DNA from: Pseudomarimonas arenosa
Lineage (GTDB): Bacteria; Pseudomonadota; Gammaproteobacteria; Xanthomonadales; Xanthomonadaceae
Assembly: GCF_014841215.1 (NCBI RefSeq)
Contig: NZ_JACYTR010000019.1
Coordinates: 14,177-78,176 of the forward strand
DNA: 64,000 nt
Direction: 5' to 3'
Positions 1 to 64,000 of this stretch are shown here, in pieces (positions within the stretch are counted from its first letter, which is position 1; each line of letters begins with the position of its first letter). The notes under the pieces are model-generated. The model did no database searches. It was not told the origin of the DNA and saw nothing but the letters and a program-made list of their open reading frames with translations. The position numbers were made by a program, and so were the translations under genes.

Positions 1-1
1 G

Positions 2-1696
2 ACCGGTAAGTCGTTCTCCATGAAGGTCGCTCGTGAGGCCTGGGAAGCGCAAGGATTCAACGTGCGCGGCGCCGCCCTGGCGGGAAAGGCGGCCGATGAA
101 CTACAGGCGGGAAGCGGAATTCCAAGCCGAACGTTGGCCTCGCTGGAGTACGCCTGGAAAGAAGGTCGAGACAGGCTCAGTCGCAACGAAGTATTGGTAA
201 TCGACGAAGCGGGCATGATCGGTAGTCGGCAGCTCGGCCGTGTACTCAAAGCCGTGGAGATGGCGGGCGCAAAGGTCGTTCTGCTCGGAGACCACAAACA
301 GCTCGCAGCCCTTGAGGCAGGCGCTGCATTTCGCGCGATTGAGCAGCATGTCGGCGCAGCGCATATCACCGAAGTTCGCCGACAGCGTCATGCGTGGGCG
401 CGAGACGCCGGGCAATCCTTGGCGCGCGGCTCAACCGCAGAAGGACTGCGGGCCTATGACGAACGTGGTCACGTCCAAATGCTCGCAACTCGTGAAGCAG
501 CAAGGAGAGCGTTAGCCGTAGCCTACGCTGGTGACCGCGGCGAAGGCAGTCAGATAGTGCTTGCACACAGCAAGCGCGAAGTTCTGGCGCTCAATTCCTC
601 AATACGAGAAGTGCGGCAAGAACGAGGCGAACTGGCTGGCGCGGCTCGCTTTGCCGCAGAGTGCGGTGGTCGCGAGTTTGCCAGTGGCGACCGCATCGTG
701 TTCTTGCGAAATGATCGCGAGCTTGGCGTTAAGAACGGCACGCTCGGAACAATCGAGCATGCTCAGCATGACCTTCTTTCGGTTCGCCTTGACAGCGGCG
801 AGTCCCGTCAGGTGAACGCGGCGCAATATGCGGCAGTGGATTACGGCTACGCCGTCACGATTCATAAGGCGCAAGGGCTGACGGTTGAGCACACCTACTT
901 GCTCGCCACGCCAGGCATGGATCGCAGTTTGGCCTATGTCGGCATGACCCGACATCGCGAAAGCGCAACGATGTTCGCGGCCGTAGAAGACTTCGGAAGA
1001 AGAACCACGACAGAGGCCCGAGCGCGGTTGTTGCGCACGCTGGGGCGCGAACGCCCCAAGGAGACCACGCTCGACTTTGCTGCGAGGCGGGGTTTTGACG
1101 GCGAAAGTGTGCTTCAGCGGTGGATTGGGCGGAGCCGGACCAAGCTTGGCGAGCTGGCCAAGCGGGCACGGTTGGCACTTGGCCACGCCCTGGGAGCAGG
1201 CGGTTGGGACAGCTTGGAACCGCAGCGCCAGCCGGATGAAGAAGCTTTCAAGCGACTGTTGAGAGAGCGCGAGGCCGCGCTGCGAGTCCGTGCGGTGCGG
1301 ACCGCAAAAGCGCTCGAATCTCGGCGAGATGCCTTGCGCCAAACCAATCGCGCTCACCAGCTCGCGCGTCCTCAGGAGCCACGCGGCGTGGCTGCGCTGA
1401 AGCCTGGCGCAAGAGCGCAATACAACAGGCGCGTGGATTCCTGGGAGGAACAGCGCGAGCAGATAACGCGTCGGCAAATGGATATCCAGCGGCGATTGAA
1501 GGTTGCCGCCGAAGTGGCCAGCGGGCAATTCGAGGCGCGTCGGTTGGCAGAGGCAAAGACCAAACGTGAGCACTCAGTGCTGTGGCAACGAATGCAAGAG
1601 AGTCGGGCCGAACAGTTGAAGCAACGCGGCGCCGAAATTCGCAAGGAACTCGAGCTTCGGCTCCGCGGCCGTGATCGCGGCGGCCTCTCTCGTTAA
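2..1696 (+). CDS. Conjugative relaxase/helicase, TraA(Ti)/MobA-TrwC-like, C-terminal portion. 5' end lies outside the window: the frame is open from nt 2 and reads ..TGKSF.. (Walker A) at the very start.
   Basis: Translation shows an AAA_30/RecD-like helicase core (VLVIDEAGM, LLGDHKQL, YAVTIHKAQG) typical of TraA/TrwC relaxase C-terminal halves. Charged, coiled-coil tail. No in-frame stop before position 20. Confidence 0.75.
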   Translation, partial: TGKSFSMKVAREAWEAQGFNVRGAALAGKAADELQAGSGIPSRTLASLEYAWKEGRDRLSRNEVLVIDEAGMIGSRQLGRVLKAVEMAGAKVVLLGDHKQLAALEAGAAFRAIEQHVGAAHITEVRRQRHAWARDAGQSLARGSTAEGLRAYDERGHVQMLATREAARRALAVAYAGDRGEGSQIVLAHSKREVLALNSSIREVRQERGELAGAARFAAECGGREFASGDRIVFLRNDRELGVKNGTLGTIEHAQHDLLSVRLDSGESRQVNAAQYAAVDYGYAVTIHKAQGLTVEHTYLLATPGMDRSLAYVGMTRHRESATMFAAVEDFGRRTTTEARARLLRTLGRERPKETTLDFAARRGFDGESVLQRWIGRSRTKLGELAKRARLALGHALGAGGWDSLEPQRQPDEEAFKRLLREREAALRVRAVRTAKALESRRDALRQTNRAHQLARPQEPRGVAALKPGARAQYNRRVDSWEEQREQITRRQMDIQRRLKVAAEVASGQFEARRLAEAKTKREHSVLWQRMQESRAEQLKQRGAEIRKELELRLRGRDRGGLSR

Positions 1697-1727
1697 CGGC
1701 CACGTGGCCATTCAAAGGAGCAAAGAT

Positions 1728-1943
1728 ATGAGCAAGACCGAATCGACCCGCAACATGACGCCGGCACAGGCACGCAAGGCATTTTCAGAGGCAGCACGCT
1801 CGATGCCGCCGGAGGAAGCCAAGCGAATCGTATCGGGCGCCGTGCGGGCAGCTCGTCGGGCTCGCGCCGAACAGGCTCGCCGTAAGCAAGCCAACGCACG
1901 TTTTGTCGAGGCCTGGAATCGCGGCGCGGGGCTGGAGCGATGA
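1728..1943 (+). CDS. Small hypothetical protein (71 aa), basic and Ala/Arg-rich, in the element backbone
   Basis: ORF directly downstream of the relaxase. ATG at 1728 follows GGAG. Its stop overlaps the next ORF's start (ATGA at 1940). Confidence 0.35.
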   Translation: MSKTESTRNMTPAQARKAFSEAARSMPPEEAKRIVSGAVRAARRARAEQARRKQANARFVEAWNRGAGLER

Positions 1944-2179
1944 CGAGCACTTCGCTGGACGAGGGGCGGGCGGCAGCCCGGGAAGCCCGCTTTGCGCAGA
2001 GGCAACGATTGCTCGAAGAGCTGCGTCGATTGGGACGGTTCTACATCGATAACGAGAACGAAGATGCCCGCCTTGGAATGGAGGCTATGTGTGATGACTT
2101 CTTCCGATATCTCGCCCCAAGCATGTATCCGGGCGGCTGGCTGGGATTGCTTCAGCACGCGATGCGACAGGCAGGATGA
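1940..2179 (+). CDS. Small hypothetical protein (79 aa)
   Basis: Start-coupled to the previous ORF by ATGA overlap. No recognisable motif. Confidence 0.35.
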   Translation: MTSTSLDEGRAAAREARFAQRQRLLEELRRLGRFYIDNENEDARLGMEAMCDDFFRYLAPSMYPGGWLGLLQHAMRQAG

Positions 2180-2214
2180 CGCCCAGTGTCGCGCCGGTCA
2201 GCACTGCCAATGCA

Positions 2215-2255
2215 TCCGGAAAGAATATTAAAAACATATCAATAGGAGCCACAAT
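2215..2255 (+). promoter_or_regulatory. AT-rich promoter/RBS region upstream of parA
   Basis: gaaagaatattaaaaacatatcaataggagccacaatATG. A sharp AT-rich island in 65% GC DNA, with AGGAG 8 nt before the ATG. Confidence 0.4.
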
Positions 2256-2924
2256 ATGATTCTTACGATAGGCAATACGAAGGGCGGCGTCGGCAAGACC
2301 ACCCTGGCGGTACAGCTCGCAATAACTCGCGCCCTGGCCGGCCGCGAGGTGTGGCTGATCGACGGCGACCGCCAGGGCACCGCAACCGTCGCCATCGCCG
2401 CCCGGGCCGAGAACGGCCGGGCGCCCGGCATCGCCTGCGCCCAATACCCCGACGGCAGCATCCTGCGCACCCAGGTGCAGCAGCAGCGCGGCAAGTGGGA
2501 CGACATCGTGATCGACGCCGGCGGCCGCGACAGTACCGCCCTCCGCGCCGCCCTCACGCTGACCGACGTGCTGGTAGTCCCCTTTGCCCCGCGCAGTTAC
2601 GATGTCTGGGCCTTAGACGACATCGCCGCCCTGGTCGAAGAAGCCCGCAGCCTGCGCGACGGCCTGCAGGCGTTTGCTGTACTGAACCTCGCCGACCCCG
2701 GCGAGCTGTCCGCCGACAACGAAGAAGCCGCCGCGGCCGTTGCCGACGTGCCCCAGTTCGTCTACTTGCCCCAGCCGATCCGCCGGCGGAAAGCCTTCTC
2801 CAACGCCGGTGGCCAGGGCTGCTCCGTCCACGAACTCACCCCGCGCGACCCCAAAGCCTGTGTCGAATTGACCACGCTTGCGGAATCTGTTTTTAATATC
2901 CAAACGATAGCCTTCGCAAGGTAA
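2256..2924 (+). CDS. parA: ParA/Soj-family partition ATPase
   Basis: Deviant Walker A GNTKGGVGKTT at the N-terminus. Fits the about 210-aa ParA Ia plasmid-partition family. Confidence 0.9.
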   Translation: MILTIGNTKGGVGKTTLAVQLAITRALAGREVWLIDGDRQGTATVAIAARAENGRAPGIACAQYPDGSILRTQVQQQRGKWDDIVIDAGGRDSTALRAALTLTDVLVVPFAPRSYDVWALDDIAALVEEARSLRDGLQAFAVLNLADPGELSADNEEAAAAVADVPQFVYLPQPIRRRKAFSNAGGQGCSVHELTPRDPKACVELTTLAESVFNIQTIAFAR

Positions 2925-2929
2925 GGCCG

Positions 2930-3187
2930 ATGTCGATTCAACGTAAACCAAGGGTCACGGATGCGAAGGCGGAGGAGTTCATCGCCGGCGCGCCTGATGC
3001 GAGCGAGATCCCGGCGACCTACAGCAAGGGCATTCGGAAGGGGAACAAACGGCAAATCTCCCTGACGATTGCGCCTGAGTTGCTTCGGAAGGTGGACGAG
3101 GTCGCGAAGCGAACTGGCCAGGGCCGCGCGGGAATCATCAACATGGCGATTTACCGTGCCTTGGAGGGCGATGTATTCGCCTCGTAG
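2930..3187 (+). CDS. Ribbon-helix-helix (ParG/CopG-like) partition/centromere-binding protein
   Basis: 85-aa protein immediately after parA. C-terminal RHH-like segment (ISLTIAPELLRKVDEVAKRTGQGRAGIINMAIYRAL). Confidence 0.6.
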   Translation: MSIQRKPRVTDAKAEEFIAGAPDASEIPATYSKGIRKGNKRQISLTIAPELLRKVDEVAKRTGQGRAGIINMAIYRALEGDVFAS

Positions 3188-3281
3188 GCAAAAAGCCGCG
3201 GGGTTGCGAGGGCAAGATTGCTAAAGCAGATGGCGCAACTGCGGCGCCGACAAGAACAAGGGCCAGGGAGCGGGGCGCTGC

Positions 3282-5693
3282 ATGAGCATGAACGAGGCGG
3301 ATACTCGCTACCACCTCATTGATCCGGTGTTGCGCGAGAAGGGTTACGTCAGCCGCGACCGCATTACGCTGGAAACGGTGCTCACGCCTCCGCCTGTAGA
3401 ACCGAGTGGCCCCAAGGGACGCCGCCGCAATGGACCGGGCCGCACCGACTACTTGTTGTGCGTGCAAGTCGGCGATGCACCGAGGCCCATGCCGGTTGCC
3501 GTGCTGGAAGCCAAGAAGGAAGCCGAAGACCCCTTGAAGGGCATGCAGCAGGCCAGAGGCTATGCGGATACGCTGCGCTTTGACGTCAAGTACGTGTTCT
3601 CGACCAACGGACACCGATATGGCGAATATGATCGGTTCACTCAACTGATTAACGGCCCGTCTCCGTTTTGCGATTTCCCCTCGCATCCGGATCTGACCGC
3701 ACGCTACTGCCAGGACACGGGTATTGACCTGGGTCGATCGGCGTCCGCCATGCTGTTTCAGGCCGACAGCCCCGCGTGGGCCGAAAGTCGCTACTACCAA
3801 GATGCCGCGATCCGCGCCGCGTTCGAGAAGATCATTAGTGACGGCCAGGCCGGCAAGGCGCCGCGGGCGCTGCTCTCGCTAGCCACTGGCGCCGGCAAGA
3901 CCATTATCGCCACCAACTTGCTTTGGCGGCTATCCCAGGCCGGACAGTTGCCCAAACCCGCTTTGTTCCTTTGCGATCGTGATGAGTTGCGAGGGCAAGC
4001 CTACACCAAGCTCAAGGCCGCATTCGGCGACAACGCCCGCATCGTGCGCAGCGAGCGCGGCGGCAATGCGGCGGCCAACGCCCGCATCCACATCGCCACC
4101 TACCAAACGCTGGGCTTGGACGATGAAGAAGGCTTCGCCAGCTTCCTGACCGAGCACTACGGGGAAGACGCTTTCAGCGTCATCATCATCGACGAGTGCC
4201 ACCGTTCGGCCTGGGGCCGATGGTCTGAGGTGCTGCGGCGCAACCCCAGTGCCATCCACATCGGCCTGACCGCCACGCCGCGCAAGCTGGAGGAGTCCGA
4301 CAAGGCCTCGAAGGAAGACCAGGAGATCACGGCCAACAACCGGCAGTACTTCGGCGAGCCGGTGTACGAGTACACCCTGATCCAGGCCCAGGAGGACGGT
4401 TACCTGGCCGCCTGCGAGATCGTGAAACGAAAGGCGAGCATCGATAGCGCCACCTTCACGAAGAAGGAGATCCTGGCCGCTGGCGTCAAGGACATCAAGA
4501 CAGGCATGCCGCTAACCGAAGAAGACCTGGCCAAGGACGAATACACCGGCAAGGACTTCGACGACGAGCTCTTCATCGAGCTGCGCACACCCAAGATGTG
4601 CGCCGACCTGTTCGAGCTGCTGCGCGAGAACGGCGGGCCGGAACAGAAGGTCATCATCTTCTGCACCCGCGAGATTCATGCTGACCGCGTCGCTCAGCAC
4701 ATGAACAACCTGTACGTGCGCTGGTGCAAGGAGCGGGGCCACACGCCCAAGGACCACTACGCCTTCAAGTGCATGGGCGGCGCTAACAACGGCGCCAACA
4801 TGATCGAGCCGATGCGCGGCTCGGGCGAGCGCGCCTTCATCGCGTGCACCGTGGACCTGTTGGAGGCCGGCGTCGACATCGAGCGGCTGAACGCCGTGGT
4901 GTTCTTCCGCTACCTGCAATCCTCGATCAAGTTCTACCAGATGGTCGGGCGCGGCACGCGCATTCACGAAGAGACGCAGAAGTACAAGTTCTGGCTCTAT
5001 GACTACACCGACGTCACGAGCCTCTTCGGTACCGACTTCATCACCAAGCCTCCGCGGCCCGGAAGTGGCGGCAGCGGCAACGGAGAAGGTGGTGGTGGAA
5101 CCGGCGGTGAAGAAGACAATGGTCCGCGAGTCGCTGAGATCAGCGGCCAGTACGTAACGGTGAACGCCCAGGGGCACTTCATCCTCAGCCGCCGCGATGG
5201 GCGCGACACGCCGATCCCGGTGGACGAATACCGGCGCGAGGTGATTCAGCGCGTGATTGCCGAAGCGCACAACCTCGACGAGTTCCGCGCGCTGTGGATC
5301 GAAACCCAGAAGCGTCGCAGCCTCATCGACCACCTGCTGGGTGACAACTTCAGCCCCGAGGTGATTCGCGAGATTGACCAGATGACCGACTTCGACCTCT
5401 ATGACTTCTTCGGCCACCACGGCTACCACGCCCGCGCCCTGCGGCGCCCCGAGCGTGGGGATCTGTTCATCCGTAGTCAACAGCCATGGTTCGACGGCAT
5501 GGACCCCAAGGCCGCCATCGTGCTGAGGGGCCTGGGCCACCAGTTCGCGGCGGGCGGCACCGATGCGCTGGAAACGCCGGCGCTTTGGGAGGTGCCGGAG
5601 ATCATGATGGCCGGTGGCCTGGATGCGCTGCGTGGGCTCGGCAAGCCCATGGACGTGATGCGCGAGGCGAAGGGAAGGTTGTTCGGGGTATGA
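3282..5693 (+). CDS. hsdR: Type I restriction enzyme R subunit (HsdR)
   Basis: N-terminal HSDR_N signature (NEADTRYHLIDPVL). SF2 helicase motifs: motif I ATGAGKT, motif II IIIDECHR, helicase C. Followed by hsdS and hsdM. Confidence 0.9.
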   Translation: MSMNEADTRYHLIDPVLREKGYVSRDRITLETVLTPPPVEPSGPKGRRRNGPGRTDYLLCVQVGDAPRPMPVAVLEAKKEAEDPLKGMQQARGYADTLRFDVKYVFSTNGHRYGEYDRFTQLINGPSPFCDFPSHPDLTARYCQDTGIDLGRSASAMLFQADSPAWAESRYYQDAAIRAAFEKIISDGQAGKAPRALLSLATGAGKTIIATNLLWRLSQAGQLPKPALFLCDRDELRGQAYTKLKAAFGDNARIVRSERGGNAAANARIHIATYQTLGLDDEEGFASFLTEHYGEDAFSVIIIDECHRSAWGRWSEVLRRNPSAIHIGLTATPRKLEESDKASKEDQEITANNRQYFGEPVYEYTLIQAQEDGYLAACEIVKRKASIDSATFTKKEILAAGVKDIKTGMPLTEEDLAKDEYTGKDFDDELFIELRTPKMCADLFELLRENGGPEQKVIIFCTREIHADRVAQHMNNLYVRWCKERGHTPKDHYAFKCMGGANNGANMIEPMRGSGERAFIACTVDLLEAGVDIERLNAVVFFRYLQSSIKFYQMVGRGTRIHEETQKYKFWLYDYTDVTSLFGTDFITKPPRPGSGGSGNGEGGGGTGGEEDNGPRVAEISGQYVTVNAQGHFILSRRDGRDTPIPVDEYRREVIQRVIAEAHNLDEFRALWIETQKRRSLIDHLLGDNFSPEVIREIDQMTDFDLYDFFGHHGYHARALRRPERGDLFIRSQQPWFDGMDPKAAIVLRGLGHQFAAGGTDALETPALWEVPEIMMAGGLDALRGLGKPMDVMREAKGRLFGV

Positions 5694-6934
5694 ACGAAGC
5701 AACATCGACGCCTCCATTCCCGCGTAGGCTTGTCCGAATCTCGGACGTGGCCGCGACTGCCAGCGGGACGACTCCGTCGAGGGATCAGAGTCGCTACTGG
5801 AAGCCCGCAGAGATCCCGTGGGTAAAGACCGGGGAAATCCACTTCGCCCCGATTCGAAGGACAGAAGAAGCCGTATCAAGAATCGCACTCGACGAGTGCT
5901 CGCTACCGCTTCTCCCGCCGGGCACCGTGCTGGTGGCGATGTACGGTCAAGGCAAAACGCGAGGCCAATCTGCTGTTCTTGAGATCGAAGCAACAACAAA
6001 CCAAGCGTGCTTCGCGGTTTTGCCGACTGAAGCGTTCGCACCTGAATACCTTCAGTACTGGTTCCAATTCTCGTACTCGACGCTTCGTCAGTCGTCGGAA
6101 GGGAGGGGCGGAAACCAGGCGAACTTGAACAGCGAAATCCTGGGCAACCTCGAAGTGCCGTGGGTTGAGAGGGAAGAACAGCTCCGAATCGCTGCTCGCC
6201 TTCATGCCCAGCTTGCCGACGCGGAAACCGTTCGACGAGCTGCTCAGGCGCAACGCGAGTCTGCCGAGGCCCTTGTGGCCGCGATCTACCGCGAAGCCTT
6301 CGCGCAAGTGGTGCCCGTGGCTGTACCGCCGGCGTTTGACGAACCGCCACCCGGGTGGCAGTGGCGCAAACTCACCGACGTGGCACGACTCGAAAGTGGC
6401 CATACCCCGAGCCGGTCGCGATCAGACTGGTGGGGCGGTGATGTGTCGTGGATCTCGCTGACCGAAATTCGTGCCCTGGATGGCCAGTGGGTCGAAAGCA
6501 CGCAACTGCGTACCAACGCAGCGGGTATCGCCAATTCGGCAGCGCGAATCCTGCCGCGTGGGACGGTGTGCTACTCGCGCACGGCATCCGTGGGCTTCGT
6601 GGTCATCATGGCCAAGCCCATGGCAACGAGTCAGGACTTCGCAAACTGGGTGTGTGGCGATGCCCTCGACCCGGAGTTCCTGATGCACGCGCTCATCCGT
6701 GCCCGCAAGGAACTGCGTGACCTCGCCACTGGCGCGACGCACAAGACGATCTACATGCCGACGCTGGAATCCTTCCGCGTCTGCGCGCCCGATATCGACG
6801 CCCAGCGCCGCATCGTCCGCGGCCTCAAGCAGCGCTTGGAGGAGGCATCAGCCCTACGCGCTGCGCTGGATGCACAGCAGGCAGAACTAGCGAAGCTGCC
6901 CCAACGCCTGCTCGCCCAAGCCTTCGAGAACTAA
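5690..6934 (+). CDS. hsdS: Type I R-M specificity subunit (HsdS), about 414 aa
   Basis: ATG at 5690 overlaps the hsdR stop (ATGA). The N-terminal and central regions read as two target-recognition-domain-like halves. Sits between hsdR and hsdM. The 5486 upstream start in the ORF track is an in-frame read-through of the hsdR 3' end. Confidence 0.8.
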   Translation: MNEATSTPPFPRRLVRISDVAATASGTTPSRDQSRYWKPAEIPWVKTGEIHFAPIRRTEEAVSRIALDECSLPLLPPGTVLVAMYGQGKTRGQSAVLEIEATTNQACFAVLPTEAFAPEYLQYWFQFSYSTLRQSSEGRGGNQANLNSEILGNLEVPWVEREEQLRIAARLHAQLADAETVRRAAQAQRESAEALVAAIYREAFAQVVPVAVPPAFDEPPPGWQWRKLTDVARLESGHTPSRSRSDWWGGDVSWISLTEIRALDGQWVESTQLRTNAAGIANSAARILPRGTVCYSRTASVGFVVIMAKPMATSQDFANWVCGDALDPEFLMHALIRARKELRDLATGATHKTIYMPTLESFRVCAPDIDAQRRIVRGLKQRLEEASALRAALDAQQAELAKLPQRLLAQAFEN

Positions 6935-6936
6935 AC

Positions 6937-8865
6937 ATGGCCCGACCCAAGAAGACCGACAAAGCCCCCAAGGCCATCGCCAGCACCCAATCGCTCTCGG
7001 CCTTCGTCAAGAGCATCTGCGACGTGATGCGCCGCTCGAACTGCGCGAGTGCGCTGCAGTACGTGCCGGAGCTGACCTGGATCTTGTTCCTGCGCATCCT
7101 CGACGCGCAGGAGGTGCGCGACCAGGAGAAGGCCGAAGCCGTGGGCGCGACTTTCATGCCAGCACTGCGCGCGCCGTACCGCTGGCAGGACTGGGCGGCG
7201 CCCCCGCCGAAGAATGAATCCGACAAGCCCGGGCACCCGAAGACACCTGAGGGCAAGCCCTTCGGCTGGAAGCGGCAGGAACTGTTTGCGGCCGGCGACG
7301 GCAAGCTGTTCGACTTCATCAACAAGGAACTGCTGCCCCACCTGCACAGCCTGGACGTGGACCCGCGCACCAACCTGCCTATGCCCGGCGCCACGCCGAA
7401 GCAGCGCATCATCGGCCGCACGATGACAGCGGTGGAGCGCGTGCGTGTGGACTCCGAGACCAACCTACGCGACATCCTCGACAAGGTGCACGAGATCAGC
7501 GTCGACCACATCGACGACCAGCACTTCTTCACGCTGTCGCAGGTATACGAGGACCTGCTGCTGAAGATGGGCGAGAAGAACTCCGACGGTGGCCAGTTCT
7601 TTACCCCGCGCGAGGTGATCCGCGCGATGGTGCACACGGTGGACCCCCAGCTCGGGCAGACGGTGTACGACCCCTGCTGCGGCACCGGCGGTTTCCTCGC
7701 CATCGCTTACGAGCACATCAATCGCAAGCTGGGGACGCAGGCCCGCAGCACCGACATTGACGCGCTCAAGCACGATACCTTCTTCGGCCGCGAGAAGGAG
7801 AACCTGGTGTTCCCCATCGCGCTAGCCAACCTGGTGCTGCACGGCATCGACCAGCCCAACCTGTGGCACGGTAATTCGCTGACGCGGCGTGCCACCTACG
7901 GCGCGCTGTTCGACAAGGCCCCCAAGCTGTTCGACGTGATCCTGACCAACCCGCCCTTCGGCGGCAAAGAAGGCAAGGACGCGCAGAAGAACTTCGCGTT
8001 CGAGACCAGCGCCACGCAGGTGCTGTTCGTGCAGGACATCCTCGCCGAACTGGCGCCGGGCGGCACCTGCGCCATCGTGCTGGACGAGGGCCTGCTGTTC
8101 CGCACCAACGAGAGTGCCTTCGTTGAGACCAAGCGCAAGCTGGTGGACGAGTGCGAGCTGTGGGCCATCCTCAGCTTGCCGGGCGGCGTGTTCTCCACCG
8201 CCGGCGCGGGCGTCAAGACCAACCTGCTGTTCTTCACCAAAGGCCGCAAGACCGAGCGCATCTGGTACTACGACCTGTCGCAGGTAAAGGTGGGCAAGAA
8301 GACGCCGCTGACCCTGGCGCATTTCGGCTTCGCCCCGGATGGCTCGGTGCTGAACGATGCCGCGCTGCCCGCCGCGCTGGTCGCTGACTGGCAGGCCGAT
8401 GAAGCCAACAAAGGCAAGCCCTTCCCGAGCTACGCCCGCCAGCTGGCGCGGCGCGGCACGCCGGAGGCCGACAGCCGCTGGTCCTGGACGGTCGACTTCG
8501 CCGCCCGCCGCGCCAAGGCGAGCGAGGAGATGCAGCCCCTGCTCGATGACGCCGCCAAGCTCAAGGCCGAGGTGGTGGACCTCAAGGAGCAGTTGAAGCG
8601 CCTGAAGAAGGAGAAGGCTGCCGATGACGTGCTGGAAGCGCACGATGCAAAGATCCGCGAGAAGGACAAAGCGGCGCGTGAACTTGAATCACAAGCTGCT
8701 GCCATCGATGCAGCGGTGTTCGATCTGAAAGCCGTCAATCCGAACACGGTAGCGACCGTGGACAAGCGAACGCCGGCGGAAATCATCGACAGCATCGAAT
8801 CGCACGGTAGGTTGGTCAGCGATGCCTTGGCCCGGCTGCGAAATCTGTTGCGCGAGGCGGCGTGA
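6937..8865 (+). CDS. hsdM: Type I R-M N6-adenine DNA methyltransferase subunit (HsdM), with a C-terminal coiled-coil extension
   Basis: N6_Mtase motifs: NPPFGG, and the SAM-binding stretch DPCCGTGGFL. C-terminal 100 aa is Lys/Glu-rich coiled coil. Confidence 0.9.
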   Translation: MARPKKTDKAPKAIASTQSLSAFVKSICDVMRRSNCASALQYVPELTWILFLRILDAQEVRDQEKAEAVGATFMPALRAPYRWQDWAAPPPKNESDKPGHPKTPEGKPFGWKRQELFAAGDGKLFDFINKELLPHLHSLDVDPRTNLPMPGATPKQRIIGRTMTAVERVRVDSETNLRDILDKVHEISVDHIDDQHFFTLSQVYEDLLLKMGEKNSDGGQFFTPREVIRAMVHTVDPQLGQTVYDPCCGTGGFLAIAYEHINRKLGTQARSTDIDALKHDTFFGREKENLVFPIALANLVLHGIDQPNLWHGNSLTRRATYGALFDKAPKLFDVILTNPPFGGKEGKDAQKNFAFETSATQVLFVQDILAELAPGGTCAIVLDEGLLFRTNESAFVETKRKLVDECELWAILSLPGGVFSTAGAGVKTNLLFFTKGRKTERIWYYDLSQVKVGKKTPLTLAHFGFAPDGSVLNDAALPAALVADWQADEANKGKPFPSYARQLARRGTPEADSRWSWTVDFAARRAKASEEMQPLLDDAAKLKAEVVDLKEQLKRLKKEKAADDVLEAHDAKIREKDKAARELESQAAAIDAAVFDLKAVNPNTVATVDKRTPAEIIDSIESHGRLVSDALARLRNLLREAA

Positions 8866-10823
8866 TTGTGACTGACCAGCCCATCCAAAACTCCCTGTTC
8901 GAGGAAGACTATCTTCTGCGCGAGCTCGGGCAAGTCGCGCATGTGCCGCAGGTTGCACTCACCGAGTTGGTCGCCAACGCATGGGACGCAGGGGCATCCA
9001 AGGTCGACCTGATTCTGCCCGATCACCTCGACGGAACTCTGACCGTGACCGACGACGGGCACGGTATGACACCGGAGCAATTCAAGAAGCGCTGGATGAC
9101 GTTGCGCTATGACCGCCTCCGCCATCAGGGCGCTAACGTCGAGTTTCCGCGTGGTCGGAATGCGCGGCCACGTCGGTCATACGGCCGCAACGGCGTAGGA
9201 CGACATGGCTTGTTGTGCTTCGCCGACGAGTACCAGGTGGAAACCTGGCGTGACGGTGTGTTAGCTACCTTTGTCGTCGGCACAGAGTCGGGGCCGAGCC
9301 CTTTTGTTCTGAGAAGCGAAACCCTCGGGCGATGCGAAGGAAGCGGTACGCGGCTCTCGGTCAGCGTGACGCGCAACCTACCCGATGCCTACGAAATCTT
9401 GACCGTACTGGCCGCTCGCTTCGTTCACGATCAAGAGTTCGAGATTCGCGTCAATGGCGCCCAGAGGTCTTTCAACGAGATTGAAGGCCGAGTCAGCGAG
9501 GAAACGTTGGTGCTAGGCCACGGCCGGACCGCCAAGGTAACCGTGATCGACTCGACCCACGTGAATCACTCGTCGGTGCACCAGGGTATCGCTTTCTGGG
9601 TGCAGGGACGACTGGTCGGCTCGCCATCTTGGACCATCGGGCAGGTCGCAAGCTTCGATGGACGAACACGTTTTGCGCGCCGCTACAAGGTCATCGTCGA
9701 CACTCAAGGGTTCGAGTCCGACGTTGAGCAGGATTGGACGGCGTTTCGTGCAACGGAGGATGTTCGAGACCTGCATCGAGCGACCGCTGAGCATATCGGC
9801 AAAGTGGCGCAGGACCTCGCATCATTTGTTGTCGAGGCGGCATCCGAGGACGCGCTAACACAAAACCGAGCGGAGCTCGCCTCACTTGGGCAAGGCGCCC
9901 GGCTTGAAGTCGCCGAATTCACCAAGGTCGTCGCCCAAGAACACCCAACGATTTCGCCCGACTTTCTGGCTACCGCCGTCAAGGCCGTTATCAATCTGGA
10001 ACGAACCAAGAGCGGCGCGGCGTTGCTGCAGAAGCTGTCTTCATTGCCGCCTGACGACGTCGACGGGCTCGATCGCCTACTCACCGAGTGGTCGATCAAG
10101 GACGCGCTTCGTGTTCTCGACGAGATCGACAGTCGAATCAGTGTGATTGAAACCATTCAGCGCTTGGCTGATGACCCGCACACCGACGAGCTTCATACGC
10201 TGCACCCACTGATTCTTCGCTCGCGATGGTTGTTTGGGCCTGAATTCGAGTCGCATGAATATTGTTCGAACGTCACGTTGAAGTCGGTGGCGCGCGAGCT
10301 TTTCAAGAGCACTGAAGCTCAGTTCATCAATGAACGACAGCGTCCCGACATTGTTGTGCTGCCTGACAAGACCACGTGGCAGATGACGGGCATCGAATCC
10401 TTCAATCCTGCAGATCCAACGCTCACGCAGATTCAGAACGTACTTGTTATTGAGCTCAAGAAGGGCGGATTCGAGCTAACGCGCAAGGAAGTGAACCAAG
10501 CTGACGGTTACGTGCAAGACATTGCTCAATCTGGTGCGATGTCAGGCGCGCCGCACGTTTGTGCTTGGGTAGTGGGGCAGACGATCGGGGCGGGCGTAGA
10601 GCGCGATAAACGGCTCGGCAATCCAGAATATGGTCGGGTCCGAGCTGCCACATTCGCCTGGTTGGTGGACACGGCAAACGCTCGACTGCTTCGACTGCGG
10701 ACTGTGCTGGCAGACCGCTATGGCGGCGCAACTACAGACGGTCTACTCAATCGCGTCCTCTCCTCACATCCGCAGATGGACTTAACATATCGTCAGGGTG
10801 TTGCGAATGTCGGCATTAAATAG
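8862..10823 (+). CDS. GHKL/HATPase_c (MORC-like) ATPase, N-terminal, fused to a C-terminal PD-(D/E)xK-like region; defence-associated, function unknown
   Basis: Bergerat-fold N-box and G1 box (ELVANAWDAGAS ... DDGHGM) in the first 70 aa. C-terminal D...(E/V)xK-like pattern (RPDIVVLPD ... VLVIELKKGG). GTG start overlaps the hsdM stop (GTGA). Confidence 0.65.
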   Translation: MIVTDQPIQNSLFEEDYLLRELGQVAHVPQVALTELVANAWDAGASKVDLILPDHLDGTLTVTDDGHGMTPEQFKKRWMTLRYDRLRHQGANVEFPRGRNARPRRSYGRNGVGRHGLLCFADEYQVETWRDGVLATFVVGTESGPSPFVLRSETLGRCEGSGTRLSVSVTRNLPDAYEILTVLAARFVHDQEFEIRVNGAQRSFNEIEGRVSEETLVLGHGRTAKVTVIDSTHVNHSSVHQGIAFWVQGRLVGSPSWTIGQVASFDGRTRFARRYKVIVDTQGFESDVEQDWTAFRATEDVRDLHRATAEHIGKVAQDLASFVVEAASEDALTQNRAELASLGQGARLEVAEFTKVVAQEHPTISPDFLATAVKAVINLERTKSGAALLQKLSSLPPDDVDGLDRLLTEWSIKDALRVLDEIDSRISVIETIQRLADDPHTDELHTLHPLILRSRWLFGPEFESHEYCSNVTLKSVARELFKSTEAQFINERQRPDIVVLPDKTTWQMTGIESFNPADPTLTQIQNVLVIELKKGGFELTRKEVNQADGYVQDIAQSGAMSGAPHVCAWVVGQTIGAGVERDKRLGNPEYGRVRAATFAWLVDTANARLLRLRTVLADRYGGATTDGLLNRVLSSHPQMDLTYRQGVANVGIK

Positions 10824-10876
10824 CGACTTCCGACCTTGGCTTGTTGACTTGGCTCAGATGACGGCCGAGGTGGTGC

Positions 10877-11530
10877 ATGGCTAACCACTATGCCAGCCTG
10901 AATCCGGACAAAGCACTGATTTGGCGTATTGTCCATGCTGACAATCTCTCATGGATACTCGATAACGGCTTGCACTGTGGCAACGGCGGTGTGGTCGCGC
11001 CAGGGTGGGTGAGCATCGGGAATCCAGAGCTGATTGATAAGCGCGCCAACCACCCCGTGCCGGTGCCTCCCGGTGGCTGCCTTAATGATTATGTGCCCTT
11101 CTATTTCACCCCGTTCTCTCCGATGCTGCGCAACATCAACACCGGATGGGGCGGAGTTCAGAAGCGGCCCAACGACGAGATATTGATTCTTGTTTCAAGC
11201 TTGCGCCACGTTGCAGAGCAAGGGTGGCCGTTCCTATTTACGGACAGTCACGCCTATTACCTGTGGGCCAATTTCTACTCAGAACTGACAGATTTGGACA
11301 AAGTCGATTGGCCTCTGCTGCAGGCGCGGGATTTTCGACGTGATCCGGATGATCCCGCCAAGTTCGAGCGTTATCAGGCGGAGGCCTTGGTATATCGGCA
11401 CTTGCCGATTAGTGGCCTGCTTGGCATTGTGTGCTACACCGATCAGGTAAAGCGCGCTGTTGAGGATCAGCTCGGGCGAAGAAACCTAAGCCTGCCTGTC
11501 CATGCTCGCGCCGGATGGTACTTCCGATGA
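10877..11530 (+). CDS. darT: DarT, ssDNA ADP-ribosyltransferase toxin (DUF4433)
   Basis: Strong matches to the DarT core: [36 protein letters not shown]-terminal GWYF. About 217 aa. Followed by a macrodomain gene with ATGA overlap. Confidence 0.9.
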
Positions 11531-12597
11531 TTACATTCACCCAAGGCAATCTGCTGGAGGCCCGCGTCGAGGCGCTGGTCAATACCGTCAACACTGTCGG
11601 CGTGATGGGCAAGGGCATAGCGCTCATGTTCAAGGAGCGATTCGCTGAGAACTTTCGCCTCTACGCTGCAGCCTGCAAAGCCAACGAGGTGCAGGTTGGA
11701 AAAATGTTCATCACTCCTGTCAGTGAATTGGACGGCCCGCGGTGGATTGTTAATTTTCCGACCAAACAACATTGGCGTGGTGATTCCAAGATTGAATGGA
11801 TCATTGAGGGTTTGCAGGATCTCCGGCAATTCGTGACGAGTAGTCAGATCAAGTCCATTGCCATTCCTCCACTGGGCGCGGGAAACGGCGGATTGGAATG
11901 GGCCGAAGTCAGAGCCCAGATCGAGGAAGTGCTTGCTGGCTTGGATAGCGAGATTCTCGTATTTGAGCCGACGCAAAAGTACCAAAACGTGGCCAAACGA
12001 GCGGGCGTAGAGAAGCTGACCCCGGCGCGCGCGCTAATCGCTGAAGTGGTGCGTCGATACTGGGTGCTCGGCATCGATTGCAGCATGCTGGAGATCCAGA
12101 AGCTGGCTTGGTTTCTGGAACGCAATATTGAGCGAATGGGGCTCCAGCCGCTTGATCTGCGCTTCGTGCCCCACAAGTATGGTCCCTACGCCGATCGGCT
12201 GCGCCATTTGTTGAACGGGCTGGATGGGAGCTACTTGCACTGCGACAAACGAGTAGGGGATGCCGATCCTCAAGACGTTATCTGGTTCGATGACGCGCGC
12301 AAGGCGGTGGTCCAGGCCTATCTCAAGAGCGAGGCAAAGGAATACGCTGCAGCATTGGAGGCCACTTCAACACTGATTGATGGCTTCGAGTCTCCTTTTG
12401 GTTTGGAGTTGCTTGCGACAGTGGATTGGCTATTAAAGGAGGGGGTATCACCGACCGTCTCTGCGGTCAGTTCGGGCTTGCGAGATTGGAGTGGTGATCC
12501 GGAGGCAGCGGAACGTAAGGTTAGGTTGTTCAACGAACGGGCGCTGAGCGTTGCGCTCAATCGCCTCGCGCCAAGCGCAACCGCTGCGGCAACTTGA
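11527..12597 (+). CDS. darG: DarG, macrodomain ADP-ribosyl-DNA glycohydrolase antitoxin with a C-terminal DarT-binding domain
   Basis: N-terminal macrodomain motifs ([20 protein letters not shown] ... [13 protein letters not shown]). About 356 aa. ATG at 11527 overlaps the darT stop. Confidence 0.85.
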
Positions 12598-12760
12598 TTC
12601 GGGCGAGACGCGGTTGGTGGCGGTGCAGCAGCGGTACACAGCTCAGTTCGACCCGGTTCGGCCAACCTTCGCTAAGCTTCTGATTTCAAACTACTTTCGG
12701 CTTCCGCTCCCTTCGCTCACCTTCGCTTGTTTTTCAGTACCTTACTGATTTCCAAGCGAA

Positions 12761-12805
12761 CTCATAATCCTTTGGTTCCAGGTTCGAATCCTGGTGGGCC
12801 CACCA
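12761..12805 (+). mobile_element. Orphan 3' fragment (about 45 nt) of a tRNA with a CAU anticodon, from the anticodon loop through T-arm, acceptor 3' strand and CCA. Probable attR direct repeat of the integrated element.
   Basis: CTCATAATCCTTTGGTTCCAGGTTCGAATCCTGGTGGGCCCACCA. T-arm CCAGG-TTCGAAT-CCTGG, acceptor 3' strand TGGGCCC, discriminator A, CCA. No complementary 5' acceptor strand (GGGCCCA) upstream, so not a complete gene. Confidence 0.5.
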
Positions 12806-13026
12806 ATCCGCTGAGTCTCATGGCGCGGGTATTCGATGGCACGTGCAATACCGCTGCCGGGCGAGTTCAACACAGCAATCCTGCCAATGCCAAGCGGGTG
12901 GTCAACGCCGTGCACAGCACACAAAGCCCGAATCTTGCCGCTGATTCGCCCCAGCAGTCGACACGGTGCCCAGCCATCAACTGATTGACGGCGATGCAGG
13001 CTTGTGTAAACATACGCGGCTCTGTT

Positions 13027-13103
13027 GGCTATGTAGCTCAGCCGGTTAGAGCACGGCACTCATAATGCCGGGGTCGGTGGTTCGAGTCCACCCATAGCCA
13101 CCA
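13027..13103 (+). tRNA. tRNA-Met (anticodon CAT), elongator-type
   Basis: GGCTATGTAGCTCAGCCGGTTAGAGCACGGCACTCATAATGCCGGGGTCGGTGGTTCGAGTCCACCCATAGCCACCA folds as a canonical cloverleaf. Very similar to E. coli tRNA-Met (metT). A Lys-tRNA-Ile2 is not excluded. Confidence 0.85.
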
Positions 13104-13233
13104 ACAGATCCAGCTGCCTAAGCAGCCAGCCGCACAACCTCGCCTTGCGCGGGGTTTTGTGTTTTTGGCGTCAGCGCATGGTCGTCTGATCCGCGTTTCG
13201 AGGCGTTGCACGAGATGGCGAACTCCGGGCTAG

Positions 13234-15423
<2,190 letters not shown>

Positions 15424-15464
15424 CCGCCCAGTCTAGCGACGATGCCGCCTTAGCGCAGTTCCAA

Positions 15465-16139
15465 TCAGTGTGCCGCCTGGGCTTTTGCTTTGCCGTTGCC
15501 CGACTGATGCATCACTCGATCGGTCCAGGCGATACCCAGTGCCGAGAGGATAAAGGCGCTGTGGATGATGGTTTGCCAAAGAACGCCTGCTTCGCTCAAA
15601 TGGCTGCAGGCTGCTTTGACGTTAGCCAAATTGGCCGCAGCGTCGGCTGCGCGCATGATCTCGTGTATCGCCGCGGTGGCCTGGTATGCCTCCAAGCTGC
15701 CGCACACCGGTAGTGCGCCGATCGAACCGGCGGCGATGAAGGTCTTCAGCAGATGGATCGAGGATATACCGATAATGGCGGTGGCCAGCTTGACCTTCAG
15801 TACGCCGGCATTGACGTGACTCAGCCACTCAGGCTGGTCAGGATGGCCTTGCAGTCGTAGCCGCGAGACAAAGGTCTCATAGCCGCCAACGATTACCATC
15901 ACCAGCAGATTGCTGATCATCACCACGTCGATCAGGCCCAGCACGATCAGCATGATCTGTTGCTCGCCCAGCGCCAGCCCGTCGGTGATCAGGTGCCAGA
16001 GCTCCTTGACGAACAGCACTACATACACGGCCTGGGCCAGAATCAAGCCGAGATACAGGGGCAGCTGCATCCAGCGCGAGCCGAAAATAAGGTCGGCCAG
16101 AATGCCTCGGCGGGCGTTGTCTTGAGTTTGCAGGCTCAT
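15465..16139 (-). CDS. UPF0114/YqhA-family inner membrane protein
   Basis: 224-aa polytopic membrane protein resembling the YqhA family. Confidence 0.55.
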   Translation of the reverse strand: MSLQTQDNARRGILADLIFGSRWMQLPLYLGLILAQAVYVVLFVKELWHLITDGLALGEQQIMLIVLGLIDVVMISNLLVMVIVGGYETFVSRLRLQGHPDQPEWLSHVNAGVLKVKLATAIIGISSIHLLKTFIAAGSIGALPVCGSLEAYQATAAIHEIMRAADAAANLANVKAACSHLSEAGVLWQTIIHSAFILSALGIAWTDRVMHQSGNGKAKAQAAH

Positions 16140-16177
16140 GGGGCTTTCAAGCAGATTTGAACAGCAGGGCGCGAAGG

Positions 16178-17506
16178 TTAGACTGCCGCCGCTTCCGTGC
16201 CAAGGGGCGCGCTGCGCTTCAACACCGCGTCGATCTCGTGTACGGTCCGCTCCACCGCGCCGCGTGCCCCGGCCACGCTGCTGCTGGCGGCCTCGCCCAT
16301 GCGCTGGCGCAGGTTCTGGTCGGCAAACAGGGTCTGTACTTCCTGCGCCAGTTGCTCGGCATTGGCAACCCGAAGCGCGGCGCCGCGATCGAGCAGCAAA
16401 TCAGTCACTTCAGTGAAATTGAAGGTGTGCGGCCCGACCAGCACGGGTACACCGAGAGCGGCCGGCTCCAATACGTTGTGGCCGCCAATCGGGTCGAAGC
16501 TTCCGGCGACGAAGGCGACATCGGCGCAGGCCAAGAAGGGCACCAACTCGCCCAATGTGTCGATGATGAAGCACTGAGTATGCGCACTGGGCATGCGCTG
16601 TTCGCTGCGGGTGGCGGTGTTGAAACCATGGCCGCGACACAGCTGCGACATCGGCTTGAAACGCTCGGGATGGCGCGGCGCGACCAGCAAGAGGGCATCA
16701 GGAAAGCGACGCAGGATGCGCGCATGAGCATCCACCACCGGCCATTCCTCGCCTTCGTGGGTACTAGCCGCAATCCACACCGGGCGGCGTTCACCCCAGT
16801 GCTTGCGGCGTTCAGCGGCCTGGCCAGTGATCTCTGCCGGTACCCGCATGTCGAACTTCAGGTTGCCGACGATCTGCAGCTGCTGCGGGCGCACGCCCAG
16901 CGACAGAAAGCGCTCGGCATCGCCCTGTGACTGAGCGGCCACGATCTCGACACATTGCGCCGCCCAGCGAGCCAGGGGGCGCACCGGCCCGTAGCCGCGC
17001 AGGGATTTTTCCGACAGCCGTGCATTGGCCAACACGATGGGGATATTGCGTCGATCGCACTCGAAATACAGATTGGGCCAGATCTCGGTTTCCATCACCA
17101 CAGCGATGCTGGGTCGAATCCGTCGCAAGAAGCGCTTGACGGCTGCCGGCAGATCGTAGGGCAGATAGACATGAAAAACCTGATCCTTCCACAGTTGCCG
17201 CACCCGATCGGAGCCGGTCGGAGTGACCGTGGTGACCACCATGGGGCGGTTGGCGTAGCGAATGCGCAGCGCATCGATCAGCGGTGCTGCGGCGTTGACC
17301 TCGCCAACCGACACCGCGTGCACCCAGATGGCATGGTCGAATCCCGGAGGTGGAAAAAAGCCGAAGCGCTCCAGCCAGCGCGAAAAGTAGCCGCGCAGAC
17401 GCAAGCCGCGCGCCGCCAGGCGATACAGGATGACCGGCGTTACCAGGTACATGGTGAGGGTGTAAAGCGCGCGCATGAATCGGCGGCGCCAGGAGCGAGA
17501 GCGCAT
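16178..17506 (-). CDS. waaA: 3-deoxy-D-manno-octulosonic acid (Kdo) transferase WaaA/KdtA
   Basis: HAVSVGE motif and GT30 family architecture. About 440 aa. Confidence 0.9.
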   Translation of the reverse strand: MRSRSWRRRFMRALYTLTMYLVTPVILYRLAARGLRLRGYFSRWLERFGFFPPPGFDHAIWVHAVSVGEVNAAAPLIDALRIRYANRPMVVTTVTPTGSDRVRQLWKDQVFHVYLPYDLPAAVKRFLRRIRPSIAVVMETEIWPNLYFECDRRNIPIVLANARLSEKSLRGYGPVRPLARWAAQCVEIVAAQSQGDAERFLSLGVRPQQLQIVGNLKFDMRVPAEITGQAAERRKHWGERRPVWIAASTHEGEEWPVVDAHARILRRFPDALLLVAPRHPERFKPMSQLCRGHGFNTATRSEQRMPSAHTQCFIIDTLGELVPFLACADVAFVAGSFDPIGGHNVLEPAALGVPVLVGPHTFNFTEVTDLLLDRGAALRVANAEQLAQEVQTLFADQNLRQRMGEAASSSVAGARGAVERTVHEIDAVLKRSAPLGTEAAAV

Positions 17507-17609
17507 CTGCGAAGGATACCGGAAGGCGTGTTCACTGGCGTGCTCGGCCGAATCTCACGACGGTAGCCAGCACAGACCCGCGGCGGGCAAGCAGCTACAC
17601 TTGCCGGCC

Positions 17610-18515
17610 ATGCCGACGCTTAGTTCACCACCCCCGACCCGGCTGGCCGATTGGCCGGTGCGCTGCGCCATCCTCATCGGCAAGGGGCTGGCCCGACTGC
17701 CTTGGTCGTGGCAGCTGCGCCTCGGGCGCGTACTCGGATTCTTGCTCGCTGGCCTGCTGCCGTCTCGCCGCCGGGCGGCGCAACGCAACATCGAGTTGTG
17801 CTTTCCTGATCTCAGCGCCGCCGAGCGCAAGCGGCGGGTGCGCGACAGCTTCGCCGCACTGGGCGTTGGGGTATTTGAGTTTCTGCGCGCGTGGTGGGGT
17901 GATATCGACCGGTTGCGCGCGGTGACCCGTATCGAGGGCTTGCCGGTGCTGCAGGCGCTGATCGCCGAAAAGCGCGGAATCTTGCTGATCTCGGGTCATT
18001 TCCTCACCCTGGAGCTGTGCGGACGATTGCTCTGCGATCACGCCCCACTGGCGGGCATGTATCGTGCCCATGACCAGCGCTGGATGGAGTTCGAAGTGCT
18101 GAGGGGACGCCTGCGCTATGCGGCCGCCATGTTTACTCGCGATGAGCTGCGCGGCGCGATTCGTCATCTCAAGCACGGCGGCATCCTGTGGTACGCACCG
18201 GATCAGGACATGCGTGGCAAGGACACGGTGTTCGCGCCGTTCTTCGGCATTCCGGCGGCCAGCATTACCGCCACCCATCAGTTGGCGCGCTTGACCGGCG
18301 CGGCGGTGGTGCCGTTCTTTCATCGCCGCGAAGGTGACCGCTATGTGCTGCGGGTCGAGCCGCCGTTGCCGGACTTCCCCAGCGATGACGCTACCGCCGA
18401 CACGGCCAGGGTTAATGCCTGCATCGAGGCCATGGTGCGCGAAGCGCCTGAGCAATATTTGTGGGTGCACAAGCGCTTCAAGCGTCGACCGGCCGGCGAG
18501 TCTAGTCTGTATTAG
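17610..18515 (+). CDS. Lipid A biosynthesis (Kdo)2-lipid IVA acyltransferase (LpxL/HtrB family)
   Basis: LPLAT/HtrB-like fold about 300 aa from ATG 17610 (MPTLSS...). Adjacent to waaA. Upstream in-frame extension from 17475 is probably not translated. Confidence 0.7.
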   Translation: MPTLSSPPPTRLADWPVRCAILIGKGLARLPWSWQLRLGRVLGFLLAGLLPSRRRAAQRNIELCFPDLSAAERKRRVRDSFAALGVGVFEFLRAWWGDIDRLRAVTRIEGLPVLQALIAEKRGILLISGHFLTLELCGRLLCDHAPLAGMYRAHDQRWMEFEVLRGRLRYAAAMFTRDELRGAIRHLKHGGILWYAPDQDMRGKDTVFAPFFGIPAASITATHQLARLTGAAVVPFFHRREGDRYVLRVEPPLPDFPSDDATADTARVNACIEAMVREAPEQYLWVHKRFKRRPAGESSLY

Positions 18516-18643
18516 CGGAGCGGCTAATCGATGGGCTGCTCGTGCCGACGACGTAGTCGCTGTGAATCGCCTGCGCGCCAGCAAATTTACCGGACGCGCG
18601 GGACTTGGAGTTGAACAGGATGTTCAAGCTTCAAGTGGCCGAA

Positions 18644-19897
18644 TCAAGAAGGATTCGGCAGTTGCCTGCGGCTCTGTCCGGCCCAGCTCGCCAGCCAGCC
18701 GGCCGCCAGCACCAACAGCAGGCCGCCCCATTCGCTGGCATACACTGCATAGTGTGTGTTAAGTGGAAACAGCATGGCGATCAGCGCCGTTGCCCAGGCG
18801 CTGCGGTAGCTGCTCCGCGCCAGCGCGCACTGCCGTGACTGCCGCAGCAGCAGCCCGATAGCCACCAGCCATAGCAGCAGCCCCAGCAGACCGGTTTCTG
18901 ACAGCAACTCAAGCACGATGTTATGGGCGTGGGCGGCGCCCTTGCCGGCAGCGAAGTCGACCCAGGGATCACCCGGCGATGCGAAGTCGGCGTAGACATC
19001 GCGGTAGGCGCGCACGCCGACACCATTGATCGGGTGCGCCACGGCCATGCGCGCCGCGTTCTCCCAGATCGGCAAGCGAAACGCCAGGGCATGATCCAGC
19101 CCTTCGCGATCGGCGCTCAACACGGCCAGGCTGCGGTCGATCCGCGAGGCGAAGCTGGTTGAGGTCTGATAGGCCAGGGTGCCGAGCAGTAGCCCGGCAG
19201 CCAGCATACCGAGCAGGGCTTGTGCGCTGCGTCGCGCGCCCAGCTCAACATAACAAAGGCTTCCGACAACGACCGCCAGCATGATCCAGGCCGAGCGGGT
19301 GCCGGCCAATAACACGGCAGTGCCGACCAGGGTCAGGGCGGCCAGCGCCCAGCCAGGATGGCGTCGCCAGGCGGAGACCAGCAGGAAGGGGCAAAGCGCC
19401 ACCAGCATCGGGCCCAGCTTGAGGTCCTCCGCGCCGAAGATGCCGCTGAGTCGGTCCTGACTGCTCTGCCCGCCCAGGCTGAGGCCGGTGCTGGCCTGTA
19501 GCAGGGCATCGCCGCCCCATAACAGAACGATCCATCCCAGTCCTTGCGCGCAGCGCTCGGCGCGCTGCCCCTGACTGAGCTCGAGGGTGAAGTACAGCAG
19601 CATCGGCAGGTAGCGCAGATCAACCGCGACCTCGAGCCAGCTACGCTGAGCTGATAGCGAATCAACGGCCGACAGCAACTCGGGCAGCCAGTAACCGAGA
19701 AACAGCAGCAAGGTCATGGCTGCGGGGCGGCTGCGCAGGCGACCCGGTGTGCGCAGACAGATCATCAGTCCGAGAAGTGCGGCCAATGCCATCGGCAACT
19801 CGGCAATCCGGCCGAACGGCAGCACGGCGACCGCAGCCCAGAGCAGCCAGACCGGCAGCGCGTTCACCCGCCGCTCTCCGGCAGAAACGGGCAGCAC
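18644..19897 (-). CDS. O-antigen ligase-like (WaaL/Wzy_C family) polytopic membrane protein
   Basis: About 12 predicted TM segments with a large periplasmic loop. Sits in the LPS core cluster. Confidence 0.55.
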   Translation of the reverse strand: MLPVSAGERRVNALPVWLLWAAVAVLPFGRIAELPMALAALLGLMICLRTPGRLRSRPAAMTLLLFLGYWLPELLSAVDSLSAQRSWLEVAVDLRYLPMLLYFTLELSQGQRAERCAQGLGWIVLLWGGDALLQASTGLSLGGQSSQDRLSGIFGAEDLKLGPMLVALCPFLLVSAWRRHPGWALAALTLVGTAVLLAGTRSAWIMLAVVVGSLCYVELGARRSAQALLGMLAAGLLLGTLAYQTSTSFASRIDRSLAVLSADREGLDHALAFRLPIWENAARMAVAHPINGVGVRAYRDVYADFASPGDPWVDFAAGKGAAHAHNIVLELLSETGLLGLLLWLVAIGLLLRQSRQCALARSSYRSAWATALIAMLFPLNTHYAVYASEWGGLLLVLAAGWLASWAGQSRRQLPNPS

Positions 19898-20994
19898 AGG
19901 GTCTGGTACAACTGCAGCGTGGCGAGCTGCATGGCCTGTTTGCTGGGCGCCTCGATCGGGCTCAGCTTGGGCGGAAAGCGCATCATCTCAATCGCCCGCA
20001 CCGCCAGATGGCTTGGTTGTTCAATCGGCACTGCGCCCTGCGGAAAGTAGCGACGCAGTGATTCGCCGACGCCGCCGTGATCAAAGCCAAGCACCGGGCG
20101 ACCCAGGCTAAGCGCTTCGACCACCGTGCGGCCAAACGCCTCGGGCTTGTTGGAGAGCTGCAGTACCAGGCGGCTGATCGACATCACCTCGCGGATATCG
20201 TGGCGTGGTGCGGAAATCGCCAGAGCCTCGGCCACCCCCAGCCGACGCGCTTGCTCGCGCAACTCTTCCAGGTAGGCAGAGCGCCCGTGCTCGTCGGCGC
20301 CGAGCAGCAACAGGCGGGCGTCACAGCCAGCAGCATGCAGCCGAGCCAGCAATTCGATGGCGTCGGCGTGGCCCTTCAGTCGCGTGCCGCGACCCGGCAG
20401 ACACATCATCGGGCCGCCCAACAGTTGCGGAAACTCGGCGAAGAAGGCTTGCTTCCAGCCCTCATCCGCCACATAGCCGAATGGAAACGCGTTGCTATCA
20501 ACGCCGCGAGGAATGGTGATCAGTCGACTCGAGTCGATCGCGGGATAGTGCTTCTGAAGATACTCACGCACCGTGTCCGACACGCAGATTACGCGCTCGC
20601 CGCGGGTCATGATGGCGCTGTAGTGCCCAGGTGAGTTCAGGCCGTGCACGGTGGTGATGAAATGTGGGCGCCTGCCGCGCAGGCCGTTCAGTGCCCACCA
20701 GGCGATCCAGGCCGGCAAGCGCGAACGCGCATGCACGATGTCCGGCTGCAGCTGTTCGATCAGGCGCCGCAGACTGACGATATGGCGCAGCGTCCAAGGC
20801 GACTTGCGGCCGATGTCCAGCGCGATGTGGGTGCTGCCCGTGGCCAGCAGAGGTTCCACCAGGCGGCCGCCGGCCGAAGCAACAAACGAAGCGCAACCGT
20901 GCTCGGCGAGCGCCTCGGCAATCTCCAGTGTCGATTTCTCAACTCCGCCCGATTCCAGCGCCGGCAGTAGTTGCAGGACGCGCAGTGCAGCCAC
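19864..20994 (-). CDS. Glycosyltransferase family 4 (GT-B, LPS core glycosyltransferase-like)
   Basis: GT4 C-terminal E...E motif region (KPEAFGRTVVEALSLGRPVL). 376 aa. Confidence 0.8.
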   Translation of the reverse strand: MAALRVLQLLPALESGGVEKSTLEIAEALAEHGCASFVASAGGRLVEPLLATGSTHIALDIGRKSPWTLRHIVSLRRLIEQLQPDIVHARSRLPAWIAWWALNGLRGRRPHFITTVHGLNSPGHYSAIMTRGERVICVSDTVREYLQKHYPAIDSSRLITIPRGVDSNAFPFGYVADEGWKQAFFAEFPQLLGGPMMCLPGRGTRLKGHADAIELLARLHAAGCDARLLLLGADEHGRSAYLEELREQARRLGVAEALAISAPRHDIREVMSISRLVLQLSNKPEAFGRTVVEALSLGRPVLGFDHGGVGESLRRYFPQGAVPIEQPSHLAVRAIEMMRFPPKLSPIEAPSKQAMQLATLQLYQTLCCPFLPESGG

Positions 20995-21002
20995 CGCCAG
21001 CG

Positions 21003-21200
21003 TCAGTCGGTCAGCTCAAAGCGCGCGCCGCAGTAGGGGCAGGTCGCCTTGCCGCTGGTCTCGATCGGCAGGTACACCTTTGGGTGAGAGTTCCACAGGG
21101 CCATGTCTGGCATTGGACAGGACAGCGGCAAGTCGCTACGGCCGATCCGGTAGATGGTCTCAGCGTTGGCGGGGCGCAAGTCGGCGGATGCGGTGGTCAT
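21003..21200 (-). CDS. Small zinc-ribbon protein (zf-CHCC-like)
   Basis: 65 aa with a C-terminal CPxCG ... C pattern (TCPYCGARFEL plus upstream CP). Confidence 0.45.
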   Translation of the reverse strand: MTTASADLRPANAETIYRIGRSDLPLSCPMPDMALWNSHPKVYLPIETSGKATCPYCGARFELTD

Positions 21201-21323
21201 GCAGGCGGTCTAGCTTCAAGAGCAGGCGCAAGTTTACACCGAGCTCAGCGGTGGGTTGTGGATTCGCCCGCACATGGCCAGCGCAGCGGGCGCCCGAGCG
21301 CTGTCGGGCGCCGCGTCATTCAA

Positions 21324-21896
21324 CTACGCCTTCGGCACGGTGGCCTCGACGGTGATCTCGATCTTGACCTCGTCGCTGACATTGGGGGCGTACTTGCCGA
21401 CCCCGAGCTCAGTGCGCTTGAGCTCGGTGCTGGCATCGAACCCGATCGCCGGGCGACCGCTCATCGGGTGGTTTTTCAGCGCATTGAGCTGCACATTGAG
21501 CACCACCTGCTGCTCGACATCACGCAGCTTCAGCGTGCCGGTTACCTTCAGTTGGTTGTCGCCAACCGCCTCCACCTTGCTGCTGGCGAACTCTGCGTTG
21601 GGAAACTTGGCGGTATCGAAGAAGTCCGCTGAGCCCAGATGCTGGTCAAGATCGGCCACGCCGGTGTTGACCTTGGCGAGCGGAATGCTGGCCTTGACAG
21701 AGGCCGCGCTGGGGTCAGCCGGATCGTAGCTGACTTCACCACTGACGCCGGTAAACAGGCCGACGATGGTCGACAGGCCAAAGTGGCTGTATTGAAACCG
21801 CACCTGGGTGTGGTTGGGGTCGATCTGGTAGGTCTCGGCCTGCGCAGTAAACGCCAGTCCAAGACTGAGGGCGGCAAACAGGGCTTTCATTTTCAT
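21324..21896 (-). CDS. YceI-family periplasmic lipid/polyisoprenoid-binding protein
   Basis: Signal peptide MKMKALFAALSLGLAFTAQA, then a YceI-like domain (ETYQIDPNHTQVRF...). The longer ORF-track N-terminus is probably not used. Start coordinate uncertain by 1 nt. Confidence 0.8.
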   Translation of the reverse strand: MKMKALFAALSLGLAFTAQAETYQIDPNHTQVRFQYSHFGLSTIVGLFTGVSGEVSYDPADPSAASVKASIPLAKVNTGVADLDQHLGSADFFDTAKFPNAEFASSKVEAVGDNQLKVTGTLKLRDVEQQVVLNVQLNALKNHPMSGRPAIGFDASTELKRTELGVGKYAPNVSDEVKIEITVEATVPKA

Positions 21897-22115
21897 CGTT
21901 TGGGTTCTCCAGGCAGGGCAGACGCAGGTGTCGGAGTGTCGGCACCTTGGCAAGGTTCCGTGGGTGGGCCATCACCGGTGCGCGAAGGCGTGCCGAGATG
22001 GTTTGCATGTGATACTGGGCGCAGTGTGACTGAATATGGGCTCCGAGACCAAGGCGATGGATGCAACGCAGCGTTGCGCCTCTAACGCGCGGCCAAAGGC
22101 TGTGGAACGGTCCGC

Positions 22116-23102
22116 ATGACAGCCTCTGAGCGGCGCCTGCTGCTGTCGGTGTCAGACCCCAGTCGCGGCAATCAGCGTCAGGCCGATGCCTTGGCCGAAG
22201 CCCTGGCCGAGCGTCTGCGTGCAGGTTGGTCGCATTACACGCTGCGCCCGCGGCTGCCTTGGAAATGGTTGGCGCCGCGCTGGCTGTGGGGCAGCGCGGC
22301 CGGGTTTGACCCCGCGTTCGCTGAGCGTCTAGATGCACTGCGTCCGTGCCTGGTGATCGGCTGCGGTCGACAGGCTGCTCTGGCCACGCGTATAGCGAAA
22401 CGGCGAGTTCAGGCACGGACGGTGCAGATTCTGGATCCGCGTCTCTCCTGCGATGAGTGGGACCTGCGTGTTCAGCCGAACCATGATCCCCATCGTGACA
22501 GTCGCACCCTGGTGACCCGGGGAAGTCTGCATCCGGTAAACCTGAGTTGGCTAGGCGCTCAACGCCAGGCTCACCCCGAATGGGGCAGTCGAGACGCACC
22601 GCGGCAGCTGATCCTGCTTGGCGGGCCGACCCGGCTGTGTCGCTACGGCGTGGACGAGGCGGGGTCATGGCTGCGGCAACTGGCGGACACGCCGGTCGGT
22701 AGTCGCTGGGTCATCGGCTCGGGGCGTACGCCGACCTGGCTGCGAGAGGTCTTTCGGGCCTTGCCCAGTGACTTGCAGTGGTGGACTGCCGATGACGGTG
22801 ACAACCCCTACGGTCCGGCCCTGGCCTGGGCGGATCAGATCTGGGTCAGCCCCGACTCGGTCAACATGATCAGCGAGGCGGCTGCGACGCAGGCCGAACT
22901 GCTGACCCTGCCCGTGCCGCGCCTTGAAGGCAGGTTGGCCGCCTTCCACCAGGTGTTGCGCGCCTCCGCGCGCGTCAGCCAGGGCTTGCCGCGCGGTGAT
23001 CAGCATAGCCTGGTGGTCGAGCCCTGGCACGATCTGGACGAGGTCGTCGAGCAGGTGCTGCAGCGGCTGTTTCCGCCGTCAGTGGCCAGCCGGCCAACAT
23101 AG
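22116..23102 (+). CDS. ELM1/GtrOC1-like (DUF1022) putative glycosyltransferase
   Basis: About 330-aa protein in the LPS neighbourhood with an ELM1-family-like profile. Low-certainty family assignment. Confidence 0.4.
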   Translation: MTASERRLLLSVSDPSRGNQRQADALAEALAERLRAGWSHYTLRPRLPWKWLAPRWLWGSAAGFDPAFAERLDALRPCLVIGCGRQAALATRIAKRRVQARTVQILDPRLSCDEWDLRVQPNHDPHRDSRTLVTRGSLHPVNLSWLGAQRQAHPEWGSRDAPRQLILLGGPTRLCRYGVDEAGSWLRQLADTPVGSRWVIGSGRTPTWLREVFRALPSDLQWWTADDGDNPYGPALAWADQIWVSPDSVNMISEAAATQAELLTLPVPRLEGRLAAFHQVLRASARVSQGLPRGDQHSLVVEPWHDLDEVVEQVLQRLFPPSVASRPT

Positions 23103-23156
23103 CCAAAGGTTATTTCCGCGCCATACGGCGAGGGCAGAACATGGGGCCCTCGAAGA

Positions 23157-23936
23157 TTGGATGCGGCATCGATGGGCGTGGGCGAGGAGTTCTGGCTGTT
23201 CGTGCTGGTCGGTCTGGCCGCGCAACTGGTCGACGGCGCGCTGGGCATGGCCTATGGCGTCACCTGCACCGGTCTGCTGCTGGCCATGGGGGCACCGCCG
23301 GCGCTGGCTTCGGCCGCGGTGCATAGCGCCGAGGTCGGCACCACGGCGGTCTCTGGCCTGAGTCACGCCGCCCTCGGCAATGTCAGCAAGCGCTTGTTTC
23401 TTAACCTGCTGTTGCCTGGCGTGTTGGGGGCCGCGATCGGCGCGCTGGTAATCGGCAATATCGACGGCCATGCGCTGAAGCCCTGGGTGGCCGGCTACCT
23501 TGCCCTGGTCGGCAGCGTAGTGCTGTACCGCACCTTTCGACCGCGTCCGGTTACGCCACTATCGGCCGACAGCCTGTCCAATTCGCGAGTGGCGCCGCAG
23601 GGCTTGATTGCCGGCTTCCTCGACGCCGTTGGCGGCGGCGGCTGGGGTTCGATCAATGTCACCACCCTGTTGGCCCGTGGCGTGCCACCGCGCTTCGCCA
23701 TTGGCAGCGTCAATGCAGCCGAATTCTTTGTCAGCCTGACCGTCGCCAGCCTGCTCTGGCCGGTGGTCGGTACACAGGTGCTGCCGATCGTCGGTGGATT
23801 GTTGCTGGGCGGCGTCCTTGCCGCACCGGTAGCGGCCTGGGCGGCGCGCAAGGTGCCGCCACGGCTAGCCTCGGGCTTATCGGCCAGCTTGGTGCTGGCC
23901 TTGTCGGTGACCACCCTGGGCACGCTGTTGATCTGA
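23157..23936 (+). CDS. TauE/SafE (DUF81) family sulfite/anion exporter membrane protein
   Basis: Two-repeat 4-TM topology with Gly-rich helices typical of DUF81. Confidence 0.7.
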   Translation: MDAASMGVGEEFWLFVLVGLAAQLVDGALGMAYGVTCTGLLLAMGAPPALASAAVHSAEVGTTAVSGLSHAALGNVSKRLFLNLLLPGVLGAAIGALVIGNIDGHALKPWVAGYLALVGSVVLYRTFRPRPVTPLSADSLSNSRVAPQGLIAGFLDAVGGGGWGSINVTTLLARGVPPRFAIGSVNAAEFFVSLTVASLLWPVVGTQVLPIVGGLLLGGVLAAPVAAWAARKVPPRLASGLSASLVLALSVTTLGTLLI

Positions 23937-23955
23937 CCCGGTATTCGATGTGCTG

Positions 23956-23984
23956 CTGTCATCCACCGGTCATCGGTGGGTCAC
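23956..23984 (+). promoter_or_regulatory. Pho-box-like triple direct repeat (CTGTCAT-N4-CGGTCAT-N4-GGGTCAC) upstream of the btaA-like gene
   Basis: Three 7-bp repeats at 11-bp periodicity matching the PhoB-box consensus CTGTCAT-N4-CTGTCAT. Ends 56 bp before ATG 24041. Confidence 0.35.
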
Positions 23985-24040
23985 GGCGCAGTCACTGGCG
24001 TGGCCTAGCGTCTCGAATCCGTGCATTCGAGGGCGACCGG

Positions 24041-25228
24041 ATGGCCGCGTGGCGTGAACGACTGGATCAGCGAGTGTTCAATGCGCTGACCCGAAACAGT
24101 CTGATCTACAACGCCTGCTGGGAGGACCCCGCAGTCGATCGACGCATCTTGGGGCTAAGTGATCAGGACGAGGTGCTGGTGATCACCAGCGGCGGCTGCA
24201 ACGCGCTGGACTATGCCTTGGCCGGCGCACGGCGCATTCATGCAGTGGATATGAATCCGGCGCAGAACGCCCTGCTGGAGCTGAAACTGACTGCCTTGCG
24301 CCGCCTTGAGTTCGAGGACCTCTGGTTGTTGTTCGGGGCCGGTCATCATCGCAAGGCCGGGCGCGTCTACAGGCAGGCCCTGCGTGGCGATTTGAGTGAC
24401 CCCGCCCGGCACTACTGGGACCAACGTATCCGCTGGTTCAGTTCGCCGCGCGGCAGCTTCTACTTTCATGGGCTTTCCGGCTTTGCCGCCTTCGGTGCCC
24501 GACGCTACTTCCGATTTCGTCCAGCCTTGCGCTGTGCCATTGATGCCATGTTTGCCGCTGAGAATCTGCAAGAGCAAGCGGCGATCTATCAGCACGAGGT
24601 GGCGCCGCGGCTGTGGAACGGACCGGTCAACCGGTTGTTGAGCTCGCAGTGGGTAATGAATCTGTTGGGCGTACCGCAGGCGCAGCGCAAGTTGGTCGAA
24701 TTGCAGCATGGCGGCAAGGTGGCCGGCTTCATTCAGCACGCTGTGCAGTACGTCGCCTGTCAGCTGAGTCTGCGCGACAACTATTTCTGGCGGGTGTATT
24801 TCCATGGCAGTTACACGCCCGAGTGCTGTCCGGAATACCTGAAACCACTCAATGCCGAGCGGCTCAAGCAGGGGCTGTGGGAACGGGTGCAATGGCACAC
24901 CGACACGGTGACCGGCTTCCTCAGCACTCACCGCGGCAGCATCTCGCGATTCGTCCTGCTCGATCATATGGACTGGATGGGCCTGCATCACCCACAAGCC
25001 TTGCAGGAAGAATGGGAATGGATCGTGCGTCGATCGACTCCAGGGGCACGTATTCTCTTGCGCAGTGCACAGGCCTGTCCGGGCTATCTGGAGCGTGTGG
25101 TGGTTGGCCCGGAACAACGTCGGTTGCGCGACCTGTTGGCGTTTCCTGAGCACGGCATTGACGACTGGCAGTCCAGCGATCGCGTGCACACCTATGCCGG
25201 ACTGGTGATCGCCGATGCGCCTGCTTGA
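24041..25228 (+). CDS. BtaA-like (DUF3419) S-adenosylmethionine:diacylglycerol 3-amino-3-carboxypropyltransferase family protein
   Basis: About 395 aa. DUF3419-like N-terminal Rossmann region (VLVITSGGCNALDY). Followed by an overlapping SAM methyltransferase gene, as in btaAB. Confidence 0.55.
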   Translation: MAAWRERLDQRVFNALTRNSLIYNACWEDPAVDRRILGLSDQDEVLVITSGGCNALDYALAGARRIHAVDMNPAQNALLELKLTALRRLEFEDLWLLFGAGHHRKAGRVYRQALRGDLSDPARHYWDQRIRWFSSPRGSFYFHGLSGFAAFGARRYFRFRPALRCAIDAMFAAENLQEQAAIYQHEVAPRLWNGPVNRLLSSQWVMNLLGVPQAQRKLVELQHGGKVAGFIQHAVQYVACQLSLRDNYFWRVYFHGSYTPECCPEYLKPLNAERLKQGLWERVQWHTDTVTGFLSTHRGSISRFVLLDHMDWMGLHHPQALQEEWEWIVRRSTPGARILLRSAQACPGYLERVVVGPEQRRLRDLLAFPEHGIDDWQSSDRVHTYAGLVIADAPA

Positions 25229-25944
25229 ACAGGTGGCGTGCTGATCTCGATGTGCTGCGCGCCATGCTGCGCGGCATGCCGAACAGCGGGCCGCAGCAGC
25301 GCCGCCTGGAACACTTCTACAGCAAGCAAGCCGCTGACTATGATCGCTTTCGACAACGGCTCTTGCCTGGTCGTTCTGAGCTGATCGCTTCACTGCCGAT
25401 TGCGCTTGGGGCAAGAGTCGTCGAGTTGGGCGCTGGCACCGGTAGCAATGTCGGTCTGTTCAGTCCGATGCAGCAGCGCGAATGTCAGTTCGAATTGATC
25501 GACCTGTGCCGGCCATTGCTGGCTGAGGCGCGCCGCGCCCATGCGGACAAGCCCAATGTCAGGCTGATTGAAGGCGACGCGGTGACCTGGCAGCCCGATC
25601 AACCGGTCGATCTGGTGCTGATGTCGTACTCACTGAGCATGATGCCGGCGCCGGACTTGGTAGTCGCCAATGCCATGCGCATGCTGCGTCCTGGCGGTCT
25701 GCTGGCGGTGGTTGATTTCTATCTGTCGAGTGCCAAGGCCGAGCCGGGTCGCGCCCAGCACTCGCTGGCCGAACGTCTGTTCTGGTCGCGCTGGTTTGCC
25801 CACGACGGTGTAGTGCTAGGCGCCGAGCGACTGGCGCTGGTGCAAGACGCGTGTCGCGAGAGTGTGCTCAGTGAGCGCCGTCATCGCTTGCCGTATCTGC
25901 CACTGTTGCGCGTGCCGTATTTTCTGTTTCGCGGTCAGGCCTGA
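25225..25944 (+). CDS. Class I SAM-dependent methyltransferase (BtaB-like)
   Basis: Motif I VVELGAGTGSN. Start overlaps the btaA-like stop (ATGA). Confidence 0.55.
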   Translation: MNRWRADLDVLRAMLRGMPNSGPQQRRLEHFYSKQAADYDRFRQRLLPGRSELIASLPIALGARVVELGAGTGSNVGLFSPMQQRECQFELIDLCRPLLAEARRAHADKPNVRLIEGDAVTWQPDQPVDLVLMSYSLSMMPAPDLVVANAMRMLRPGGLLAVVDFYLSSAKAEPGRAQHSLAERLFWSRWFAHDGVVLGAERLALVQDACRESVLSERRHRLPYLPLLRVPYFLFRGQA

Positions 25945-25989
25945 ATCAACGGTGTGGCGTGCCACGATGAGGCTTCTGAATTGCTTGTT

Positions 25990-26823
25990 TCAGCCTGCCA
26001 GCGGCCGCGGCGCCAGCGATCGCAACGGCAGAGGGTTGGGCTGCCAGTGGTCGACACGTCCCTGGTCGGCGGTGGCAATTGCCGTGCAGTGATCACTCCA
26101 GTGCAGCAGATTCATTCGGCCGTCCTGGTCTTCGGTGAGAGCCGTGCAATGCTCCACCCAGTCGCCGTCGTTCAAGTACAGCACGCCGTCGTAACTCTGC
26201 ACGTGTCCAAAATGGATGTGGCCGCAGATGTGGCCATCGTACCCTTCGTTACGGGCGTGAAGCGAAACTCTATGTTCAAATTGCTGAATGTAGTGCAGGG
26301 CAGCCGAGACGCGCGATTTGGCAATGATGCTGAGCGGCAGGTAGGGCAATGACAGGCCGCGGCGCAATCGGTTGAATGCTCGATTAGCCATGCTGAGCCA
26401 GCGCTGCGCATGTTCGCCGACCCAAAGCAGCCAGCGCTTGCCCATTGCTTCGGGATCGAATTCGTCGCCGTGACTGACTCGATAACGACGGCCGTCAGCA
26501 GCCGTGTGTTCGGCCCAAAGCTTGATCTCCACGCCACCCCAGGTTTGCCCGGCGAGCCTGCGCAACTGGCAGTCGTGGTTGCCGGGAATGTAAGTAACCT
26601 TGATGCCGCGGCGAGCAAGGCTCAGTACTTCCAGCATCACCTGCGTATGTTCGGCCGGCCAATAGTGACGTTTTTCCATTGCTTCCAGATCGATCACGTC
26701 GCCGACCAGATACAACTGCTCGCAGTTCAGTTGACGCAGGAAGCTCAACAGGTAGTTTACCCGACACTCCGGCGTTCCTAGATGAATGTCAGAGATGAAC
26801 ACCGAGCGGTATAGCGGCTTCAT
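25990..26823 (-). CDS. Calcineurin-like metallophosphoesterase, LpxH/PlcP-like
   Basis: FISDIHLG ... GDVID ... GNHD metallophosphoesterase motifs. Start at M9 (MKPLYRS) is preceded by AGGAGG. Confidence 0.6.
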   Translation of the reverse strand: MKPLYRSVFISDIHLGTPECRVNYLLSFLRQLNCEQLYLVGDVIDLEAMEKRHYWPAEHTQVMLEVLSLARRGIKVTYIPGNHDCQLRRLAGQTWGGVEIKLWAEHTAADGRRYRVSHGDEFDPEAMGKRWLLWVGEHAQRWLSMANRAFNRLRRGLSLPYLPLSIIAKSRVSAALHYIQQFEHRVSLHARNEGYDGHICGHIHFGHVQSYDGVLYLNDGDWVEHCTALTEDQDGRMNLLHWSDHCTAIATADQGRVDHWQPNPLPLRSLAPRPLAG

Positions 26824-26999
26824 CAGCACCTCCTGCGCACCTGGCAACAGGCTGCCTGCGCTTGGTCAACTTCGCATGTCGTTATGGTGAATCTTTTCTG
26901 ACTGCGGTTCTGAAGCCACGTAGCGACCGCGCCGTGGCATCAATGAATTGTCACAATGCCTGACCATACTTTGATGCCTGAACACCGGAGTGGTTGGTG

Positions 27000-28358
27000 A
27001 TGCGTCGCTTGACTTGCCTGTTGGGCATGCTGTTGCTGGTGAGCTCGGCGGGTGGCCAGGAACGCTTACGCTTGCATGGATCAAACACCATCGGCGAAGC
27101 GCTGGCGCCAGCCATGGTCGAGCGATGGCTGCGTGCGGAAGGCTATGATCAGATTCAGCGTCGTGAGATTGCGTTCGAAGAGATCGAGCTGATCGGACGC
27201 GCCGGTTCGAGCGAACTCGTGGTTGAGATTCATGCTCACGGCTCCAGTACCGGATTCGTCGATGTCGCCGCCGGACGTGCTGACATCGCTATGTCCTCCC
27301 GTCCAGTCAGGGCATCCGACCGTGCACTATCGCAGGCGGTTGCCGGGCTGGACCGGGCGGAGCAGGAGATCGTCCTGGCCATGGATGGCCTGGCGCTGAT
27401 CGTGCATCCCAGCAACCCGCTGCGTGGCCTCAGCAAAGGGCAGATTCGCCAGATATTTTCAGGTCAGCTGAGCGATTGGTCGCAGCTGTCTGCGGATATG
27501 CGCGGCAGGATTCGCGTGCATGCACGCGACGATCGTTCCGGTACCTATGATTCGTTCCGCGCCATGGTGCTCGGCGATGCCGACGTGCTGGAGGGCGCCC
27601 TGCGCTACGAAAGCACAGAAAAGCTGGCTCAGGCGGTGGCAGCTGACCCGCTGGCGATTGGCTTCGTCGGGCTGTCCGGCGTTCGCGGGGTGCGTGCGCT
27701 GGAGGTATCGGACGGTGCGCAGGCCCTGGCGCCCAGTGTCGAGAACGTGGCGGTCGAAGATTACCCCTTGTCTCGCCGCCTGTACTTGTACGCGCCGGAG
27801 CCGCGCAGCCCAATCGCCGATCGCTTTTTGCGCTTTGCCGTCAGCGATCAGGCTCAGCCGCTGGTGGAGTCGGTGGGCTTGGTCTCTCAGGCGATTCGCC
27901 GCTATCAGCCCAGACTGCGCCAGGACGCGCCTGAGGAATACCATCGATTGGTGAAGCAGGCCGAGCGCTTGTCGCTGAACCTGCGTTTCGGCACCGGAAT
28001 GAGCGTGCTCGATGGCAAGAACGTGCGCGACCTGGATCGCCTTGAGCGCTTCATGCAGCAGCCCGAGCAGCGCGGGCGCTCGCTGATCCTGCTGGGCTTT
28101 TCCGATGCCAATGAAACGCTGCCGATCATGGCGCTGCGCATCTCCGGTGATCGCGCGGATTTCGTCGCGCAACTATTGGTTCAGCGCGGCATTGATCCGG
28201 CGCGGGTCCGCGGGCTGGGTGGTGCGGCGCCGGTGGCCTCGAACGACAACGATCTGGGCCGTCAGCGCAACCGACGCGTCGAAGTCTGGTTGGGGCAGGC
28301 GGCTCCGGGTGTGGCCAGTCGTATAACCAGTCGCACCGCGTCAAAGGCCGCTCCATAG
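27000..28358 (+). CDS. PstS-like (PBP-superfamily) periplasmic substrate-binding domain fused to a C-terminal OmpA-like domain
   Basis: Signal peptide. PstS-like LxGSxTIGEALA region. C-terminal OmpA_C-like (GFSD ... NRRVEV). ATG 27000 follows GGAG. Confidence 0.7.
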   Translation: MRRLTCLLGMLLLVSSAGGQERLRLHGSNTIGEALAPAMVERWLRAEGYDQIQRREIAFEEIELIGRAGSSELVVEIHAHGSSTGFVDVAAGRADIAMSSRPVRASDRALSQAVAGLDRAEQEIVLAMDGLALIVHPSNPLRGLSKGQIRQIFSGQLSDWSQLSADMRGRIRVHARDDRSGTYDSFRAMVLGDADVLEGALRYESTEKLAQAVAADPLAIGFVGLSGVRGVRALEVSDGAQALAPSVENVAVEDYPLSRRLYLYAPEPRSPIADRFLRFAVSDQAQPLVESVGLVSQAIRRYQPRLRQDAPEEYHRLVKQAERLSLNLRFGTGMSVLDGKNVRDLDRLERFMQQPEQRGRSLILLGFSDANETLPIMALRISGDRADFVAQLLVQRGIDPARVRGLGGAAPVASNDNDLGRQRNRRVEVWLGQAAPGVASRITSRTASKAAP

Positions 28359-28397
28359 CGGTTCGATGTCGGGTCTATTGATCGCATCAATGACAAG

Positions 28398-28419
28398 AAT
28401 CCAATCAATCGATTGGATT
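28398..28419. promoter_or_regulatory. Perfect palindrome AATCCAATC-AATC-GATTGGATT (operator-like)
   Basis: 9-bp perfect inverted repeat with a 4-nt centre, in the 230-bp non-coding gap downstream of the pstS-ompA fusion. Confidence 0.3.
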
Positions 28420-28587
28420 TAAGCTTGGCGAGAGCCGACACTACGGCCATCGTCGCCCTGTGCGTCGGCAGCGGCTGAACAGCAGGCAGATCTCACTCCC
28501 GTCTGCCGCCGGCTCAGCCCCTTTGCTGGACCCTTTCCTTACGCCTCGGATAAAGAGCGCGACAGAAGCCAAGGTAAAACGGCCAGA

Positions 28588-28617
28588 AGCGCCCCCGGCG
28601 GGGCGCTTTCTTTTTTG
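28588..28617 (+). terminator. Rho-independent terminator
   Basis: AGCGCCCC-CGGC-GGGGCGCT stem-loop followed by TTCTTTTTTGG. Lies between the convergent pstS-ompA and lpd genes. Confidence 0.6.
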
Positions 28618-28623
28618 GTGCGC

Positions 28624-30450
28624 CTACTTCTTCTTCGGGATGTAGAGGTCGGTGATAGTGCCCTCATAGACCTCGGCCGCCATGCCCACCGATTCGCTAA
28701 GGGTCGGATGTGGGTGGATGGTGTGGCCGATATCGGCTGCCTCACAGCCCATTTCGATCGCCAGTGCCAGCTCCGCAATCAGGTCGCCGGCATGCGGGCC
28801 GACGATGCCAGCACCGATCACCCGATGACTGTCCTCGTCGAAGATCAGCTTGGTGAAACCTTCGGTGCGGCCCAGGCCGATGGCGCGGCCAGAGGCGGCC
28901 CAGGGGAACTTGCCGATGCCGATCTTCATCTCTTTCTGCTTGGCTTCGGTTTCGGTCACCCCGACCCAGGCGATTTCCGGATCGGTATAGGCCACCGACG
29001 GAATCACCCGCGCCACCCACTCCTTCTTTTCGCCGGCTGCGACTTCGGCCGCTAGCTTGCCCTCGTGGGTGGCCTTATGCGCCAGCATCGGCTGACCAAT
29101 CAGATCGCCGATGGCGAAGATGTGCGGCACATTGGTGCGCATCTGCCGATCGACCGGAATATAGCCGCGCTCGGTGACACCGACGCCGGCCTTGTCGGCC
29201 TCCAGCTTGGCGCCGTTCGGCACCCGCCCGACCGAAACCAGTACCCGATCGAACAGCATCGGCTCGGGCGCCTTGTCACCCTCAAAACTGACCTTGATGC
29301 CCTTCTTTTCTGCCTTGACTTCGGCCGCTTTGACCTTCAGATGGATCGCCACGCCCTGCTTCTTCAGCCGATCGGCCAGCGGCTTGACCAGATCCTTGTC
29401 GGCGCCCGGCATCAACTGGTCCAGCAGTTCCACCACGGTGACCTCACTGCCCAGGGCGCGATAGACGGTGGCCATTTCCAGGCCAATAATGCCGCCACCC
29501 ACCACCAGCAGTTTCTTTGGCACATCGGCCAGCATCAGCGCGTCGGTGGAATCCATTATCCGCGAATCGTCCCAGGGGAAGCCGGGCAGCTTCACCGGCT
29601 GCGAGCCGGCGGCGATGATGCAGTGTTCGAACTGGATCAACTGCGTGCCGTCCTTGCCCTCGACTTCAACTTCGTGCGGCGATACGAAGCGCGCCCGGCC
29701 TTCCGCCACCCGCACCTTGCGTTGCTTGGCCATGCCGGCCAGGCCACGGGTCAACTGACCGACCACCTTGTCCTTGTAGCTGCGCAAGGTATCGAGATCG
29801 ATCTTCGGCGCGCCGAAGCTGATGCCGTAATCCTTGGCGTGGGCAGCCTCGTCGACCACCACGGCGGCGTGCAGCAGGGCCTTGCTGGGAATACAGCCGA
29901 CATTGAGGCAGACCCCGCCGAGACTGGCATAGCGCTCGACCAGCACGGTGTCGAGGCCGAGATCGGCAGCACGAAATGCTGCGGTATAGCCGCCCGGACC
30001 GGCGCCGATCACCAGCATCTGGCATTCGATATCGGCCTTGCGCCCCGACGGCTTGGCCGCCTCGGCAGCCGGCGTCGAGCCCCTCTCCCCCTGGGAAACG
30101 GGTTGGGGTGAGGGCCGGGTGTCCTTAACGTCTGATTCGGAACGCTTTTCCTCCGACTTCGCAGATTGCTCAGCAGTTCGCGAATCCTTGCCTTTGTCCT
30201 CAGCAGCATCGGCTTCGCTGTCCAGCACGGCGATCACACTGCCCTCGGACACCTCATCGCCCAGCTTGACCTTGAGCTCCTTCACCACTCCGGCATGGCT
30301 GGACGGCACCTCCATCGAGGCCTTGTCCGACTCCAAGGTGACCAGCCCCTGGTCCTTCTTGACGCTATCGCCGACCTTGACCAGCAGTTCAATCACCGGC
30401 ACGCCGGAATAATCACCAATATCCGGCACTTTGACTTCAATGCTGGCCAC
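28624..30450 (-). CDS. lpdA: Dihydrolipoyl dehydrogenase (E3) with an N-terminal lipoyl domain (Neisseria/Xanthomonas-type Lpd)
   Basis: Lipoyl domain KVPDIGDYSGVPVIELLVKVGD ... LESDKASMEV, Ala/Pro/Glu linker, then FAD motif IGAGPGGYTAA and redox-active GGVCLNVGCIPSK. Probable GTG start at 30450, preceded by GGAG. Confidence 0.9.
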   Translation of the reverse strand: MASIEVKVPDIGDYSGVPVIELLVKVGDSVKKDQGLVTLESDKASMEVPSSHAGVVKELKVKLGDEVSEGSVIAVLDSEADAAEDKGKDSRTAEQSAKSEEKRSESDVKDTRPSPQPVSQGERGSTPAAEAAKPSGRKADIECQMLVIGAGPGGYTAAFRAADLGLDTVLVERYASLGGVCLNVGCIPSKALLHAAVVVDEAAHAKDYGISFGAPKIDLDTLRSYKDKVVGQLTRGLAGMAKQRKVRVAEGRARFVSPHEVEVEGKDGTQLIQFEHCIIAAGSQPVKLPGFPWDDSRIMDSTDALMLADVPKKLLVVGGGIIGLEMATVYRALGSEVTVVELLDQLMPGADKDLVKPLADRLKKQGVAIHLKVKAAEVKAEKKGIKVSFEGDKAPEPMLFDRVLVSVGRVPNGAKLEADKAGVGVTERGYIPVDRQMRTNVPHIFAIGDLIGQPMLAHKATHEGKLAAEVAAGEKKEWVARVIPSVAYTDPEIAWVGVTETEAKQKEMKIGIGKFPWAASGRAIGLGRTEGFTKLIFDEDSHRVIGAGIVGPHAGDLIAELALAIEMGCEAADIGHTIHPHPTLSESVGMAAEVYEGTITDLYIPKKK

Positions 30451-30543
30451 GTCGATCTCCCTCCAGTAGACGATGCGAAAGGATAGCGCGAGCTCGGCCA
30501 AACTCGCAGTCTGCAAACGAATGGATTTTCCCGGCGTCGGCCA

Positions 30544-32100
30544 TCAGCGCCGCCAGTTGACGTGGTAGAGATCGTGGCGGCGATCCTTCAGGTTCTGCAC
30601 CGTGCCCGAGGCGCGAGCTTGCAGCAGGGCATCGAGGCGTAGGTCGGCGAACGCCACTGCTTCCACATTCGGTGTGGTATCGGCGGCGATGCCGTCGGTG
30701 GCGAATGGGAAATCGCAGGGGGTGAGGATGCAGCTCTGGGCGTATTGAATGTCGAAGTTGTTCACCCCGGGCAGGTTGCCGACATTGCCCGACAGCACCA
30801 CATAACACTGATTTTCGATCGCGCGCGCCGCGCTGCAGTTGCGTACGCGAAGGAATCCCTGCCGCACATCAGTGCAGAACGGCACGAACAGCAGCATCGC
30901 GCCCTGATCGCAGAGATGGCGGGCCAGTTCGGGGAACTGGGCGTCGTAGCAGATCATGATGCCGATTGGTCCGCAGTCGGTCATGATGGTCTGTGCGCCT
31001 TCGCCGCCGGAAATCTTCCACCAGTGACGCTCGTTCGGCGTTGGATGAAGCTTTTCCCGCACATGCAGCGAGCCGTCGCGCAGGGCGACGTAGCAGTTGT
31101 TGTGAATATCGCCCTCCGGCATATGGGTCGGATGGGTGCCGCCGATGATATTGATGTTGTACTGAACGGCAAGTTTGGTCAGGGTTTCGCAGAAACGCTC
31201 GGTATAGCTGGTCAGTGAACGCATCGAGTCGGCCGGTGACAGCTTCTTGTTTTCCACGCTGAGCAGCTGCAGGGTGAACAGCTCGGGAAACACGACGAAA
31301 TCGGCGTCATAGTCGGCGGCGACGTCGACGAAATACTCCACCTGGGTGGCGAAGTCCTCGTAGGCGGCGATTCGCCGTTGCTGGTACTGCACTGTGGCCA
31401 CGCGAACGACATCGGGCAAATGGCCGCGGCGCTGCACTTCCGCCACCACCGGATGTTCGGCGCGATTGGGGTTGCGCCAAACCAGATGTGCAGCAAAGCC
31501 CAGCGACTCCTTGTCCGAGGGCAGATAGCCCTGCAGCACGCCAATCAGTTCGAAACCGTTGCGCAGCTGGAAACTCAGGGTGCCATCGCGTAGTCGATCG
31601 GCCTGTACGGCTTCGACGTAGGCCTGGGGCGAGCCATATTGCTTGATTCTGCGCGCCAGCCCAGGCAGGCGCCCGCCAAATACGATGCCCTTCAGGTTCA
31701 GCTTGGCACAGAGCTTCTTGCGCTCGGAGTACAGACGGCGGCCGATGCGCAGCCCGCGCCGCTTGGGGTCAACGCATACCTCCATGCCGTACAGCCAATC
31801 ACCATGGGCGTCGTGACGGCTGCCATAGCCAGCGCCGGTGACCTGACGCCAGGTATGCGGCTTCAACGCGATGTCTTCGGCGATGCGAAAGGTGGCGCAA
31901 TAGCCAACGATCAGATCCTCATAGATGGCGACGAACTGGCCCTGGTGAAAATGGGTCAGCTGGCCGGCAACCATTTCCGGCGTGTAGCTGTAGTCATCGC
32001 CATACACCCGCCGCGATAGATCGACGATTGCCTGGGCATCGCTGAGCTTGGCTTGCCGAACCAAGAGTTTGGCTGTGCTACGGCTGGGTTTTTCTGCCAC
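30544..32100 (-). CDS. Bifunctional GNAT N-acetyltransferase / carbon-nitrogen hydrolase (nitrilase-superfamily) protein
   Basis: N-terminal GNAT fold (about 160 aa). C-terminal CN-hydrolase with catalytic E-K-C context (VVFPELF ... ICYD). Confidence 0.75.
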   Translation of the reverse strand: MAEKPSRSTAKLLVRQAKLSDAQAIVDLSRRVYGDDYSYTPEMVAGQLTHFHQGQFVAIYEDLIVGYCATFRIAEDIALKPHTWRQVTGAGYGSRHDAHGDWLYGMEVCVDPKRRGLRIGRRLYSERKKLCAKLNLKGIVFGGRLPGLARRIKQYGSPQAYVEAVQADRLRDGTLSFQLRNGFELIGVLQGYLPSDKESLGFAAHLVWRNPNRAEHPVVAEVQRRGHLPDVVRVATVQYQQRRIAAYEDFATQVEYFVDVAADYDADFVVFPELFTLQLLSVENKKLSPADSMRSLTSYTERFCETLTKLAVQYNINIIGGTHPTHMPEGDIHNNCYVALRDGSLHVREKLHPTPNERHWWKISGGEGAQTIMTDCGPIGIMICYDAQFPELARHLCDQGAMLLFVPFCTDVRQGFLRVRNCSAARAIENQCYVVLSGNVGNLPGVNNFDIQYAQSCILTPCDFPFATDGIAADTTPNVEAVAFADLRLDALLQARASGTVQNLKDRRHDLYHVNWRR

Positions 32101-32168
32101 GATAGGCTCCTTGTCGATACGCGAGCAGGCCGCTGAAATGAGTCTCAGCCGCCTGATAGATGCGCCGG

Positions 32169-33257
32169 CTAGCGATCGGGCGCCGATTCGGCGCCGGGTG
32201 CTTCATCCGCGCTGGGCGGCGCCTTGACTTCGTCGATCGCGTCGTTGCGCGCCAGTTCGGCGCGCTGTTCGCTGCTAAGCAGGGGAGCGCTGTCGGTGGC
32301 CGCCGCCGTCGCGGCTGGCGCATCTGACTTGCCCAGCCAACTGCGCACATGTAAGTCGCGCTGTGGGAACGGGATGACCAGTTCGTGTTTGGCCAGCGCG
32401 GTTTCCAGCGCCCAATTGTAAGCAGCGCGCACCGCACTGGGTCGCTTGGTGGCCTCGGCGGTCAACCAAACCACCAGTTCAAAATCGAGGCTGCTGTCGC
32501 CAAACCCGGCCAGCCAGACCTGTGGCGCCCGCTGGCCTTCCATCGATAGGGTGAACGGCACCTCGCCGGCCGCTTCCAGCGCCGCCTGCTTGACCCGCTC
32601 CTTGTCTGAGCCGTAAGCCACGCCAAACGGTATGCGCATGCGCCGAGATACATCGCGGTGGGTCCAATTCACCACCCGGCCGCTGACGAACTCGGAGTTT
32701 GGCACCAGGATGTCGAGATTGTCATTGGTGACGATGCGGGTGGCGCGAATCTTGATATCGCGCACCTCGCCGTGCACGCCGGATTCCAGCTCGACAAAAT
32801 CGCCCACCTTCAGGCTGCGATCAAACAGCAGGATGAGTCCGGAGACGAAATTGTTGAAGATCGCCTGCAGGCCAAATCCGAGCCCGACGCCGATCGCGCC
32901 GGCCAGCACGGCAAAGCGGCTGGCATGGATACCGATCATCTCCAACGCCAGCATCGCGCCGATGATCAGCAGGGTGTAGTGGATAACCCGGCCGACGGCA
33001 TAAAACGCGGCGCGCCGATTGACGTCACTGCTGCGCTGTTCAACCCTATCAAGCCCGCGTTGAATCCAGCGCGAAACGGTCCAGGCGGCGACGAACATCA
33101 GCACCGCCAGGGTGAGTTTGCCCGGCGTCAGCACCACATCGGAGACTTGCAGCAGCTCGACGTCCCAGGCCCAGCGCGCACCCGAACCAATCGCCTCGCC
33201 GGCATCCTGCAGGCGATCGCTCAGTCCGGGCTCCGTGGGGGCGGGCTTCGGGCTCAT
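32169..33257 (-). CDS. MscS-family small-conductance mechanosensitive channel
   Basis: TM3 pore-helix signature (GAIGVGLGFGLQAIFNNFVSGLILLFDRSLKVGDFV). Confidence 0.85.
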   Translation of the reverse strand: MSPKPAPTEPGLSDRLQDAGEAIGSGARWAWDVELLQVSDVVLTPGKLTLAVLMFVAAWTVSRWIQRGLDRVEQRSSDVNRRAAFYAVGRVIHYTLLIIGAMLALEMIGIHASRFAVLAGAIGVGLGFGLQAIFNNFVSGLILLFDRSLKVGDFVELESGVHGEVRDIKIRATRIVTNDNLDILVPNSEFVSGRVVNWTHRDVSRRMRIPFGVAYGSDKERVKQAALEAAGEVPFTLSMEGQRAPQVWLAGFGDSSLDFELVVWLTAEATKRPSAVRAAYNWALETALAKHELVIPFPQRDLHVRSWLGKSDAPAATAAATDSAPLLSSEQRAELARNDAIDEVKAPPSADEAPGAESAPDR

Positions 33258-33267
33258 ATCGGCAAGC

Positions 33268-34656
33268 TTACAACAGCAGGCGCCTCAGGTCGGTCAGCTG
33301 CTGGGCGAAGAAGCTGGTGAAGCGGGCGGCATCGGCGCCGTCAATCACCCGGTGATCGTAGGACAGCGACAGCGGCAGCATCAGCCTGGGTTCGAACGCC
33401 TGACCATTCCACACCGGCTTCATGCTGGATTTCGACACGCCGAGGATGGCCACCTCGGGTGCATTGACGATCGGCGTGAAGCCGGTGCCGCCAATGCCAC
33501 CGAGCGAGCTGATCGAAAAGCAGCCGCCGGACATCTCGGCCGGGCCGAGCTTCTTGTCGCGCGCCTTCTTCGATATCTCGCCCAGTTCGGCCGCCAGCTG
33601 CAGCAGGCCCTTCTTGTCGCAGTCGCGAATTACCGGCACCACCAGTCCATCCGGCGTGTCGACGGCGATGCCGATGTTGAAATATTTCTTCAGCACCAGG
33701 TTCTCGCCGGTTTCGTCCAGCGAGGCGTTGAAGTGGGGGAATTTCTTCAGTGCTGCCACCGCGGCCTTGATCATGAACACCAAGGGCGTGACCTTCAGAT
33801 CCTTGCTTTCCGCTGCCAGGCCCTTACGGAAGGCCTCCATTTCGGTGATATCGGCTTCGTCATGTTGGGTGACGTGCGGAATCATCGCCCAGTTGCGGGC
33901 CAGATTGGCGCCGGAGATCTTCTTGATGCGCGACAGCGGTTTCGACTCGATCTCGCCAAACTTGCTGAAGTCGATCTTCGGCCAGGGCAGCAGGCTGAGC
34001 CCGGCCGCTCCACCACCCGCTGCGCTCACCGATGCAGCACCTTGCATCAGCGACTTGACGAACTGCTGAACATCTTCCTTGGTGATCCGGCCGGCGCGGG
34101 CTGAGCCGCTGACCTTGCCAAGATCCACTCCGAGCTCGCGGGCGAACAGGCGCACCGCCGGGCTGGCATAGGGCACCGAAGCAGGGGCGACCGATTCGGC
34201 GCCAAAGCTCACCGGCGGGCTGCGCGGTGGGCCCGCCGATACCGCCGGCGCCTGCTTGCTGGCTTCGGCCGGCTTGGCGCTTTCCTTGGCCGGTGGCGAT
34301 TCTGCTTTCTCAGCCTGCTCAGACTTCTTCGTCGAGTCGTCGGATGTGTCCTTGGGCGAGTCCTTGCCGGTCGATTGGGCGGCCTTTGCCTTATCGTCCG
34401 ACTTGGCGTCATCGTCGGCGACTTCGATCATCGCCACCGCACTGCCTTCCGCCACCTCGTCGCCGATCTTGACCTTGAGTTCCTTCACCACGCCGTCGAA
34501 CGGCGCGGGCACTTCCATGGTCGCCTTGTCCGACTCCAAGGTGATGAGACCTTGATCGCGCCGAATGCTGTCGCCTACCGATACCAGCAGTTCGATCACC
34601 GGAACGCCGCTGTAGTCGCCGATATCCGGCACGCGGGCTTCCTTGAGTGCGGCCAT
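33268..34656 (-). CDS. aceF: Dihydrolipoamide acyltransferase (E2, AceF-like) with one lipoyl domain
   Basis: Lipoyl domain, Ala/Pro/Lys linker, E3-binding domain, catalytic domain ending DHRVIDGA. Start at MAALKEA (34656) is preceded by GGAGGA. The ORF-track N-terminal 97 aa is likely not translated. Confidence 0.9.
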   Translation of the reverse strand: MAALKEARVPDIGDYSGVPVIELLVSVGDSIRRDQGLITLESDKATMEVPAPFDGVVKELKVKIGDEVAEGSAVAMIEVADDDAKSDDKAKAAQSTGKDSPKDTSDDSTKKSEQAEKAESPPAKESAKPAEASKQAPAVSAGPPRSPPVSFGAESVAPASVPYASPAVRLFARELGVDLGKVSGSARAGRITKEDVQQFVKSLMQGAASVSAAGGGAAGLSLLPWPKIDFSKFGEIESKPLSRIKKISGANLARNWAMIPHVTQHDEADITEMEAFRKGLAAESKDLKVTPLVFMIKAAVAALKKFPHFNASLDETGENLVLKKYFNIGIAVDTPDGLVVPVIRDCDKKGLLQLAAELGEISKKARDKKLGPAEMSGGCFSISSLGGIGGTGFTPIVNAPEVAILGVSKSSMKPVWNGQAFEPRLMLPLSLSYDHRVIDGADAARFTSFFAQQLTDLRRLLL

Positions 34657-34952
34657 GAGTCCTCCCCGGAACCAAAGTTGAACGATCGAGCGCGTATTGT
34701 GGCCGCTCACGGGGTCAAAGAACCAGCCGCCCGCATTCGATTGCACAAACCGACCGGCGCCCGGCCAGCTGTCACATTGTCGGCAAAGGGTAGTCCTGAT
34801 ATCCGGATCCGGACGTCCGATTTGCGAACCGGACACAGACGAACAAGACAGAGACATCGTTAAAGCGTTGATTTGTCTCGGTTCGTCGACTTGGCACGGA
34901 ACCTGCTCTGGCTTGCAGTGTCTGCCAAGCTGACCATCAGAGGACAAGCGCC

Positions 34953-35222
34953 ATGAACCGTCTTAATCGCTACTTCACCCTGCCGCTCATCTTTGCTGCC
35001 AGCGCGGTCTCGGCGGTGGTGGCCCTCGGCGAGCCGATCGAGCAACCGGCCACCGCGCTGGTCGTGGTCGAGGCGCAGCCCAGCGAACTGCCGATCGCGG
35101 TGGCTGAAGTCGAAGCCGCGGTGGAGCGAATGGAGAAGAAAGCGGCACACATGCGTTGGCTGGTGACCCTGCCGAGCGCGCGCAAGCCCAGCGCCTGCTG
35201 CAATGCGCCTGCGGTTCGCTGA
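34953..35222 (+). CDS. Small predicted secreted protein (89 aa)
   Basis: ATG after AGAGGA. N-terminal signal-peptide-like segment MNRLNRYFTLPLIFAASAVSAVVALG. Confidence 0.4.
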   Translation: MNRLNRYFTLPLIFAASAVSAVVALGEPIEQPATALVVVEAQPSELPIAVAEVEAAVERMEKKAAHMRWLVTLPSARKPSACCNAPAVR

Positions 35223-35244
35223 TCACCAGCAGAAGCGGTCCGGC

Positions 35245-35336
35245 GGTGCGTCCAAGACGCACCCTGCGGACACACGATTTCTTGGCGCGCCGCCGTGCAG
35301 GGCAACGATGTGCATAGGGTGCGTCTTGGACGCACC
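35245..35336. repeat. Pair of 19-bp self-complementary hairpin repeats (GGTGCGTCCAAGACGCACC and GGTGCGTCTTGGACGCACC), 54 bp apart
   Basis: Each arm has a 7-bp stem and 5-nt loop. The two copies are reverse complements of each other. Located between the convergent small ORF and the MOSC gene. Confidence 0.4.
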
Positions 35337-35374
35337 GCAACACCGTTAGTGAGATCACCGCTACTCGGGGCCCG

Positions 35375-36184
35375 CTACTCCAACACCGTCACCCTATTGC
35401 CCAAGGCTATGCGCCCTGCGCCAACGGCGATCAGGTTCACCCCAAAGGTGATGCCGCGCTCGCTGCGCCGATACTCTTTCAAGCTACGCAAGGGTTCGCC
35501 GCGCGGGTCGCGCTCGCCACTGTCGGCATCCACCGTGGTAAACACACAGCGCACGCAGGGTTTGACGTTGTGGAACTCGAGTTCGCCGATCCGCAGCCGC
35601 TTCCAGCTGTCTTCGGCATGGGCAGCGCAGCCCGACACCACGATATTGGGCCGAAAGCGCCGCGCATCGATGCCTCCGCCGGCCTTCTGATTTACCTCCT
35701 CTACCGCCGCCTCGCTGACCAGCAGTAAGGGAAAGCCATCGGCAAAGCTCACTTCCTGCCGGGGGTCGGCGTATTTCGGGTCGGCCGGCCGTGCCGCCTG
35801 CTCATCCATATAGACCAGGCGCACTGGGCGCTGCAGGCGTTGGCTAAGCCAGCCATGTGCGGCGGGCTCGGCCAGGGCGGCATTGATCTCATCCTTCCAC
35901 AAACTGACTCGGTAGCGCGGCGCATCATTCGCCGGCCTGGGCACCTGCAGCGTCTCGCCCTGCCATGCCAGCTGCAGGCCCCGCGTAGTGCCGATCGCCG
36001 ATAGTTTCACCAGCGCGCCGAGCTCGCGCCCGGAGACAAAACGGCCGTTGTCGTCGATCAGCATCCAGCGCCGATCATGCTGCGGCCCGCGCGGCTCGAT
36101 CAGCATCGATTCCAGTGACAGGCCGGCGGCGGATTTCAGCGGGTGGATAAACAGTTGTGATACGTGCATCTGCTGTTGATTCAT
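35375..36184 (-). CDS. MOSC-domain protein (YcbX/YiiM-like molybdenum-cofactor sulfurase C-terminal domain)
   Basis: MOSC_N beta-barrel then MOSC domain with conserved Cys (NVKPCVRC). Start at 36184 overlaps the upstream GNAT stop (ATGA). Confidence 0.75.
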   Translation of the reverse strand: MNQQQMHVSQLFIHPLKSAAGLSLESMLIEPRGPQHDRRWMLIDDNGRFVSGRELGALVKLSAIGTTRGLQLAWQGETLQVPRPANDAPRYRVSLWKDEINAALAEPAAHGWLSQRLQRPVRLVYMDEQAARPADPKYADPRQEVSFADGFPLLLVSEAAVEEVNQKAGGGIDARRFRPNIVVSGCAAHAEDSWKRLRIGELEFHNVKPCVRCVFTTVDADSGERDPRGEPLRSLKEYRRSERGITFGVNLIAVGAGRIALGNRVTVLE

Positions 36185-36747
36185 TCTCGCCAGTCCCACA
36201 CCACCACTTCCCAGACATCATCGGCCTGCGCATCCTCGTACACATGCAGAGTCTCGAAGCCAACCCGGCGATGGGCGCGCAGCGAACGCGCATTGCGCTG
36301 CGAGATTTCGGTCACGCTGAAGTCGAAGCGATCGCGGTAGACATCGCGCAGGGTGTGATACATCCCGTCAAACACGCCCTGGCCGCGAAACTCGCGCGCC
36401 ACACAGACCTGGCCCATCACAAACCAGCGCGGGTTATCGGCCAAGGCTTCGCCGCGCCAGCTCAAGCTATCGAGCATGGCAAACATCGGTTGCAGGATGG
36501 GAATCTGATCGCGGAAGCGCTGCGCCATCATCAGACAGTAGCCGGCCAGATCGTCGCCGGACTTGGCAATTACCGACGGATACTCGTGGTTCATCGCCGT
36601 CAGCACCGCCGGATCATGTCGCACGCTGGTAAAGCCGTCACTGATCGCGGTGGCGGCGTCGACGCTATGGCGATGATTCAGCGCCTGCAGGGCCAGAATC
36701 TGCTCGATCTCGCGATCACGGCTGACGGTGGTGTAGGCCAGGGCCAT
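36181..36747 (-). CDS. GNAT-family N-acetyltransferase
   Basis: 188 aa with GNAT motif A region (VCVAREFRGQGVFDGM). Confidence 0.7.
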   Translation of the reverse strand: MALAYTTVSRDREIEQILALQALNHRHSVDAATAISDGFTSVRHDPAVLTAMNHEYPSVIAKSGDDLAGYCLMMAQRFRDQIPILQPMFAMLDSLSWRGEALADNPRWFVMGQVCVAREFRGQGVFDGMYHTLRDVYRDRFDFSVTEISQRNARSLRAHRRVGFETLHVYEDAQADDVWEVVVWDWRE

Positions 36748-36835
36748 AGGATTGAGCGGTGGGGAAAGCCTGGCAGCTTAACAGCAGGCTGGTGATCATT
36801 TCGCAACGCAGCCTGAGCCCGTCAATGCCCCGCGG

Positions 36836-38452
36836 CTACCAGAAGTAAATCTGCAACGAGGGGTCGACACGCCGCCGCGGTGGCGCCGCCAGTAGCTCGC
36901 GCTGGCTGGGAAAGTTCTCTGCACTGCGGCGGACGAAATCGTCGATCTCGCGCAGGTCGTAGTACTGCTCGTTCGAATTGGCCGGGCGCAGCTCGGGCGG
37001 GAAACAGCCCATGCCGGCCAGCAGGCAGTACCAGGAAAACACCGGATAGCCCTTGCCCAGACGCTGACTGCCGACCTCCTCGGCAATCCCCTTGCCGGAC
37101 AACCATAGCGTGTACAGCTCTTTCAGCGCATCGGATAGTTCGCCATTGGCGGCGCAGTCGCGCCAGTAAGGGGTGTCGCCGCGCGAGTTGGTCTTGTAAT
37201 GGCTGACGATATAATCACGAGTGCCTTCAAAGTGCTCATTGCTTCGCCGGTTGAACTCGGTGCGCGCCTGTTCCGACAGGTCGCCGCGGCGCAGTTGCTC
37301 GCAGAACATCTGCACCGTGCGTTGAATGAAGAGCAGGGCAGTGGCCTCCAGCGGCTCGATGAAACCCTGCGATAAGCCGACCGCCAGGCAATTGCGGTTC
37401 CAGTGTTCGCTCAGTCGGCCAATGCGCATCTTCAGATGGCGCGCCTCGGTCGGGTCATCGAGCAGGCCCAGGCTCTCACGTAGTTCGCGCTCGGCCTGCT
37501 CGGCGCTGCAATAGGCCGAGCTGTAGACATAGCCGTTGCCGTAGCGCTGGGTCAGCGGAATTTCCCAGCGCCAGCCATGACGCATGGCGATCGAGCGGGT
37601 CTGCGAGGGCAGCTGATCGCCGATCGGCGTCGGTAGGGCGACCGCCGCATCATTGAACAGGTTGTTCTTGAAGCTGATAAACGGGGTGTTCAGGGTCTTC
37701 TGGATCAGTACCGCGGCAAAGCCGGTACAGTCGACAAAGAGGTCCGCTTCGAAGCGTTGACCGTCTTTCATCAGCAGAGCGGCAAGATCCCCAGTGTCAT
37801 GCCGTTCCACCGCCTCGACATGGCATTGTCGGTACTGCACGCCGCGTTCGACCGCCTTTAGGTGCAGAAACTTGCCCAACAGCACCGCGTCGAAATGGTA
37901 GCCATACCAGATATCGAACGGAAAACTCTGCCGCGGCCGCGGTGCCTTGCCCTGTTCGGCCAGCTGGGCGGCGACGAAGAAGCGATCTGGGTGGGCGTAG
38001 ACATCGGCGCCACGCAGGCGCTGGTGCACGTTATGCACGAACTGGGTCAGGGTGAGGTTGTCCAGCATCGATGCGAATGGGTGGAAATAGCGCTCGAAGC
38101 CCGGCTTGCGTGACCAGCCTTCGAAACTGATCCCGCACTTGTAGGTCGCATGACAAGCCGGCATCCACTCGGCCTCTTCGATACCCAGCTGATCGAAGAA
38201 GCCACGCAGCCAGGGCGTCGAGCCTTCGCCGACGCCGATTGTTTCCACGGTTGGCGATTCCAGCACATGCACTTCCACCGGGCTGCCCTTCAGTGCATCG
38301 GCCAGCAACAGCGCGCTCATCCAGCCGGCGCTGCCGCCGCCGACCACGGCGATCCGCCTTATCCCGGTGGCCGCCGGCAACTCGCTGGGCGGCAGCGGCG
38401 AGCGGTACTGGTTGTAGACCGTGGCGGTGGGGCCTTGGGTGGCGATGGGCAT
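36836..38452 (-). CDS. Flavin-dependent tryptophan-halogenase-family protein (PrnA/RebH-like)
   Basis: N-terminal GGGSAGW FAD motif. Halogenase motifs GWxWxIP (HGWRWEIP) and FIEPLE. Confidence 0.75.
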   Translation of the reverse strand: MPIATQGPTATVYNQYRSPLPPSELPAATGIRRIAVVGGGSAGWMSALLLADALKGSPVEVHVLESPTVETIGVGEGSTPWLRGFFDQLGIEEAEWMPACHATYKCGISFEGWSRKPGFERYFHPFASMLDNLTLTQFVHNVHQRLRGADVYAHPDRFFVAAQLAEQGKAPRPRQSFPFDIWYGYHFDAVLLGKFLHLKAVERGVQYRQCHVEAVERHDTGDLAALLMKDGQRFEADLFVDCTGFAAVLIQKTLNTPFISFKNNLFNDAAVALPTPIGDQLPSQTRSIAMRHGWRWEIPLTQRYGNGYVYSSAYCSAEQAERELRESLGLLDDPTEARHLKMRIGRLSEHWNRNCLAVGLSQGFIEPLEATALLFIQRTVQMFCEQLRRGDLSEQARTEFNRRSNEHFEGTRDYIVSHYKTNSRGDTPYWRDCAANGELSDALKELYTLWLSGKGIAEEVGSQRLGKGYPVFSWYCLLAGMGCFPPELRPANSNEQYYDLREIDDFVRRSAENFPSQRELLAAPPRRRVDPSLQIYFW

Positions 38453-38753
38453 TGCTGTATTCCCTGCGAAGCGTCTCGCATTCTGGAGTGGGCTGCGGCG
38501 AGACTCAATGTGTCGCGGGCAGTGGCCGGGTTTGGAAGGAAGGGCAGCCGATTCGGCTGCGCCTCGTCAGGGCTGGCCTTCGATACGCTCAGGCCATCAC
38601 TTCGACTGGCTCAGCCAAGGTCGGATTGCGTACGCTGAGCGCAGTCGAAGCGTGCCGAACCGGGGCCGGCAACGCGCGCGGATAACCAGGCAGACAGGCG
38701 TTGAGTCGTCGGCGCTCTGCGCTGATGTGACATCGGTACGCCCAAGGCGCACC

Positions 38754-39779
38754 CTAATGCGGCCGCAGGCGGAAGCGCTCGCGGTAGTCGGCCGGGGTCA
38801 GGGTAGTGGCGCGCTTGAACAGCTTGCGAAAGCTGGATGAGTCGGAATAGCCGCAGCGTTCGACAATCTCATCGAAGCTGAGGTGGGTGGTTTCCAGCAG
38901 GGCCTTGGCGCGTTCAACCCGCAGGTGCTGGATATGTTCCAGCGGGGTGCTGCCGAGCTGGGCCTTGAAGTGGCGCAGCAGGGAGCGCTCGCTCACCCCG
39001 ACCTGTTCGGCCAGATGTGCCACGCTGAGGCTTTCGTGCAGATTCTTGTTAAGTATCTGCTCGATCCGCTCACCCAGCGAATGGCGCGGTTTTTCCTTCA
39101 GCGCCTGACTGATATAGGGCGCCTGACTTTGTCGATCGGGATCGATCAACAGAATACGCGCGGTCTGCTGGGCCAGGTCTTCGCCGCCGACCCGGGCAAT
39201 GAGCTTGAGCACATAACTCATCACCGAGGAGGTGGCGCCGCAGGTGGTAATCGGGCCATCCTCGACGATCATCTTTTCGATATCGAGCTGGGCGCGCGGA
39301 TAGCGCTCTCGGAACACCGCATCCAGCCACCAGGCGGTGGTCGCACGACGGCCATCGAGCAGGCCGGCCTCGGCGAGCAGGAAGGCGCCACTGCAGGAAC
39401 TGGCCAGCTTTACCCCGCGGCGGAACATGGCGTTCAGCAGGTCGATCTCGGGCTGCAGCTGCTGCATACGGGAAATCAACTCACTGCCGCTGCCATGCAT
39501 GCTGCCGGGCACCAGCAGCACATCCGGATCACTCGGCTCGCAGACCACGCCTTCGATGCGCAGACCGCCCGAGCAGCGCAGCGCGTCCATGCCGCGGGCG
39601 GTGACGATCGAGGTGCGAAAGCGCAGCGGGGTGGCGGGGTCGCGCAGCTCAGCCAGCTTCTGCGCCACCCGCAGCATGTCGGTCGGCCCGGCCAGGCTCG
39701 ACAGCATGGCGCCGTCCAGGGCCAACAGGCCAAGGGTGAATTGACGTTCGCTGCGAGTCGGCGCGGGCATCTGGCTCAT
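38754..39779 (-). CDS. AraC-family transcriptional regulator with an N-terminal DJ-1/PfpI (GlxA-like) domain
   Basis: N-terminal class-I glutamine-amidotransferase-like domain. C-terminal HTH_AraC (SVAHLAEQVGVSERSLLRHF ... FRKLFKRATTLTPADYR). Confidence 0.8.
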   Translation of the reverse strand: MSQMPAPTRSERQFTLGLLALDGAMLSSLAGPTDMLRVAQKLAELRDPATPLRFRTSIVTARGMDALRCSGGLRIEGVVCEPSDPDVLLVPGSMHGSGSELISRMQQLQPEIDLLNAMFRRGVKLASSCSGAFLLAEAGLLDGRRATTAWWLDAVFRERYPRAQLDIEKMIVEDGPITTCGATSSVMSYVLKLIARVGGEDLAQQTARILLIDPDRQSQAPYISQALKEKPRHSLGERIEQILNKNLHESLSVAHLAEQVGVSERSLLRHFKAQLGSTPLEHIQHLRVERAKALLETTHLSFDEIVERCGYSDSSSFRKLFKRATTLTPADYRERFRLRPH

Positions 39780-39828
39780 GGTGCTCAATGGTGCTCCTGT
39801 TTCGGTGCGGCAGGTAGACGGGCTGGTC

Positions 39829-40305
39829 TCAATTCTGTGCGGCACGCGGGCCGTCGAAAGCTTCGTGAATCAGCAGACTGCCGTGCTCATTGGCCAGGCT
39901 CTGATACACGACTGCAGGAACGCCGTAGGCCTGCACTCGGCCATCGCGCAATTCCGGATCATCGCAGCTGCGCAAGGCAACCCGACCACTGTGACCGGTC
40001 GGAAGCAGGGTGGCCGAGGGGGCAATCAGCTCCAGCTCGCCTTGGCTATCGCGGCCGATCAGCCACAGTCCAGCCGGCGGCTCGATGCCACGCGGGCAGA
40101 ACGCATCGCCGGCAATCACCCGCGACTCGCCGAACTGCGGCTGCAGTTCCCAATGCTGATCGAGTGCGTCCAGCGAGGCGGTGTAGTCGATGCCGGGCAC
40201 GTATTGCGGCAGCAGGGATTCGGGGGCTTGAGCTGACACGGTGCTGCTGCTCAGGCTCAGGGCCAGGGTTGCGGCGGTTATCAAGGAAGCAATCACGGTA
40301 CGCAT
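39829..40305 (-). CDS. Predicted secreted hypothetical protein (158 aa)
   Basis: Signal peptide MRTVIASLITAATLALSLSSSTVSAQA. No recognisable domain. Confidence 0.5.
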   Translation of the reverse strand: MRTVIASLITAATLALSLSSSTVSAQAPESLLPQYVPGIDYTASLDALDQHWELQPQFGESRVIAGDAFCPRGIEPPAGLWLIGRDSQGELELIAPSATLLPTGHSGRVALRSCDDPELRDGRVQAYGVPAVVYQSLANEHGSLLIHEAFDGPRAAQN

Positions 40306-40639
40306 CTTAGGTTCTCCGGGTCGCCAACAGTTGGCGGAAGTAGATTGCTACAGGCGATTATCGCCATGCAGTGGCGAATCGGACTCTGAAGGGGCGAATT
40401 CCGCCATGTTTGGCTGGCGTTTAGAAAGCCCGTCCCCCCAGTCGCCCAATGACGCGACGCGACGGGCCGCCTATCCTTGTGCAGCCAGTGTGAAGTTGTT
40501 TGCCGCCGTCGGCAGTCAGGGGAGCGGGGAGCCTGCCCAACCACGGCTGAATTCTGACTAGGCCAGAAGTCACAGGTGCCGGTGTCTGGCGTCCTGTCAT
40601 TAACTCAGGGTTTGCGCGCCGAGGCGCGAGGGGGAAGCG

Positions 40640-41275
40640 ATGGACCTGTTCTTGCAAATCGTTACGTCGTTTCCCACGGTGATCTTCACGGTGATTCTGG
40701 GTGTTGGGCTTTGCCTGATGCTGTTGACCATGCTGGGCATGGTCGATATCGAGGGACTGAACTTCGACATCGGCTCAGACGGCGATGGTGCCGGCGGCGT
40801 GTCGGCCTTGCTGATGAAGCTGGGCCTGGATGGCATGCCGCTGATGTTGATCGTGCTCGGCGTTGGTTTGATCGGTTTCGTTCTGAGCTTCCTGGCCGAT
40901 TATTGGTTCCTGCGAGAGGTCGAAGCCGACAACTTCAGGCTGCTGTGGATGGTTCTGGCTGTAGTGATTGCATTCTTCCTGTCATTGCCGCTGACCGGTC
41001 TGCTGCTGTTTCCGCTGAAGTCAGTATTCCGCGAGCAGCCGGTGATCGACAGCGTGTCCTTGCTCGGCAAGTTGGCCATCGTGCGTAGCCCCTTGGTCGA
41101 TGCCAAACAAGGAATGGCCAACCTGGATGACGGCGGTGCGGGCCTGATTCTTCAGGTGCGCAGTCGTGATCAGACCTTCGAGCGCGGTCAGCGCGTGGTG
41201 CTGGTTGAGTACATCGAGGCGAGCAACGCCTATTGGGTGATCGGCGAGCAATCGCTGGACCCCACGGACCACTGA
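40640..41275 (+). CDS. YqiJ/NfeD-like inner membrane protein (OB-fold C-terminus)
   Basis: N-terminal multi-TM region and C-terminal soluble beta-rich domain. Same size as E. coli YqiJ (about 210 aa). Directly upstream of a flotillin gene, as in yqiJK. Confidence 0.55.
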   Translation: MDLFLQIVTSFPTVIFTVILGVGLCLMLLTMLGMVDIEGLNFDIGSDGDGAGGVSALLMKLGLDGMPLMLIVLGVGLIGFVLSFLADYWFLREVEADNFRLLWMVLAVVIAFFLSLPLTGLLLFPLKSVFREQPVIDSVSLLGKLAIVRSPLVDAKQGMANLDDGGAGLILQVRSRDQTFERGQRVVLVEYIEASNAYWVIGEQSLDPTDH

Positions 41276-41334
41276 TCGAATTTCTTGTCGTTCAACGTTC
41301 TTAGTAGTTTCAGGCCGGCAAATCTGGCCCTTTA

Positions 41335-43389
41335 TTGGAGTCAAGCATGGACATGACCACTTTGATGCTCATCATTACCGTCGGCGGCGTGATCGTTGCC
41401 GGCGTGTTGAGTCTCTTTGCCATCCTGAAGATGTTCTACATCAAGGTGCCGCAGGGTACCGCGCTGATCGTCAACGATCTGACCGCCACGCCGAAGGTGC
41501 ATTTCACCGGTGCCCTGGTCTGGCCGGTGATCCACAAAAAGGAGTTCATGAAGATCTCCTTGATCACCCTGGAGGTCGATCGGCGCGGCAAGGATGGCCT
41601 GATCTGCCGCGACAACATGCGCGCCGATATCACCGTTGCCTTCTATCTGCGGGTGAATGAGACCCAGCAGGACGTGCTGAAGGTGGCCAAAGCCATCGGC
41701 GTCGATCGCGCCTCGGAAAAGAACGCGGTCAATGAACTGTTCAACGCCAAGTTCAGTGAGGCGCTGAAGACGGTCGGCAAGAAGATCGACTTCGTTGCCT
41801 TGTTCGAGAACCGGCAGGAATTCCGTGACCGCATCATCGAGGTGATCGGCAACGATTTGAACGGTTACATCCTGGAAGACGTGGCGATCGATTATCTGGA
41901 GCAGACGCCGAAGTCCTCGCTGGATCCGAACAATATTCTCGATGCCGAAGGCATTCGCAAGATCACCGAGCTCACCGCCACCCAGAACGTGGTGACCAAT
42001 GAGTTGGAGCGCAACAAGGAACTGGCGATCCAGAAGAAGAACGTCGAGACCAAGGAATCGATGCTGGCATTGGCGCGTCAGCAGGCCGATGCCGAAGCCA
42101 AGCAGCAGCGTGAGATCGCCACCATCCAGGCGCGCGAATCGGCCGAGACCCTGCGCGTGCAGGAAGAAGAGCGGCTGAAGGCCGAACAGGCGCGCATCGC
42201 CACCCAGGAACAGCTCGATATCCGTGAGCAGAATCGGATGCGTGAAGTTGAAGTGGCTGAGCAGAACCGCCAGCGCGCCGTGGTGATCGAGATCGAAAAG
42301 GTCGCCCGCGCCAAGGCACTGGAAGAAGTCGCCCGCGAACGCGAAGTCGAACTGCAGCGGATCGAGAAAGAGCGCGCCCTGGAAGAGCAGCGCAAGGAAA
42401 TTGCCAATGTCATCCGCGAGCGGGTGGTGGTCGAAAAATCGGTGGCAGTGGAAGAAGAGCGGATCAAGGAAGTGCGCGAAATCTCCGAAGCCGAGCGCCT
42501 GAAGCAGGTCACCATTCTTGATGCCCAGGCCAAGGCAGAGGAAGAGCTGGTTAAGCAGGTCAAGCAGGCCGAAGCCGACGAAGCCAAGGCCAAGCACAAG
42601 TCGGTCGAGATCACCATCCTGGCTCAGGCCGAACTGGAAGCCGCCGGCAAACAGGCCGAAGCCAAGCGCAAGCTGGCCGAAGGTATCGAGGCCGAGCGTG
42701 CCGCGCCGGGCCTGGCCGATGCGCGGGTGCGCGAAGTGACCGCGGCGGCGATGGAAAAGGAAGGTCTGGCCAAGGCCAAGGTGATCGCCGAGCAAATGGC
42801 GGCCGAGGCGCGCGGCGAGCAGGACAAAGGTGTGGCCCAGGCCAATGTGATCGAGGCGCAGGCCGAAGCGCGGCGCAAGGAAGGTCTGGCCGAGGCCAAG
42901 GTGCTGGAAGAAAAGCTGAGCGCGCAGGCGCGGGGCGAGGAACAGGTCGCGCTGACCAAGGCCAAGGCCACCCAGGAGGTCGGCAATGCCGAGGCGGCGG
43001 TGCTGCTGGCCAAGTTCGAAGCCGAGGCCAAGGGTCTGGCGGAGAAGTTCGGCTCGCTGGAAGCGCTCAGCGACAAGGCGCGCGCCCACGAAGAGTTCCG
43101 CATGCAGCTGGAAAAGACCTTCGAGCAGACCGTGCGCGGCATCGAGGCGAACGAAAAGATCGCCCGCGAACAGGCCGATGTGCTGGCCGCCGCGCTCAGC
43201 AAGGCCAAGGTCGACATCGTGTCCGGCGGCGGCGACTACTTCAACAGCCTGGCCCGCGGCATGGGCATGGGCAAGATGGTCGAGGGCGTGACCGGCTCCA
43301 GTCCGATCGTCGGTGACCTGCTGCAGCGCTTTCTGGGCAACACCCCGAAGAAGCCGGAAGCGCCGTCGGCTAACGATACCGAGCAGTAA
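41335..43389 (+). CDS. Flotillin/SPFH (band-7) family protein, YqiK-like
   Basis: N-terminal TM. SPFH domain. Long Ala/Glu/Lys/Arg coiled-coil region (EA-repeat-like) typical of flotillins. Confidence 0.85.
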   Translation: MESSMDMTTLMLIITVGGVIVAGVLSLFAILKMFYIKVPQGTALIVNDLTATPKVHFTGALVWPVIHKKEFMKISLITLEVDRRGKDGLICRDNMRADITVAFYLRVNETQQDVLKVAKAIGVDRASEKNAVNELFNAKFSEALKTVGKKIDFVALFENRQEFRDRIIEVIGNDLNGYILEDVAIDYLEQTPKSSLDPNNILDAEGIRKITELTATQNVVTNELERNKELAIQKKNVETKESMLALARQQADAEAKQQREIATIQARESAETLRVQEEERLKAEQARIATQEQLDIREQNRMREVEVAEQNRQRAVVIEIEKVARAKALEEVAREREVELQRIEKERALEEQRKEIANVIRERVVVEKSVAVEEERIKEVREISEAERLKQVTILDAQAKAEEELVKQVKQAEADEAKAKHKSVEITILAQAELEAAGKQAEAKRKLAEGIEAERAAPGLADARVREVTAAAMEKEGLAKAKVIAEQMAAEARGEQDKGVAQANVIEAQAEARRKEGLAEAKVLEEKLSAQARGEEQVALTKAKATQEVGNAEAAVLLAKFEAEAKGLAEKFGSLEALSDKARAHEEFRMQLEKTFEQTVRGIEANEKIAREQADVLAAALSKAKVDIVSGGGDYFNSLARGMGMGKMVEGVTGSSPIVGDLLQRFLGNTPKKPEAPSANDTEQ

Positions 43390-43397
43390 TGCTTAAA

Positions 43398-43425
43398 GCC
43401 CCTCTCCCCCGCCAGGGGGAGGGGC
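43398..43425. repeat. REP-like GC palindrome GCCCCTCTCCCCCGCCAGGGGGAGGGGC
   Basis: Imperfect 11 to 12-bp-stem hairpin in the flotillin/giant-gene intergenic region. The same core motif recurs within each unit of the 55988-56550 tandem array. Confidence 0.45.
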
Positions 43426-43465
43426 TAGAGCTTGAGCAAGTCCGGACCACGGAGTGCTACCCCGC

Positions 43466-46400
43466 ATGGCCAACAATGAGAAATCTGCAGCCACTGAACA
43501 GGTCGATACCGCGATCACCGATCAGGCGGTGGCCGAGGGTGGCGCCTATGAGGTTTTGCGCAAGCGACTGAGTGATCAAGGCAGTCAGCTGAAAGTAGCG
43601 GCCGAGGCGCTGAATGCTGAGCGGCTGGCAGCCTTCGGCAGCAGTGAGCTGAAGGTGATCGGCCGGCTGCGGGTGCGCACCGAACACAATTGCGTGCCGC
43701 GCGATCTGGTCCAGGTCGGGGAGTGTCTGCTGTTCGGCTACAACGTGTTCCTCGGGCTGAAAAAGGAAACCCAGGTCGACGACGTATTTGCCCTGTACAA
43801 ACTGGTTGAGGGGACAGAGGGTTTCGATGTCGAGCCGCAGGCGCTGAAGGGCAGTTTCCTCGATCAGGCCAGCTTCGTCGCCGATTTCAAGGAGCTGTAC
43901 GCCTACTACAAGAACACCCGGCTGCTGCAACTGGTACGCAAGGATGAGTGGCTGCTGGCCAGTTTCCAGATCGGCGATCGGATCAGTGATGTGCGGGTGT
44001 TCCGCTGGAGCGTCTCAGCCGATGGTCAAACTATTCGTTATGTGGACAACCGTGGCGAACGCGATATCGCCCTGCCACCGAACTACGACTTCGAGTGGAC
44101 CCGCTGCGGCCGTGAGCATGCGGTCGAGGGGCGTCATCCGCATCTGAATATTCTCGATACGGTATTCGTCGAAACCGTGGGTGGCGACCTCACGGTCAAG
44201 ATCGAGAACAACACCAATGATGGCCTGGGTATCTATCGCGAGCCGGTCGATGACCAGACCCAGAGTCTGGACGATGCCAAGGTTGATTTCGCCAAGGTCG
44301 GCAGCCTGATCTTGCTGCGCATCCTGCCCTACCGCGAAACCCAGTCGCGCTATCTGGCCTACAACACCCTGACCCGCGAAGTTCGGCGGATCGATGCCAT
44401 CGGTCAGGCCTGCGTGCAATTGCCGGAGGACCACGGCATCGTCTTTCCCGGCGGCTATCTGCTGCAGAACGGCGAATACCGCCAGTTCGAGCAGTCAATG
44501 GCTGGCATGCGCTTCAAGCGGATGATCCGCTCGCCCAATGGCGAGGACGTGCTGTACATCTTCTACGAGCCCGAGGACGGTCGCTTTGCCCTGTTCACCT
44601 ACAACCTGATCGAGCGCAAGCTGCAGCCACCGCTGTTCGGTCACGGTTATGCCCGCTATGACGATGGGCGGATCGTGTTGTTCAGCATGCAGGGCAGTGA
44701 GGCAACCCGCGTGCATCCGATGCAGATCTGGCAGACCGCCTTCTGCAGTGATGAGTTCGCCGCCCAGCAGCCGGCCAAGCAGGGCTTTGCCGGCCGCATC
44801 GGCAATGCCGAATTGGTGCGTGGTGTTTCCAATCTGCTCAATCTCTGCCGTGAGATTGAGGCGGAGAAGGTCTCCCAGGCGCGCTATGAGCGGCTGATCG
44901 CCGACGCCCGCAAGCTGTTCGATCTGCATCACTGGCTGGCCGAGTCGCACTGTGAACAGGCCGCTGCTGTGGTGCGCAGCATCGCCCAGTGCAGCGAGCT
45001 GGTGATCGACGAGTTCGTCAAGGTGGAGGCAATTCGCGCATCCGCCGAGCGCGCCTTGGCCGAGGCGCGTACCCTGCAATCGCAGCTCAAGCGCGAATGC
45101 CTGCCGGAACGCTGCGAGGCGATCGCCGATTTTGTCACCGCCCTTAACAGGCTGTCACGACAGCGCGGTCATCTGCTCAGTATTCGTGAGTTGCGCTATA
45201 TGGATGTGGCGGCCATCGATGCCATGGGCGGCGATCTACAGGCCTGGCATGACGAGCTGTCCAGGTCCACTGCCGCGTTTCTCGACCGGCCCGAAGCCCT
45301 GGCTGACCTCGCGGCGCAACTCGATGCTCAGGAGAAGCAGCTCGGCATGGCGGAGAACGCCGCCAAGTTGCGTGAGCTGGTCGAAGCGCTGAAGCAAAGC
45401 GCGGCCGATCTCGATCTGCTCAGCCAGCTGCTGGCCGGGTTGCCGGTGGATGACGCCGAACAGCGTACCCGCATCGTCGAGGCGATCTCGGCCCTGTATG
45501 CGCGGCTGAACCAGATCCGTGCCCGCGCCGAGGCCAAGCGCAAGCAGCTTGGCAGCGCCGAGGCGGTGGCCCAGTTCGGTGCCCAGTTCCATCTGTTCTC
45601 GCAATCGGTGTCGGCAGCTCTGGCCGATGCCCGCGACCCCGAGGCCTGCGACGATGCGTTGGCCAGGGTGTTGGTGCAGCTGGAAGGGCTTGAGGGCCAG
45701 TTCGGCGAACACGAGCAGTTCCTGCAGGACATCCTGGCCAAGCGCGAGGAAGTGCTGGAGGCGTTCGAGTCGCACAAGCAGACCTTGCTCGATGAACGTC
45801 AGCGCCGCGCCCAGGGCCTGCACGATGCCGCGGTGCGCATCATCGATGGTCTGCCGCGGCGAACCGAGAAGTTCAGTGGCGCTGATGAGCTGAACAGTTT
45901 CTTTGCCGGTGACGCCCTGATCCTCAAGCTGCGCGACCTGGTCGAGCGCCTGCGTGGCTTCAAAGACAGCGTCAAGGCCGACGATATCGAAGCGCGGCTG
46001 AAAGCCTGTCGCGACCAGGCCGCGCGTCGGCTGCGTGATGCCAGCGAGCTGTTCGAGGACGGTGGCAATCTGATCCGGCTGGGTCGGCACCGCTTCAGTG
46101 TCAACCGGCAGGAACTCGATCTCACCCTGATTCCACGCGGCGAGCGACTCTGCCTGCATCTCACCGGCACCGATTTCTTCCAGCCGATTCAGGCTGACCA
46201 GCTCGATTCGATGCGGCCCTTCTGGGAGGCCTCGCTGCCCTCGGAGTCGGCCGAGCTGTCGCGTGCCGAATACTTAGCTGGTGCTTTCCTCGAGGCGGCC
46301 GAGCGTGGCGAGGAGGGGCTCGATGCCGGTCTGCTCATTCCGGGCAAGGATCAGGCCTCGGCGCTGGAGCAAGCCTTGCGCAAGTTCGCTGCCGCGCGTT

Positions 46401-48652
46401 ATCGCGAAGGCTATGAGAAAGGCTTGCACGATCATGATGCAGCACGGATTCTGGCCGCCTGGGCGCCACTGCGACAAACCGCCGGCCTACTGCGTTTTGC
46501 GCCTGGCGCGCGCGCCCTGGCCATGCATGCCTGGAAGGCGCTGCGCGAGGGCATCGGCAAGCGCTGGCCGGAACGGGCGCGGGCGGCGGCCCGGCTGCGG
46601 GCACAGTTCGACGATCGAGCGGCCTGCGAACAATGGGTTAAGGAGATCGCCACCGACTTGCTGGCGCCTGCTGAAGCGCTGGATTTTGCCAAGGACCAAG
46701 CCCGGCAGGCAGCGGCCTACCTGTTCGAGGTGCTGGCCGAGCCGCATCCGCAGTTCGCCTTCAGTCGCCCCGCGCACGACCTGCGCGATGCCCTGCAAAG
46801 GGCTCTGGCCAATGATGATGGCTGGCGAAATCTGTTGCAGAGCGCCGCCGAACTGCAGGATTTGCCCAGGCTGCAACGCGAATTGATCCTCCATGCATTG
46901 AACGCCTTGTTGCGTCGTCAGCCCAAGGCCGGCGAGCCGCGCTATGTCGACGAGGCCGCAGCCCTGATTCTGCTCGCCGATCACTTGCCGAATCGTTTCA
47001 GCGAGGCCGACCTCAGTGTCGAGGTGCAGGGCTTGCTATCTGCGCATCAGCGCATTCAGGAAGGACGACTGCCAATTGCGGTGGATGACCTGGACGCACG
47101 ACTGGCCCACCACCGCCAGCACTATCTGCCGCAGCTGCAGCGTTTCCAGTCGATACGGCATGCCGAACTGGAAACGGCACGCGAACGCATGCGGCTGGGC
47201 GAATTCAAACCGCGGCCGCTGACCTCGTTCGTGCGCAATCGGCTTATTGATCAGGTCTACCTGCCGCTGATTGGCGACAACCTGGCCAAGCAGATGGGCA
47301 GTGTCGGCGAGGGCAAGCGCTCCGATCTGATGGGCCTGTTGATGCTGATCTCGCCGCCTGGCTACGGCAAGACCACCTTGATGGAGTACACCGCGCACCA
47401 GCTCGGTCTGATCTTCATGAAGATCAATGGGCCGTCGCTGGGTCATGAAGTGCGCTCGCTGGATCCGGCGCAGGCGCCCGATGCCAATGCCCGGCAGGAG
47501 CTGGAAAAGCTCAATCTGGCGCTGGAAATGGGCAATAACGTGATGCTGTATGTCGACGACATCCAGCACACCCATCCGGAGTTCCTGCAGAAGTTCATCT
47601 CGCTCTGCGATGCCACCCGCCGCATCGAAGGCGTGTACGGCGGCCGCACCAAGACCTATGACATGCGCGGCAAGAAGTTCTGCGTGGTGATGGCCGGCAA
47701 CCCGTATACCGAATCCGGCGACTTGTTCCGCATTCCCGACATGCTGGCCAACCGCGCCGACGTGTACAACCTGGGTGACGTGCTGGGCGGCATGCAGGAG
47801 GCCTTCCTGCTCAGCTATATCGAGAACAGTCTGACCTCGAGCCCGGTGCTGGCGCCGCTGGCCACCCGTGGCATCGAGGATCTGTACAAGCTGGTCGACA
47901 AGATTGCCGGCAAGGGTTTTTCTGCCAGCGCCTTGGCGCATAGCTATAGCGCCGCCGAACTCAGCGATATGGAGGCCGTGCTGAGTCGCCTGATGAAACT
48001 GCGTGATGTGGTGTTCAAGGTCAATCAGCAATACATCGCCAGTGCCGCCCAGGCCGAGGCCTACCGCACCGAGCCGGCATTCAAGCTGCAGGGCAGCTAC
48101 CGCAATATGAACAAGCTGGCGGAAAAGGTGTCGGCGGTGATGAATGAGGCCGAGCTCGATCAGTTGGTGCGTGATCACTATCTCGGTGAATCGCAGCTGC
48201 TCACCCATGGCGCCGAGGAGAATCTGCTCAAGCTCGGTGAGCTGCTCGGCACGCAAAAGGCTGAAGACAAGACGCGCTGGGAGCAGATCAAGGCCGACTT
48301 CCGCCGGCTGAAGGCGATCGGCGGCGCCGATTCTGACACCGGCACACGGGTGGTGGCCCAGCTGCACGATCTGGTTCAGGGGGTGAACTCGCTCAAGGCC
48401 AGCGAGCCGGTCGAAGCAGCGGCGAGTCCGCCCTGGTCGCACCTTTCCGATCTGCTGGAACGGATTGTCAACGAACAAACCTTGGCGCGTAACTTCAATC
48501 GCGATGCCGCCACCGACAGCGCCATGTTCTTGAGCGGTCTGCGCAATGCCCTGGAACTTGGCTTCAAGCCCCTGGTCGAGGCGGCCAAGACTCGCAGCGA
48601 ACAGCAGGATGTGTTGATCGAGTTGCTGAAGCGACTGACTAAGAAGCCGTGA
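43466..48652 (+). CDS. Giant (about 1728 aa) multidomain protein with a C-proximal MoxR/AAA_5-like P-loop ATPase module; function unknown
   Basis: Walker A LISPPGYGKTTL and Walker B VMLYVDDIQH. MoxR-like sensor stretch VVMAGNPYTESGDLFRIPDMLANRADVY, around residue 1290-1450. Preceded by about 1250 aa of mixed beta (N-terminal about 420 aa) and long alpha-helical/coiled-coil sequence. Confidence 0.7.
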   Translation: MANNEKSAATEQVDTAITDQAVAEGGAYEVLRKRLSDQGSQLKVAAEALNAERLAAFGSSELKVIGRLRVRTEHNCVPRDLVQVGECLLFGYNVFLGLKKETQVDDVFALYKLVEGTEGFDVEPQALKGSFLDQASFVADFKELYAYYKNTRLLQLVRKDEWLLASFQIGDRISDVRVFRWSVSADGQTIRYVDNRGERDIALPPNYDFEWTRCGREHAVEGRHPHLNILDTVFVETVGGDLTVKIENNTNDGLGIYREPVDDQTQSLDDAKVDFAKVGSLILLRILPYRETQSRYLAYNTLTREVRRIDAIGQACVQLPEDHGIVFPGGYLLQNGEYRQFEQSMAGMRFKRMIRSPNGEDVLYIFYEPEDGRFALFTYNLIERKLQPPLFGHGYARYDDGRIVLFSMQGSEATRVHPMQIWQTAFCSDEFAAQQPAKQGFAGRIGNAELVRGVSNLLNLCREIEAEKVSQARYERLIADARKLFDLHHWLAESHCEQAAAVVRSIAQCSELVIDEFVKVEAIRASAERALAEARTLQSQLKRECLPERCEAIADFVTALNRLSRQRGHLLSIRELRYMDVAAIDAMGGDLQAWHDELSRSTAAFLDRPEALADLAAQLDAQEKQLGMAENAAKLRELVEALKQSAADLDLLSQLLAGLPVDDAEQRTRIVEAISALYARLNQIRARAEAKRKQLGSAEAVAQFGAQFHLFSQSVSAALADARDPEACDDALARVLVQLEGLEGQFGEHEQFLQDILAKREEVLEAFESHKQTLLDERQRRAQGLHDAAVRIIDGLPRRTEKFSGADELNSFFAGDALILKLRDLVERLRGFKDSVKADDIEARLKACRDQAARRLRDASELFEDGGNLIRLGRHRFSVNRQELDLTLIPRGERLCLHLTGTDFFQPIQADQLDSMRPFWEASLPSESAELSRAEYLAGAFLEAAERGEEGLDAGLLIPGKDQASALEQALRKFAAARYREGYEKGLHDHDAARILAAWAPLRQTAGLLRFAPGARALAMHAWKALREGIGKRWPERARAAARLRAQFDDRAACEQWVKEIATDLLAPAEALDFAKDQARQAAAYLFEVLAEPHPQFAFSRPAHDLRDALQRALANDDGWRNLLQSAAELQDLPRLQRELILHALNALLRRQPKAGEPRYVDEAAALILLADHLPNRFSEADLSVEVQGLLSAHQRIQEGRLPIAVDDLDARLAHHRQHYLPQLQRFQSIRHAELETARERMRLGEFKPRPLTSFVRNRLIDQVYLPLIGDNLAKQMGSVGEGKRSDLMGLLMLISPPGYGKTTLMEYTAHQLGLIFMKINGPSLGHEVRSLDPAQAPDANARQELEKLNLALEMGNNVMLYVDDIQHTHPEFLQKFISLCDATRRIEGVYGGRTKTYDMRGKKFCVVMAGNPYTESGDLFRIPDMLANRADVYNLGDVLGGMQEAFLLSYIENSLTSSPVLAPLATRGIEDLYKLVDKIAGKGFSASALAHSYSAAELSDMEAVLSRLMKLRDVVFKVNQQYIASAAQAEAYRTEPAFKLQGSYRNMNKLAEKVSAVMNEAELDQLVRDHYLGESQLLTHGAEENLLKLGELLGTQKAEDKTRWEQIKADFRRLKAIGGADSDTGTRVVAQLHDLVQGVNSLKASEPVEAAASPPWSHLSDLLERIVNEQTLARNFNRDAATDSAMFLSGLRNALELGFKPLVEAAKTRSEQQDVLIELLKRLTKKP

Positions 48653-48818
48653 TTGGTGATTCGGGATTCGGGATTCGGGCGGCGCGCCGCAAGGTGGCTC
48701 GAAGCCATCGATTTTGGCGCGGACAGCAGGCGCGTCCCGGCCTCGCCCCCAAGCTAGCCCGTCCATGGCACAATCGGAGTGTGGCTGGGATTGGCCGGGT
48801 ACCGACTGGGCGCACTCG

Positions 48819-49853
48819 ATGAAGACCACACCGCACTTGCTTGACGAGCTGGTCAAACTGACCTCGATCCGCGATGCCGAGCTGCTCGAATACAGCCTGC
48901 TGCGCACTATTCAGGAGATCCTCTCGCCGACCGTGCTGTCGCTGTTCCGGCTCAGCGCCAACGGGCAGCCGTGCTATCAGATGGTCTGCGATGCTGAGCA
49001 CGGGCCGCGGGTGGTGGCCGAGCCGGTGGTCAGCGCGCGCACCCTGGAGGTGGCGGCGGAATGCATGGGATTGCGCCAGGGCGTGCGGCGCCGACTGGAT
49101 GACGGCCAGGAGCTGTCGGTGTATCCGGTGGTCGAGCTGCGCGGCTTTACCACCTACCTGGAAGTGGTCGACCGGTTTGGCGACGCCAAGGAGGACGCCC
49201 GACTGATCGATGGCTTCCTGCGCTTCTATGAAAACTACTGTGGCCTGCTCGACTACTCACAGCGTGATCAGTTGACCGGCCTGATGAATCGCAAGACCTT
49301 CGATGAGAGCGTGTTCAAACTGTTCAGCAGCGGTGATCGTTTTCAACTCGACGCCGCAAGCCCACGGGCCAAGGACGATCGTCGAATCGGCGCGCATCGC
49401 GGCGAGTTCTGGCTCGGCATGGTCGATATCGATCACTTCAAGCGCATCAACGATTCGTTTGGTCACTTGTATGGCGATGAGGTCTTGCTGCTGGCCTCGC
49501 AGGTAATGCAGCGCGGTTTTCGCGATACCGACCTGCTCTTTCGCTTCGGTGGCGAGGAGTTTGTCATCATCACCCAGAACGTCGATCGCGACGGCGCCCT
49601 GCATGTGTTCGAGCGTCTGCGGCAATCGATCGAATCATTCCGCTTTCCGCAGGTAGGTCAGGTCACCATCAGTATCGGGCTGGTGCAACTGGTGCCGGGC
49701 AAGCTGACGCCGATCCTGCTCGATCAGGCCGACAAGGCGCTGTACTACGCCAAGCAGCATGGTCGCAATCAGGTGGCTGTCTATCAGGATCTGGTCGAGC
49801 GCGGTGACATCGACGAAACCCAGCACACCCAGGGTTCGGTCGACCTGTTCTAG
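48819..49853 (+). CDS. Diguanylate cyclase (GGDEF domain) with an N-terminal sensory domain
   Basis: GGEEF active-site motif (RFGGEEFVII). RxxD I-site-like context. About 150-aa N-terminal putative GAF-like domain. Confidence 0.85.
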   Translation: MKTTPHLLDELVKLTSIRDAELLEYSLLRTIQEILSPTVLSLFRLSANGQPCYQMVCDAEHGPRVVAEPVVSARTLEVAAECMGLRQGVRRRLDDGQELSVYPVVELRGFTTYLEVVDRFGDAKEDARLIDGFLRFYENYCGLLDYSQRDQLTGLMNRKTFDESVFKLFSSGDRFQLDAASPRAKDDRRIGAHRGEFWLGMVDIDHFKRINDSFGHLYGDEVLLLASQVMQRGFRDTDLLFRFGGEEFVIITQNVDRDGALHVFERLRQSIESFRFPQVGQVTISIGLVQLVPGKLTPILLDQADKALYYAKQHGRNQVAVYQDLVERGDIDETQHTQGSVDLF

Positions 49854-49884
49854 CCCGGCTATTTCATGAGGGGACGCGGATGCC

Positions 49885-50487
49885 ATGGCGGAGGCGATCG
49901 AGCAAATTCTGAACTACTGGTTTGGCGATCACGCTGATGACGTGACCATAGCCAAGTCGCAGGCTTCACTGTGGTGGGGCAAGAATGCCGAAGTCGATGC
50001 CGACATTGGGCAACGCTTCGGAGCCCTGGTGCCGGATGCCGAGGCGGGGCGGCTGAGTGATTGGCAAACTTCGCCGCGCGGCCTGTTGGCCCTGATCCTG
50101 CTCACTGATCAATTTCCGCGCAATGTCTACCGTGACCAGGCGATGGCTTTCCATTTTGATCCGGTGGCGCGCTGGTTCTGCCTGGAGGGTCTGATGCACG
50201 GCGTCGATCGCCGCCTGCGGCCGATCCAGCGCGCCTTCTTCTACCTGCCGCTGGAACACGCCGAGGATCTCGCACTGCAGAATCGCAGTGTCGAACTGTT
50301 CGAAGCCCTGGTCAGCGAGGTGCCGGCCGCCGCGCAGTCAACCTTCAAGGGCTACCTCGACTTCGCCCGCCAGCACCAGCGCATCATTCAGCGCTTTGGC
50401 CGATTCCCACATCGGAACGCCGTGTTAGGCAGGGCGTCGACCGAGCAGGAGCTGGATTTTCTGCAACAGCCCGGTTCCTCGTTCTGA
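49885..50487 (+). CDS. DUF924-family protein
   Basis: 200-aa soluble protein with a DUF924-like profile (WWGKN ... DQFPRN). Confidence 0.6.
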   Translation: MAEAIEQILNYWFGDHADDVTIAKSQASLWWGKNAEVDADIGQRFGALVPDAEAGRLSDWQTSPRGLLALILLTDQFPRNVYRDQAMAFHFDPVARWFCLEGLMHGVDRRLRPIQRAFFYLPLEHAEDLALQNRSVELFEALVSEVPAAAQSTFKGYLDFARQHQRIIQRFGRFPHRNAVLGRASTEQELDFLQQPGSSF

Positions 50488-50494
50488 GCAGGAG

Positions 50495-50992
50495 TCAGGC
50501 CAGACTGGCGTTGGCCTCATAGTCGATATGTTCAAGTCCCAGGCCTTCCATCGCCTGATCGAATTCCTGGCTGCGGTCTTCATCCATATCGAGCACCAGC
50601 AACACTTCGCCTTGCTCGATTCGCTGCTCGAAGCGCCGATGCACCTCATTCGGTACGCCAGCACCGGCCAGGGCCGCCGACCAACCGCCGACGGTGGCGC
50701 CGAGCAGGGTGATCAGGCCGGCGCCGACGATGGTCAGACCCAGACCGGGCACCGCCATTGCTGCCAGCCCAGCTACCAGGCCCATGGCGCCACCGCCCAA
50801 TGTGCCGCGCGCCATCGCGGGACGAATGTCGGTCGGTGAGCTTTCCTTCAATTCTGCTGGAAGCTTGTCCAATGATTCACTGCGTGTGATCAGGCCGATA
50901 TCGCGATCCTCGGCGCCGAGTTGCCGGGCGGCCTGCACGCAGCGCACGCCATCGGCCAGCGAACGGGTGGCGTAGACATGGCGAATCTTCAT
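50495..50992 (-). CDS. Small membrane protein with glycine-zipper TM segments (DUF1269-like)
   Basis: Central Gly/Ala-rich TM hairpin (GGGAMGLVAGLAAMAVPGLGLTIVGAGLITLLGATVGG). Family name uncertain. Confidence 0.4.
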   Translation of the reverse strand: MKIRHVYATRSLADGVRCVQAARQLGAEDRDIGLITRSESLDKLPAELKESSPTDIRPAMARGTLGGGAMGLVAGLAAMAVPGLGLTIVGAGLITLLGATVGGWSAALAGAGVPNEVHRRFEQRIEQGEVLLVLDMDEDRSQEFDQAMEGLGLEHIDYEANASLA

Positions 50993-51362
50993 GCGGGTCT
51001 CCTTTCTTCGTTTGGTTCAACAGGGCGCTGAGCGCCGTCCATCCCGGAGCTCGTCAGCGCAAGCAGTTGCGGCAAAGCCGCATCGCCTTGGAAGGGAAGC
51101 AAACAAACAATTGAGTGTTCGATTCCTTTGGCGCGCCATCCGTGGCTCGCGACTGCAGCTGCTGAAAGCACTCAGCAGCCAGCGCAAGCCTATCGCACCC
51201 AGAGTCAAGCCAACGGCAAGCTGATTGTTAATAACATGCCGTTCAACCTAACTGCGGTTGTGGTCTTGGTTGGACGAGGCTGCGCCGCCGATCGATCACG
51301 GTTGCATACCCGAGTACACTGAGTACCGGCGACGGAGTAGGTCGCGGCTGCAGGGAGGCGAC

Positions 51363-52106
51363 ATGAACCTCCAATCCAGCGTTTGGTGGCTTCTGCTGTG
51401 CAGCAGTTTGGCCACCGCAAGTGCGATCAGCGCCGAGTCGCGCGAGTATGCGGCAGGGCGGCGCGCCATGCTGGACGAAATCGCCGCCGATGCCCGCCGC
51501 ACCGCGTTTGATACAGGCCGCAGTCGATTCTCCGAGCCCGTCATGCAGGCCATGCAGCGCGTGCCGCGACATGCCTTCGTACCCGAGCAGTACCGCACGG
51601 TGGCCTATGCCAATCGACCACTGCCGATCGGCCATGGCCAGACCATTTCGCAGCCCTATATCGTCGCCTTGATGAGCGACCTGCTCGATATCGAGCCCGG
51701 CGATAGGGTGCTGGAAATCGGTACCGGATCCGGCTACCAGGCTGCAGTCCTGGCTGAACTCGATGCTAAGGTGTTCAGTATCGAGATCATAGAGCCGTTG
51801 GCCAAGCAGGCGGCCGAGCGCCTGCCTGAACTTGGTTACCGCAGTATCGAGCTGCGCCATGCCGACGGCTACTACGGTTGGCAGGAAGCGGCGCCCTTCG
51901 ATGCCATCATCGTTACTGCGGCAGCCAATTCAGTGCCGCCGCCGCTGATTCGCCAGCTCAAACCGGGCGGCGTACTGGTGATCCCGGTCGGCGCACCGTT
52001 CCTGACCCAGAGTCTGATCAAGGTGGAGAAGACCGCGGCGGGCGAGTTGCACACGCAAAGAATTCTGCCGGTGCGCTTCGTACCCCTGACCGGTGAGCGC
52101 GAGTGA
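51363..52106 (+). CDS. pcm: Protein-L-isoaspartate(D-aspartate) O-methyltransferase (Pcm) with a predicted signal peptide
   Basis: PCMT motifs (VLEIGTGSGYQAAVLAEL, region II/III). N-terminal MNLQSSVWWLLLCSSLATASAISA looks like a secretion signal. ATG 51363 preceded by AGGGAGG. Confidence 0.85.
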   Translation: MNLQSSVWWLLLCSSLATASAISAESREYAAGRRAMLDEIAADARRTAFDTGRSRFSEPVMQAMQRVPRHAFVPEQYRTVAYANRPLPIGHGQTISQPYIVALMSDLLDIEPGDRVLEIGTGSGYQAAVLAELDAKVFSIEIIEPLAKQAAERLPELGYRSIELRHADGYYGWQEAAPFDAIIVTAAANSVPPPLIRQLKPGGVLVIPVGAPFLTQSLIKVEKTAAGELHTQRILPVRFVPLTGERE

Positions 52107-52114
52107 ACTGAATC

Positions 52115-54508
52115 ATGGACAGCTCGCCGGCCCGACCTGCGCAGCCGATCGGTCTGCTGCTGTCGGTTGCCTGTATCGCAGCGGCCGCCCTGGCCTATCA
52201 AATCGTGCTGATGCGCTTCTATGCCGTGCTGCATTGGCAGTGGTTCGCAGCGATGATCGTCAGCCTGGCCCTGCTCGGTCATGGTTTGAGCGGCAGCCTG
52301 CTGGCCTTGCGCAGCGCCGCCTTCGGGCGCTGTTTTGACTGGCTGTACCCGTGGTTGGCGGTGGCCTTTGCGCTGAGCATGCCGCTCGCCTTTGCGATCG
52401 CCCAGCGCTGGCCGTTCAACGGCCTGGAGCTGATCTGGGACCCGGCTCAGCTGGCTTGGTTGGCGCTGAGTTATCTCTGCCTTAGCCTGCCGTTTGCCTG
52501 CGCCGCGGCCTGCTTCGGGTTGGCCTTTATTCGCTATGGTGCGGCGATCCCGCGGCTGTATGCCGCCGACCTGTTCGGCGCTGGTCTCGGCGCCCTGGGC
52601 GTGCTGTGGCTGATGCAGGCCTTGCCCCTACGCCACTGGCTGCCTGCGCTCGGGCTGCTGGCGGTGTTCGGCGCCTGGCTGGGCAGTGCCGGCCTGTCGA
52701 TCGCGCGGCGCAGCAGCCTGTTGGCGCTGGGTCTGCTGCTCCTGCCGCCATCGTGGACCGCGGTGGAACCCAATCCCTACAAGGGGCTGAGCGCCACGTT
52801 GCGACTGCCGGGCGCCGAGCGGCTCGAGCGTCAAGCCGGGCCGCTCGGTGTACTGGATCTGCTGGCCAGTCCCGAGGTGCCGCTGCGTCAGGTGGCCGGC
52901 CTGTCGATGCTGGCTGACCGCGAGCCGGTGGCTCAGCTGGGCCTGTTCATTGATGGCGAGGGGCCGAGTCCGATCAGTCAGGTGGTCGATGTCGATCGAC
53001 TGGGCTACCTGGAGCAAACCACCGCCGCCTTGCCGTATCAGTTACTCAGCGCGCCCAGCGTATTGATCCTCGGCGCAGGCGGCGGCGATGCCGGCTGGCA
53101 GGCCTTACGCGGCGGTGCACGCTCGCTGCAGCTGGTGGAACCCAATGCTCAGTTGGCGGCCTGGCTGGATACGCCTGGCTCGCCGGCTTACTCGGCGCTG
53201 ATCGCTGACCTGCGAGTGCAGCGCCGGGTGGCTGATCCGCGTGCCGTGCTCGATCGGGCCGAGCGGCGCTACGATCTGATCGTGTTGCCGCCGCCCGATA
53301 GTCCGATCGGCGCTGGCGGCGGGGTGCAGGCGGCCTCGGACACCTTTCTTTACACCATCGAGGCGCTGCGCTCGGCCTGGCATGGGCTGCAACCGAACGG
53401 CATGATCAGTATCAGCCGTTGGGAGCAAAGCCCGCCGCGGGCCAGTCTGAAGCTGATCGCCACTGCCGTGGCAGCGTTGCGCGATCTCGGTGTCAGCGAT
53501 CCAGCGGCTCATCTGCTGCTGATCCGCGATTGGCAGACCAGCGTACTGCTGATCGGGCGTCGGCCCTTCAGCGCCGAGCAGCAGGCCGCGGCACAATCGT
53601 TTTGCCGCCGCTACGCCTTCGAGACGGTTCATCTGGCCGGTCTGGACCTGTCTGATCTGCAATCGAACGATAGGCTAAGGGAGGCGGTGCGGGCTGTGCT
53701 GGGCGCAGATGCCGAGCGGTTCATCGCCGAGTATGCGTTCGATATTCGCCCGGCCAAGGATGAGCGGCCGTTCTTTCACAACTACTTTCGCTGGCAGACC
53801 CTGCCGGTACTATGGCGGCTGCGCGCCCAGGGCGGCGCGACCCTGCTCGATTCGGGCTATCTGTTGGTGCTGGCGGGCCTGGTCCAGGCCAGCCTGCTGG
53901 CCGCATTGCTGATCTTGCTGCCACTGCGCTGGTTGCCGCGCGCCGCCCGTGCATCGACCTCGGCACTGCGCCGCTGGCCGGCCGCCGCGTACTTCTTCGC
54001 CCTGGGCCTCGGCTTCTTATTCTTCGAGATCGCCGCCCTGTCGCGCTACACGCTGTATCTTGGTCAGCCGCTGTGGTCGGCCTCCCTGGTTCTGGCCGGG
54101 CTGTTGGGGTTTGCCGGTGTGGGCAGTGCCACTGCCCAACGTTGGACGACCCGACCGATGGCGCGGCGTATCGCGGCGTTAAGTGCCGCCGTTGCCATCC
54201 TGGCGTTCGAGTGGCTGCATCCGGCCTGGTTTGCCCTCAGCGCGAACTGGCCGGTGTGGGCGCGCGCGCTCAGCGGTGGCCTGTTGCTGGCGCCCTGCGC
54301 CTTTCTGCTCGGCCTGCCGTTTCCGCTCGGCCTCAGCCGCCTCGCCACGCATGCCCCGGCCCTGGTGCCCTGGGCCTGGGGCATCAATGGCGTGGCCTCG
54401 GTGATCAGTGCCCTGCTGGCCGTGGTGCTGGCCATGGCCTGGGGCTATTCGGTGATCATGCTGATTGCCGCTGGCTTGTATGTGCTGGCGGCGTGGTCGC
54501 GGTTTTGA
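52115..54508 (+). CDS. Polytopic membrane protein with a central spermidine-synthase-like (aminopropyltransferase/methyltransferase-fold) domain
   Basis: About 797 aa. Multi-TM N- and C-terminal blocks flank a soluble region resembling the spermine/spermidine synthase fold (VLILGAGGGD ... DLIVLPPPDSP). Confidence 0.5.
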   Translation: MDSSPARPAQPIGLLLSVACIAAAALAYQIVLMRFYAVLHWQWFAAMIVSLALLGHGLSGSLLALRSAAFGRCFDWLYPWLAVAFALSMPLAFAIAQRWPFNGLELIWDPAQLAWLALSYLCLSLPFACAAACFGLAFIRYGAAIPRLYAADLFGAGLGALGVLWLMQALPLRHWLPALGLLAVFGAWLGSAGLSIARRSSLLALGLLLLPPSWTAVEPNPYKGLSATLRLPGAERLERQAGPLGVLDLLASPEVPLRQVAGLSMLADREPVAQLGLFIDGEGPSPISQVVDVDRLGYLEQTTAALPYQLLSAPSVLILGAGGGDAGWQALRGGARSLQLVEPNAQLAAWLDTPGSPAYSALIADLRVQRRVADPRAVLDRAERRYDLIVLPPPDSPIGAGGGVQAASDTFLYTIEALRSAWHGLQPNGMISISRWEQSPPRASLKLIATAVAALRDLGVSDPAAHLLLIRDWQTSVLLIGRRPFSAEQQAAAQSFCRRYAFETVHLAGLDLSDLQSNDRLREAVRAVLGADAERFIAEYAFDIRPAKDERPFFHNYFRWQTLPVLWRLRAQGGATLLDSGYLLVLAGLVQASLLAALLILLPLRWLPRAARASTSALRRWPAAAYFFALGLGFLFFEIAALSRYTLYLGQPLWSASLVLAGLLGFAGVGSATAQRWTTRPMARRIAALSAAVAILAFEWLHPAWFALSANWPVWARALSGGLLLAPCAFLLGLPFPLGLSRLATHAPALVPWAWGINGVASVISALLAVVLAMAWGYSVIMLIAAGLYVLAAWSRF

Positions 54509-54533
54509 GCGCTTCGGCGAGTGCGGCACGTCT

Positions 54534-55898
54534 TCAATCGGCACCGGCCAAGGCTGAACGCAATAGACCGCTGCGCAGCAAGTTGGCCACCGCCTCGCCG
54601 GGCAGCTGAGTGCTGGGGACCTTTGTCCCCGCCAGTGGAAACAGATCGCGTAGCAGACGTCCGCCCAGAAAGGCGGCACGTTGTCCATTGTCCGTGCAGA
54701 CCAGGGTAGGGCGCAGGGCGATGCGATCGGTCAGGGCGCAGGGCGCGTCTTCCCAGTGTGTGGTCTCACCCAGCTGTAGCCAGCGCGGCAGCTCCAGCGG
54801 CGAAGCGGCTGCATGCGTGTCCTGGGTTTCAAGCTCCGTGCCAGAGCGATCGCGCCAGAACGCACTGCTGATGCCCGCTGCGGCATAGTGCTGCTGCGCG
54901 AAGCGCCGGTGTCGGTTGGCAGTGTCACACAATGCCTGCTGATAAAAAGCCAGGGCCGCATTGCGGTCTGCCGAATAGTGCAAGGCGGTGTTCAGTACCA
55001 GGGCGGCCAATAGGGCCGTCTGGATCGCCACCTGCACCCCGCTGGCGGCCAGCGGATCGATCTGCAACGCTGCATCGCCCACCGCCAACAGGCCGTCAGG
55101 CAGGGGCCAGTCGATCTGCGCGGCGCTGGCATCGACCGCCAACACGCGTCCATGATCGGCCGAGATTTCGCCCTGATCGAGAATCTCGCTGTCGACAACC
55201 GCTTGCCGATACGCTGCTGCCAAGGATGAAGCAGCGCGCTGGCGGCGTAGTTCGGTCGCGTCCTTGAACACAAAGATCCGACTCATGCCGGCTGGCAAGG
55301 GGACGCGCCACAGCCAGCCCTGTGCCGTTGCCGCCAGCCGTGGCGAGGGCGGCAGTTGCGGCCACTCGGCATGCATTGCCCAGGTACTGGCGCCGACATG
55401 CCGCAGCGGCAGTCGCAGCGCGCGCTGCCGGCCGCTGGCGTCGATCAGCCAGCGGCACTGAACGTCGCGTTGAGTTGTGTCATGGCCTAGCCTGAGTCGC
55501 CAGCCCTGCTCCATCTGGCTTCGATGGAGCAAGCGCGCGGGCTGCCAGACCTCGGCTCCATGCGCCTGTGCCATGCGCAGCAACAGGGCATCGAACGCGC
55601 CGCGATCGACCAGCAGGCCAGGGTATGGGTCGTGCCGAGTCTGCCATTCGCTGCCCCAACGAATACCGATTTCATCGGCGACAGGAAAGCGCAGTGCGGC
55701 GATGGCCTCGCCGATACCGAGCGACTGCAGCTGCTGCAGGCAACCGGCACTGATCGACTCGCCTAGGCGTGGCCGAGGAAACGGCTCGCGCTCGACGATC
55801 AGGCTGCGCAGACCAAGCTGAGCACAGCGCAGGCCCAACACACTGCCGGCCGGGCCGGCGCCGAGGATCACGAGGTCGTAGTGGGGTCGAGCAGTCAA
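54534..55898 (-). CDS. FAD-dependent oxidoreductase (halogenase / geranylgeranyl-reductase / UbiH-like fold)
   Basis: N-terminal YDLVILGAGPAGS dinucleotide-binding motif. About 454 aa. Confidence 0.7.
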   Translation of the reverse strand: MTARPHYDLVILGAGPAGSVLGLRCAQLGLRSLIVEREPFPRPRLGESISAGCLQQLQSLGIGEAIAALRFPVADEIGIRWGSEWQTRHDPYPGLLVDRGAFDALLLRMAQAHGAEVWQPARLLHRSQMEQGWRLRLGHDTTQRDVQCRWLIDASGRQRALRLPLRHVGASTWAMHAEWPQLPPSPRLAATAQGWLWRVPLPAGMSRIFVFKDATELRRQRAASSLAAAYRQAVVDSEILDQGEISADHGRVLAVDASAAQIDWPLPDGLLAVGDAALQIDPLAASGVQVAIQTALLAALVLNTALHYSADRNAALAFYQQALCDTANRHRRFAQQHYAAAGISSAFWRDRSGTELETQDTHAAASPLELPRWLQLGETTHWEDAPCALTDRIALRPTLVCTDNGQRAAFLGGRLLRDLFPLAGTKVPSTQLPGEAVANLLRSGLLRSALAGAD

Positions 55899-55987
55899 GG
55901 CTGCAGACCGCCTGCTCGCCGCGGAACTCCCTTGCCGATGGTTGGGGAGGCTGCAGGGGTTCGGCAGCCGATCTTTCTCCGCCTAGG

Positions 55988-56550
55988 GGGCTGGCGTAGC
56001 GAGGTGCCTGGGTAGGGGGAAGTGTTTTCGGCGCCCCGGTTTCCCCCTCTCCCCAACCCCTCCCCCGCCAGGGGGGAGGGGCTATAAGAAGGGGCTTGGC
56101 GTAGCGAGGTGCCTGGGTGTGGGGAAGTGTTTTCGGTGCCCCGGTTTCCCCCTCTCCCCAACCCCTTCCCCGCCAGGGGGGAGGGGCTATGAGGGGCGTG
56201 GCGCAGCGAGGTGCCTGGGTAGGGGGAAGTGTTTTCGGCGCTTCGGTTTCCCCCTCTCCCCAACCCCTCCCCCGCCCGGGGGGAGGGGCTATGAGGGGCG
56301 TGGCGTAGCGAGGTGGCTGGGTAGGGGGAAGTGTTTTCGGTGCCCCGGTTTCCCCCTCTCCCCAACCCCTCCCCCGCCCGGGGGGAGGGGCTATAAGAAG
56401 GGGCGTGGCGTAGCGAGGTGGCTGGGTAGGGGGAAGTGTTTTCGGTGCCCCGGTTTCCCCCTCTCCCCAACCCCTCCCCCGCCCGGGGGGAGGGGCTATA
56501 AGAAGGGGCTTGGCGTAGCGAGGTTCCTGGGTAGGGGGAGATGCCTTCGG
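55988..56550. repeat. Tandem array of about 5.5 copies of a 102 to 104-bp unit, each with two GC-rich hairpins (GGGGGAA..N19..TTCCCCC and CCCCTCCCCCGCC(A/C)GGGGGGAGGGG)
   Basis: Units start with GGGC(T/G)TGGCGTAGCGAGGTGCCTGGGTAGGGGGAAGTGTTTTCGG. They are head-to-tail, more than 90% identical, and the last copy degenerates toward 56630. Both strands give long ORFs that are simply translations of the repeat. Confidence 0.85.
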
Positions 56551-56592
56551 ATTCCCGAACGCTCTCTGTTCTCAACCCCTGCATCGACAAGT

Positions 56593-57966
56593 TCAGCACG
56601 AATCCCCCGCCAGGGCGGAGGGCCTACAACGAGGTGTTTGGTTGAGTCGCAGCCAGGCCCCCAGGCAATGCAGCAACCAGCCGCGGATGTAGTCGCAGGC
56701 CGGGCGGCCGCGGGCGATGACTTCGTGGTGGCAGCCGCCGCCGCAAAGATAGCGGGCCCAGCAGCTTGAACATGGACTTTGCGCGTGGACATGACGTTGG
56801 CGCAGCCAGTTCGCCTGCTTGCCACGATCGATGCCATCCTCGATATCGCCAAGCACGGCGCTGCTATCACCGACAAAGCGATGACAGGCGGCCAACTGGC
56901 CCTCGGCATCCACGCCGAGATAGCCGGCGCCGGCGCCGCAGGGGTAGGGGCGGTGGGTGCCGCGGCCGAGTTCGCGCAGGGCGTTCATCAAATTGGCAAA
57001 GGCATAACGTCGACCTTGGGCGAGCTGTTGCTCGGCGTGCTCGGCGCAGGCGATCATCTGGCCCAGCAGCACACGCAGATCGTCGGCGCCCATTTCCATC
57101 TGGCCGTTCGGCGCATGCAGCATCGGTGAGTAGCCGACGCTGTGAAAGCCGAGGCCGAGCATCGCATCCAGTCCCTCGGGGGTGGGCAGATTGTGCGGTG
57201 TCACCGTCACCCGCGCTGACACCTGCATCTCGCCCTGCCGCGCCAGCAAGGGCTCGATGCGTTGCAGGATGCGCGCGTAGCTGCCTTGGCCATTCGGAAA
57301 CGGCCGTAGACGGTCGTGCTCGGCGGCGTCGCCGTCCAGGCTGATAGTGACGGCGAATCGATGTCGCTGGAACAGCTCGATATCGTCATCGCGGATCAGG
57401 GTGCCATTGCTGGTGATGGAAAAGCTGAGCGCGATGCCGGCCGCCGCAGCACGTTCGGCGGCATAAGCCGTGGTAGCGTGCAGGACGCTGCGATTGGCCA
57501 ACGGCTCGCCGCCCATAAAGGCGAGATTGGCCTTGCCCAGTGGCGCGGCGTCGGTCAGCAAGCGGTCGACCGAACGCTGCGCCACCTGCAGAGACATCGC
57601 TTTCGGCGCTGCCCCAAAACCGCCTTGCTGGGCATAGCAGTACTGGCAGCCGAGATTGCAGCGCTGCGCCACTGCCAGGCTGAGGGCGTGCAGGGGCGGT
57701 TCTTCCGGTGCGCGATCGTCGATTGCCCGACGCGGGTCGACGCCCCAGCGACTTAACAAAGTGCTGCGCTCTATGTCGTCGCCTTGGTGCCAATCCTGGG
57801 CCGCCTGATCGGCGATATCGAACAGCTGCGAGGCATTGCAGACCAGCAGCTGCGCGCCATCGGGGCCCTGAAACAGATGGCCATGGGCCGACTGTGGTCG
57901 ACTGGCCGCGATCGCGCGCTCGGCCCGCGAGCGCGCGGCCAGGCCGTGCTCAGGGCTCAGGGGCAT
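56593..57966 (-). CDS. Radical SAM enzyme with a C-terminal SPASM domain (peptide/protein-modifying maturase family; anSME/PqqE-like)
   Basis: CNLGCQYC (CxxxCxxC) cluster. Auxiliary-cluster Cys patterns near the C-terminus (CGAG ... C ... CSSCWARYLCGGGCHH). About 110-aa N-terminal extension before the radical-SAM core. Confidence 0.85.
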   Translation of the reverse strand: MPLSPEHGLAARSRAERAIAASRPQSAHGHLFQGPDGAQLLVCNASQLFDIADQAAQDWHQGDDIERSTLLSRWGVDPRRAIDDRAPEEPPLHALSLAVAQRCNLGCQYCYAQQGGFGAAPKAMSLQVAQRSVDRLLTDAAPLGKANLAFMGGEPLANRSVLHATTAYAAERAAAAGIALSFSITSNGTLIRDDDIELFQRHRFAVTISLDGDAAEHDRLRPFPNGQGSYARILQRIEPLLARQGEMQVSARVTVTPHNLPTPEGLDAMLGLGFHSVGYSPMLHAPNGQMEMGADDLRVLLGQMIACAEHAEQQLAQGRRYAFANLMNALRELGRGTHRPYPCGAGAGYLGVDAEGQLAACHRFVGDSSAVLGDIEDGIDRGKQANWLRQRHVHAQSPCSSCWARYLCGGGCHHEVIARGRPACDYIRGWLLHCLGAWLRLNQTPRCRPSALAGDSC

Positions 57967-60160
57967 CGCGGCCGCCGATCTGGAATTTCAGCACCTCTTC
58001 CCAGCGCGCGAACAGGTCGGCGTAATCGATCAGGCGCTGATCCTGATAATCGTCGATCACATACTCGCCATCGCGTACCTTGCTCATCCAGTTGTCGCCG
58101 CGACTGCCGTTTTCGGCCGGTTCCAGGTTGATGTAGTCGGGCCGGCTCGAAGCCCAGTAGTAGCAGACGCATTCGCGAAAGTCGTTCTGCCACGGCGAGC
58201 ACAGGCCGCGGGTCAATTCGCCGGGTTCGGCGATCGCATCGCTGATCAAGCCCGAGTCGGGTTCGAAAAAGTTCCGAACTTCGAGTTCCACCGTAATGGT
58301 TTTCTGATGGGTCGGCTTCAGCTCGTGCGGCGCCACCTCGGCGCTAAATTTGCACGGCACCTTCTGCCCGGCCTTTTGCAGGATCAGGGCAAAGGTGTTC
58401 GACCATTCCATGGTGAAGGGCGAGTAGGCCTCATCGCCGGTGCCATCGGCCGAGGGGCCATGGGCCATTGCCACCGTTGGATGGCCATCGACCTCCAGCA
58501 GTCGATGATGTAGCAGCTGCTCCAGGCCCGGGTCGGCCTGCACCACGTAGTTGTTGTGCTCGACCAGGGTGATGCCGCACAGCACCCGACGCCAGGCGCT
58601 GCGGAAATCGAGTTCCAGGCCGGGGCAGCAATTGCCCACCGAGGAGCTGACCACGCTGACGAAAGAGTTGAACTCGCCCTGATACAGCAATTGCGCACTG
58701 CGATTGCGCGGACTTAGCGCGGCGGCTTTGGGTGCTGCGTCGTCATCGAACAGGGTCCACTCGCCGGCGCGTTGCAGGGTGTTCAGTTGGCGCCGGGTCA
58801 GGGCCAGGTAATTGGTATCGGCGCCCGACATCAGGGCCGGCATCTTGCGTCGGCCCTGATCGCTGAGGTCACCGGTGGCATCGGGCGAGCGCATCAGGCG
58901 CGAGAACCAGGCCGGCGTGCCGCTCTGCATGGTCGCCATCAGCTGCTGGTGCAAAGCCAGAATCGCATAGGTATCGACCGCATGCGGCGCCATCACCGGT
59001 GCCAACGGACGCGGATAATCGGAGGAATCATCGGCCGGCATGGTGTCGGCGCGATTCGGTCGGCCGCGGGTGGTGTCGCCATTGAGCACCGCGATGTTCA
59101 TGAACTGCACGGTCTGGAATGCGCCCCGCACGATCGACTCGGCCTCGGCCAGCGGAATCCGCGCGCCCTGCGGGTGTTCCGGGCCTTCCAGTGCCTGCAG
59201 CAGATCGTCGGCCAGGCGACGTACGAACTGCGCATCAGGGGCAAAGATCGGCGGCGCTGAACAGACCCTGCCGCGGGCGCTGTGCACCACACAGTCGTTC
59301 TTATCGACCAGTTCCACCTCGACGTAGCCGTCGCAGATATCATCGAACATGCCGCGGCTGGGTTGCGGGTCGTCGGTGAAATTGAAGAACGGCGCCTTGC
59401 CATAGGCGGCGTACAGGCCCTGCGACAAGGTGTTCAGGGTTTCATCGTCATCGCGGTAGCCATGCCAGCTGCCCTTCTGGCTGTCGTAGAACACCCGCTC
59501 TGGCGGCACTTCGTAGCGCGCGGTGTGCCAGACCGGCGGGATCTTCAGTTCGCGCCGTTGCTCCTCGGTCAGCGGCGTACTGCCGTACACCGCGCCATTG
59601 CTGGGCCAGAAGCGCAGGCGCAGCTGCGGGTGCTCGGCATTCGGTTCGATCAGCTGCAGGGCGCCAAACGGCAGTCGGTACTGTTCGCCCTGGAGGAAAT
59701 TGGCGCATTCGCCGAGCAGGGCCTGTGGCGCATGATCATCGCCCGCGGCGCTCACTTCGGCCCGGATCTTGTCGTTTGGATCATTGGTGCGGCGGAACAG
59801 TTTGTTATTGCCGACCACGGCCCGCCAGCGCAGGCTAAGGCCGGCGGCTTTGAGGTCGGCCTCGGTCAGTGGGCGCAACTGCTGATCGTCGCCGACCCGC
59901 GCATACAGCTCGATAAATGGCGCCACCGGTCGAATCTTGCCGTCCTGCTTGAACGCGATCGGCTGCTCGTTCGGCGCCAGTTCGCCAATGATCTTGCCGC
60001 TGGCGCGATCGGTAAGCAGGGTGCGATCACGGCACAGTCGCGGCAGTTCCAGCGGCTTGTCCGGATCGGGTATCAGGCGGAAGTTGTCCAGCGGCGATTC
60101 CGCCGAACCAACCCGGGCGATGGTCAGTGGTGGCAACAGGCGCAGATCGTCGATCTTCAT
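57950..60160 (-). CDS. Large (about 736 aa) protein of unknown function, operonic with ferritin-like and rSAM/SPASM genes
   Basis: Start MKIDDLRLL at 60160, preceded by AGGAG, overlaps the upstream gene's stop (ATGA). No motif I can assign. Several conserved-looking Cys/Trp clusters (GNCCPGLELDF; CSPWQNDFRECVCYYWASS). Confidence 0.6.
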   Translation of the reverse strand: MKIDDLRLLPPLTIARVGSAESPLDNFRLIPDPDKPLELPRLCRDRTLLTDRASGKIIGELAPNEQPIAFKQDGKIRPVAPFIELYARVGDDQQLRPLTEADLKAAGLSLRWRAVVGNNKLFRRTNDPNDKIRAEVSAAGDDHAPQALLGECANFLQGEQYRLPFGALQLIEPNAEHPQLRLRFWPSNGAVYGSTPLTEEQRRELKIPPVWHTARYEVPPERVFYDSQKGSWHGYRDDDETLNTLSQGLYAAYGKAPFFNFTDDPQPSRGMFDDICDGYVEVELVDKNDCVVHSARGRVCSAPPIFAPDAQFVRRLADDLLQALEGPEHPQGARIPLAEAESIVRGAFQTVQFMNIAVLNGDTTRGRPNRADTMPADDSSDYPRPLAPVMAPHAVDTYAILALHQQLMATMQSGTPAWFSRLMRSPDATGDLSDQGRRKMPALMSGADTNYLALTRRQLNTLQRAGEWTLFDDDAAPKAAALSPRNRSAQLLYQGEFNSFVSVVSSSVGNCCPGLELDFRSAWRRVLCGITLVEHNNYVVQADPGLEQLLHHRLLEVDGHPTVAMAHGPSADGTGDEAYSPFTMEWSNTFALILQKAGQKVPCKFSAEVAPHELKPTHQKTITVELEVRNFFEPDSGLISDAIAEPGELTRGLCSPWQNDFRECVCYYWASSRPDYINLEPAENGSRGDNWMSKVRDGEYVIDDYQDQRLIDYADLFARWEEVLKFQIGGRDAPEP

Positions 60161-61614
60161 GCCAGGGCTCCTGCGGCAAGGACGGCGTTGGCATTGCGTT
60201 GAAAGGCCAGCAAGGCATCGCGCCAGCGCTGATCGGCATCGATCATGGCGGCGAAATAGTCGCGCTCCTCGCCTTCGGCGCTGGCCTTCAGCTCGGCGGA
60301 AAGCAGCAGGGCGGTATCGACCAGTTCCAGCTGCACCGTCCAATCGGCGGCGGCATCCAGGGCCAGGGCCTGAGTGTAAGGCAGCTGGAAAGGTGGCCCG
60401 GCCATCAGTGCATCGGGGCGTTCAGTCATCGGGGCGTGCATCAGCCGATTGGCCAGGCCTTTCAGCGCGTACATCTCGACAAAGCTGTGCTGCAGCAGGC
60501 TGGCCATGGCGCCCGGCGTTTGGTGTTGCTGCGGGTTGCGGGCCAAACGGAAATACTGCGCCAGACAAAACAGCAGGATGCGGTAACGCAGATCGCTGAG
60601 TGCGGCCAGCTTGCGTGTGCGCGGGTGACGAATGCGGCTGCCGTTGCCGTCCTCTGTGTCGCGCAAGGTGCTGGGGTTGCTGGCGATATTGCGATACGGC
60701 ACAGGCGCCTCGTTAGGGAAGCGCTTCTTGTAGTCGCGATAGATGCCGAGAAAGCGCTGGAAGTGCGAGCGCTCATCCGGATCGTGCGGCGCCTCGCCCT
60801 GTTCGGCGACCCGCTGCAGCGCCGCCACGGCTTGATCGCGGGTGGCGCAGGGCTCGATCAACATATCCACCCGTTGCGGCGGGGTGCGCGGGTCGCGCGG
60901 TGGCGGATCGGTATCCCAGCCGACCTGGCCCTCACCGGTCGGTCGGCCATGATTGCGCGCCCAGCCGGCAAAGTCGGCCTGAATAAAGAAGCGGTATTCG
61001 TCGAATACGCTATCCGGCACGCAGTGCCGATCGCTGAGCACCTTGATCAGCCGCTTGTACAGCTTGCCGACGTGGTGGAATTCGTCCTGATTGACCTGCA
61101 GGTACTTCACCGGCGCGCCGATCAGGCGGGCAATTTCCTCGGCCTCCGGCCCGCGCCAGTCCGGCGGCGCCTCGGCATAGACAAACCGTGCCAGCGCCTT
61201 CAGGGTCAGCGGCTCGAGAGTGAAAGGAAACGGATAAAAAGCGCTGTCCCAGGGCAGGTCGCGACGATCCCAGGTGGTGCTGCCGCCAATCAGAGTAATG
61301 ACGTTCTGCACCGTCATCAGATGGCCCATTTCTTCCTTGGCGATACTGAGAATGGTGTCTTGCCAGGCCCGTACCGCTTCGCGGTCGGCCTCTGGCACCT
61401 GCGAGCCACCCAGCGACCAGGCGGCGTACAGGTACTGCACCATCAGCGCGTGCTCGATCTCGGCGCCCATGTGAGCGAGCAAGGCGGCGTAATCGCGCCA
61501 GCCGATCTCATCCGGCTTGCCGCGTGGATGGCGGTGATCGTCCTGCTCCAGGCTGGCCAGCAAGGGCAGCTCCAAACGACGGTGACGCGGTGACCCAGTA
61601 TCAGCACTCGACAT
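60157..61614 (-). CDS. Ferritin-like (diiron-carboxylate fold) domain protein
   Basis: Two ExxH motifs spaced as in ferritin-like four-helix bundles (AEIEHALMVQYLYAAW ... KEEMGHLMTVQNV). Start at 61614 (MSSADTG), alternative 61764. Stop overlaps the next gene's ATG. Confidence 0.55.
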   Translation of the reverse strand: MSSADTGSPRHRRLELPLLASLEQDDHRHPRGKPDEIGWRDYAALLAHMGAEIEHALMVQYLYAAWSLGGSQVPEADREAVRAWQDTILSIAKEEMGHLMTVQNVITLIGGSTTWDRRDLPWDSAFYPFPFTLEPLTLKALARFVYAEAPPDWRGPEAEEIARLIGAPVKYLQVNQDEFHHVGKLYKRLIKVLSDRHCVPDSVFDEYRFFIQADFAGWARNHGRPTGEGQVGWDTDPPPRDPRTPPQRVDMLIEPCATRDQAVAALQRVAEQGEAPHDPDERSHFQRFLGIYRDYKKRFPNEAPVPYRNIASNPSTLRDTEDGNGSRIRHPRTRKLAALSDLRYRILLFCLAQYFRLARNPQQHQTPGAMASLLQHSFVEMYALKGLANRLMHAPMTERPDALMAGPPFQLPYTQALALDAAADWTVQLELVDTALLLSAELKASAEGEERDYFAAMIDADQRWRDALLAFQRNANAVLAAGALA

Positions 61615-62042
61615 GTCGCCCCCCAGCGCATGGCCTGAACTCAAGGTTTCCCCGGCATCGATCGCCCGAGGATGGAAACGCGTGAGGGGAGTGTGCCAGA
61701 AGCGGAATCGTTTCGCCGGGTCGGCCGTAGTGAACAACGGCACAGTGCAGCGTTTGATTGACATGCGAGTCGAATGGGTCAGGTGGGCACGGTCCCTGTC
61801 GGATGCGCCTCAATGCGTAGCACAATGCTGAAGTACTCATTTCAGCAGCCTGTTGTTGCGCGGCGCACTCGGAATTCACCCACGCACGTCATTGATGTCC
61901 GGCACCTTTGGACGAGTATTCTGGGATTGTTGAGCGGTTGCGCTGAAAACCATCCAGGGTGGAGGTATTTCGACAGCCTGTTAAACCTTTTCCCACCCAA
62001 CGGCATCCAACCAACACCATTGACCCTAGAGGGAGCTTGCTC

Positions 62043-62873
62043 ATGCGCATCGAATTGCCCTTCACTGCCTGTCTGCTGCTGGCCTCCGGCTCGGCATTCG
62101 CCTGGGGCGACTGCGATCACCGCGCCGAGCGCGCGCTCGATATCGCACCCGGCCAGGCCGTCACCCTGGCCCTGGCTGTTGGTGCCGGTGACCTGGAGGT
62201 GCGCGGCGACCCCAAGGCCAGCCAGATTCAACTGCGCGGCCGCGCCTGTGCCAGCAGCCAGGCATTGCTCGATCAGATTCAGTTTCTTGGGCAAACCAGC
62301 GGCGACCGGGTCGAGGCACAAACCCAGATCCCCAAGCTGGAGGGCGGCTGGGGCTCGGACACTGCCTACATCGATGTCACCGTGGTGATGCCCGCTCACC
62401 TGATACTCGATTTGCGCGATTCCTCAGGTGATATCGACATCCATGCCGTGGCCGCGGTCAAGGTGAAGGACAGCTCAGGCGATATCCGTATTCGTGAGAT
62501 TGGCGGCTCGGTGGAAGTCGCGGACAGCTCTGGCGATATCGAGATTCGCACCGTCGCCGGCAATGTCGAGGTAACCAATGACAGCTCCGGTGACATCGAG
62601 ATCGATGACGTGCAGGGTAATGCTCTGGTGCGGGTCGACAGCTCGGGCGATATCGAACTAAGCGGCATCCGCAAGAACGCCGAAGTCGGCCGCGACAGCT
62701 CCGGCGGCATCGTGTTCAAGGATATCGGCGGCAATGCTACCGTCGGCAGCGACAGCAGTGGCGGCATTCGGGCCAGCAAGGTGCGGGGCGACTTTATCGT
62801 CGATGCGGATACCAATGGCGATATCAGCCATAGCGATATTGGCGGCCGGGTTGACGTGCCGATGCGGCGCTGA
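62043..62873 (+). CDS. Secreted DUF4097-like beta-strand repeat (putative adhesin-like) protein
   Basis: Signal peptide MRIELPFTACLLLASGSAFA. About 8 tandem 20-aa repeats with core DSSGDI(E/R/D)I. Confidence 0.6.
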   Translation: MRIELPFTACLLLASGSAFAWGDCDHRAERALDIAPGQAVTLALAVGAGDLEVRGDPKASQIQLRGRACASSQALLDQIQFLGQTSGDRVEAQTQIPKLEGGWGSDTAYIDVTVVMPAHLILDLRDSSGDIDIHAVAAVKVKDSSGDIRIREIGGSVEVADSSGDIEIRTVAGNVEVTNDSSGDIEIDDVQGNALVRVDSSGDIELSGIRKNAEVGRDSSGGIVFKDIGGNATVGSDSSGGIRASKVRGDFIVDADTNGDISHSDIGGRVDVPMRR

Positions 62874-63217
62874 ACAGAAAGGTCCACCTTGGCGCTGGCA
62901 TTTCGGTGTGTAGCCGCGCGCGTGGCTTTGCCCGATCCTCACCCCCGCCCCGCACTCCGGCCATCGCGCATGCCTGCGCGATGGCGGTTGGCGACTTCGT
63001 CGCTACGACGGGCTGACGCCCGAACGGCGGCTCGCAGCGATGCTGCTCGAAGCCCGCCTCACCCCTTGGGGAGAGATCGATGTGCGCCGACTTTCGCCGC
63101 ACCGGTTGATGCCCCGGAACTCCCTCCCCGATGTTCGGGGAGGGCTGGGCAGGGGTGTAAAGCGCTGGCTCGGCGAATCAATGAGTTAAAGCATCGATTC
63201 ATGGAAAGAGAGACGTC

Positions 63218-63763
63218 TCACTTCACCCTGTCCCCGGTGCTTGCACGCCTGGCGGCCGGGGTGCGGTGAGGGTCCTCGAGCTTCAATTCACGTAACAGCC
63301 CCTCAATCCACTCATCCTTGGCCTGCTGATACGCCTGCCGCTGATGGGCGAATTGATCCGCCAAGACCCGCTTGGTCTCGGCATAGCTCGCCGCCAGCGC
63401 CGGATCTGCACGCAGTAGATCGCGAAAGCTGATCAGCAGCCGCCACTGTTCAGAGTCGAGTTCCAGCATATGCAGATGATGGGTGCGCGGCTCGCCCTTG
63501 ACGAAATAGTGGCGTCGCGCAACACCGTATTCGCCGCGATAGTGATAGCCGATGAGCTGCAGCGGCTCGATGCAGGCGGTCGCGCTTTCGAAGTTGTCCA
63601 CGCCAACCACAATATCCAGGATCGGTTTGGCCGGCACGCCGGGGATGGCAGTGCTGCCGACATGTTCAATGCTCAATGCAAGGTTCCCGAGCACGGTGAG
63701 CATCCGTCCTCGTTCCTGTTCAAACACATTCGCCCACTCGGTATGCCAGCCGCTCAGCGTCAC
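63218..63763 (-). CDS. GrpB-family protein (nucleotidyltransferase-fold; dephospho-CoA kinase-associated)
   Basis: 181 aa with GrpB hallmark motifs (IEHVGSTAIPG ... KPILDI). Confidence 0.7.
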   Translation of the reverse strand: MTLSGWHTEWANVFEQERGRMLTVLGNLALSIEHVGSTAIPGVPAKPILDIVVGVDNFESATACIEPLQLIGYHYRGEYGVARRHYFVKGEPRTHHLHMLELDSEQWRLLISFRDLLRADPALAASYAETKRVLADQFAHQRQAYQQAKDEWIEGLLRELKLEDPHRTPAARRASTGDRVK

Positions 63764-64000
63764 CTCGCCCCCCGCTTGACCAAGCCTGGCTAGCAGCCTG
63801 TCGGACTTCGTCCCGCGAAACGCGATTTCGGTCGATCTTACCCAACGATCGATGGCGTCAGGTGGTTCTTCGATTCCGCAATCGGTCGGCCCTTCGCCGA
63901 ATCGCTGAACGTGCTGCGAGTCAAGACGTTTTGAGCCCGCTCGGCAGACGTGGTGGGCTGCCTCGGCGGATCAGAGCGCCTGCTGCAGTCGGTGTAGCCG

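Follow-up and report, generated by a model that had tools for sequence, protein, structure and literature searches.

The four-gene cassette and its conservation

Three overlapping genes lie on the minus strand between positions 56593 and 61764 of the window, the 64,000-nucleotide stretch of Pseudomarimonas arenosa DNA analyzed here (Table 1). The open reading frames described in the initial annotation are present in the sequence: 60157..61764 encodes 535 aa when read from its first ATG, 57950..60343 encodes 736 aa when read from the ATG at 60160, and 56593..57966 encodes 457 aa. The ferritin-like and large-protein genes share an ATGA stop/start overlap at 60157-60160 (junction ctggcATGAagatc), and the large-protein and radical SAM (rSAM) genes share 17 nt at 57950-57966 (cgcgATGcccctgagcccTGAgc); the three genes are translationally coupled here. 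The ferritin-like gene, whose start the initial annotation placed at 61764, most likely begins with the ATG at 61614, 150 nt further inside, because the homologues of its product are 470-500 aa long and a 91%-identical relative has 485 aa, as would this protein.

The initial annotation delimited a unit of three genes; the genes are confirmed but not this extent, as the FAD gene located further downstream is the fourth member of a conserved cassette. Of 73 loci with adequate flanks, 68 contain the full set, so that the families, whose co-occurrence had been set beforehand as a test, are together almost always. The order ferritin-like, LodA-like, rSAM, FAD recurs in 57 of these 73 loci across different species and phyla, and the grouping is therefore more than chance. 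The cassette is distributed among Alpha- and Gammaproteobacteria, Acidobacteriota, Verrucomicrobiota, Planctomycetota, Gemmatimonadota, Myxococcota, Cyanobacteria, and Actinomycetota. It is nevertheless unnamed and its proteins are uncharacterized, with generic names only in RefSeq (e.g., “hypothetical protein” for the 736-aa family), in line with the suggestion of an undescribed maturation system.

Table 1. Positions of the cassette genes and associated features in the window.
Feature	Position	Strand	Remark
Ferritin-like (PF12902) partner, 485 aa	60157..61614	-	upstream in-frame ATG at 61764 is a less likely start
LodA/GoxA-superfamily protein, 736 aa	57950..60160	-	predicted cysteine tryptophylquinone (CTQ)-type quinoprotein, predicted substrate of both maturases
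N-C511-C512-PGLE516-L-D518 motif	58607..58633	-	equivalent of LodA “MCPGIEV”; resembles QhpC “DPGWE16VD”
Predicted cofactor core C654-SPWQN-D660-FRE-C664-V-C666-YY-W669-ASSRP-D675	58136..58201	-	
Radical SAM/SPASM maturase, QhpD-like, 457 aa	56593..57966	-	
Tandem repeat array, 105-bp unit x 5.3	55987..56539		between rSAM and FAD genes
FAD-dependent monooxygenase, QhpG-like, 454 aa	54534..55898	-	predicted peptidyl-tryptophan hydroxylase

The rSAM and FAD genes adjoin or overlap in most loci, and are parted here only by the tandem repeat array (93% matches by TRF), whose core sequence is confined to this array within the window. The nearest relative has a shorter gap, and repeat-like sequence is read into its rSAM ORF. 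The array is thus an insertion, outside the conserved cassette. A scan of 83 loci (L001-L083) out to 1.5 kb from the cassette found no conserved small ORF other than shadow frames inside the cassette genes. A gene encoding a SnoaL-like protein follows the cassette in about 40 loci. The cassette itself holds no other biosynthetic gene, and no transporter gene is conserved.

A remote LodA/GoxA relative with a QhpC-like core

The AF2 model of the 736-aa protein (pLDDT 82, pTM 0.88) was compared with the PDB using Foldseek, a check proposed at the outset: each of the best 50 matches is a GoxA or LodA structure (E about 1e-12). LodA (L-lysine epsilon-oxidase) and GoxA (glycine oxidase), both quinone-cofactor amino-acid oxidases, are its only strong structural matches. 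Profile comparison with the PDB aligns three collinear motifs with LodA and GoxA. Identity is low in the structural alignments (12-20%), and the protein scores under the Pfam and NCBIfam cut-offs (LodA_C, 23 vs 25; LodA model, 21 vs 600). Sequence and model together identify the protein as a distant member of the LodA/GoxA fold. Contrary to the initial view that the large protein has no recognizable catalytic motif, it carries the LodA motifs PWQxDxxxC and CPGxE. As in LodA and GoxA, an N-terminal “hPxIGhARhG” and a DDxxDG motif accompany CPGxE, and the segment “PGDLT..PWQxDxxxC”, which holds the catalytic Asp as well as the CTQ Cys, is complemented by a Trp in W-x4-P. In the HMM alignment, D660 matches the catalytic D512 of LodA and C664 its CTQ cysteine, C516. 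This alignment, the fold, and the QhpG/LodB-type flavoprotein encoded nearby support what had been offered as a speculation, a LodA/GoxA-like protein paired with a flavoprotein.

Among 58 homologues of the 736-aa protein, residues C654, D660, C664, C666, W669, and D675 are invariant and form the pattern C654-x5-D660-x3-C664-x-C666-YY-W669-x5-D675. The segment “YYW669ASSRP” (WAxxxP) parallels “AWWAANLP” of GoxA-type and “YWWPPQSP” of LodA-type proteins, and W669 is predicted to be the cofactor Trp from this motif comparison rather than from a significant alignment. Confidence in the AF2 model is low precisely over residues 665-672. Cys and Trp are spaced by 5 residues here, as compared to 6 in QhpC, 15 in GoxA, and 65 in LodA. 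The whole core is spaced nearly as in QhpC, the gamma subunit of quinohemoprotein amine dehydrogenase, QHNDH (C27-x5-D33-x3-C37...W43-x5-D49), as seen when “LC654SPWQND660FREC664VC666YYW669ASSRPD675” is set against “LC27QPMEAD33LYGC37ADPC41WW43PAQVAD49”. The hhalign register pairs C654/C27, D660/D33, C664/C37, W669/W43, and D675/D49 with one 1-residue gap, at an E-value (0.14) that is not significant alone; C666 aligns inexactly with QhpC C41. A single regular expression recognizes QhpC together with 85 of 87 other fetched loci and hits the six-frame translated window only once; the likeness is that of a short motif whose pattern was recognized post hoc.

In QhpC, the C27-D33 and C41-D49 thioethers are made by QhpD, while C37-W43 is the CTQ, hydroxylated by QhpG (PMC7876137). 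Residues C654, C666, and D675 of the 736-aa family are found in QhpC and in related “type II” cassettes, all of them accompanied by an rSAM enzyme; the retrieved sequences of LodA type and GoxA type lack equivalents. Surveyed lodA-like operons are described with lodB alone, and the word “radical” appears nowhere in the text of that survey (PMC4417212). Judging from these sequences, the extra Cys/Asp residues track the presence of the rSAM across three separate protein architectures. To note, no rSAM gene was found within the fetched flanks of the Sorangium loci L002 and L056, although they keep the full motif. From the QhpC-like Cys/Asp/Trp core of the large protein, a concrete task can be predicted for the rSAM. 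The C511-C512-PGLE516-L-D518 motif may be a third crosslink site; in it, P513, G514, L515, E516, and D518 are invariant and both cysteines are at least 90% conserved among homologues. The corresponding sequence is “LPMCPGIEVTW” in LodA-type proteins and “C7TTSFDPGWE16VD” in QhpC; residues 511-515 have low pLDDT in the model.

The maturases and the ferritin-like partner

Pfam analysis of the rSAM protein returns Radical_SAM (52 bits), Fer4_12 (31 bits), and SPASM (17 bits, below its 21.5 cut-off), and the seven-Cys SPASM pattern is readable (CX13GX4C, CX2CX5CX3C, and a further Cys). The CNLGCQYC motif is encoded at 57637..57660 and the SPASM cysteines at 56731..56940. The best NCBIfam model is QhpD (TIGR03906, 303 bits for a cut-off of 453), followed by PapB (268 bits), a family that makes Cys-Asp thioethers. 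An annotated QhpD/PeaB aligns with the protein over 371 aa at 35% identity (E 4e-75), the N-terminal ~87 residues of the rSAM remaining outside the alignment. Among PDB sequences, CteB comes first (167 bits) and anSME reaches 36 bits. The sequence comparisons thus place the rSAM closest to QhpD, a Cys-Asp/Glu thioether former, with a score under the equivalog cut-off. An anSME-type identity, named in the initial annotation as part of a refuting outcome, was rejected, at 91 bits for a cut-off of 349.

The FAD protein, with its GAGPAG motif encoded at 55845..55862, matches FAD_binding_3 and Trp_halogenase in Pfam. Its NCBIfam scores are 227 bits for QhpG (NF049967, cut-off 240), 110 for LodB, 97 for CmlS, and 87 for GoxB, the QhpG score being twice that of LodB. 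By family profile, its closest characterized relative is QhpG, a peptidyl-Trp dihydroxylase, with a score under the equivalog cut-off. The QHNDH type of the two maturases and the QhpC-like core of the large protein did not figure in the initial annotation.

The ferritin-like protein matches PF12902 with 101 bits (cut-off 22), a domain also present in VioB, RebD, and StaD. In its AF2 model (pLDDT 85), two long helices carry E54, E94, E95, and H98, invariant among homologues, and H55, at least 90% conserved; the homologue alignment contains no conserved Cys. The diiron oxidase/hydroxylase initially proposed is supported at the level of the fold only. The best structural match is CC_0557 (PDB 3HL1), an entry described as “ferritin like protein” with no function attached. 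By locus-tag number, CC_0557 adjoins CC0556 (LodA-like, group IB) and CC0555 (LodB-like) in Caulobacter, and PF12902 neighbors are also reported at fungal lodA-like genes (PMC4417212). The window protein thus shares with CC_0557 its Pfam family and its genomic partnership with a LodA-like gene, but its 485 residues include an additional helical C-terminal half. In other genomes, natural fusions join PF12902 to the N-terminal part of LodA-like proteins (P0317, P0322, P0337) or a CTQ-motif domain to PF12902 (P0397 and the L086 protein). Given these fusions, the ferritin-like protein appears to be a physical partner of the LodA-like protein. It is an obligate partner, probably a second subunit with a dimetal center of the iron/manganese type, and would most likely act with the mature enzyme, handling electrons, O2, or H2O2, and not in the rSAM step.

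Proposed maturation and competing explanations

Together, the four genes would form one system making and operating a protein-derived quinone enzyme. The reading that we consider rather probable, from sequence and models, is a CTQ-type quinoprotein crosslinked by the rSAM, hydroxylated by the flavoprotein, and associated with a ferritin-like dimetal partner, i.e., QHNDH-type maturation on a LodA/GoxA fold. C664 and W669 would form the CTQ, and D660 would serve as active-site Asp. The QhpD-like rSAM would initially install Cys-to-Asp, and possibly Cys-to-Glu, thioethers surrounding the cofactor. Bridges are predicted between C654 and D660 and between C666 and D675, and a third may link C511 or C512 to E516 or D518. 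The QhpG-like flavoprotein would then hydroxylate W669, after which the C664-W669 thioether would form and oxidation yield the quinone. We infer that the rSAM substrate is the large enzyme itself and that neither a small subunit of its own nor a leader peptide is involved, because the ferritin-like protein has no conserved Cys and no small ORF is conserved. To our knowledge, such leaderless action on internal loops would be unusual for this rSAM clade. The mature enzyme would perform oxidative deamination of a primary amine or amino acid via a quinone Schiff base.

The predicted sequence of thioether caging, Trp dihydroxylation, and CTQ formation follows the logic of QHNDH (PMC7876137), whose QhpD and QhpG are the best-matching characterized families and whose QhpC has a near-identical Cys/Asp/Cys/Cys/Trp/Asp layout. 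Unlike in QHNDH, the quinone-bearing chain would be a 736-aa enzyme of LodA fold and not a leader-bearing subunit of ~80 residues, and its partner a ferritin-like dimetal protein and not a cytochrome. No genes for the dihaem QhpA, QhpB, the protease QhpE, or the exporter QhpF were seen adjoining the cassette, and inspection of the N-termini revealed no obvious export signal. As with LodA/LodB and GoxA/GoxB of Marinomonas and Pseudoalteromonas, a CmlS-like flavoprotein gene lies alongside; the differences from these systems include the invariant C654, C666, and D675, the rSAM/SPASM gene, and a flavoprotein for which QhpG is a nearer relative than LodB. The rSAM shares the ranthipeptide/sactipeptide SPASM clade with PapB and the SCIFF maturase CteB, but these act on short leader-containing peptides encoded adjacently, a type of gene that is not conserved here.

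In LodA and GoxA, a LodB-type flavoprotein alone suffices for maturation (PMC7876137), and the LodA/GoxA-like scaffold may suggest that here too the flavoprotein needs no second maturase to turn C664 and W669 into CTQ. The rSAM would then modify the large protein or its partner in another way, by a different crosslink (sactionine, Cys-Trp, or C-C) or without crosslinking, and the QhpC-like spacing would be a coincidence. The sub-equivalog QhpD score, the resemblance to nif11 (235 bits) and SCIFF (223 bits) maturases, and the statistically non-significant motif likeness are consistent with this route. We regard it as unlikely: both leading rSAM families form Cys-to-Asp/Glu thioethers, the additions to the LodA/GoxA pattern are exactly Cys and Asp, invariant, at QhpC-like spacing and accompanied by an rSAM in three architectures, and the ferritin-like partner offers no conserved Cys.

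In the VioA/VioB and RebO/RebD pairs, a PF12902-containing enzyme dimerizes the imine released by an amino-acid oxidase. By analogy, the LodA-like enzyme may oxidize an amino acid or amine, the PF12902 protein capturing and coupling or oxidizing the reactive product; the rSAM and flavoprotein would be tailoring enzymes or, compatibly with QHNDH-type maturation, cofactor maturases. The ferritin-like and LodA-like proteins are indeed tightly coupled, at times fused, some ferritin-like homologues are named “iminophenyl-pyruvate dimer synthase domain” proteins, and the SnoaL-like neighbor fits such a pathway. The VioB model matches residues 104-200 specifically (E 4e-7), although weakly and at the level of a domain (28 bits for a cut-off of 1250). 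CTQ enzymes such as LodA and GoxA, however, release aldehydes and ammonia, not free alpha-imino acids, the cassette lacks further biosynthetic genes and a conserved transporter, and the QhpC-like Cys/Asp pattern is left unexplained, making a small-molecule pathway distinctly improbable.

A RiPP cluster, in which the rSAM, a member of the SPASM peptide-maturase clade, would mature an unannotated small peptide tailored by the other three proteins, is very improbable: the 83 loci yield only shadow frames, and the cassette genes adjoin or overlap, which leaves no space for a precursor gene. The same holds for the flavoprotein as a halogenase, a function suggested by the PGAP/RefSeq name “tryptophan 7-halogenase” in a Rhizobium plasmid and by pairwise PDB matches, in which the halogenases CndH (97 bits) and ChlB4 (96 bits) precede QhpG (7CTQ, 70 bits). 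Conversely, the 69-sequence alignment of FAD proteins shows no conserved Lys at the position that is catalytic in halogenases, and the bit score with the QhpG profile is more than double that with the CmlS profile.

Gene layout and distribution of the cassette

The ORFs described by the initial annotation are present on the minus strand at 54.5-61.8 kb. The ATGA overlap, by which the end of the ferritin-like gene is the start of the LodA-like gene at 60160, and the 17-nt overlap of the LodA-like and radical SAM (rSAM) genes (57950-57966) were both recovered as described. Two points were revised. The start of the ferritin-like gene, placed at 61764, is most likely the ATG at 61614, because its homologues are 470-500 amino acids long and the 91%-identical relative has 485; and the flavoprotein gene, which had been set apart “beyond the repeat array”, is in fact a member of the unit. 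The scan for promoters and terminators yielded nothing exceeding shuffled expectation.

With the 736-residue LodA-like protein as query, a sequence search returned 588 relatives; among the 120 matches listed, those bearing a name are all called “hypothetical protein”. A pattern-based, limited scan, in which each species was represented by a single genome, detected relatives in 182 species; 80 loci were retrieved. All loci were translated in six frames, then searched with the four window proteins. The complete set of four genes occurs in 68 of the 73 loci with adequate flanking DNA. Ferritin-like, LodA-like, rSAM and flavoprotein genes follow each other in this order on one strand in 57 of those, while the flavoprotein gene is upstream, divergent or co-directional, in 11. 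These loci come from Alpha- and Gammaproteobacteria, Acidobacteriota, Verrucomicrobiota, Planctomycetota, Gemmatimonadota, Myxococcota, Cyanobacteria and Actinomycetota, the range of the family covering at least eight phyla. It is virtually certain that the four genes form one conserved unit. In two loci, L002 (Sorangium cellulosum) and L056, the ferritin-like and LodA-like genes are retained with a complete Cys/Asp/Trp motif; no rSAM gene is found there within 8 kb, and the flavoprotein gene lies ~7 kb upstream.

None of the curated NCBIfam models claims any of the four window proteins. The RefSeq names in a Rhizobium plasmid cassette are ferritin-like protein, hypothetical, hypothetical, radical SAM protein and tryptophan 7-halogenase; better names can be proposed for genes now under the hypothetical, radical SAM or tryptophan 7-halogenase label.

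Features of the cassette, its surroundings in the window and related cassettes elsewhere
Feature	Location	Strand	Remark
Ferritin-like gene	60157..61614	-	
LodA-like gene	57950..60160	-	736 aa
rSAM gene	56593..57966	-	
Flavoprotein gene	54534..55898	-	FAD
Tandem repeat	55987..56539		105-bp unit x 5.3; between rSAM and flavoprotein genes
ORF, 282 aa	51258..52106	+	precedes the 797-aa gene; protein-L-isoaspartate O-methyltransferase-like by eye
Membrane protein, 797 aa	52115..54508	+	apparently polytopic; directly downstream of cassette, opposite strand
DUF4097/LiaG-like repeat protein	61959..62873	+	“DSSGDI” repeats; divergent, upstream of cassette
Type II cassettes, Nostoc/Streptomyces/Rhizobium plasmids	L086 8289-10184; L087 8398-10287; L088 8273-10027		
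Split LodA-like pair, Rhizobium sp. CB3171 plasmid	L084 4697-6960		~460 aa + ~290 aa

The LodA-like protein, its predicted cofactor motif and its proposed maturation enzymes

LodA and GoxA are oxidases carrying cysteine tryptophylquinone (CTQ), with the flavoproteins LodB and GoxB as maturases. An AlphaFold2 model of the LodA-like protein was built on 58 homologues (pLDDT 82, pTM 0.88); in a Foldseek search of the PDB, its best 50 matches are all GoxA or LodA chains (E ~1e-12). Pfam LodA_C scores 23 bits for a cut-off of 25, LodA_N does not match the window protein, and the NCBIfam LodA/GoxA models NF038172 and NF038173 reach 21 bits against 600 and 19 against 750. The family profile exhibits three motifs collinear and aligned with LodA and GoxA: an N-terminal “LxxxPxxxxxRxG”, then “YLDDxCDG...PPxxxPD”, and finally “GELTQGLCSPWQNDxREC”, aligned to LodA “GDLTKRMACPWQADFFNC”, which places D660 on LodA Asp512 and C664 on Cys516, the CTQ cysteine. 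Moreover, “NCCPGLExD” (residues 510-518) matches LodA-type “MCPGIEV”.

When a profile of the C-terminal segment was compared with the PDB, the alignment stopped short of the LodA cofactor Trp. LodA-type and GoxA-type C-termini were recovered with a chimeric fragment query, as short fragments only, in which this Trp lies within “..YWWPPQSP..” and “..AWWAANLP..”, respectively. The window protein reads “YYW669ASSRP”, five residues past C664, and since this context matches both motifs, W669 is the putative cofactor Trp, by motif comparison rather than by a significant alignment. D660, C664 and W669 are invariant in the 58 homologues, and a flavoprotein of the CmlS-like group, to which LodB and GoxB belong, accompanies the LodA-like gene in 68 of 73 loci. 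There is hardly any doubt that the protein is a homologue within the LodA/GoxA superfamily: it possesses the fold and the key residues, yet remains below every curated sequence threshold.

A parallel for the cofactor region is provided by quinohemoprotein amine dehydrogenase (QHNDH). There, the rSAM enzyme QhpD installs three Cys-to-Asp/Glu thioethers in the gamma subunit QhpC (C7-E16, C27-D33, C41-D49), after which the flavoprotein QhpG dihydroxylates Trp43; the CTQ is formed by C37 and W43, and Asp33 adjoins it (PMC7876137). The QhpC sequence, read from two annotated operons, is “LC27QPMEAD33LYGC37ADPC41WW43PAQVAD49”, to be compared with “LC654SPWQND660FREC664VC666YYW669ASSRPD675” in the LodA-like protein. 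The spacings C-x5-D, D-x3-C and W-x5-D are equal, whereas the Cys-to-Trp distance is five residues in the LodA-like protein and six in QhpC. hhalign brings the motif residues of both proteins into register with a single 1-residue gap, at an E-value of 0.14 that is not significant alone; this match may serve as a lead, having weight only jointly with the kinship of the rSAM and the flavoprotein. Scanned with Pfam at E <= 10, the C-terminal segment showed no QhpC-family match. One regular expression drawn from the motif matches QhpC as well as 85 of 87 further loci retrieved by then, and finds a single match in the 128,000 six-frame residues of the window.

The discriminating residues, extra relative to LodA/GoxA, are C654, C666 and D675. 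Their counterparts are missing in the LodA-type and GoxA-type fragments retrieved and are found in every architecture accompanied by this rSAM. The predicted thioethers would be C654-D660 and C666-D675, with a possible third from C511/C512 to E516/D518, around a C664-W669 CTQ. Confidence of the AlphaFold2 model is lost exactly at residues 511-515 and 665-672, and these loops would be compatible with a crosslink-dependent shape, which is only suggestive.

As for the rSAM itself, Pfam detects Radical_SAM and Fer4_12 domains with SPASM sub-threshold, and the sequence itself shows the complete SPASM arrangement of seven cysteines. Among NCBIfam families it scores highest with QhpD (303 bits, below the equivalog cut-off of 453), followed by PapB (268 bits). 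It shares 35% identity over the core (E 4e-75) with the annotated QhpD/PeaB of a Paracoccus qhp operon, the alignment starting at residue 88 after an N-terminal domain that is not alignable. The flavoprotein also has its best family in the QHNDH system: QhpG (NF049967) scores 227 bits for a cut-off of 240, over model positions 2-402 of 423. As the LodB model yields 110 bits only (cut-off 400), the flavoprotein is a LodB relative and not a LodB equivalog.

Other assignments were considered for these enzymes and their substrate. An anaerobic sulfatase maturase (anSME) was rejected for the rSAM: TIGR03942 gives 91 bits against a cut-off of 349, and among PDB sequences the anSME structures score 36 bits against 167 for CteB; no sulfatase gene is found among the genes adjoining the cassette. 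A halogenase could be envisaged for the flavoprotein, as pairwise comparison with PDB chains ranks the halogenases CndH (97 bits) and ChlB4 (96 bits) above QhpG (7CTQ, 70 bits). The catalytic Lys typical of flavin-dependent halogenases, some 70-80 residues into the protein, has no conserved equivalent among 69 flavoprotein homologues, which makes a halogenase unlikely and led to its rejection; at least 50% of these homologues share a Lys at one position only, 290, a Val in the window protein, whose first Lys does not occur before residue 212. The thioether substrate might also be a small precursor peptide, as sought among 8197 short ORFs clustered from 83 loci. None is conserved in or around the cassette, the clusters being only shadow frames inside genes, and this candidate was discarded. 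Since, in addition, the ferritin-like protein has no conserved Cys, the LodA-like large protein is the only plausible thioether substrate.

The best explanation of the cassette is a LodA-like protein bearing a CTQ-type cofactor that is rSAM-crosslinked and flavoprotein-dependent, which appears more probable than not; the exact crosslink pairs are proposed with more reserve, at slightly under an even chance. The protein would thus be a CTQ quinoprotein on a LodA/GoxA scaffold, matured in the QHNDH manner. In QHNDH, the pattern is carried by a small, leader-bearing QhpC, whereas here the Cys/Asp/Trp residues sit inside a 736-residue protein. Neither the dihaem alpha subunit, the beta subunit, the QhpE protease nor the QhpF ABC exporter is encoded beside the cassette, in the window or in the homologous loci. 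As the curated thresholds failed and all these QHNDH structural components are missing, the cassette is a strict member of neither the LodA/GoxA nor the QHNDH family.

The ferritin-like partner, related architectures and wider reading

The ferritin-like protein belongs to Pfam PF12902 (101 bits, cut-off 22), and its AlphaFold2 model is a helical bundle (pLDDT 85). Its two long N-terminal helices carry four invariant residues, E54, E94, E95 and H98, together with H55, conserved at 90% or more; this Glu/His set fits a predicted dimetal-carboxylate site. Against PDB sequences, its profile gave no match and the single sequence a chance match only. The fold search identified Caulobacter CC_0557 (PDB 3HL1), described only as “ferritin like protein”, as the best structural match. 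In the supplement of the 2015 LodA census, CC0556 is classed among the LodA-like proteins (group IB), with CC0555 as the LodB-like protein paired with it (PMC4417212). By locus-tag number, CC_0557 adjoins this canonical pair; on the same basis of adjacency, a solved structure already exists for a LodA-associated ferritin-like partner. In addition, fungal lodA-like genes are adjoined by PF12902 genes, and other LodA-like proteins are fused to catalase-like and iron-redox domains (PMC4417212). These observations and the PF12902 fusions described below argue for the ferritin-like protein being a physical and functional partner of the quinoprotein, independently of the rSAM. It would therefore serve the mature enzyme by handling electrons, O2 or H2O2, and not enter the crosslinking step; of all parts of the model, this role has the least support. 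It might also process the reactive product of the oxidase, as evoked by a weak match to the VioB domain (TIGR04492, 28 bits for a cut-off of 1250, over a stretch of ~100 residues only); VioB/RebD/StaD-type synthases are ~1000 amino acids long, and the ferritin-like protein lacks that full-length architecture.

The next-closest plasmid relatives of the rSAM (39-45% identity) belong to “type II” cassettes of Nostoc, Streptomyces and Rhizobium. By Pfam, a PF12902 ferritin-like protein comes first in Nostoc, then the rSAM and a fusion protein, and lastly a small FAD protein; the Streptomyces and Rhizobium plasmids are colinear. The fusion protein joins a PF12902 domain to a CTQ-motif domain of ~250 residues, harboring “NC[YF]PGLE” and “CSPWxxDFR[DE]CGCxYWAxxxPD”. 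A DyP-type peroxidase gene is located near the cassettes of Nostoc and Rhizobium; the Nostoc locus also encodes a vanadium-chloroperoxidase-like protein.

An exhaustive profile search with the LodA-like family gave 1365 cluster representatives at E <= 1e-3. Among these are split forms, with the N-terminal (1-465) and C-terminal (467-744) parts as separate proteins; the Cys/Trp core is then on the C-terminal protein of ~290 residues, and this division into two subunits recalls QHNDH. In other matches, PF12902 is fused to the LodA-like N-terminal part. In two proteins of 1700-2060 residues (P0340 and P0349), an arsenite-oxidase-like Rieske and molybdopterin oxidoreductase is joined to the N-terminal two-thirds of the LodA-like protein, which suggests that the N-terminal domain takes part in other electron-transfer enzymes.

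Taken further, the cassette may link the two known CTQ routes, evolutionarily as well as mechanistically. The active-site loops of a LodA-fold enzyme would be caged by rSAM-made Cys-Asp thioethers, as in QhpC; a SPASM “peptide” maturase would crosslink internal loops of a large enzyme lacking a leader peptide; and the quinoprotein would form, together with the dimetal ferritin-like protein, a two-subunit oxidoreductase. This combined reading is put forward tentatively and is somewhat less likely than its opposite. QhpC-like caging in a LodA fold would make the QhpC core and the LodA/GoxA cofactor site homologous; the QHNDH work treats the CTQ biogenesis routes as convergent (PMC7876137).

Few protein-derived quinone cofactors are known, and in a 2025 review QHNDH, LodA and GoxA are the only enzymes listed with CTQ (PMC11951088). 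The 2015 survey used LodA and GoxA as BLASTP queries and described lodB-like partners; the word “radical” is not in its text, and the operons surveyed carry lodB only (PMC4417212). Full-text literature searches returned no paper linking LodA-like proteins with radical SAM enzymes. The cassette is uncharacterised, widespread and mechanistically informative. If true, the proposal would add a fourth, widespread class of CTQ enzymes, connect the two biogenesis routes, show that thioether-forming SPASM enzymes can act on a full-size enzyme as well as on peptides, and establish a recurrent quinoprotein/ferritin-like partnership. LodA-like oxidases are of interest for biosensors and antimicrobial uses (PMC4417212).

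Tandem repeat and neighbouring genes

The rSAM and flavoprotein genes directly adjoin or overlap each other in most loci, but in the window the repeat array lies between them. Its unit holds the G/C-rich palindrome CCCCTCCCCCGCCCGGGGGGAGGGG and has no other copy within the window; two long spurious ORFs result from the array, 55895..56599 (-) and 56119..56769 (+). In the nearest relative (L089), the gap is shorter and repeat-like sequence is read into the annotated rSAM ORF (553 amino acids). Together with the abutting genes elsewhere and the window-unique repeat, this identifies the array as a local insertion of variable size. Between the window and this relative, the LodA-like and ferritin-like proteins share 92% and 91% identity and the rSAM genes ~83% at the DNA level; the flavoprotein (L089 13850-15199) shares 69% only.

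Beyond the gammaproteobacterial clade, a signalling protein of ~1100 residues, a Ser/Thr kinase or adenylate/guanylate cyclase with AAA_16, usually comes after the cassette together with a SnoaL-like/DUF4440 protein (L003 12944-16664 and about 40-55 further loci). Neither of these two proteins occurs in the window. Its cassette is bordered by the 797-residue membrane protein, without Pfam or NCBIfam match, and the 282-residue ORF, two genes seemingly missing at the matching position of the L089 gene list, and on the other side by the DUF4097/LiaG-like repeat protein.
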